Of a DNA stretch of 64,000 nucleotides, positions 1 to 64,000 are shown one piece after another (within the stretch, counting starts at the first letter, position 1; the number at the start of each line of letters is the position of its first letter). The position numbers and the translations under genes were made by a program. The notes beneath the pieces are model-generated. The model was given only the letters and a program-made list of their open reading frames with translations, had not been told where the DNA came from and ran no database searches. The stretch comes from Eledone cirrhosa (lineage: Eukaryota), in assembly GCA_964016885.1 (NCBI GenBank), contig OZ024740.1, positions 246,388,001 to 246,452,000 on the forward strand. The letters are read 5' to 3'.

Positions 1-15548: not shown

Positions 15549-15615
15549 GATGGCTGCCCCCTCGTTATCGAGTATGGCCATTGCACAATAAAAAAAAAAA
15601 AAAAAAAAAAAAAAA

Positions 15616-15691
<76 letters not shown>

Positions 15692-15763
15692 TAATAATAA
15701 CGACAACAACAATAATAATATACATATTCATATATATATACACACACACGCACGCACATAAGC

Positions 15764-15801
<38 letters not shown>

Positions 15802-18800
15802 GATAGCAACTAACAGTGCTGCGATCGAATGTGGCTTTTTAGCCCAGCCAATGATCCAAAATGTCTTGCACAGAGTCGGCAACCAAAACATTTACTGGGA
15901 ATAGTCGGCTGTGGTTGGAGTTCGTTGTACTTTTGCATGTCGCTTGAGTCCTCCTGCTGATTTACATTCTCTACCACATGTTTGGCAAGCATGATGAGTA
16001 GCATCTCAACAGCAGCCTGGTAGTCAAACCACTGGTCTTACTTTATGACTGCGAAGATGACTTTCGAGTCCAGCTTTGCTTAGGCAGAGTCTCGCACAGA
16101 CGCTGCATGTCAGAAACATAGGAGGACCCTCGCCGTCTGGAAGTGCAACAGCAATACCCTTCCTCACGTCCCGCTTTACTTTCTCGTGTGCGATTCGAGA
16201 TGCCTCAAAGGCAACTTTTCCCTCATATACAGTCTTTCTCCATTTATTACGATCAGCAGCAATATTTTCCCATGTATCAGCAGAGATGTTAGCGTCTTTC
16301 AGAGAGGCCTTCAAGGAATCCTTATACCTCTTTTTTGTTTATGTGGCGGTCGTTTTCCTTTAACCAACTCTCATAGAAGAGTTGTTTTGGTATTCTAGAA
16401 TCCTTCATCCTGGCAAGGTGACCACTCCAACGGAGTCGCTGCTTAAGCACAAGAGCTTCTATACTGTCACACATAGAGCTTTCCAAAATCTCGACATCAC
16501 TGATGTGGTCCCTCCAGCGAACGCCATGTATCCGTCTGAGACACATCTGATGGAAACGCTCCAATTGCTTAAGGTGGCGTCGATATGTGACCCAGGTCTC
16601 GCAGGCATAAAGAAGACAAGAGAGTACACATGCCCTGTACACCTTTACCTTTGTCCTCCTGCATATGTCTCGCCGACCCCAGAGTCGCCTTTCTAGCTTT
16701 CCGAAAGCATCACTTGCTTTCCTAATCCTAAGTGAGATTTCACTGTCAAGGTTGCCGTATCGATTGACAGTGCTTCCCAGGTAGACAAACTGATCAACCA
16801 CTCCAAGTCGTTTGCCATACACATAGATGTTTGGTTCAGTGTACTGCCTACCAGGTGCAGGTTGGTACATGACGACGGTTTTCTTGAGACTGACAGTCAA
16901 ACCCAGGGCAGTGCAAGCGTCAGAAAATACATTCAAAATGTGCTGCATATCACTCTCTGTGTGCGCTACAAGATCGCAATCATCTGCATACAAGAGGTCT
17001 CTTATGACTGATGTAAATACTTTTGTCTTCGCAGCAAAGCGCCTGATGTTAAATATGCTGCCTGAGGTTCGATATCGGATGTAAACACCATGCTCGCAAT
17101 TCCTGAATGCAATACAGAAAACCATTGCAAAGTATATGGCAAACAGGGTCGGTGCTGGAATATCCCCCTGTTTCACTCCATTTTTTACTGAGATAGGCTC
17201 CGACACGTTACCTCCGACATTAACCCAAGCCTTCATGTCGTCATGGAAAGACCTAACTAAAGCAAGGAACTTATCAGGGCAACCAAGCTTCTGGAGAACC
17301 TTCCATAATGCATCTCTGTTGACAGTATCGAAAGCCTTTGTCAGATCGACAAAAACCTGATACAGATCCAAGCCCTGTTCAATACACTTCTCCTGGAGCT
17401 GTCTAGCTGAGAAGATCATATCAGTAGTGCCGCGTCCAACACGAAAACCAGATTGACTTTCAGGAAGGACACAATCTGCAATGTGTGTCAGCAGACGGTC
17501 CAGAAGCACCCTACATAAAACTTTCCCCACGACAGAAAGCAATGATATACCTCTGTAGTTCCCACAATCATTCCTGTTACCCTTTCCCTTGTACAAGACC
17601 ACCATTACTGCATCTCTCCAGTCCTCAGGCACGGATTCATTAGCCCATATCCTTCCAAACAGAGAGTGAAGATGTTGCAGGAGTCTCTCACCACCATATT
17701 GTAGGAGCTCAGCATGTATGCCATCCATACCTGGAGATCTTCCACTGTTCAGCTTCGAAATAGCCACTGCAACCTCCACAAGTGTCGGAGGCTCTGCGAG
17801 AGCTACTTTCACAGGACTTTCCGGAATGAGATTGAGGAAATCTTCACTGACGACAGACGGCTGATTCAAAAGATCATCAAAGTGCTCCCGCCACCTTCGT
17901 AGAATTCCCTGTGAGTCACGAAGAAGTTCTTTGCCATCCCTGCTGCGAATCGGTGTCACCAGAGAAGAAGACGGTCCATAAACCTCACGCAAGAGACTGT
18001 ACAACAGCTTTGTGTTATTGCAATCAGACGCAGTTTGTATCTCACCAGCCTTCTCACTCCACCACTGATCCTTCATCTGAGAAAGACTCCGCCTAACACG
18101 TGATTTTACATCCCTGAGCTCCTCATGCAACGTATTCCTCTCCTGTGGTCTTGCCGTCAAGTAGCGTGACAGAGCGCGCCTCTTATCAGCCAACAAGTCA
18201 TCTATATGCACATCTTTCTCATTAAACCAGTCCTGATGTTTTCTCTGCACCAATCCCAGAACACGTCTGCCTACATCATAAACCGACTTTTTAAGGGTCG
18301 GCCAATCCTCACCAAGATCTGCAGCCTGCATCTCTTCTTCCAATGTCCTCTTCACATTTTTATCCTTAAGACGAGCAGCATTCAATCTTTTGGGCAGGGT
18401 AACACCAGGAGCCCGGATTTTACGTTTGGTGATTAGATTCACTTTTGCGCGTACCAGGCGGTGGTCCGTCCAGCACTCAGCTCCACGAAGAACACGAACA
18501 CACCGCACATCCTGTCTGTCACGCATCCTGACTAGGACGTAGTCCAAAAGATGCCATTCCTTAGATGCAGGATGCATCCATGTGGTCTTGAATTTGTTCT
18601 TTTGTTGGAACATGGTGTTGGTAACACACAGATCCAGCTCCTCACACATCTGCAGCAAGAGCATACCATTGCTGTTACACTTTCCCACCCCATGCCTTCC
18701 GATTACATTCCATGTGTTAAAATCCCTACCCACTCTAGCATTAAAGTCACCAAGCACGATGACTTTGTCTGCCTGAGGGATATTTCTTAAAACACCTTTC

Positions 18801-19305
18801 AAGGCATGGTAAAAGGACAGTTTTTCTTCATCGACAGAATTCATAGTTGGAGCATACACACTCACCAGGGTAGCATATCTTCCCTTGTCCAGCGGAACTC
18901 TCATGGACATAAGACGCTCACTAATCCCCACTGGGAATTCTTCCAATTTATTCACCAGTACAGTCTTAACAGCAAATCCTACCCCAGCCTCTCTTCTGGT
19001 TCCTTCATCTCTTCCTTTCCAGAAGAATGTATATTCTCCACAAAATTCCGTAAGATGACCATCTCCAGCTAACCTCGTCTCAGACAAAGCCACGATGTCA
19101 AGATCGTAACGTCGAAGCTCCTTCGCAACAAGAGCAGTCCTTCGTTCAGGACGCTCCAAAGAATCCCTGTCAAGCAGCGTCCGTACGTTCCAGCAGCCAA
19201 GACTAAATGCCCTGTTTGGCTCTATTACAATGGCACGATGACGGGCGGGCCCAGGTTGTGATAACTTGGGGCCCCTGCCCTTATTGCCAATGATCTTTTT
19301 TGTTC
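15549..19305 (-). mobile_element. Near full-length RTE-clade LINE with C-terminal C2H2 fingers
   Basis: APE+RT ORF, frameshift near 16370, then fingers CSVCARLC..HLRSH, CQTCGREC..HAKV and CRLCARHF..HIRS; flanked by a ~139-bp direct duplication. Confidence 0.92.
16322..19290 (-). CDS. RTE ORF: AP endonuclease + reverse transcriptase
   Basis: [77 protein letters not shown]. The annotated extension to 21826 is microsatellite. Confidence 0.93.
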
Positions 19306-19852
19306 CATATATACATATATATATACATATACATACATATATATATACATATATATATACATATACATACACATATACATACATATATATATACATATAT
19401 ATATACATATACATACATATATATATACATATATATATACATATACATACATATATACATACATATATATAAACATATATATACACATACATATATATAT
19501 ACATATATATATACATATATATACACATACATATATATATACATATATATACACATATATATACACATATATATATATACATATATATACATATATATAT
19601 ATACATATATATACATATATATATACATATATACATATATATATACATATATACATATATATATACATATATATACACATATATATACATATATATACAC
19701 ATATATATACATATATATACACATATATATACATATATATACACATATATATACACATATATATACACATACATATATATATACATATACATACACATAT
19801 ATATACACATATATATATATACACATATATATATATACATATATATATATAC

Positions 19853-19892
<40 letters not shown>

Positions 19893-20022
19893 ATATATAT
19901 ACATATATATATACACATATATATACACATATATATATATACATATATATATATACATATATATATATACATATATATATACACATATATATATATACAT
20001 ATATATATATATACATATATAC

Positions 20023-20053
<31 letters not shown>

Positions 20054-20076
20054 CATATATACATATATATATATAC

Positions 20077-20107
<31 letters not shown>

Positions 20108-21830
20108 CACATATATATATACATACATATATATATACATATATATATACATACATACATATATATACATATATATATACATACATACATATATATACAT
20201 ATATATACATATATATATACATACATATATATACATATATATATACATACATATATATATATATATATACATACATACATATATATATACATACATACAT
20301 ACATATATACATACATACATACATACATATATACATACATACATACATATATATATACATACATACATACATACATATATACATACATACATATATACAT
20401 ACATACATACATATATATATACATACATACATACATACATATATACATACATACATATATACATACATACATATATACATACATACATACATATATATAT
20501 ACATACATATATATATACATACATATATATATACATACATATATATATACATACATATATATATACATACATATATATATATACATACATACATATATAT
20601 ATACATACATATATATATACATACATATATATATACATACATATATATATACATACATATATATATACATACATATATATATACATACATATATATATAC
20701 ATACATACATACATACATATATATATACATACATATATACATACATATATACATACATATATATATATATACACATACATACACATATATATATACATAC
20801 ATATATATACACATATATATACACATATATATATACATACATATATATCCACATATATATATATCCACATATATATATATCCACACATATATATATCCAC
20901 ACATATATATATCCACACATATATATATCCACATATATATATCCACACATATATATATCCACATATATATATATCCACATATATATATATCCACATATAT
21001 ATATATCCACATATATATATATCCACATATATGTATATATACATATATCCACATATATGTATATATACATATATATATATCCACATATATGTATATATAC
21101 ATATATATATATCCACATATATGTATATATACATATATATATATCCACATATATGTATATATACATATATATATACATATATATACACATATATATATAT
21201 ACACATATATATATATACACATATATATATATCCACATATACATATATATATATATATACACATATATATATACATACCTATATATATACATATATATAT
21301 ATACACATATATATATACATACACATATATATATACATACACATATATATATATATACACATATATATATATATACACATATATATATATATACACATAT
21401 ATATATATATATATACACATATATATATATACACATATATATATATATATATACACATATATATATATATACACATATATATATATATACACATATATAT
21501 ATATATACACATATATATATATATATATACACATATATATATATATATATACACATATATATATATATACACATATATATATATACACATATATATACAC
21601 ACATATATATATATATACACATATATATATATATACACATATATATACACATATATATATATATATACACATATATATATATATATACACATATATATAT
21701 ATATATACACATATATATATATATATATACACATATATATATATACACATATATATACACATATATATATATATACACATATATATATACATACATATAT
21801 ATATACATATATATATATATATACATACAT
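19306..21830. repeat. Compound TA/TACA/TATCCACA microsatellite
   Basis: Direct reading. Confidence 0.97.
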
Positions 21831-21849
21831 CTTCATGACTGAACACAGG

Positions 21850-23360
21850 TGATGAAAGAGAGGAGTTGACCTCGACGGGATTTGAACTCAGAACGGAAAG
21901 ACCCGGAACGAATACTGCAACACATCCAACGCTCTACCGGCTCTGCCAATGTGTCGTCTATGCTAAAAATATACTTTCGCCAACTTAAATATACACCGTA
22001 TACTCGTTAAGCACGCACGGTTCAAAATATGTAATGGAAGTTTGATTTTAACCTGTAAATGTGAAATGACAATTTCATGACACACCTGTTTAATTTCAAA
22101 AGCACTGATACGTAATTAAATACAGCAAGACAAGGTATATTCGGCGCTCTGCCGATTCTCTCAAACAATCCACTGATCCCAAAATATTTTGTCAGACGTC
22201 GCTCTACCGGTTGTGAACCAATTAATCGATAATTGTTTCAAATATAGGCTCAAGGGAAAGAGTTTGTCGATTAAATCAACCGCCAGCACTTCACGGGTAC
22301 ATTATTTTATCGTTGAAAGTAAAACAAACACCGACGAGATTAGAACTTAGAATGTATAGAACCTGTACAAATACCACAGCGCCTTTTCTTTTCTTGACGC
22401 TCTAATGATTTTACCAATTCGCCGCTTGATTATGATTTCTAACATGGACGGTGGGTTGGCAGTATCGGTAGAGGGTCGGACGCCATGCTTTCCAGCATAG
22501 TTACATCCCTTTACGATCTGAGTTCAAATCCCGCCAAGGTTGACTTTGCCTTTCATCCTTACGGGGTCGATAAAAATAAAGTACCAGTAATGCACTGGGT
22601 ATTTGCTGGCCTTGTGCCTAAAGTAGAAACAATTATGATTTCTAACACACATAACTAGAAATTTCGAGGGCGAGACACACACAAGGCCAGCTATTTTGAG
22701 GGAGGGGAAGGTATTTAAAATTCGACCCTTCACATTACTGTCACTTTATTTTATCGACCATGTAAAGATGAAAGGCAAAGCTAACCTCGGCGGGATTTGA
22801 TCTCAAAACGTAAAGGGCCATAAACTATGTTGCACAGCATGTTGCCCGACGCTCTACCGATACTGCCAAATAATTAGTACATAATTGTTTCTACTTTTGG
22901 CACAAGGCCAGAAATTACCCCAGTATATTACTGGTGCTTTATTTTATCGACCCCATAAGGATGAAAGGCAAAGTTAACCTCGGCGGGATTTGAACTCAGA
23001 CCACAAAGGGCCCTAACTCTTTGCTAGAAAGCATGGCGTCAGACCCTCTACTGATACTGCCAATCGACCGAAGGTAGATTGGTTGTATCGGTAGAGCGTC
23101 GGACATGCTTTGCGGCATAGAGTTATGGCCCTTTAAATTCTCAGTTCAAATCCTGCCGAGCTTAGCTTTGCCTTTCATCCTTATGGTGTCGATAAAATAA
23201 AGTACCAGTAATGCACTGGAGTCGATTTAATCGACTTTCCCCTCCCCCCGAAATTGCTGGCCTTGTGCCTAAAGTAGAAACAATTATAATTATGATTAGT
23301 TATCTCGCAACATTTGTCACCCACATTTCCGGCCTTGTTGTTATGCTAGAAACAATTATT
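21850..23360. mobile_element. Cluster of at least 6 Nin-domain SINE copies in both orientations
   Basis: Repeated GAGTTCAAATCC..GCCTTTCATCC..GTCGATAAAATAAAGTACCAG (+ at ~22449 and ~23075) and its reverse complement (~21850, ~22290, ~22740, ~22885). Confidence 0.85.
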
Positions 23361-24394
23361 TGGATTTTTTTCTATCCGTTAATTTCTATTCAGAATTAAA
23401 GAGAAAAACAAAACGAAAACCATCAGAACTCTTTGTTCAATCGTCGGAAGTAGACGATATGGTGAAAAAGAAAAATACACACACACACACACATGCATTA
23501 AGCAAACACACCCGCAAATATGAGCACACACGTTCGTAGAATCTCATCCATACACATATATAGTCAGTTATACAAAGTTCTGTGTGCACTGTTATTTCAT
23601 TAACATGGATTAGCAACAAAAAATGTGTAAACGACTTGTTGTAAGTTAAGGAACTTCAGACAACCAGGTAACAACTTCGGTGGACATTTTGAATATAAAT
23701 CTTTAAATCATATATATATATATATATATACTCTGTGCGTGTGTGTAAAATAAGCCGGTATGTAAAAATTGATTGGAGTTGTGGTATATAATTACATTCA
23801 AATTACAGGTAAAAAGCAACAAACACACCTTTTAACGAGCAGGATTATTAGTCAAATAAGAATATATAAAGTTTCTTTTCGACTCTGAACTAGAAAAGCA
23901 GCAAGTAAATAAGTAGAGCGAACGAAGATTTATCAAAACCCTTTTAAAATTCTGTCAGTTTTTTCTTATCTAAATGTACCGCCCATCGATTTTTTAAATA
24001 TTTAATCTATCGCAAAACGACCAACACAATAATACTAATAATGAAAAATGAAACATACCTTTCTTATTTGTAAATTTACTAATTTAAACAGGAAAGTATT
24101 TCTCTATATACACTGAATTTGCAGGTTAAGTAATTTTGAATTCTCCATCAGGTGTCCACGTGAGCACAAAAGCTGTGACGTACACACATTAGTACACAGG
24201 ATTACCTGTTGCTGGTTTTGTCGCAACTTATTTCAATAGCTTGACAGGTAAGACACACACAAAAAGTAGCTAGCTGGTCGTTCAACTTGCTTGCTTTTAC
24301 AATAGGTGACAAACAATATAGTGATGTAACAGCAAGAGCAGACAGTTAATTATTATTTCTCTTGTGAAGGAAAGGATGGATGCAATCGTGTGTG

Positions 24395-24500
24395 CAGTCG
24401 TATTAAGCTCGAGTGTTCGATTCTTTGCGGCATTTTGTCCTTCAACAAGACACTTTATTCCACAATGCTCCAATCCACAAAGCTAGCAAAAGAGAGTTGT
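24395..24500 (+). mobile_element. CORE-SINE fragment
   Basis: GTTCGATTC..TTGTCCTTCAACAAGACACTTTATTCCACAATGCTCCA resembles the SINE at 7780-7953. Confidence 0.55.
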
Positions 24501-24782
24501 GCGTGGCTAGATGTACGTATCTCCGACACAAATCAAATATATTTCGCGACACCACAAAGGGAAATCTTAAAACATCTATCTATATAATACTAAAAGTCTG
24601 TGATTGCTTGCTTGTCTGTAATGTAATACAGCCAAAAGGGCGCATAATGGGAAAATACTTTGAAAGGAAGTTGCCCCTGAAATGGGAATACAAATGGAAT
24701 AAAACAAGTGCTTGCAGTTGAAGTGTACATTTAGTGTCCGGTTCAAAATCCATTTTGAATGAATGCAGAAAGGTGCAGCCCC

Positions 24783-24860
<78 letters not shown>

Positions 24861-25040
24861 TCTGAGTTTTTCGAATATTAATAATAACATTCGATTCGTT
24901 TGCAATTATGCAAACAAGCCTCATTTTTATAGCCATGTCAGTAGAATGAACACTTCATTTTTGCTCTTGTGTTGGCATGTAAACAGAACTGCAGACACTA
25001 ATGTTTCTGGGTATCACCCTTCATCAGTACAGCTCACTGT

Positions 25041-25298
25041 ATCAGACAGCTAGTATTTGAACAGAAAAAAAAAACAGATAAAAAAAACAACATAATGATG
25101 GAATAAAGCTTACTTCTGTTATTTCTATTTTTTTATATGCCCAGTGCTGGAATTTGGTGTTGTTTTCTCATAAGCTACCACTGCTTTGAGAAAACAATAC
25201 CAAATTCCAACACTGAACATATAAAACAGAAGTAAGCTTTATTCCATCCTTATGTTTTTTCTGTTTTTTTTTTTCTTTTCAAATTCTAGCTGTCTGAT
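25041..25298. repeat. Imperfect foldback (~120-bp arms) abutting a hammerhead
   Basis: ATCAGACAGCTAG...TTTTCTCA pairs with TGAGAAAA...CTAGCTGTCTGAT. Confidence 0.8.
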
Positions 25299-25347
25299 GA
25301 GGTCATATCTGTTGTATAATAGTTACCACCGAAATATATATAACAGC
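25289..25347 (+). ncRNA. Type I hammerhead ribozyme
   Basis: GCTGT CTGATGA GGT...ACC GAAA TATATA TA ACAGC, followed by AATAAA. Confidence 0.8.
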
Positions 25348-25854
25348 GACTATGAATAAACGAGGTTAATTTTAACCTGTTGACTTATACTTCTTGTTTA
25401 TAAATATACTCCGGACTAAACAGACCTACCTGTTCACTTCGTCGAGTGCTCTACTCTGCATACTGAAGTGTCGGTAATTAACCAACACACACTCGAATTG
25501 ATTATATATATATATATGTAAATACATATTTAGGTGTTTAGGTTTAAGTAGGAGATATTTAATATATCAATATGCCAAAATGTTGTTTCTTGTAATCCGA
25601 AGAAATTCTATTGCAGTGTCAATTTTATAATACTCATTGCGTAAGTTGATCTTTTTTTGTGGGATTAGAAATCTTTTCTTCTTCTGTAAACCTGTTTACA
25701 ACCTAAAGTAACCGTAATTGAATATGATAAAAATAAATTAGTCCTCTGAAAGAGTCATTCACGCACATGCATATATGTATGTATATACACACAAACACAC
25801 ACACTTAGTGGTTAGCCCCAATTGAACCCGAGACTCATATATATGTATGTATAG

Positions 25855-26778
25855 GAACCTAACAGCCACTCTCTCCTTGTCCGGCATTCCTTTCGCTGCA
25901 TCTCCTCCAGCCTTGTCTACGGGCTTCGCTGCACGAAATGCGGTGTGACCTATGTCGGACAGATGAGAAGCCGTCTGGCCGACCGGTTCGCCGGGCACCT
26001 CCGCCTCGGCTCGTGCTCCCCCATCGCTCGACACCTGCTCAGCCGGGCATTCCACTCGCAACTTGACCGTCTGCGACCTGATAGAGTGCCCTGGAACCCC
26101 GGATGCCCGACTGAAGGTCGAGAAACGCACGATTTTCCGACTTCAGACATGCATCATCACCGGTTTGAACTCCCCACCCTATTTTCTTTAGCCTCCCCAC
26201 ACCCCACGACTGACACCACTAAACCACCATCGACCACCACCAACCCCTACCTACCACTAACTTTATTAACCTACCTAACCTACCTCCTCTTGCCTCCACC
26301 CCACCATCCCCACATTACCCCGCTCACCCACACACAACAATGTACATACACACACACCCTTTACCCCTACTAACGCGCTAACCTCTTCCCCCCACATCAC
26401 CAACAACCCACTCGCACCTTCCTCTCTCATTTCACCCCCCGCCTACTATGACCCCTAACCTCTACCGACATACACCCACACTTCGCACGCCACTAACACA
26501 ACTACCCCACTCACCCCCTCCACCACCCTCTAACCTACTAATAACACCACCCACCCACATCCACTTACCAGTAACCGACTAATCTCCCCACCCAGTCCCC
26601 CCACATCCACACCGTCTCTGTTTTTTTTTTGTTGCTTCCTTCCCTAATAACTATACCTCGTAGTTATTAACGCACTGTGGTGAGATGTACTGTCTTTAAT
26701 GCGTCGAAACATCAGACCCACAGTAGACAGCCGAAGAGCGGGATTGTCCTTATGTTTGTGTTTCTCTTACGTTTTCTA

Positions 26779-26780
<2 letters not shown>
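25855..26780 (+). mobile_element. Decayed Penelope-like 3' end (GIY-YIG endonuclease, C-rich 3' UTR, broken hammerhead at 26674-26724)
   Basis: SFRCISSSLVYGLRCTKCGVTYVGQMRSRLADRFAGH; ACTGTGG-TGA-GATGTA..TGCGTC GAAAC..CCACAGT. Confidence 0.75.
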
Positions 26781-26825
<45 letters not shown>

Positions 26826-27178
26826 TAAACGGAATAGAAAATGCTGACAAATTGTTCACAGTTGAAAAATGGTTTAATTAGGAATAAAAGAGTATTAGTG
26901 ATTGTATGGGTTAGTATTCAGTTGTGGTTTTAAGTTTTTAAGTTTTTACCGGTTGCGCATTTCTAAATGCTTTTCAAAAATAATTTTGAGATAGAGTGTC
27001 CGTGCTGTTTGCTCTGATCTGATTAGTTTTGGGAATTCTACCTGTTACACCTCTATTCTTTTAACTATATATATATATATATATAAAGGTTTACATATAC
27101 ATAAAGTTATAGATATATATGCTGCAACCGGTCACTTTTAGGCTCTATGAAGAATTAATAAATTAAATAATCAGAGCA

Positions 27179-27752
27179 ATATATCATAAATCATGTCCTT
27201 AGAATTATTAGATAAAATATATACCATTTCCTCTTCCAATTAGCATAATTAACCATATAAAAAATCAATTAGACCAAGCTATAAGAAGAAAGGCTCTTAT
27301 GAAGAAATCTCCGACAAATAACCGAAAGTGGCCTCTTCGCGGTGGCCCCAATAGAGTATTTATCCAACATTTCGACAGCATGTAGAAACTGACTAAATAT
27401 ATCATCAACCATACACAATTAGGTGTAAAATTAAACTTAGAAGAAATGTGTACATACCGTAGATATGGAGATATAATTACGGTATGTACACATTTCTTCT
27501 AAGTTTAATTTTACACCTAATTGTGTATGGTTGATGATATATTTAGTCAGTTTCTACATGCTGTCGAAATGTTGGATAAATACTCTATTGGGGCCACCGC
27601 GAAGAGGCCACTTTCAGTTATTTGTCGGAGATTTCTTCATAAGAGCCTTTCTTCTTATAGCTTGGTCTAATTGATTTTTTATATGGTTAATTATGCTAAT
27701 TGGAAGAGGAAATGGTATGTATTTTATCTAATAATTCTAAGGACATGATTTA

Positions 27753-27760
<8 letters not shown>
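27179..27760. repeat. Near-perfect long palindrome (~283-bp arms, 16-nt spacer)
   Basis: 27179-27461 is the reverse complement of 27478-27760; I saw only about 2 mismatches. Confidence 0.92.
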
Positions 27761-27801
<41 letters not shown>

Positions 27802-27899
27802 GATAGCCACCCACCCAACCTTTACCACCGCACACAGACATATATATATATATACATATATACATGTAGATACTTACATACATACATGGAGACATACTT

Positions 27900-28100
27900 C
27901 ATCATCATCATCATCATCACTTTTTAATGTCTATTTTTTATGCTTCCATGGGTTAGACGGCTGTCCCGTGTTGAGGCCAGACTGGTCAAGTGACTAGGTC
28001 CTGTTCATACACTTTGTTTTAGTTTGTTTTCTACGATTGGATGCCCTTCTTAACGTCAGCCACTTTACAACATATACTGGCAACACAGATTCTTGTGACA
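27900..28100 (-). mobile_element. RTE/SINE 3' tail fragment
   Basis: (CAT)n then TTTAATGTC..TGCTTCCATGGGTT..GGATGCCCTTCTTAACG, similar to 7605-7740. Confidence 0.55.
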
Positions 28101-28567
28101 CAAACCGAAGCCGAGATTTTGCCTACCCTCCTCTCTCTACATATATATATATATATGCGGACGCGCAGGCACACACACACGCACATATATATATATGCAT
28201 ATATAGAAGAGATTGAGCAAGAGTGGCAGAGAGATGTGGGAAAACGGAATAGTCTCTATATAAGCTGAGACACCAGGGGAAGAGAAGCTTAGTGTGAAAG
28301 TTCGTATTCACTCAACCATTTCACCTTTATTTGTATAAATTGACCTGCAGCAAGTTTATGTTCCTTTTAAGAATACAAAGAAAAAGTATATCAACAATGG
28401 CAACTACATAGTCATCATCACCACCGCCACCACCACCGCCACCACCACCGCCACCACCACCACCAACAACAACAACAACAGCAACAGCAACAACAACAAC
28501 AACAAGCGGAACAATAACGACAATTACGAGAACCTCGAATAACCTTCATAAATAATTGCACCAAGTA

Positions 28568-29560
28568 CAGCAACAACAGCAGCAATAACTGCAGCCACAG
28601 CAGTAGCAGCAACAACAGCAGCAATAACTGCAGCCACAGCAGTAGCAGCAACGACAGCAGCAACAACTGCAGCAACAGCACCAATAACTGCAGCCACAGC
28701 AGTAGCAGCAACGACAGCAGCAACAACTGCAGCAACAGCACCAATAACTGCAGCCACAGCAGTAGCAGCAACAACAGCAGCAACAACTGCAGCAACAGCA
28801 CCAATAACTGCAGCCACAGCAGTAGCAGCAACGACAGCAGCAACAACTGCAGCAACAGCACCAATAACTGCAGCCACAGCAGTAACAGCAACGACAGCAG
28901 CAACAACTGCAGCAACAGCACCAATAACTGCAGCCACAGCAGTAGCAGCAACGACAGCAGCAACAACTGCAGCAACAGCACCAATAACTGCAGCCACAGC
29001 AGTAGCAGCAACGACAGCAGCAACAACTGCAGCAACAGCACCAATAACTGCAGCCACAGCAGTAGCAGCAACGACAGCAGCAACAACTGCAGCAACAGCA
29101 CCAATAACTGCAGCCACAGCAGTAGCAGCAACGACAGCAGCAACAACTGCAGCAACAGTACCAATAACTGCAGCCACAGCAGTAGCAGCAACGACAGCAG
29201 CAATAACTGCAGCCACAGCAGTAGCAGCAACAACAGCAGCAATAACTGCAGCCACAGCAGTAGCAGCAACAACAGCAGCAACAACTGCAGCAACAGCAGC
29301 AATAACTGCAGCAACAACAGCAGCAACAACTGCAGCAACAGCAACAATAACTGCAGCAACAACAGCAGCAACAACTGCAGCAACAGTACCAATAACTGCA
29401 GCCACAGCAGTAGCAGCAACAACAGCAGCAACAACTGCAGCAACAGCAGCAATAACTGCAGCAACGACAGCAGCAACAACTGCAGCAACAGCACCAATAA
29501 CTGCAGCCACAGCAGTAGCAGCAACAACAGCAGCAACAACTGCAGCAACAGCAGCAATAA
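28568..29560. repeat. Trinucleotide-derived 60-bp minisatellite (CAG/CAA-rich)
   Basis: CCAATAACTGCAGCCACAGCAGTAGCAGCAACGACAGCAGCAACAACTGCAGCAACAGCA repeats in register every 60 bp from 28621 to 29160, with shuffled sub-units beyond. Confidence 0.95.
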
Positions 29561-29724
29561 CAATACAAGACAACCTGTTTGACACAAACTATTGAAATTG
29601 TATTGGAGCACTCCCACACAGACACATATACAGACACTGACACAAACATACATACAAATGAGCATACCGTCACATAGACATACATACATACATACATACA
29701 TACATACATACATACATACATACA

Positions 29725-29755
<31 letters not shown>

Positions 29756-29855
29756 TTACCCAAATACAGGCATATTGTCGCACACACACCCACACATTGA
29801 CACACATACAGACTTTCACACACATAGACACGCCCATACATAGCCATACTCACAT

Positions 29856-31510
29856 AGCTGGCAATAGGTTCAGACCAGATGTAAGGAGTAGCCTCTCCTC
29901 TCCAACTAAAGCTGGCAATAAGTTCAGACCAGATGTAAAGTGTAGCCTCTCATCTCCAACTAAAGCTGGCAATAGGTTCAGACCAGATGTAAAGAGTAGC
30001 CTCTCCTCTCCAACTAAAGCTGGCAATAAGTTCAGACCAGATGTAAAGAGTAGCCTCTCCTCTCCAACTAAAGCTGGCAATAAGTTCAGACCAGATGTAA
30101 AGTGTAGCCTGTCCTCTCCAACTAAAGCTGGCAATAGGTTCAGACCAGATGTAAAGTGTAACCTCTCCTCTCCAACTAAAGCTGGCAATAAGTTCAGACC
30201 AGATGTAAAGTGTAGCCTCTCATCTCCAACTAAAGCTGGCAATAGGTTCAGACCAGATGTAAAGTGTAACCTCTCCTCTCCAACTAAAGCTGGCAATAGG
30301 TTCAGACCAGACGTAAAGTGTAGCCTCTCCTCTCCAACTAAAGCTGGCAATAAGTTCAGACCAGATGTAAAGTGTAACCTCTCCTCTCCAACTAAAGCTG
30401 GCAATAGGTTCAGACCAGATGTAAGGAGTAACCTCTCCTCTCCAACTAAAGCTGACAATAGGTTCAGACCAGATGTAAAGTGTAGCCTCTCCTCTCCAAC
30501 TAAAGCTGGCAATAGGTTCAGACCAGATGTAAAGAGTAGCCTCTCCTCTCCAACTAAAGCTGGCAATAGGTTCAGACCAGATGTAAAGTGTAGCCTCTCC
30601 TCTCCAACTAAAGCTGGCAATAGGTTCAGACCAGACGTAAAGTGTAGCCTCTCCTCTCCAACTAAAGCTGGCAATAAGTTCAGACCAGATGTAAAGTGTA
30701 ACCTCTCCTCTCCAACTAAAGCTGGCAATAGGTTCAGACCAGATGTAAGGAGTAACCTCTCCTCTCCAACTAAAGCTGGCAATAGGTTCAGACCAGACGT
30801 AAAGTGTAGCCTCTCCTCTCCAACTAAAGCTGGCAATAGGTTCAGACCAGATGTAAAGAGTAGCCGCTCCTCTCCAACTAAAGCTGGCAATAGGTTCAGA
30901 CCAGATGTAAGGAGTAACCTCTCCTCTCCAACTAAAGCTGGCAATAGGTTCAGACCAGACGTAAAGTGTAGCCTCTCCTCTCCAACTAAAGCTGGCAATA
31001 GGTTCAGACCAGATGTAAAGAGTAGCCGCTCCTCTCCAACTAAAGCTGGCAATAGGTTCAGACCAGATGTAAGGAGTAGCCTCTCCTCTCCAACTAAAGC
31101 TGGCAATAGGTTCAGACCAGATGTAAGGAGTAGCCTCTCCTCTCCAACTAAAGCTGGCAATAGGTTCAGACCAGACGTAAAGTGTAGCCTCTCCTCTCCA
31201 ACTAAAGCTGGCAATAGGTTCAGACCAGATGTAAAGAGTAGCCTCTCGTCTCCAACTAAAGCTGGCAATAGGTTCAGACCAGAAGTAAAGTGTAACCTCT
31301 CCTCTCCAACTAAAGCTGGCAATAGGTTCAGCCCAGATGTAAAGAGTAGCCTCTCCTCTCCAACTAAAGCTGGCAATAAGTTCAGACCAGATGTAAAGTG
31401 TAACCTCTCCTCTCCAACTAAAGCTGGCAATAGATTCAGACCAGATGTAAAGAGTAGCCTCTCCTCTCCAACTAAAGCTGGCAATAGGTTCAGACCAGAC
31501 GTAAAATTAA
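29856..31510. repeat. 54-bp minisatellite, about 30 copies
   Basis: AGCTGGCAATAGGTTCAGACCAGATGTAAAGTGTAGCCTCTCCTCTCCAACTAA tandem array; diverged units continue to ~31680. Confidence 0.97.
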
Positions 31511-32299
31511 CCTCCCTATCCAAAGACAGCTGGCAATACGCCCGAGCCAGATGTAAAGTGTAGCCTTCCAACCCCAACCGGAGCTGGCAATACCCCAGAT
31601 CAGATGTAAAATATATCCAGATCAGATAAAAAAGTAGCACTCACAACAAATTTAGTAACAGGCCCAAGTTAGATGTAAAATGTCGGTTTCATTTCAAACT
31701 ACTCATTAAGTATTTGTCTTCAGAGCTAAATATATATGATTCATGTATGGGTACGTATAATGTACACGTGCTTTTTTTCCATGGCCTCAGCTATCATGAT
31801 CATGATCATTGTCACCAACACCACCTATCGTATATAAAGTTATCATATGTAGTTCCTAATTTGGACAGAGACTGTTGTCAGTTGCCATATAGCCGTCAAT
31901 TTGACGGAGTTCAAGAGATACATTATTCAATTCTCTGTAGTAGCTGCTGGTCACATATTTTCAGTTCTAATGATATATATATATGTCATTAATTAGAGCC
32001 CCCCATTTTTTGCTTTGTATGCAAACGAGCTTCGTTAGCCGATGTTCATAAGCATAAAAACTAAAAGCTTTTAGCTAATTTTCGTCTTAGCATCCAAGTT
32101 GAGTTAGACGCTCTGACAACGGTTAAAGAATCAGAAACGGTACCATCAGGGTGCTCTCACTTGGTTGCTAAAATTCATAGTGAGGTCACAAAGATCCTTT
32201 CTCAACGAGTGAAACAATATCACAAACGCATGAGGAAAGAGAAAGGATCTTCAATACTCACATAATGATGTGGACTAACATCTTAATACCAAGTAGACG

Positions 32300-33480
32300 C
32301 ACGGCCAATAACTTCCAGGCTTCTAACAATGGCATACCACCGCTGTATGAATCCGCAAAGACCATAAAACAGCTATTGACGCTATAACAGGACCACCAAC
32401 AAAACTTGTCTGCGGAGCTAATAAAGCCAACAACTACAGAATCTTCTACTTCCTCTCTATGATTGTGCACCCCATAATTAAGATGTCCCCAGATATGTGT
32501 CACAGCAGAGAGGACCTCATCAGCAGAATCAATGACTGAAACTACACCGAAGACCTGACAAACTGCATAATAAGCAACATGGATATAGTGCCCCTGTACG
32601 CATCCATTGACATTGATTTTGCTGTGGAAAAATGTAAAGAGATAATCAGTGAGAGTGAGGTGGAAGTCTGTGACGTTGACGAACTGGGCCTCCTACTTAT
32701 ACTTACATGTGACAGAGAATATCTAGACAATTATGACCTCGTCAGCTTCTGCCCCAGTAGACCAATAAGAAGTAGACTCCCTACCATAACTTTGATAGAA
32801 AAAAAGACTCCCATAAGAAGATGGAGCAGATGGAAGGGGGCCATACGGACACCCGAGATCAATGATCAGGTAAGAAAGATGATCGCACATTTTTAAATAC
32901 CAACATTAAAACTCACTTATGCCTGCCCCCTTAATGTGTATTGTACTATATGCCAGCTACCCTGGTTATATTATCTGCCACTGCTGCTACAGTAATTGAT
33001 ACAGAGCACTGCCACCTTCTCCTATTTAACTGAGGTGTCGACGATACATCATGGACTGTTATTGTTTTTGCTGTAAACAACTATCTCCAACCACCACCGC
33101 ATTCTAAGGCTGATCATCATGTAACCCCCAGCTGTTAAGACACCTGCAAATGACTTGATTCCTGTACAGGGGGATGGTCGATCTCAGACCATGGCGTTAC
33201 TAGAGAATTCAGAATGACTGGGAGGATATGGTGGTGGAACTATCCTTGACTAATACTTAGGGGTCTTATATACCTTTTGTGTTGATGCTCTGAGGTTGTT
33301 TATTCTAAATCATGTCACCGGTGCTTTGATGGAGCAACATCAATAATTAGCCCATGACATGTCAATGATTTGAAACAGCATAATTTTTATTTTGCTTCAT
33401 GACATCTTATTTCTATTCATGTTCACTTAATAGCTGTCTGATGAGGTCATAGCTGTTGTAATCGAAATATGTATAACAGC
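32300..33480 (+). mobile_element. Decayed Penelope-like retroelement (RT fragment plus 3' end)
   Basis: GIPPLY..RKDHK..GPPTKLVCGANKA and MDIVPLYASIDIDFAV (PLE RT motifs) with frameshifts; ends in a hammerhead. Confidence 0.7.
33433..33480 (+). ncRNA. Type I hammerhead ribozyme (same family as 25289)
   Basis: GCTGT CTGATGA GGTCATAGC-T-GTTGTAATC GAAA TATGTA TA ACAGC. Confidence 0.75.
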
Positions 33481-34120
33481 AATTGTGTATATATACATAT
33501 ATTTTTTTTATTTTCGTTTTGGTCCACCAGAAACCACATTAGTACAGACACCAGGCCATCAGCCATCTAGATCGTGAGAGCAACTGAGTATTGTTTGATA
33601 TGCTCCAATGAAGGTTAATTTTGAAAGAAAGGAAGACAGAAGGTAAGACAGAAAAGAAGAAAAAAAGAAAAAAAGAAAAGAAGGCAGACAAGGATAGAAA
33701 GAAATATATATGAGATATAATTCACTGCCCCCTTTCTTTTTGTTTCCTCTCTTTCTCTTTCTTCCCTCCTCTCTCTCACTCCACAACTCTTTCTGTTTCT
33801 CCTTCTCACCGGTAATTTTCTTCCAGCTATTAATGTTAACTTGTCATGCAAACCCATGTATATCGCTATATTTATACAATGATTTTCTATCACTAGGTCA
33901 GAGCAAACTAATATTAATCACAGAACATATATTATCATGTTCTCACTGCATGATAGTTCTGATTGTAATTAATCAAAATTTTGCCATGACCATATTTGAT
34001 GTATAAAGTGTCCTCATGATTGTGTGGTAGATGGGCCATCTTGACATTCGGCGTGTCTTGGGCATTTTAAACCTAGTGGAGCTCATCCTCTACAACGTCT
34101 ACGGACGATTTCTCTCAGAG

Positions 34121-34177
<57 letters not shown>

Positions 34178-34180
34178 GAG

Positions 34181-34297
<117 letters not shown>

Positions 34298-34414
34298 GAT
34301 AAAGAGTAGGAATTGACCTCAGTAGTTTATTTATCGACCTCGAAAGGATGGAAATTAAAGTTGACCACGGTGAGATTTGAAATCAGGTGCAGGGATCCGA
34401 TGAAATAAATACTT

Positions 34415-35935
34415 TCTTCTTCTTCTTCTTCTTCTTCGTCTTCTTCTTCTTCTTCTTCTTCTTCTTCTTCTTCTTCTTCTTCTTCTTCTTCTTCTTCTTC
34501 TTCTTCTTCTTCTTCTTCTTCTTCTTCTTCGCCAACTTATTTCTGAGAGCGTCGTGGGAGAAGAGTCCTCAAACACTGCTTCCAGTGGGTCATGTCAGAA
34601 GCAACCGTCTCCAATTGTCCGGCTGGATTCCCAAGCATGACCAGCCTAGCTCATGGATGTTATCCAACCATCTTGCTCTCGGCCTACCTCTGGGTCTCTT
34701 GCCGGTTGGTTTTGCCCGTAAAATCTGTCCAGCGATTCTTTCCTGAGACATTCTAACCACATGCCCATAGTATCGGAGCTGTGATCTCTCAATTCTGATT
34801 ACTGAATACTGAATTCTTAGACTTAATTCAGCCTCCTGCCTTCCATCACTCGTGAACGCAGCCCGAGATACTTGAACTTCTCTAGCTGCTTCAGAGGAAC
34901 TCCATTCACATATAGAGTGCACTGCATAGGCTTGCTTGAGAGGGCTAGTGTCACAGTTTTCGCAGCACTGATTTTCATTCCAGCAATGGAGCACTCAACA
35001 TTAAACCTATCAAGTGCAAGTCGAAGATCATCTTCTGTCGACTTAAATAACACCATGTCGTCTGCAAATTCCAGCCGTCTGTTTTTACACTCGCCAGTCG
35101 TGATACTACTTCCAATCCGGTTGTGCATGTCAATCCTGTTCATATAAATAACGATTTTTACTAAATCAGGGGTGTGCAACATATTCCATTGGAGGGCCAT
35201 TTTTGAACATTGGAACAACTATTAGGGCCATTAATATTTAAGCACGATTACAAAGATTCACCACAACTTCTTTCCCTAACATGGAACTGGGAAATTATAA
35301 CACACATTACCCTCTCAGTGAAGCCTTTTAGTATAAGTCAACTAACAGAAAATTGTATCACGGTTACGAAAAACATTCTAAATAAGCCTACAAGGTAAAA
35401 ATTAAAAAACGGTCATCACGGGCCACTCTGATTGGTCTGGCAGGCCGGATTGTGGTCCGCGGGCCGCCTGTTATACGCCCCTGTACTAAATAATGAACAG
35501 GAGAGATGACAGTACGCACCCTTGGCGGAGTCCGACTCCCATATTGAATGGTTTCGATTTAGCACCATTTATCCGAACACAAATACTTGGGCATTCGTAT
35601 AGAGACATCAGGTCATCAAGAAGCTGACCATCGATCAGCCACATTTGAGCTTTTTAGCTTCTCTTGTCACCTCAGCCTCTGAGAGATTAGTCACTGCTCC
35701 CAGATGTTCCTCATGTACAACAAAAGATGCTGTTGTGATCGGGTTTAGGAGGTCAGCAAATTATTATCTCCACCACTCAAGGATGCACCTCTCTGAAGAG
35801 AGGAGATCCCCAGACGCGTTCTTGATAGCAGGTGTGGAGGAGGGCTTCCTATTACGAAGTCGGCAGATGGTCTGCTAGAACACTTTATTTGCTGATCGGA
35901 TTCAAGCTTAACCCCAAAGTCTTCCCATGTCTTAA
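34415..35935 (-). mobile_element. Decayed, internally deleted RTE LINE with (GAA)n tail, interrupted by a MITE
   Basis: LEFADDMV, FKYLG, QLRYYGHVVRM, GKRPRGRPRARW; (TTC)n at 34415-34530. Confidence 0.85.
35167..35483. mobile_element. hAT-type MITE
   Basis: Termini CAGGGGTGTGCAACA / TGTTATACGCCCCTG and an exact 8-bp TSD TACTAAAT (35159-35166, 35484-35491). Confidence 0.88.
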
Positions 35936-36148
35936 CTTTGGACGCTTTTATTGTCTGCTGTGATTTTTCGTGCCTGCTTGTACCAAATAATTTATATGTT
36001 TATCTTTCTTCTTACTCAGCTTCACTACTACTCTTCCTTCTCGTTCTCTATTGTTTGTCACACTACCTCTTTTTATTTTGCCTTTCATCTCCTTCTTACC
36101 CACCCACCTACATATCAATCTATCTGTCTCTATCGATCTATCTATCTT

Positions 36149-37421
36149 GAGACGTGTGCCAGTTCGCTGGTAAGTTTTTGTTGATTTTCTAAGTAAGAAA
36201 TCAAAAATTTATTGTTAAATTTAATACTATTTTATAGCTTGACCCCACGTCTGGACTTTCAGACGGTGGGTCAAGTCACCTTCACCCCTCCCTGGGGTTA
36301 AATTTTCGTTTGGAAAAAATTTCGTCGGTGAAAAAATTGTAAACAAATCTTGCATTCAGTCATGGATGCTGCGTTCATAACTAGAAGTGGTGGAGAGGCG
36401 GTAAGAGTGTTAAGCTCGCAGTCACCTCCTCTCACCACCTCATTGAAAGACGAAAATGTCGTCAGTTTTGAAAACACGATGTCGGACGTTGATTGTAACA
36501 TCAACACTAACACAAACACCAATAACATGCAAAATATAAACAACACCAACCAGAACAACAACAACAACAACAACAATAATGACTAGAACAACAACAGCAA
36601 CAATGGTAACAACAACACCACCAACAACAACAGCAACACGAACAACTCCACGAACAAGGAGAAGATTTCCTTTGCTCAAACCGTCCAAAAGACGGAGCTG
36701 TTCACATACCTTGACATGCTACGGAAATGTTAAGCGATGCAAAACTATGTAACTTTTGGTGAGAGTGGTGCTTTCAGCATCACTTCTCCTCAACAGTTAC
36801 GCAGAGAAACTGTTCTAAAAACAGTAATTTTTAGGACGATTTCAAATGTGTCGAAAAAATCAGTTCAATTATCCCAAAACGACATTGAACTGGTTCTGAA
36901 TAATTCCATGAAGCATATTGCCTTCATCCAAAAAGGGAAACTTTTTGGAAGCATTTCGGTGTTGTTGAAAGACCAATTGACAGCACAAAAATATTCTGTA
37001 TCGCCGATTGTGTCCCCCCCTTTACACCTTTTCCCCCCACATATATGGGAAAAAGGACACAAAAGATAAAAATTTCGAACATTGCATCAAATGTAAACGT
37101 CTGGTGGATTTTAACTGGCTTCATCGATTTCGACGAAGACAGCATCATTTCGGTGGGAAAGTCCTCCAGAGGCACATTCAATGGTACAAGCATGGAAGTT
37201 CTGGTCCAAATGAGGCCAGAACGGATAGCTAAAATACACCCAACGTGTGCCTCTGGATGGAATTTCACACATAAACATTTCATGTTACCACTGTTTAAGC
37301 ATTGGTCACCTGAAGGCTTACTGTCCTCAGTTAACTACAAAAAAAAGAGGCACTACTGCCAACACCCAAAACAACAACACAGCTACCACCACCACCACAA
37401 CAGCAACAACAACAACAACAA

Positions 37422-37480
<59 letters not shown>

Positions 37481-38279
37481 CACAAACATAACCAAAACAA
37501 GAACAACAAACCAACCTGCAAGCACAGTCCCACCCAACTCCACTCCACCTAAAACCACTGCAAAAACACCCTCAAACACAACAACTCCCCAAAAAATACC
37601 CCTTCCAAATAAAACAGACACCACAACGAACGAGGCCCCCTCATCATCACCAAGTGACGATGAGGGAGAGCGTCACCGTTCGAAAAGAAAGAAGAAAAGA
37701 CACCACAAGAACAAAAAAGCAACAAACATCACTACAAACATACAACCACCAACACAAACAACACAAACATTACAAACAAAAACCCCCCGTCCCGAAAACA
37801 AAACCACGACATCACTCCAAACACAAACACCTACAACAAAACGAAGGCTCCCACAAGAGTAACAGACAAAAACCACCGCAACACAACAAGAACATTACAC
37901 ATACATAAACAGTAAAAACAAAACTTTAATGGAGGCCATCACCAACGACCCTTCGGTTTTCACCGAAGGGAAAACTTTTTCGAACTGGGTAGACAAACCT
38001 AATTTAAAGATGATTAGGGTCCCTACGGACACCTATAAGTCTTTAGGAAAACTTTCCTAAGGACGTGGGTAATCCTTGTGTTAAACCCATTAACCGCGTC
38101 CTTTTAAAAGTTTCCCCACCCTCACCACAGACACACCCACCCCAGACACCTCCACTCCACCAGACACCCCCTCCCCACCAAACATTTCCGTCCCAACCCC
38201 GTTGGAAGCCACCACCCACCCACCAAGACAACCCCTCTAACACCTCCATGGAAATCGTGCGGCCTGATCCCCTGTGTAA

Positions 38280-38280
<1 letters not shown>
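36149..38280 (+). mobile_element. Decayed Tx1/L1-like element, ORF1 only (zinc knuckle)
   Basis: Frameshifted ORF pieces homologous to 38635-39852 (FIQKGKLFGSISVL, MGKRTQKIKISNI, CYHCLSIGHLKAYC); flanked by (ATCT)n. Confidence 0.7.
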
Positions 38281-38344
<64 letters not shown>

Positions 38345-38346
<2 letters not shown>

Positions 38347-41183
38347 TTGTCTGGCGTGTGGAACATCACCGGTAAGCTTTTTTGTTAATTTCTATGCAAA
38401 AAACCGAACTAATTGTTTGAAAAAAACATAACACTTTGTAGATTAACCCCCAAGCTGAATTGTCAGCTGGGTGGTAATCCCACTTTTCGCCTGTGTAGGG
38501 GCGAAAATTTTATTTTAAAAATTTGTTTTAAAATATCAGATTTTACATACTAAATAACTTGAGCAACACAAGAACGCTGGAGAACGTTAATAGAGAAAGA
38601 GGCAGATATTAACGTTATATCTGCTTCTGCTACTATGGACGTCGCCATAGATAAAAGTGTCAACAAAGAGAAAAATATATTAACACTTGAAAATTTTAAA
38701 ATTTCTACCGTCGAAGCGGAGAAAAATAACAATAACACACAGGAAAACACAGGAATTAAACCCATTAACATACATACACATGAAAAAGACATCAACAACT
38801 CTACAGATACATATACACATAATGTTTCACCTCGACAAGGAACTGAGATTTCCAACAACGATAACAACAACAATAACAGCAACACCACACAAAAAAAGAA
38901 AATGTCTTTCGCTGAAACAGTGAACAAAAAACAAAATTTTATAAATCTTGATATCTCCAACGCAAGAGATATGCTCCAGCAAGGGAGAAAATTTGTAACT
39001 TTCGAAAAAAGAGGTGGGTTTAGAATTAACTCACCCCTTGAAATAAAGGAAGACACAATCCGCAGATCAGTCACCTTTAGGACTGTGTCAATTTCCACAA
39101 GAAAGCCGACATTTGTTAACCAAGCAGATATAGAAGATACTTTCAAGGAAATTCTAGCAAATGCCGATTTTCTCCAGCGAGGAAAACAGTACGGAAGTGT
39201 TTCCGTACTGTTTAAAAGCGAGGCACTCGCCCCAAAAAACTCTGTGACACCAATGGTGTCAAAAGCATACACCTTTTTCCCTACATACATGGGAAAAAGG
39301 GCACAAAAAATAAAAATAAAAAACATACCTCCAAACATTAACATCTGGTGGATGTTGGCTGGCTTCGTAGAGCCAGAAACTGATATGATACTTTCGATAC
39401 GAAAATCTATTCGACAAAGGTGGGCGGGCACAGATTTGGAGATTCTGTTGCAAATGAAACCGGAGAGAATCTCCAAAATACCCGAAAGAGTCGTTATCGA
39501 TAATAACAACAAAATAAACATTTCGGTAGAAGGACGAAAATTTCATTGTTTTCGCTGTGGTAGCACAGCACACCTAAAAGCCTCTTGTCCACAAACACAC
39601 AACAACAACATCACAAAAAACGCTATTACCAACACCAACACCAAAACAACCACCACCACCACAAGTACAACGACAGACGAAACGAGCAACCGCACCAAAA
39701 CAAACAGACACTCAACCAACAACAACAGAAAAAACAGAGACAACACCCATGAAGAACACAGCCCCACTCCATCCCACTCCCTCAAACACTACTACAAACA
39801 CACACACCGAAACACCACCACCACACAACATACCCTTACCCCACACACCTGACGATGATTATTCATCGACGGATGAAGCTGCTTCTCCTTCTTTAAGTGA
39901 AGAAGAGGGAGAACCACGGAAATCTAAAAAAACAAAAAAAGAGACACCACAAAACCCCCAAAACTCCAATCACCAACACCAACATACAACCACAAACACA
40001 AACAACAACACAAACAACACCAAAGTCAAACATCCCCCTATCAGCAAAACCAGCACCAACACCACCCCAAACACAAGCACCCACCATAAAAAGAAAACTC
40101 CCGGACGAACAACAAACTAAAACAACACAACAAAAACACAAACAACAATACGCATACATCAACACAAACAACAAGAGTTTGATGGAGGTCATCTCCCAAA
40201 ACCCCAAAACCCCGAAAACGATGGGCGCCTGGCACATTGAATGCGCTTAGGCGCTCACAGTCCTCTGGCAAGCGGGCGCAGCAATCAGTGGAGACTCCAC
40301 TTCGACATTCTATAGAGGGATTGTACGTTACAAGGGCGACGACGTGCTCGGAGAGACTCTGGGCGTCGAAGACGATGAGCTCACCAGTCTGTTTGGTAGG
40401 ACTTTCCGCCCGGGACCTATGGACAACTCCAGAGGTCCCTGGCCTGGCAGTGCTATCGAGGAGCTCTACCGGTTCGTGACAAGATCTACAGGCACGGACG
40501 CCCCGACAGGGATCCTTCCAAGAGGACGTGTCCAAGATGCGCGCAGGACATTGAAACAGTCCTGCACGCAATTGTACACTGCCCGGGCGTAACCGACCTG
40601 TGGAACTATGCAGAACAACTGCTGTCGCGTATGGGACAAATCCAGTTGACTGCCGAATCCATAGTAAGGATCAAACCGCCAGCCTCTTTCAAAAACGAAA
40701 GAGAGGCGGTTTTCGTCTGTACGGTGGCTATGGTGAAAGAGGTTATATGGTAGACGAGATTGAGAGGACCGAGGACAGATGCCTTTCTCTCCGGACAACA
40801 ATTGATTCCCTTCTTTAAGTATCACTTTAGATGGAGAATCAGGGTGGAGAGAGAGGCACTGCACCCCAGTAAATTTACTGAAAGGTGGGTGAATGAAGCG
40901 AAAATGGCCCGAGTGATTGGGCCTTCTCTGTTTATAAGCCTGTAGGTTGAGGAAGAGAGCAAAAGAAAGAAAGGAGCACTTGCACAACACGCTCCTGGAG
41001 TTGAGGGTTGTTCTATCGACGGGGTATTAAACAACCCATTTGTGGTGCCTCCCCCCTATTGGGGATTTTGATTGTTGTAATTGTTTGTTTTTATATTTTT
41101 TACACGACTGTATGTAAAATCCCCGGCATGTCTTTGTATTGTCCCCTTTTCTTGTGCGCCCTTGTGGCTAATAAAGAAATATA
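38345..41183 (+). mobile_element. Internally deleted Tx1/L1-like non-LTR element (ORF1 + ORF2 C-terminus) in (ATCT)n
   Basis: ORF1 with CCHC knuckle; ORF2 tail remnants with a Cys motif and WRIRVEREALHPSKFTERWV; 3' GCTAATAAAGAAATA then (ATCT)n. Confidence 0.75.
38635..39852 (+). CDS. Gag-like ORF1 with CCHC zinc knuckle
   Basis: KMSFAETV, ISVEGRKFHCFRCGSTAHLKASCP. Confidence 0.8.
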   Translation: MDVAIDKSVNKEKNILTLENFKISTVEAEKNNNNTQENTGIKPINIHTHEKDINNSTDTYTHNVSPRQGTEISNNDNNNNNSNTTQKKKMSFAETVNKKQNFINLDISNARDMLQQGRKFVTFEKRGGFRINSPLEIKEDTIRRSVTFRTVSISTRKPTFVNQADIEDTFKEILANADFLQRGKQYGSVSVLFKSEALAPKNSVTPMVSKAYTFFPTYMGKRAQKIKIKNIPPNINIWWMLAGFVEPETDMILSIRKSIRQRWAGTDLEILLQMKPERISKIPERVVIDNNNKINISVEGRKFHCFRCGSTAHLKASCPQTHNNNITKNAITNTNTKTTTTTTSTTTDETSNRTKTNRHSTNNNRKNRDNTHEEHSPTPSHSLKHYYKHTHRNTTTTQHTLTPHT

Positions 41184-41211
41184 TCTATCTATCTATCTAT
41201 CTATCTATCTG

Positions 41212-41310
41212 TCCATTCTACACGTTTTTATTGTATGTAAACTTCCCCCTTTGTATTTGTCCCCTTCTTTTGTGCCCCTGTGGCTAATAAAGAAATATAA
41301 AAAAAAAAAA
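41212..41310 (+). mobile_element. Short 3' end of a further Tx1-like copy
   Basis: TGTATGTAAA..TTTGTGCCCCTGTGGCTAATAAAGAAATAT(A)n parallels 41108-41183. Confidence 0.65.
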
Positions 41311-41691
41311 ATATATATATCTATCTGTCCATTCATCTGTATGTCTGTCTGTCTATAGTTCAAGTGAGAAAAAAATAAGATAAATAATATTATAGCCAGT
41401 CGGTTAGACCATGTGAGTTGGATTCCTGACTGAAACCAATTGATGATCATATTGATTTTTAGGTCACACCCCCAGAATCAATAGAATAATCCAATAATAT
41501 CCTACGATCGATAATTTTGTCTACCCTACAAAAAGTGATCGTTAAACCTACGTATGAATAGGAATCAATATTTCTGGATATAAAGAAACCGAAATTATTC
41601 TAAGGAAACTGTTCATCTGCCTTACTTTTCACACTTGCACTCGTTTACACCCGCTCTCTCTCTCTTTCTCTTTATATATTCCATGCTCGCA

Positions 41692-41781
<90 letters not shown>

Positions 41782-42644
41782 TAGTGTGTATGTGTGTGTG
41801 ACCATATAATAAATTTATGTATGTATGTAGGTATGTATGCATGTATGTATGTATGTTTGTATATATGCATGTATGTTTGTATGTATGCATGCATGTATGC
41901 ATATATGTATGTATGTATATATGTATGTGTGTACGTATGTATGTATGTTTGTATGTATACATCCATGTATATATACAACAATGTGCACGCGCATATTATC
42001 ATATGTCTATTTTAATATACAAATTATCATAAAAGACAAAATGCGTTAAATATGCTTATGTATGTGTGTGAGTATGTATGGGTGTGGGGGGGGGGGGGGG
42101 AGCGTGCGGGCCCGTGTGTGTATATGTCTGTTTGTATGACGGGAGTCGATACCAAACACAAATATAATAAAATATAGTTTTGAACTCAGCTCACACAAAT
42201 CGAGAACTACACCAACACATGAACAAATGCATTCACATACTGAAAGTGACTCTACATCCACATTTTTTTCCACACAACAAACATCTATCGATCAGGCATC
42301 TCTCAGCCATTGAAAACGCGTTCATATGAAACTAAATTGAATTTCAAGCAGTCTGTACATTAGCTCTGCTTAGACAACAAGGGCCCTGTACATCCAGTAT
42401 AGCATCGATGATTTTGGTCGCAGTTTCTGTAAGATGAGATGGAGATGTGATGTGGTGGTGGGAATACATACCTCAAAAGCAATCGCTAAACCACTCTCTC
42501 TCAACAAACGCGCATCAAAAGCTTTAAAATGGCGGCAACAGATACTTATCAGATGCCGTTAGAGGGCTATGGCGGTTTAAAACCATCAAGCGGTGGCGGT
42601 GGTATTGACGACAACGACCACGACGAGAATTTTAGCGATTTATA

Positions 42645-43480
42645 CACATAAAATAAAGTACCAGTTAAAAGCTTTAGTCGATATAATCGACCTTCCTCTT
42701 CCCCCAATTTGCTGGCCTTGTGTCAATGTTATAAAGAATTATTATTGTTATTGAAAGAAGATGGTGGTGGGTTGGCAGAATTGGTACAGCATCGAATAAA
42801 AGATGTTTGTTTAATTACCTATAATCTCTCTTTTCTTAATAATTGTTTCTATCACAGACAGAGAGGGGAAAGGAGATTAAATTGACCCCAATATACTTTA
42901 TTTTATCAACCCTGGAAGAAAATTGTCCTCAGCGGGATTTGAGCTTACAATGTAAAGTACCGGAACAAACACCGCAATGATATTTTATTCGATGCTGTAC
43001 CAATTCTGCCAACCCACCACCATCTTCTCTCAATAACAATAATAATTCTTTATAACATTGACACAAGGCCAGCAAATTGGGGGAAGAGGAAGGTCGATTA
43101 TATCGACTAAAACTTTTAACTGGTACTTTATTTTATCGACCCCGAAAGGCTGAAAAGCAAAGTTGACCTCGGCAGGATTTGAACACAGAACATAAAACAC
43201 TAACTAAATGTTGATTTCTAATGTAGACACAAGACCAACAAATTTGGTGGAAGGGACTTTATATTTTTGATCATGGAAGGATGAAAGGCAAAGTTAACTA
43301 ATATATAGCAAAGCATTATCTGATGCTGTAACAATTCTGACATTCCGTGCTTAAATTTCAATTAATCAACCGCACTATATAACTGGTATTTTATTTTATC
43401 TAACTTGGGAAGAAGAAAAACGAAGTCGACTTCGGAACGACCGAAGAAAAGGAGCTGTAACTAACAAGTTAGTTTGCCCG
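42645..43480. mobile_element. Nin-domain SINE cluster containing an inverted duplication
   Basis: ATAAAATAAAGTACCAG motifs in both orientations; 42648-42800 is inverted at 42983-43136. Confidence 0.8.
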
Positions 43481-44019
43481 CCTCTCTACTGATTCTGTCA
43501 TTTAAAAAATGATTTCTATCTCACCGATAATCTCAGTAATCACGGGTTGTTTTTGTCTAAGTACACAACTGTACGTTGTTGTTGTTGCTGCTACTGCTGT
43601 TATTGTTACTGTTGTTGTGGTTGTTTAGTCCCAAGTCAACCATGAATAAGCAGGCAGATATACAATCAATGCTGTTCCAGTCATCACCATCCGATAGGCT
43701 TCCACAACATTTTTGTCTATATAATTTCATTCACAAGGACTGGTTTGACTGAGACTATGGTAAACCCTGTACCAACCTTGTCCTAGACGCCACGCAGCGG
43801 GATCGAACAATAAAACTGCAAAGCTTTTTAGCCACTTAGCCAAGACAAGCTTATAGTCAGGTTCTGTATATGATAAGCTCTTCAGTTTCAACGATGGAGT
43901 AGCTAAGTATTCCACAAACACGCATACACTTAGCAGTGGGAACGAACATCAGTATTGCGAAGTGAACGTCTTAGCCATTTAACTAAACTTACGTATATAG
44001 CTTTATGTAAGACTATATT

Positions 44020-44170
44020 ATTGAGTTCAAATCCCACCGAGGGTAGCTTTGCCTTTCATCATCACGAGGTCGATAAAATAAAGTACCAGTAATGCACTGG
44101 GGTCAATTTAATCGACTTTCCCATTCCTTTCAAATTGCTGGCCTTGTGCCAAAAGTAGAAACAATGATTA
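44020..44170 (+). mobile_element. Nin-domain SINE (3' part)
   Basis: GAGTTCAAATCCC..GCCTTTCATC..GTCGATAAAATAAAGTACCAG. Confidence 0.8.
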
Positions 44171-44461
44171 AATGGGTCCTTTTGTTTTTACAACACGGTG
44201 CCGTTGGAGAGATTTTGTTGATATTTATAGCAAGTTGAGTAACGACGTAGGGGTTGTGTTTATGCTTCCCTTGCCTGCTCCAAATAAATGAATACATAAA
44301 TAAACACCAGAAACAAATAAATCAAAGACAAAAAAAGACACTGTGTTGTTCTTGCCGCTTAAACCCCGGTCAGCTCTGACTGAGCAGATCTACTCCAATC
44401 ATGACTCAACTGCCTTTTAATAGATATGCATGCATGTGTGTGTGTGGTGTGGTGATGGTGG

Positions 44462-44518
<57 letters not shown>

Positions 44519-44859
44519 TGTGTGTATGCATATTGGATCTCCGTCGGTTCCGACGACGAGTGTTCCAGTTGTTTGATAAACAGACACGTTTACCCTTAAC
44601 ACAATTCTCAAGGAAATTCAGTGTAACAAATCGTCTAATAAGGCTGGCTCTTTGAATTACAAGTACAATACATTTTTGCCAGCTGAGTGGACTGGAGCAA
44701 CGTAGGTGTCTCGCTCAAGTATACGTGTTGCTAGGAATTGAACTCACAGTGCGACGAATTGCGTCAAGCTGGCCTTTAATATACATTCTTGCACAATTCA
44801 ATTTCCACCTCCCATTTTTCTTTTCTCCTTTCTTTCTTCTTCACACACACAGAGCTACA

Positions 44860-47490
44860 AACACGCAAACACGACGTCCATTTCTGCACTAATCAGAACC
44901 TTCCCTTCGGAAACCCGCAGCCGTCACCACACCAACATCGCAAACTCATCCCCCTACCACTTTCAAGATGTCAATCCGTACTCCAACTCGAACAACATGT
45001 CAAGAACAGCGATTGGTCACTCCATCCCACCCTAACAGGGAGCTACCTGCAGCACACGCACCACTACCAACAGGCGGAAGAGAGGCCGAAACTGTTCAGC
45101 ATGCGACAGTTTCCATCACCTCTCTTGTATCAATCTGACACGTCGAAGCTCGACGTTTTCTCAACGTGGAAATGCAGCAGCTGCCTCTTCTCGCCTGAGC
45201 ATCTGCAGTCTCCCACCACACCCCCAGACGACACAGCATGTCTGTCCAATTCCCAACCCTCACTAGTCAACATCGCTCGGCTTAGACGACTCCGGAAGAT
45301 CCCTCTCTAGATCCCGAAATTAACATTGGGCTCCGATTGTCACAGTGATTGGGACCAATTGTTTCCTTTTGCTCCACTCACACTTGGTCACTCCAACTCT
45401 GATGCTGATTGAGGCAGCTTGTCAACAGCGATCCTAGTCAAGGCCAACATCTCGATCTTCGAGTTGATGTCCTTACCCAGTGTGTCTGAGCAGGTCACAT
45501 TCCACACATTCGTGTGTCCACAATCCTCCACCCCTGAAGCCCAAATCGTTTACCTGACCATGTAAACACCAAACTCATCGAGGCTGATGTCTTGGCTGTT
45601 GTCAGAGCTGTCGCCTCTGACACCGGCCTCTACCGCACTGAGGTCTTGGCTACTCTTCAGCTTAAACATCCATATCCACCTGTAGACCACTTTACGTGGC
45701 TTCCCAGGATGATATCATCTCTGCTCCGAGATCTTTCCTTACCAGCCGCAGCGGAGGTGCCGATGATCTCCGATCCGGTCTCCTCAAAGATTTGGTGTCC
45801 CCTTTCACTGCCGAAGCTGGGTGCGGCTTGCTGAGTGCTATGGTGGCATTACCAACAAATTCATTTATCACCGTTCTTAGGAAGAAAGACGTTGGAATAC
45901 GCCCCATCACGGTAGGTAAGTCTATTGAACCTGAACTAGACGAGGAACTCAGCCCGGTGAAGCTGGGGGTCGGCGTGGCCAGCGGATGTGAGGGAGCCGC
46001 CCACGTCGCTAGATAGTTCATTAAAAACTGTCCTCTTGAGCCAGTGCCGAATGAGCCAAGGCATCTTATCGCCTCCAACTGTCTGTATTACGACCACATG
46101 CTCTAGGCGTGCCTCAGCCATGTCCCGTCCACCTACCCAGTAGCCTACTTGTCATACTGGTCCCTGAGCATGCTCCTCATCGTAGATAAGATAATACCAT
46201 CCTCAACCGCCGTCCAACAGGGTGATCCACTGGGGCGCCTCCTCTTCGCTCTCGGGGTGGATAGCGTTGAACGGAGAATCACTGCTCCTCTCAATGTCTG
46301 GTATCTGGAAGATGCCACGATAGGCACATCTGTCAGGATCCCCAATCAGTCGTTCCCGCTCTGGTGAGAATCGGCTTCGAGATGAATTCGTCCAAGTCGG
46401 TGGTTATGAACATCAATTACGACGCACAGGGCTTTGCGGCCTCCATCACGGACGTGCGATCATCACTCCATCAGGTGTAGGTGACCCCCACCCCCAAGGA
46501 AGAGGTCCTTATTCTCGGGTCACCGATCCTCCCGCCTGCCCTCAGGTTCAGACTATGCCAGCTAGAATCCCTGACGAGTAGATTGAGTTTGATTGACGCC
46601 CACCCGACACTCTTATACACCTTCCACAGTGCCCCCTGCTAGAGCCAATCATCTTTATTCGCATATATCGACGCCTGCATCCAACTGGCTGCTGGGGAAA
46701 TATGAAAGTACAGTTTGACGACACCGGATGACAGCAGCCCATGTTACCCATCAAATATGGCGGTCTTCGGTCTCCTGTCCCACTGACCCTGTCTGCTTTC
46801 CTTTTGCTGATGACCTCTTGCCACATCCTCATTAATAGGGTTCTCTACAACACAGCTGAAGCTGCTGTGATCGAGGACGGCGAAGCGGCCTACGTGACGT
46901 GGAACCAGTTCTGCCTTCACCCTGTCAACGCCAACTCCCCTCTTCCCTCAGTTGACGTCCAGTTCCCCCAAAAGAAATGGGATGTCAACCTTTGCAACAT
47001 GATTTCAGACCTTCCACACTATGCTGCTCTCAATGAGATCATAAAGCATGGCCTGAATGGCGCAGTCATCCCTTCCCAGCTCGAGCTAGTAGAGTTGGGT
47101 TGAGGGACGGCAAAAGGTTAGAAGGCATGACAATCTTTCCATTCAACGAAGGTAGCCCACATCTGGGGATGCCACATGCTGTGACACCTATTGATGTGTT
47201 CGGCTACCAACCCAGGCTCTGCGGCCCGCCAAGCCGATGAGGGTAAACTGTTCAAGTATCGGCCACTCTCAGATGGTTTGTGATAGTGGCTGTAGTAGTG
47301 GAGACTTCCGGCGTTTTTGGCACCTGGACCACATCCTTACTCACTGCTCTCTGGGAGGAGTTGGCGGCCTGCAGATGCAAACCCCGTGAGGCGGAGTGGC
47401 TGTTTCAGCGCGTTTTCCTCACCGTCCTCCGGGGAAATGCATTCTCCACCCTGTTGGCCGGAACCCAGAGGCGGAAGTTAAGTTAGTTAG
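44860..47490 (+). pseudogene. Decayed CRE-clade non-LTR retrotransposon (RT + restriction-like endonuclease)
   Basis: KKDVGIRPITVG, LGVGVASGCEGAAH, VQQGDPLGRLLFAL, WYLEDATI, LPIKYGGL, DGKRLEGMTIFPF..WDATCCDT, VVETSGVFG..LFQRVFLTVLRGNA; many stops and frameshifts. Confidence 0.82.
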
Positions 47491-48229
47491 AGGTAGAGGA
47501 TACTAGTTCGGACGTCACTTCTACAACTAAACTATATTTACTAAGTTCCGTATTTGACGCTCTTTTTTTTTTTCTTTTAGCAAAAAAAATCACCTTACAT
47601 TCGTGAGCAGAACACAGTAACCACTAAACAACGCTAAGCGTATATTATAAAGTTTACCCACCATTTGTTTATAAACAGTATAATGTGACATGAGGTTATT
47701 TGGCTATAACTAACTGGTCGAGTGACGGATGTGAAGCTTTCGTGATGGCTCATCTGAAGCAAGGTATTGTGACGGACACTTCTTTTTCAGGGCATTAAAT
47801 ATTTGAACCGAAAATAAGATATTGACTTCACCCTCTGTGAATGTACCCGTTCATTCTTAAGCACTTGCCAAACAAAACCCTTAATAATATCATCCCCGCT
47901 GCCACCACCAGCACCATTGCCACCTTCACCATCACCATCTCCATCATCACAAATCCTTGCCCCATCATCATCATCATCATTATCAAAAGCAGTAGTTGGC
48001 ACGCACATAAACACGTGTGAAGCATAGAATGGAAAACCGAAATTTGAGCGAAAGAAGATCGATAAATGTTTAAACGATTTCCTGTTGATTATGGAATCTT
48101 TCAGGTCGAACATTAAACAAAGATTGTAGACGAGAGAGAGAGTATAGAAGTGAAAATGTGAAGATTTACAAAAGACAAACAATTATATACATATATCTTG
48201 GTTGTCAATCGTGAACGATGATGGCATCT

Positions 48230-48900
48230 TCTTTAATTTAGTTCCCGTCTGCCGTGGGCACGAAGGTGGCTGTGGAGGCCGATCCTTGACTTGCAGGACC
48301 GGGGACAGTGGGGGAAGAGGAAGAGACCGGAGTCGCTTGGGGCAGCTGTTGATGCCTTTCTCCTCCTTTCACGCGCCTCAGTGACCTCTGTCTGTCTCTT
48401 CTCTTCAAAAGAGTCCTTGACTATGTATTGATGAACGAATAAATATTCTCAGTCCTGTCCTGAGCATGGGACTCGAGTTGTTTTTTTTTTTTTGGGGGGG
48501 GGGGGGGCGATTCCAGTGTTGTTGATACTGGACTTCACGCAGTCTTTGAACCTCTTGAGAGGCCTGCCCCGCTTTCGTTTCCCCGAACAGAGTTCCCCAT
48601 ACATCAGTTGCTTCGGAAGCCTGTGATTGTCCATCCGGATGACATGTCACACCATCGAAGTTGGCTCTTCAGTATCATAGCTTCGACACTGGTTGTCTCA
48701 GCCATGTCAAGAACTTTGAGGTTGGAGACCTTGTCCTGCCATTTGATGTTCATGATTGACCGCAGACTGGGCATGTGGAACCATGTTTCACATCCGTTGA
48801 GGAGGCTGGTGAGAACAACGGCCCTGTACACCTTGAGCTTGGTGGACTGCCTGATGTTGTGCTGGTTCAGGATACGTGTCATCAGGCGGCCAAGTGCTTG
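48230..48900 (-). mobile_element. RTE LINE 3' fragment
   Basis: TKLKVYRAVVLTSLLNGCETW, QLRW, RLPKQLMYGELCSGKRKRGRPLKRFKD. Confidence 0.85.
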
Positions 48901-48918
48901 ACTGTACTTACTATGTGT

Positions 48919-48999
48919 GCCCTTACCGCGGTTTCAGATCCCAAACAAATAGATAATCCAAGCGGATTTCCATTGAGAAAGAGATCATCGTCAGAAGGC
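48919..48999 (-). ncRNA. Type I hammerhead ribozyme
   Basis: GCCTT CTGACGA T-GATCT...GGATC-T GAAA CCGCGG TA AGGGC. Confidence 0.8.
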
Positions 49000-49149
49000 T
49001 TTTCTCTCTCGGAGAATATAAAATTCCCGAGTTCAAATTACAGACTGGTGCTATTCAGAACTGCCTCAGAATGAGAGTAAATGAATGATGAAACAATTTC
49101 TTTATGGTACCATGTGCAAAGACAAAAGTACGGTGGACAGGTCAATTCC

Positions 49150-49330
49150 GTGCTGCTAAAAATAGCGAGAAGCCGCTGTTAGCTAACTCCGTGTTATAGT
49201 AGTGTGCCGCTCTGTCAAAGATAGCCTTATTAGAGGAGAGGTTTGAGATTCTAGTACTGATATTATTTACTAAGTTTCTAAAAACAGTGGGAGGGTGGCA
49301 TGAGTCCTTATGAATGTGGACTATGTATTG
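49150..49330 (-). mobile_element. Penelope-like RT C-terminal fragment
   Basis: HIHKDSCHPPTVFRNLVNNISTRISNLSSNKAIFDRAAHYYNTELANSGF, homologous to 62460-62615. Confidence 0.8.
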
Positions 49331-49623
49331 ATGAACGAATAAATATTCTAAAGAGATTACGCAATAGCGATTGCCTAAACTCATGGTATGAATTCTTCAC
49401 ACGTTGTCCACACGCCTGGAAACACCTCTTACATAACTACAAAACTCCGGATTGAATTACAACAACATCCTAATTTTCTTATCAACTATAAACTTTCGGA
49501 CTTTCGCAATTATCTCCCTTACACCTCTCGCACGCAATTTAGTATTGCCTGAGTGAAGTGATCGTTTCTGCGCATGCGCGTTCGTACGGTTGCCTTTCCC
49601 GTTCCGTATAACCATGTCCATTA

Positions 49624-49661
49624 CGAGCTGAGGATCCGCTAAGGTGAAACAATTGTTCTCG
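49624..49661 (+). ncRNA. Minimal type I hammerhead motif (Penelope end)
   Basis: CGAG CTGAGGA TCC-GCTAA-GGT GAAA CAATTG TT CTCG. Confidence 0.65.
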
Positions 49662-49705
49662 GTATGGTGAACTAACTTGTGTAACCACTTATATATATAT
49701 ATATA

Positions 49706-50556
49706 CAGGGTGCGGACGATATCTGTTCGGAAGATTATTGCCTAGGAAAATATAATACAGTAGTTTTATTTTTTAAGATATATTTATCAAACTTGGGTCA
49801 GTTTGTCTTCATGACTTGTTCTTTCGATCTCACTCGATAAACCCGCCATTGGCTTTGATGACGGCCTCGGAACTGGCTACAGGCCTTCGTCACTGTCCCC
49901 CGACTTAAGCCCCTAAAGGCACTTGTGATCCTGGCCTTCAGATCGTCTTTCGTATTGCAGCTAGATCTGTTGGTGTCTCGTTCCACTGCGCCCCACACAA
50001 AGAAGTCGAGGGGGTTGCAGTCAGGCGAGCTGGGAGGCCAGATGTCAGGTGAAGTGTGGTCGACGAAGTTCTCTGACAGCCAGGCTTGGGTCTTTCGGCT
50101 GGTATGGCAGGGCGCTGAGTCTTGCTGCCACACGTACGGCCTACCTGCAGCTACCTGGTCGATCCAGGGCTTTACTACCTCGCTCAGAACGCGGATGTAG
50201 CCATCGGTGTTCAGCTTGAGGCCCTCAGGGAAGAAGTGAGGTGGCATGACGTCACCTTGACTGCTGACGACACCTAAGACCAATGTTGTCGCTGGAAACT
50301 TTGTCTGCATGACTCTGGGCACATCTTTGGATGAGACAGCGAGTCACCTGTTGTTCTGGCAGTTGGTCTTCTGGTCTTATTTGTCCTCCCGGCGCGGATT
50401 CCAAGAAGAACTGAGTGTCTCTTCCACAAATTTGGAGGTTCAAAATTATTCATAATCAATTATTCTGAAAATAAATAATGGAAATATAATCACTGTTTTT
50501 ATGAAGACAAGAGTGACAACGGAAGTAAATAAAATTTGCATAATATCATCCGCACC

Positions 50557-50559
<3 letters not shown>
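49706..50559 (-). mobile_element. Internally deleted Tc1/mariner transposon, DD37D (maT) family
   Basis: TIRs CAGGGTGCGGAYGATAT, flanking TA; VWQQDSAPCH...WPPSSPDCNPLDFFVWG with 37 residues between the two Asp. Confidence 0.9.
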
Positions 50560-50603
<44 letters not shown>

Positions 50604-50604
<1 letters not shown>

Positions 50605-51714
50605 TAGCAGAAAAACCTCCGCGGGCGGTTTTCTGCCAGCATAATTAGTGTGCATATTGGTATTATACGCAAATATATATGCATATAGATATATGTAAAT
50701 TGAAAAATAAATTGACAATATCTTCTTCTTCTTCGCCCACTTATTTCTAAGAGGGTCGTGGAGGCAGAGTCCTTCTCAAACACTCCTTCCAGCGAGTCTG
50801 TCAGTAACAAACATCTTTAACTGATCCAGCTAGATCCCAAAGCGTGACCAGCCAAGCTCATGGATGTTATCCAACTATCTTGCTCAGGGTCTACCTCTGG
50901 GTCTCCTGTCGGTTGGTTTTGCCTGTAAAATGTGTCCAGCGATTCTTTACTGAGACATTCTAACCACATGCTCATAATATCGGAGTTGTGATCTCTCAAT
51001 TCGGAGAAGTAGCGGCTCTACCAGGAGTGACTCTCTGGTCTCTGAGCTATGAACTTTATCGAGTAACGTTACTCCAAAGACCCTTCGGAGGAATCCTATT
51101 TCTACCGCTTTTATTTGCAAATGAGTTTTTTAAAAAAGTGTTAAACTGTGTTGTTAATAAATAAATAAAACGTTATACTTGTTTTACCCTCCCATTTCCA
51201 ATTCATCGAACACTATCATGACTGTATGTATGTATTTGTGTAAATGTATGTGTGAATGTGTCTTTGTGTGAATGTTTTATCTGAATGTATGTTTGTGAAC
51301 GTGTATTTTTATAATTTTGTGTTTGCGCGATTATAGTTATATACTCATAATAGTTATATACTCATACATATAGATGTATGTATGTGCACAATCATACGCA
51401 TCAGCGTGTAGAAAATCATAATGACTCTATCTCTCTTTATCTCTCTCATCAGAAACTCTCTCTTTTTCTATATATGGTAGTTGAAGTGGTGGTGGTGGCG
51501 ACGATATACCGGAAGTGGAGAAATCTGAAATTTTGAAAAGAAGTAAATTTTAAATTATTCATAAATACGAAATTTAGTTACGAAATTTAGTACATAAATT
51601 ATGTAGTATTCATTCATTATGTATTCAAAGTAATCGAACTTATTTTACAAACAGGATAAAAAATGTTATTCTGGATGCAGTCTCGCGCACTAACTTTATT
51701 ATACTTTAGATAGA
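50604..51714 (-). mobile_element. Non-autonomous Helitron interrupted by an RTE fragment (50722-51118)
   Basis: Minus strand: 5' TCTATCTAAAGTATAATAAAG; 3' hairpin GCAGAAAACCGCCCGCGGAGGTTTTTCTGC + TAG. Confidence 0.7.
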
Positions 51715-51729
51715 TATATATATATACAC

Positions 51730-53715
51730 AAAACCAATAATCTAACTAAACACTTCTCCATCCGAACTCCCGGCTGTCTGCGACCGAAAGATTTACCACG
51801 AGCATGCACCATATTACAACGATGCCCTTCGACGCAGTGGATTTAACCAAGACATAAGAGCTCCAAGAGGCACGCGACCACCGCCAGATCAAGAAACGTA
51901 GGGTTACGTGGTATAATCCTCCCCACAATGAGGAAGTGGAAACACCTCTCGCTCGGATCGTCTTCGGGACGATCCAGAGGAACTTCCTACCACAGCACCG
52001 GTACCGCAGGAGTTTCAATAAAAATACTGTAAAGCTATCCTACTCAACAACACCAAATATAGCACAGAGTATTGCTGCATCTAACAAGATCAAACTCAGC
52101 AGACACAAACCTCACGATTCAAGCAACCCGATCATAGAACAATACTACAATTGCCGCCACCAGGAGGAGTTCCCTCTGAACTCCAAATGCCTAACTACCA
52201 AGGTAGTATATAAATGCGAGGTCACCACCAGCACACAAAGAAAAGCATACATAAGTATGACGGCTAACACTTTCAAATCCTGATTCACGTAGTACAAATA
52301 TTTTTTCCGTCACCCAGAGCGTAAGCACACAACAATCTTCTCCAGCCACATCTGGCGGCTGCGCAAAAATGGAATACCCTACAACTATGCTGGACTACCA
52401 TTACTAGGGCCCTACCCTACCCAGGAGGGAGAGGTCTCTGTAACCTGTACTCGACCGAGGCACTTTGCATAATATTCGACAAGGACACATTAATAAATAA
52501 AAAATCAGAACTAGTCAGCAAATGTATGCACCGCATACAAAAACCATACCTATGCCTCAAACTAACAAACAGCTTTAGAGGCTAACGACCCATACCTACC
52601 AAGCGTGGGTGCTCAAAACAATCGGCAGTTATGCCTGCGCAGTGACATGTACCTGGACTAAACCCCACTCTACACACCTTCCCAAGCACCCGCACTTTCT
52701 CCAAGAACCCACTTCTAGAGACCTCAGGCTTACACCCTAGTCTCTCATCCACGCATAGTGTACTCACTTATCACCAACACTGTACCACCAACAGACCACT
52801 ACCTGTAAATTTGCATATATTTTCTTGCCATGTGTATATGTGCCGATAACCTTAAACCCCTTCTTCCTTGATTCTTGTTTTGGTATATGAATCTAGTTTG
52901 TACATGTGTGCATGCATGTGTATGATACTTGTAGGTGCGTGTGCAGACAATCCTACACCCCCTCCTCATTTGGATATACGTGAACCCATGTAGAAGCATG
53001 GGCGCTGACAATTCTACCCCTCTTCCCATAGGAACATGCATGTGCCTGTTTGTGCATAGGTTAACAACTCTTTCCACTTATTCATTTTCTATCTAAATTC
53101 TTACCTTATCCCACTCCTTCCATTAAAATAATATCTGACTCTTTTATTCGTGTATCCTCATGTAAAACCTTCTAAAAGTCCCCAATATCTTTTTGTATGT
53201 GCCTCTGTGTAGGCAGTGTGCACACACATAGTACATATACTTTATCACTGGTTACCAACCCATATAATCCACTTAACCTATCTTTAAACCTCTATATTTG
53301 ACCGGATCTAATTTGAAGCTATTTCCTAATTTATTTAACCATCGGCCCATTTACTTCTATATAACCCACCTTTTACTGTTAATTCTTACTTAAAAATACA
53401 CTTTCAGCTTATAAGCCCCATCTCTAAATAACCCATCCACCCTCTATTTCTAAGACCATTATGCTCCTTCTCCTACTCCACTCCTACCCCCACTACTCCC
53501 TTCCCCTGACCCCTTACCGGTCTAGATACACTTACCACTGTCTACCCCCCACTTTCTCCATTTGATTAGTTTACTACTATGATAAACCTAACCAAAGCAC
53601 TACCAAGACCAGTGACTCATTTTTTCATACCCTACAGATATTACTATACCCTTAAAAAGGCTCGCTGAACACACAAGTCGAAACCGCTTGGCGCCGCAGT
53701 CGGGATTTTACCTCG
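51730..53715 (+). mobile_element. Decayed Penelope-like element 3' half (linker, GIY-YIG, long 3' UTR, hammerhead remnant 53649-53704)
   Basis: RRVTWYNPPHN, FNKNTVKLSYS, PLNSKCLTTKVVYKCEV..YISMTANTFK. Confidence 0.85.
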
Positions 53716-53728
53716 TTCTCTCTCGCCT

Positions 53729-53833
<105 letters not shown>

Positions 53834-53875
53834 AAATTAACTCGAAAATAGAGTTTTGAGACGCGAGTGTATTAG

Positions 53876-54258
53876 GATTCTCAGGAAAATAAGAAAAAAT
53901 AGAATATGCTAATAGAATTTTCTCATAGAAAAACAGAAAAACATTTTTTTAAAAACAATTTATAGTATTAGTTTCAGTCGATAAATATTTCCACTTCTTC
54001 ATTCTACAGGAAATATGATAAAAAAGTATATAATAAAGTTATGGAGAGAGATCAGTGGCTCGATATGAGTTCACTCGAATGAAGGAAGAGAAGATAGTAT
54101 GGAGGAATATCCTATCTTCTCTTTCTTCATTCGAGTTAACTCACATCTAGCCGCTGATCTCTGTCATTCGAGGTAATATTTTACCCAAAACTGCTTCGAC
54201 AGTATTTTGCTGTTCTAACAGCTTCCATACGCCGAGTTTCCCCATTTTCCTGAGAATC
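53876..54258. repeat. Structured foldback element (15-bp outer IR, ~55-bp inner hairpin)
   Basis: GATTCTCAGGAAAAT / ATTTTCCTGAGAATC; inner hairpin 54047-54162. Confidence 0.65.
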
Positions 54259-54264
54259 GATATA

Positions 54265-55290
54265 TCTATATATATAAAATAGACTATGTGTGTGTAGTGC
54301 GTGTGTGTGGTGTGTGTGTGTGTGTCTGTTTCCGCATAACTTCTACAACTTGTAACCGATTTTTGTCAAATTTGGCACAAACATGCGTTATGCTCGTGAC
54401 CTTTGTACAAACTCATTACCTTTTCAAATTTGTGTCTACTGTGCCCTCTATAAAAGAAAAAACAACTTTAAAAAATCATTTTTGTCAATAAATTCTACAG
54501 TTTATAGCCGATTTCCTTCAAATTTGGAACAACCATACATTATGTTCCCGACTTTATTTTGGACTCAAGACGTTTTGTTTAGTGCACTCCCCTGGACTAG
54601 AAAAAAACGAATCGAAAAAATCCGCATCGTTATAACGCCTACAGTTTGCGACCGATTTCCTTCAAATTTGAAACAACTATGCCTCATGTACCAAACGTTA
54701 TTTTGGACTAACCGATTTTCCGAGTTTTTATCTATTTCGGGCCCTGTGTGAGAAAAACTAAATTAAAAAAAGTATCGACCTCAATAACTCCTACAGTTTG
54801 CGGCCGGATTTATTCAAATTGGCACCAATTATGCATTGTGCTCCGTTTAATATTTTTTACTCATAAGATTTTAGTTGTTCTGCCTACTGTAGCCCCTAGC
54901 AGCAGAAAATCAACTCAAACGGCCAACTCAATTGCATGGTTTACTACTTGGTCCATGCGGGTTTATCGATTTTTACCCCCACTGGCATAGCACGTGATAT
55001 TTAGTATAAAGGGTGCATTTCATAAGACATCGGTTGTACCAGAAAAAGCTTAATTGGTGAAAAAGAGTCAGAACGGATCTATTGAAAAAGTCCCCGCCAA
55101 CGGTTATCAACAATAACACCGGGTGTTACTGGTTTATTTTTTCACCAAAGAAGTAGGGTACAAACTACAACCTATGTTTCCGCTTCATGTGCGCAACTCA
55201 CAATCATATTTGATTTTTCATTTATACGTGTTACTACACTTTTGAAGTTTAATTTCTCCAATCCCATGCAACGCTGGGCTCCACTGCTAT
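54265..55290 (+). mobile_element. Non-autonomous Helitron
   Basis: 5' TCTATATATATAAAA + (TG)n; internal ~125-bp subrepeats (ACAGTTT..CCGATTT..TCAAATT); 3' CCCATGCAACGCTGGG..CTGCTA. Confidence 0.7.
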
Positions 55291-55463
55291 ATAATATAAA
55301 AGAAAGATGTTTATTGCTTGAATCACACGAACACTACACACACACACACACATACACACACACATCTAAAGAGAGGGAGACACACAGATGGAGAGGCAGA
55401 AAGAGAGAGAGAGAGATAGGCCGTTATACACAGAGAGATACGATTAAAGTGTTAGATATTCAA

Positions 55464-55568
<105 letters not shown>

Positions 55569-55578
55569 CATATATATA

Positions 55579-56144
55579 TAAATTGATGAGCAGAACAAAC
55601 AAACATTAAATAATCCTTTAAATAAATTAAAAAATGATTTAAATATCTACCTGTTCATAATGCTATTACCGGCGGTTTCCATTTACAAAAGATTAGAAAT
55701 TCAGAGAATTTCCAACAGAAAGTAAACTTCATCAGATAGCTATTTCCTTTCTATAGGACTTACGCCCCACGGTCTGCAAATATAATGCCAACTACCAGCT
55801 CGTATGAGTTATGGCCGTTAAAGTGACCCACACGTGAACCGGCCGCTAGTGAAAGCGGGAATATTACAGACTTGTTGATGGCTTTGCTGCTAAAAAAATA
55901 GCAGTAAGCAACAACGAATTTTTTCTCTAAATAGATTGGAGAATATATAAAAATGAGGTAAATATCTCACTGAGTACTAAGTACCCATAGAGATATATAG
56001 GGTGTCTATAATATAATTGTTGTTCTATGGTACTAATTCGAGATACCAGAACTATAAAAATTGATGAGCAGAACAAACAAACATTAAATAATCCTTTAAA
56101 TAAATTAAAAAATGATTTAAATATCTACCTGTTCATAATGCTAT
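55579..56144 (-). mobile_element. Non-coding 478-bp monomer plus ~85-bp terminal direct repeat with a hammerhead (retrozyme-like family 2, second member)
   Basis: 55579-55666 is repeated at 56057-56144; shares CCGTTAAAGTGAC and CTAATTCGAGATACCAGAAC with 11324-11859. Confidence 0.82.
55662..55740 (-). ncRNA. Type I hammerhead ribozyme with extended stem II
   Basis: GCTAT CTGATGA AGTTTAC..TTGGAAATTC-TCT-GAATTTCTAA..GTAAATG GAAA CCGCCGG TA ATAGC. Confidence 0.85.
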
Positions 56145-56532
56145 ATATATATTTATATATATATATAATTATGTAATAAACCACATAAGATATTTTTTTC
56201 ATTTACCAGTGGTTTCTTGAAAGCAAACAAAATTTGCTTTCAGTCATCAGAATGAAAAAATCGTGGTGTATTTATTGACAGTGGATTTTAAAAACAAAAA
56301 TATAATCTATATGAAAGTGAGGCTGGAAAAGGAAGAAGGAAAGGAAAAAGAATAAGTATAAAAGTAGATAAACACACATGCACACACACATATACATACA
56401 CACATATATACATATATACATACACACATATATACACATACACATATATATATATATACATATACATACATACACATATATATACATATCCATACACACA
56501 GATACACACAAATACACAAACACACACACATG

Positions 56533-56599
<67 letters not shown>

Positions 56600-56607
<8 letters not shown>

Positions 56608-58000
56608 GAAAAGTATAGAAATTATTGTGAGCAAGAAGCCAACAGTATTTCATAATCTATATATATAAAACTGAGGTTGTCTGTCTGTCTACTAAAACCT
56701 TCGGCACACATCTCTTAAACCGTACGTTGAAATTTCGGTGAAATTGCTACACTTATAGATGAAGGTCCGGCGGAACCATCGGTCAAATAAATTTTCAAAT
56801 AAGTTCTTGTTTTTGATTATGTCATCTATATATATAAAGCTGTGGTTGTCTGTCTGTCTATCGATTTTTGGCACACATCTCCTCTTAGAATCTCTGACGG
56901 AATTGCACCGAAATTGCTATACTTGTACATTGAGCCCTAGCGAAGACATCGGAAAAAAATATTTCAAATTGACCCACCCTATGTGACGAAATCGAATCTA
57001 ATGAATCGATTTTTGAGCGTAAGTGACGAGTTATTTCCCTTTGTTCTGTTTACATTGAGCGTCTTACGTTCTGTTTACATTTTCTGCGTGCAAAAATTAA
57101 AAAAATTACGCTGGCTTTCTCAGCGTTTAAAATGACATTAACACAATACACGAACAGTTGTCGAGCCAGCAAAATTTTGACCTGCAAAATTCATCAGTTC
57201 GAACACTAAGCTTCCGTTTTGCTTCATTTCCATTTAAAAGCCTTTTAAAACAATATTTTTACTTGAAAACAAGTCTATTTAAAGACTACGTAAAACAAGC
57301 AAATATTTCGTAAAAAAAAGCAAAAATTATATAAGTTTATTTAAAATATATGTATCTGTAAATTTCGTTAGGCGTGCCGACAGACAGTCGTGCAGACAGA
57401 CTTTAAGCCAAAAAAGAAACTTAACATTGTAACTTTAACACAGCTACTGAGCGACCCCGAGCAACGCCGGGCTTTACTGCTAGTATATAATATATAAGTG
57501 ACTATAGCGTCAAAATGGAAAAATAGTTAACGTAAGATGTGAGAAAATAATTCAAACTCAATTAAAAAAAAACCAGGACATAGATTCATCCACAGAATTT
57601 AGTGAAATCCAGGGAAAAATCAATAGAGCCTTAACTCAGAATAAAATAAAGTTTAAAATACTCATCCTTCAATTTGGAAAAACTACAAATGCTCTGTATA
57701 GTCTTAAAAAAGACTATTTCACAAAACTTTCAGTGGGGATGGTCACGGTTGGAATCGATCATCAGCAGAGCTCAAGGACACGATAACCAAAGTCCCACTG
57801 TTTATAATATGCCAAAAAGGGAATTTAATAGCAGGTAAGTTCAACATCAAGCGTAATTATGAAAATAAACACACATGTTTTGAATTATTTTCCCACATCT
57901 TACGTTAACTATCTTTCCATTTTGATGCTATAGTCACTTATATATTATGAAATACTGTTAGCTTCTTGCTCACAATAATTTTTATACTTTTCATTTATAT
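56600..58000. repeat. Foldback element with ~120-bp inverted arms, left arm split by a Helitron
   Basis: 56600-56655 plus 57490-57557 is the reverse complement of 57878-58000. Confidence 0.75.
56656..57483 (+). mobile_element. Non-autonomous Helitron with duplicated 5' end
   Basis: 5' TCTATATATATAAAACTG..(GTCT)n, repeated at ~56825; 3' hairpin CCCGAGCAACGCCGGG then CTAG; inserted between A and T. Confidence 0.8.
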
Positions 58001-58691
58001 TTATACTCGGATTTCTTTCCTAGAGTGCTTAAAATTATTTGTGACTAATCCCGGTCTTTTACAAAAAAAAAAACGCGATATTATTGCTTTTTTGCTGAAC
58101 TCCTTATATTATAGAGTTTTTTTTCGGAATGTTTTTGACTGTTGTTTCATGTAAACAGACATACACACACATAATCATACATATATACACACGTACATAC
58201 ACACACATACATACACACATATATACACGCATACATACGCACACACAAATATAAATATATTTACACACACAATTATAATAATAAAAAATAAAAATAAAAA
58301 ACAATGGACGCAATAGGGCGTCACATAAAAATAAAATAAAAAATATACGACTAAAGAAAATAAAACTAAAAATTATTATAAAGTTGACAGCGATACAGGA
58401 AAGGACACAACTAAATGAACAAACACACGTGGTAAGCAAAACACACATACATACATATAAATATATACATACACACACACACACATACATATACATATAT
58501 ATATACATACATATATATATACACATATATACATATATATACATACATATATACACACACATACATATATATATATAGAGAGAGAGAAAATTGAGGTTGG
58601 TAATGGCACATGGAATATATAAGAGACAGAATACTTTTTTGTTTAAAAACATATAATTTTATAAGGTAAGGAAAGAATAAAGGGTATAAAA

Positions 58692-58735
58692 AATGACCGG
58701 TTTCGATGGGTCTGCAAAAGCCATCTTTTCAAATG
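58692..58735 (-). ncRNA. Minimal hammerhead motif, U3-A8 variant
   Basis: AT TTGAAAA GATGG..CCATC GAAA CCGG TC AT. Confidence 0.55.
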
Positions 58736-59082
58736 TTGATTAATATTAAGAAAAATTAATAATAAGAAGAGCTAAAATTTGAGATTTGAAAATTCAAGTA
58801 TAAAATTCAGTGTGGGATTTCATAGTAGTTTTCATCTTGGTAGCAGCAAGCTGACTACTGTGTGTACCCTTCTGGCAGTGAATAAGGAATTATTTGTGGG
58901 CAGTGGTTCTTTTCAAGGTCAGATTTAGCAATGGCCAGCTGCTGGTCCGTGAGGGGGTGGAAGCAATATACATACATCTCCATATGTGGTCGGTAGGAGG
59001 GGGAGAGTGATAGAAAGGGATTTAGTGCACTTACACCCATATATACACATACCCTCATTCACACACACATATACATATACAT

Positions 59083-59125
<43 letters not shown>

Positions 59126-59307
59126 TACACACACACATACATATACATACACACATACACACACACACACACACATATACACATACACACACATATATAT
59201 ACACACACACACATATATATACACATACACATACATCCAGATACACACATACATACACACACACACACATAATACACATATATATATATATGTACATACA
59301 CATATAC

Positions 59308-59338
<31 letters not shown>

Positions 59339-59941
59339 TATACATACACACACACACACATATATATACATACACACATACAAACACACACACACATATA
59401 TACACATACACACACATATATATACACCCACACACACACATATATATACATACACATACATCCAGATACACACATACATACACACACATACATACACATA
59501 CATACATCCACATGCACACACATACACACACATAGACACACACACACATACACATACATACACCCACACACATAGAGAAATGGCCTCCAAATATATATAT
59601 ATACATACATACACATATTTTTTCCATAATATAAGAAGTTAGAACAGTGAAATTAAAATACAAGTCATTCTGATCACATTGAGTTCTTCATGTAGATTGG
59701 GCCCCGCAACCGACAGTGGTGAATTCTGTGTCCGCATATATATATAGATATATGTGTGTGCACGTGCAGGGTTTAACATGGATGTGTTGGTCACACAAAG
59801 GCATGGTCTGTCAAAGAATAAACCTGATTCTACAGAATTGGTCTCTGGTCTTTAATAGTAGTGATAATTATATACATGCACACATACACACACATATATC
59901 TGTCACTCCGTGCGTATGTGTGTTTATATTTTATGACCATT

Positions 59942-60815
59942 CTATTGGGGTGATAACCCGTTTAGTTTTGGTTTAAATTTGTTAAGGAATAGATTTTCTT
60001 TGTTTATTCTTTGTTGCTGTGTGAACGAATCTGAGCACTTGTAGAAGGGGAAGATTTTAAAGTTGAGTAGTGTCATTCCTGCGCAGTTCGCAATATGGCT
60101 GCTCAAGGGGATTTTTCTTGTGTTAGCGTCCCAGATTTGTTGGCGGTGGATGGTCATTCTTTTGCGTAATGAGGTGCCCGTCTGTCCTATGTAGTTGTGT
60201 TTGCACCCACCGCAAGTTATTGCGTAAATCAAGTTCTCCGAGTTGCAGGTGAAATTGTTTTTTACTGTAAATGTTTGGCCATCTTTAAATGTAAATGTTT
60301 GTCCTTCAGTGAGGTAGAGGCACGTTCCACAGTTTGTTCTACCACATTTGGTAACTGTAGGGTTGAGGATTGGTTTGGGTATATTTGGTCCAGTGAGAAT
60401 GCGTTTTAGTGATTTGGGTTGTCTTTTACTTTTAAGGATCTTGTGTGTTTCAAGAATAGACTTCATTTTTACATCTTTAAGTAAGATAGGAAGGTTTTTG
60501 TGTAGGTGATCAAACATTTCGGTATTTCTGGGGTTGAAAGTGGATACATATGGCAGGGTGTTGAGTGTGGTTTTCTGTTTTGGATGGGGATTTAGGTGTT
60601 TTGCCCTGTCTATTCCATTGTTGATTATTTCAAGTGGAAAGGCTCTTTTAGTTCCTTTAGTCTTTGCTCTCGTTTAAGTGGATCTGATACTATGGTACAT
60701 ATACGTTTGGCCAAATTGTAAGGAATGTTAAGTTTTGTATGTTTTGGGTGACTTGATGTGAAAAAGAGGTATTGCTTGGAATACTCATTCTTTGATGTAT
60801 TCAATGAACCTTGTT
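59942..60815 (-). mobile_element. Penelope-like element 3' part with GIY-YIG endonuclease
   Basis: QYLFFTSSHPKHTKLNIPYNLAKR; KCGRTNCGTC..FTCNSENLIYAITCGGCKHNYIGQTG..LRKRMTIH..FKPKLN. Confidence 0.9.
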
Positions 60816-60824
60816 TAACTCTAA

Positions 60825-60919
<95 letters not shown>

Positions 60920-61651
60920 ATAAATTATCGAGATTCGCATTTCGGCCCACGAAATAACGAAAAACAACCTCCGAGATGTGAGGCAAGTGCTCAATGATTC
61001 AGATGAACCAGAGCTATAAGAAACGTTAAAGGCCAAACACAATGAGACGATGGTTAAACAATCATTCGCATAGCCAAAAAAACGATCAAGTAATTCGGGT
61101 ATTGAAAATTTACCCGGACCCCTGGAAGGTTGGTAAAATCCAGTATTTGGGTTTCTGCGGCTCCTAAATCAAGTACCGTCCGCTTACATAAATAATGTCA
61201 GGCTTCTGGTAAGATGATTGAACAAGGAAGCCACTTTCTCAACAGGTTTTAGTTCAATATTAATACAAGGACTGACTATTGCTGACTCCACGTGGGGATC
61301 GGCAAGGGAGGCAGCCCCTATATCAGGCGAATAAATTCAGTTGTGTATATTTTTTCAAGAATGCAAAAACAGCACAAATAAAATAGAGTTCTCAACAGAA
61401 GGGTTAAAATTAACATAAGCTATTCATCAGTCAATAGAATCAACTAATATATATATATATATAAAAGAAAATACTATATATATAAAAATAAAAAGGTGGA
61501 AGGGGTAAACAAATAGTTGGGAATACGAGAAATAATAAATAAATAAATAAATAGATAAAGGTATAAATGTTTATAGCTGATTTAGAGCACTCAACAATTC
61601 CTGGAGCAAATAATCAATGAAAATAAATATTAAATCACTCTGTATGTAATT

Positions 61652-64000
<2,349 letters not shown>

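What the first reader, a model, noticed from the sequence alone, without database searches (positions are those of the whole stretch)
55579..56144. Element boundary falls at the predicted ribozyme cleavage site and the insert is longer than one monomer
Seen: on the minus strand the insert begins ATAGCATTATGAACAGG at 56144, which is exactly the sequence 3' of the predicted cut (CGGTA^ATAGC). It runs one full 478-nt unit through the hammerhead and continues ~85 nt into the next unit. The 11.3-kb copy has the same layout but starts ~8 nt further in. Inference: reverse transcription of a self-cleaved or circular RNA with more than one pass. Caveat: the flanking TA repeat makes the last ~3 nt of the boundary ambiguous.
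Basis: partly seen in the sequence, partly recalled or inferred. Interest (0 to 1): 0.75.

Follow-up and report, generated by a model that had tools for sequence, protein, structure and literature searches.

The report
Hammerhead retrozyme inserted in TA microsatellite
A 566-base non-coding mobile repeat with a hammerhead (self-cutting RNA) motif starts within a few bases of its predicted cut site and runs 1.18 units; it is likely an ordinary animal retrozyme moved by Penelope-like enzymes, and the start position, seen in only two copies, would fit copying of a self-cut linear RNA better than rolling round a circle.

Summary
The minus-strand insert 56144-55579 is one 478-nt unit plus an exact 87-nt direct repeat, between (TA)n runs. 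It has a type I hammerhead fold, and its 5' end lies at +1 to +4 of the predicted cut. A 70%-identical copy (11862-11325) starts at +6 to +9 and ends at the same place (+81 to +86). Contigs of public runs show a multi-copy family with more 3' ends into (TA)n at about +87 and +92, and inverted joints. This is a non-LTR retrozyme (a non-autonomous Penelope-like element), a known kind. The fixed 3' end fits the internal start of reverse transcription shown for a lizard Penelope-like element, 85-92 nt past its hammerhead cut. The tie between 5' end and cut rests on two copies (chance about 4e-4, post hoc). The laid reads neither confirmed nor refuted it. Another hammerhead family in the window runs through two cut sites. 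A long hairpin that begins 1-10 nt inside both 5' ends is a real rival. Cutting, transcription and circles were not tested.

The parts
55579..56144 (-). Whole insert (copy e1): 478-nt non-coding unit plus 87-nt direct terminal repeat, 34% GC
   Evidence: longest ATG frame on the doubled unit 25 aa sense, 58 aa antisense
56058..56144 (-). 5' copy of the terminal repeat (+1 to +87 from the predicted cut); first 3 nt shared with the TA flank
55580..55666 (-). 3' copy of the terminal repeat ('tail', +1 to +87); ends in a T-rich stretch at the TA flank
55662..55740 (-). Type I hammerhead motif: helix I 5 bp, CUGAUGA core, long interrupted helix II, short helix III, GUA cut predicted at 55667/55666
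56068..56134 (-). Long imperfect hairpin +11 to +77 in the 5' repeat
   Evidence: the 87-nt repeat folds at -19.7 kcal/mol, z -4.3, 0 of 300 shuffles as good
55590..55656 (-). Same hairpin in the 3' repeat; likely signal next to the start of reverse transcription (inferred)
56022..56052 (-). Second small hairpin +93 to +123, strongly conserved between e1 and e2
55466..55578 (.). (TA)n microsatellite, 3' flank (target)
   Evidence: 55466-55580, 57.5 copies
56145..56167 (.). Short (TA)n 5' flank, which separates e1 from the 3' end of another hammerhead-bearing element
11325..11862 (-). Second family member (e2): 457-nt unit + 81-nt repeat, hammerhead 11486-11406, predicted cut 11411/11410, 5' end at +6 to +9, in (TA)-rich repeats
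59942..60673 (-). 3' remnant of a Penelope-like ORF (CxxC linker, GIY-YIG): shows that such machinery exists or existed in this genome; not shown to be the partner
   Evidence: no DNA similarity of its 3' flank to e1/e2 beyond shuffles

Best explanation
The insert is a non-coding, hammerhead-bearing repeat (a non-LTR retrozyme) that was likely copied into a TA microsatellite by the enzymes of a Penelope-like retrotransposon, probably from a linear RNA whose 5' end was made by self-cleavage. Shown: the anatomy, the hammerhead fold with paired variation, (TA)n flanks, a fixed 3' end just past a long hairpin, and a multi-copy family. Inferred steps: (1) a tandem master copy with at least two hammerheads is transcribed; (2) the upstream hammerhead cuts and leaves a 5'-OH end at +1, while the next stays uncut (or the cut monomer's ends are held together by helix I and crossed once); (3) the GIY-YIG nuclease nicks (TA)n and the RT starts inside the RNA at about +85 to +92, on a UUUUAUA stretch that can pair with the TA end; (4) the RT copies 87 nt, the hammerhead and the rest of the unit, and runs off at +1; (5) 5' joining by microhomology loses 0-8 nt. 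The product has one complete hammerhead, so on its own it would not release a monomer.
For: Both family members with visible ends start at +1 to +9: 3.7e-4 if stops were uniform on a circle, 1.1e-2 if uniform within the terminal repeat. Their repeats are copy-specific, so the events are independent. TA/AT microhomology is no richer near +1 than elsewhere: 2 of 41 ATA/TAT sites lie in +1 to +10 of e1, 0 of 29 in e2. 3' ends: e1 +85 to +87, e2 +81 to +86; in public contigs, 3 contigs end at +92 into (TA)n, and a 7-contig loose-end consensus reaches (TA)n at about +87 (median loose length 15, so not all of them do). In the lizard element PAc the cut is at ORF position +26 and RT starts at 111-118, i.e. 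85-92 nt past the cut by my subtraction (PMC11167929). Penelope copies flanked by direct tail repeats are described (PMC2377424). Retrozymes as non-autonomous Penelope-like sequences: bioRxiv 10.64898/2026.07.22.740005. For R2, ribozyme cleavage at the element's 5' end goes with variable, microhomology-primed 5' junctions (PMC3774820 abstract). Family-level inverted joints (55747/55917, 55809/56029) are a Penelope trait (PMC8557442). A GIY-YIG remnant whose relatives are about 750-aa RT+GIY-YIG proteins lies 3.8 kb away.
Against: Only two 5' ends were seen, and the chance figure is post hoc. In one search none of the 24 loose-end rows shown lies at the cut (146 rows were not shown). RAD read depth is flat across the cut (X8 89, 92, 88; X9 57, 61, 66), although those libraries begin at AATT sites and are a poor test. 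The rise of contig depth 3' of the cut (X1 4.6k to 28k, X2 6.0k to 20k) also holds at +87 to +120 and follows conservation between e1 and e2 (Spearman 0.61 and 0.67), so it is not evidence of a pile-up. The unrelated 469-nt hammerhead element at 6280-7544 runs through two cut sites and ends at -148. For PAc, hammerhead cleavage was not needed for insertion in vitro and no RNA reads began or ended at the cut. Other hammerhead elements here end +37 to +301 past their cuts, so the 85-92 match may be coincidence. No tandem master of this family and no shared sequence with an autonomous element was seen.
Confidence: 0.45

Rival explanations
1. Hairpin-defined ends: the same retrozyme and Penelope enzymes, but both ends are set by the +11 to +77 hairpin (a protein-binding or nuclease-resolution signal, like the Penelope 'tail'), and the closeness to the hammerhead cut is incidental because the hairpin starts 10 nt after the cut.
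For: Both ends of both copies lie 1-11 nt outside the hairpin. e2 starts nearer the hairpin foot than the cut. The 469-nt, 25.0-kb and 56.2-kb elements also end just 3' of predicted hairpins. Tails are ascribed to nuclease-mediated resolution (PMC8557442), and direct tail repeats flank some Penelope copies.
Against: e1 keeps G+4 and C+5 of helix I and matches back to +1 exactly, 7-10 nt beyond the hairpin foot. The e2 repeat folds only modestly better than shuffles (z -1.9, 12 of 300).
Confidence: 0.25
2. Circular template (first reader; published retrozyme model): the monomer is ligated into a circle, the RT starts at about +87, goes round once, displaces its own cDNA and stops near the ligation junction at the second crossing.
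For: Animal retrozymes make abundant circles, and tandem cDNA from circles is the proposed route (PMC7229834; PMC4209133). The unit folds well as a circle (-128.5 kcal/mol, z -7.1 against 40 shuffles). The internal junction is perfect in both copies. The 469-nt element passes two cut sites.
Against: A covalent circle gives no reason to pass the junction once and stop at it the second time in 2 of 2 copies (3.7e-4 under uniform stops) unless the junction stalls the RT. No solo +1 to +87 insert was found in the 64 kb. The unrelated unit e3 folds as well or better, so folding does not discriminate.
Confidence: 0.2
3. Coincidence: 5' ends are ordinary random truncations of Penelope-type partial tandems, and two happened to land near the cut.
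For: n=2; Penelope-like insertions are variably 5'-truncated; inverted joints in this family lie at unit positions 398/228 and 336/116, away from the cut.
Against: Probability 3.7e-4 to 1.1e-2 depending on the null; no excess of TA microhomology near +1.
Confidence: 0.1

Closest known systems
Metazoan non-LTR retrozymes (Cervera and de la Pena 2020, PMC7229834; Li, Clavereau and Pollet 2026, bioRxiv 10.64898/2026.07.22.740005)
   Same: Non-coding, AT-rich unit of a few hundred bases with one type I hammerhead, a short helix III, a highly self-paired predicted circle, many dispersed copies, and Penelope-like elements in the same genome.
   Different: The unit is 478 nt (above the 150-450 of the 2020 paper, inside the 51-972 of the preprint). 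Helix II is very long and starts with a mismatch; Rfam does not score it. This copy has only 1.18 units and one hammerhead. In the parts I read, neither paper maps copy ends relative to the cut.
Penelope-like elements with C-terminal GIY-YIG (Penelope/Poseidon, Neptune), e.g. PAc of Anolis (PMC11167929) and D. virilis Penelope (PMC2377424)
   Same: Fixed 3' end about 85-92 nt past a hammerhead cut, next to a stem-loop; AT-rich or (TA)n targets; direct terminal 'tail' repeats; partial tandems and inverted 5' joints.
   Different: No ORF. The repeat is 87 nt, against 30-40 nt tails. The 3' end has TA microhomology, whereas PAc initiated at a site not homologous to the cut DNA. PAc showed no RNA ends at the cut. 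No sequence link to an autonomous partner was found.
R2 retrotransposons with a 5' HDV-like ribozyme (PMC3774820)
   Same: Precedent for a ribozyme cut that sets the 5' junction of genomic copies, with small microhomology-driven variation.
   Different: Different ribozyme class, autonomous, site-specific in 28S rDNA, no terminal repeat.

Membership tests
Non-LTR retrozyme | Type I hammerhead in the unit | tested here: met
   Core, three helices and GUA triplet; paired variation of helices I and II in three copies. No Rfam match.
Non-LTR retrozyme | Non-coding unit of a few hundred bases, GC below 50% | tested here: met
   478 nt, 34% GC; longest ATG frame 25/58 aa
Non-LTR retrozyme | Many genomic copies | tested here: met
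   2 copies in 64 kb; 495 and 463 contigs, 417 and 367 reads laid at >=85% in 4 of 4 runs, with many variants (X1 and X2 are one sample)
Non-LTR retrozyme | Tandem arrays with at least two hammerheads (the 'active' form) | tested here: inconclusive
   e1 and e2 each carry one hammerhead, so they fall in the monomer class of the preprint; no listed contig spans two units; no assembly was held
Non-LTR retrozyme | Highly self-paired predicted circle | tested here: met
   z -7.1 (e1), -4.4 (e2) against 40 dinucleotide shuffles; prediction only
Non-LTR retrozyme | Self-cleavage and expression as linear and circular RNA | not testable with these tools
   No bench test; no RNA holder listed
Non-LTR retrozyme | No primer-binding site or polypurine tract (unlike plant LTR retrozymes) | not tested
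   Not searched for; the hammerhead is type I, not type III
Penelope-like insertion product (non-autonomous) | Microsatellite/AT-rich target, fixed 3' tail, partial tandem, inverted 5' joints | tested here: met
Penelope-like insertion product (non-autonomous) | Sequence shared with the pLTR of an autonomous element | tested here: inconclusive
   No similarity above shuffles to the 3' flank of the one GIY-YIG remnant or to three other hammerhead elements in the window; the rest of the genome was not available
Autonomous Penelope-like element | RT + GIY-YIG ORF | tested here: not met
   No ORF in the unit

The most novel reading that the evidence does not exclude
Across this family, 5' ends of genomic copies pile up at the hammerhead cut while 3' ends sit at a fixed internal start site, so each copy is a fossil of a self-cleaved linear (or nicked, helix I-clamped) RNA template. 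That would be direct genomic evidence that the hammerhead sets the end of the template for Penelope-type reverse transcription in vivo, and that retrozymes need not move through covalent circles.
Probability: 0.4. Interest if true: 0.58.

Novelty: new member of a known kind. Interest (0 to 1): 0.32.

Why it matters
The element itself is one more animal retrozyme. What hammerheads do for Penelope-like elements is stated to be unclear (PMC8557442), and the circle-template model is a proposal. Young retrozyme copies in (TA)n with two readable ends make that question testable by simple counting in one assembly: a wall of 5' ends at +1 means a cleaved linear template, a spread means a circle or uncut multimer, a peak near +10 means a hairpin signal.

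Tried and rejected
Whole-genome copy census: no genome is held for this window. Pattern scans for more copies: 0 hits in metagenome, viral and prokaryote-genome contigs with a 21-nt conserved motif; a 20-nt hammerhead-junction motif gave 4 metagenome loci with no similarity beyond the motif, taken as chance. Rfam: no hammerhead match. No RNA holder listed among 10 runs. Molecule ends in the RAD runs: 12 of 12 listed places coincide with AATT sites (5 more not shown), so they say nothing on element ends. Contig depth as a boundary signal: rejected, confounded with conservation. The 56077-to-55600 joint follows from the stretch chosen and is not evidence of tandem arrays or circles. Host: a LINE protein search gave no useful name; named relatives of the GIY-YIG remnant include oyster and mussel proteins; a SINE-like repeat near 12.3 kb recalls octopus repeats, from memory only. 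A viroid-like or coding circular replicon was rejected: no ORF, 70% divergent genomic copies, microsatellite targets. The supplement of PMC7229834 (its model figure S9) could not be read and may bear on whether copy ends were mapped before.

Full report
Observation. On the minus strand, 56144-55579 is a 566-nt insert between a short (TA)n run (56145-56167) and a 115-nt (TA)n run. Its best period is 478, and the last 87 nt repeat the first 87 exactly. The unit junction is a type I hammerhead motif: helix I GCTAT/ATAGC, core CTGATGA, a 49-nt helix II region opened by an A-G mismatch, GAAA, a short helix III and GUA, with the cut predicted at 55667/55666. The 5' copy matches the internal copy from +1, and the bases before it are TA repeat, so the boundary is +1 to +4. 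The second copy (11862-11325, 70% identical) has a 457-nt unit, an 81-nt repeat at 96%, a 5' end at +6 to +9 and a 3' end at +81 to +86.

Is the hammerhead real? A relaxed scan found 8 motifs in the window against 0-1 in each of 20 block shuffles. Three related motifs (55735, 11481, 48994) keep helix I and helix II paired through different sequences (GCTAT/ATAGC, GCTGT/ACAGC, GCCTT/AGGGC). Rfam does not score it; the long helix II is the likely reason. Cleavage is predicted, not shown.

Anatomy of the repeat. The 87-nt repeat is mostly one long imperfect hairpin (+11 to +77; z -4.3 in e1, -1.9 in e2), followed by a T-rich stretch where the element joins (TA)n. A second conserved hairpin follows at +93 to +123. 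The unit has no ORF and folds well as a circle (z -7.1, 40 shuffles).

Context. The window is a repeat-rich animal sequence with LINE ORFs and a GIY-YIG remnant at 60673-59942, whose longer relatives are about 750-aa RT+GIY-YIG proteins, i.e. Penelope-like. Four more hammerhead-bearing elements lie in the window. The host was not identified by any search.

More copies. No assembly is held and collection scans were empty or chance. Ten runs were listed, none on record as RNA; four were laid on a permuted monomer. The family is multi-copy and diverse (495 and 463 contigs from one sample; 417 and 367 RAD reads). Further 3' ends into (TA)n appear at +92 (3 contigs) and about +87 (consensus of 7 contigs, median loose length 15). 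Inverted joints occur away from the cut. For 5' ends the call was inconclusive: none of the 24 loose-end rows shown lies at the cut (146 not shown), the 12 listed molecule ends are all AATT sites, RAD depth is flat across the cut, and the 3- to 6-fold rise of contig depth just 3' of the cut also holds at +87 to +120 and tracks conservation (Spearman 0.61, 0.67).

How strong is the boundary signal? The two insertions are independent, since each has its own repeat sequence. Both 5' ends within 9 nt of the cut has probability 3.7e-4 if stops are uniform round the unit and 1.1e-2 if uniform within the repeat. TA microhomology is not concentrated there. The figure is post hoc and n is 2. An unrelated family (6280-7544; 469-nt unit, 1.96 units plus an inverted copy) passes two cut sites and ends at -148, so the rule is not general for hammerhead elements in this genome.

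Mechanism. Most likely (0.45): a Penelope-like protein nicks (TA)n, starts reverse transcription inside the RNA just past the hairpin, reads through one uncut (or clamped) hammerhead junction and runs off the 5'-OH end left by self-cleavage; joining trims 0-8 nt. Internal initiation is shown for the lizard element PAc at ORF positions 111-118, with the hammerhead cut at +26, i.e. 85-92 nt past the cut, the same distance as here; other elements in the window end +37 to +301 past their cuts, so the match may be chance. Against this reading, PAc needed no cleavage in vitro and showed no RNA ends at the cut. That the element is a non-autonomous retrozyme moved by Penelope-like enzymes is about 0.9 under all four.

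Comparison with what is known. It works like, and meets the testable features of, a non-LTR retrozyme (monomer class) and a non-autonomous Penelope-type insertion. Tandem masters, a shared pLTR, cleavage and circles were not shown. Papers seen: bioRxiv 10.64898/2026.07.22.740005, parts 1-3 of 5, abstract to discussion; PMC11167929, parts 1-2 of 4, the main text; PMC7229834, parts 2-4 of 6, results and discussion, supplement unreadable; PMC4209133, parts 1-2 of 4; PMC8557442, passages and section 6; PMC6765202, passages; PMC2377424, passages; PMC3774820, abstract. In these, and in the listings of seven searches, I saw no mapping of retrozyme copy ends to the hammerhead cut. The library lacks most subscription papers, and supplements I could not see may hold such a map. 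Look-ups of earlier findings by place, sequence and narrow words were empty; a broad word search listed other retrozymes.

Verdict. A real, ordinary retrozyme copy with one suggestive feature. New member of a known kind; interest 0.32. If the 5' pile-up at the cut holds genome-wide (probability 0.4), it would bear on an open mechanistic question and deserve about 0.58.

Noticed in passing
window 56160-56370 (-), hammerhead core 56250, predicted cut 56204/56203: A second, unrelated hammerhead with the same GAAA-CC-NNN-GG-TA helix III sits just upstream of e1; its element ends about 37 nt past the cut. A read-through transcript cut at both motifs would release a 537-nt chimeric RNA (59 nt of neighbour tail and TA, plus the 478-nt unit), a possible route to new families.
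   Followed up: partly
window 6280-7544: Young 469-nt hammerhead repeat: 1.96 units on the minus strand (99.6% identical) plus a head-to-head inverted copy, in (TA)n; three hammerheads with a GUU triplet and palindromic helix III; circle fold z -10. It holds a full cut-to-cut monomer, so it could be an active master. Its two 3' ends differ by about 70 nt that contain a hairpin.
   Followed up: partly
window 48923-49020 (-): Hammerhead related to e1/e2 (long helix II); similarity stops about 6 nt past the cut, where LINE-like sequence follows. A 30-nt stretch at 49349-49320 recurs at 48449-48420 inside that LINE-like sequence; unexplained.
   Followed up: partly
window 24855-25520: Two opposed hammerhead motifs (minus strand core 25027, cut 24993; plus strand about 25290-25345 with a 3-bp helix II), ending in (TA)n: likely a rearranged Penelope-like remnant.
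   Followed up: partly
window 25855-26373 (+): Frame that reads like a decayed GIY-YIG region by eye; no Pfam match at E<=0.01.
   Followed up: partly
window 947-4039 (+), 16322-19300 (-), 12970-14601 (+): Long open LINE-type ORFs (endonuclease + RT); the 12970 frame has RT followed by a PHD finger match.
   Followed up: no
window 29856-31610 and 28609-29382: 54-bp minisatellite (32.6 copies, 93% match) and a 60-bp CAG/CAA-rich array.
   Followed up: no
window 49745-50560: About 820-nt element between TA runs with terminal inverted repeats (TACAGGGTGCGGA...) and transposase-like remnants by eye: likely a Tc1/mariner-type DNA transposon (label recalled, not tested).
   Followed up: no
unit positions +104 to +137 (window 56008-56041): Contig depth halves between +104-120 and +121-137 in both X1 and X2, just past the second hairpin and at a TA-rich stretch. 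This could mark a second 3' end about 40 nt past the first, like the two start sites of PAc, but conservation also drops there.
   Followed up: no
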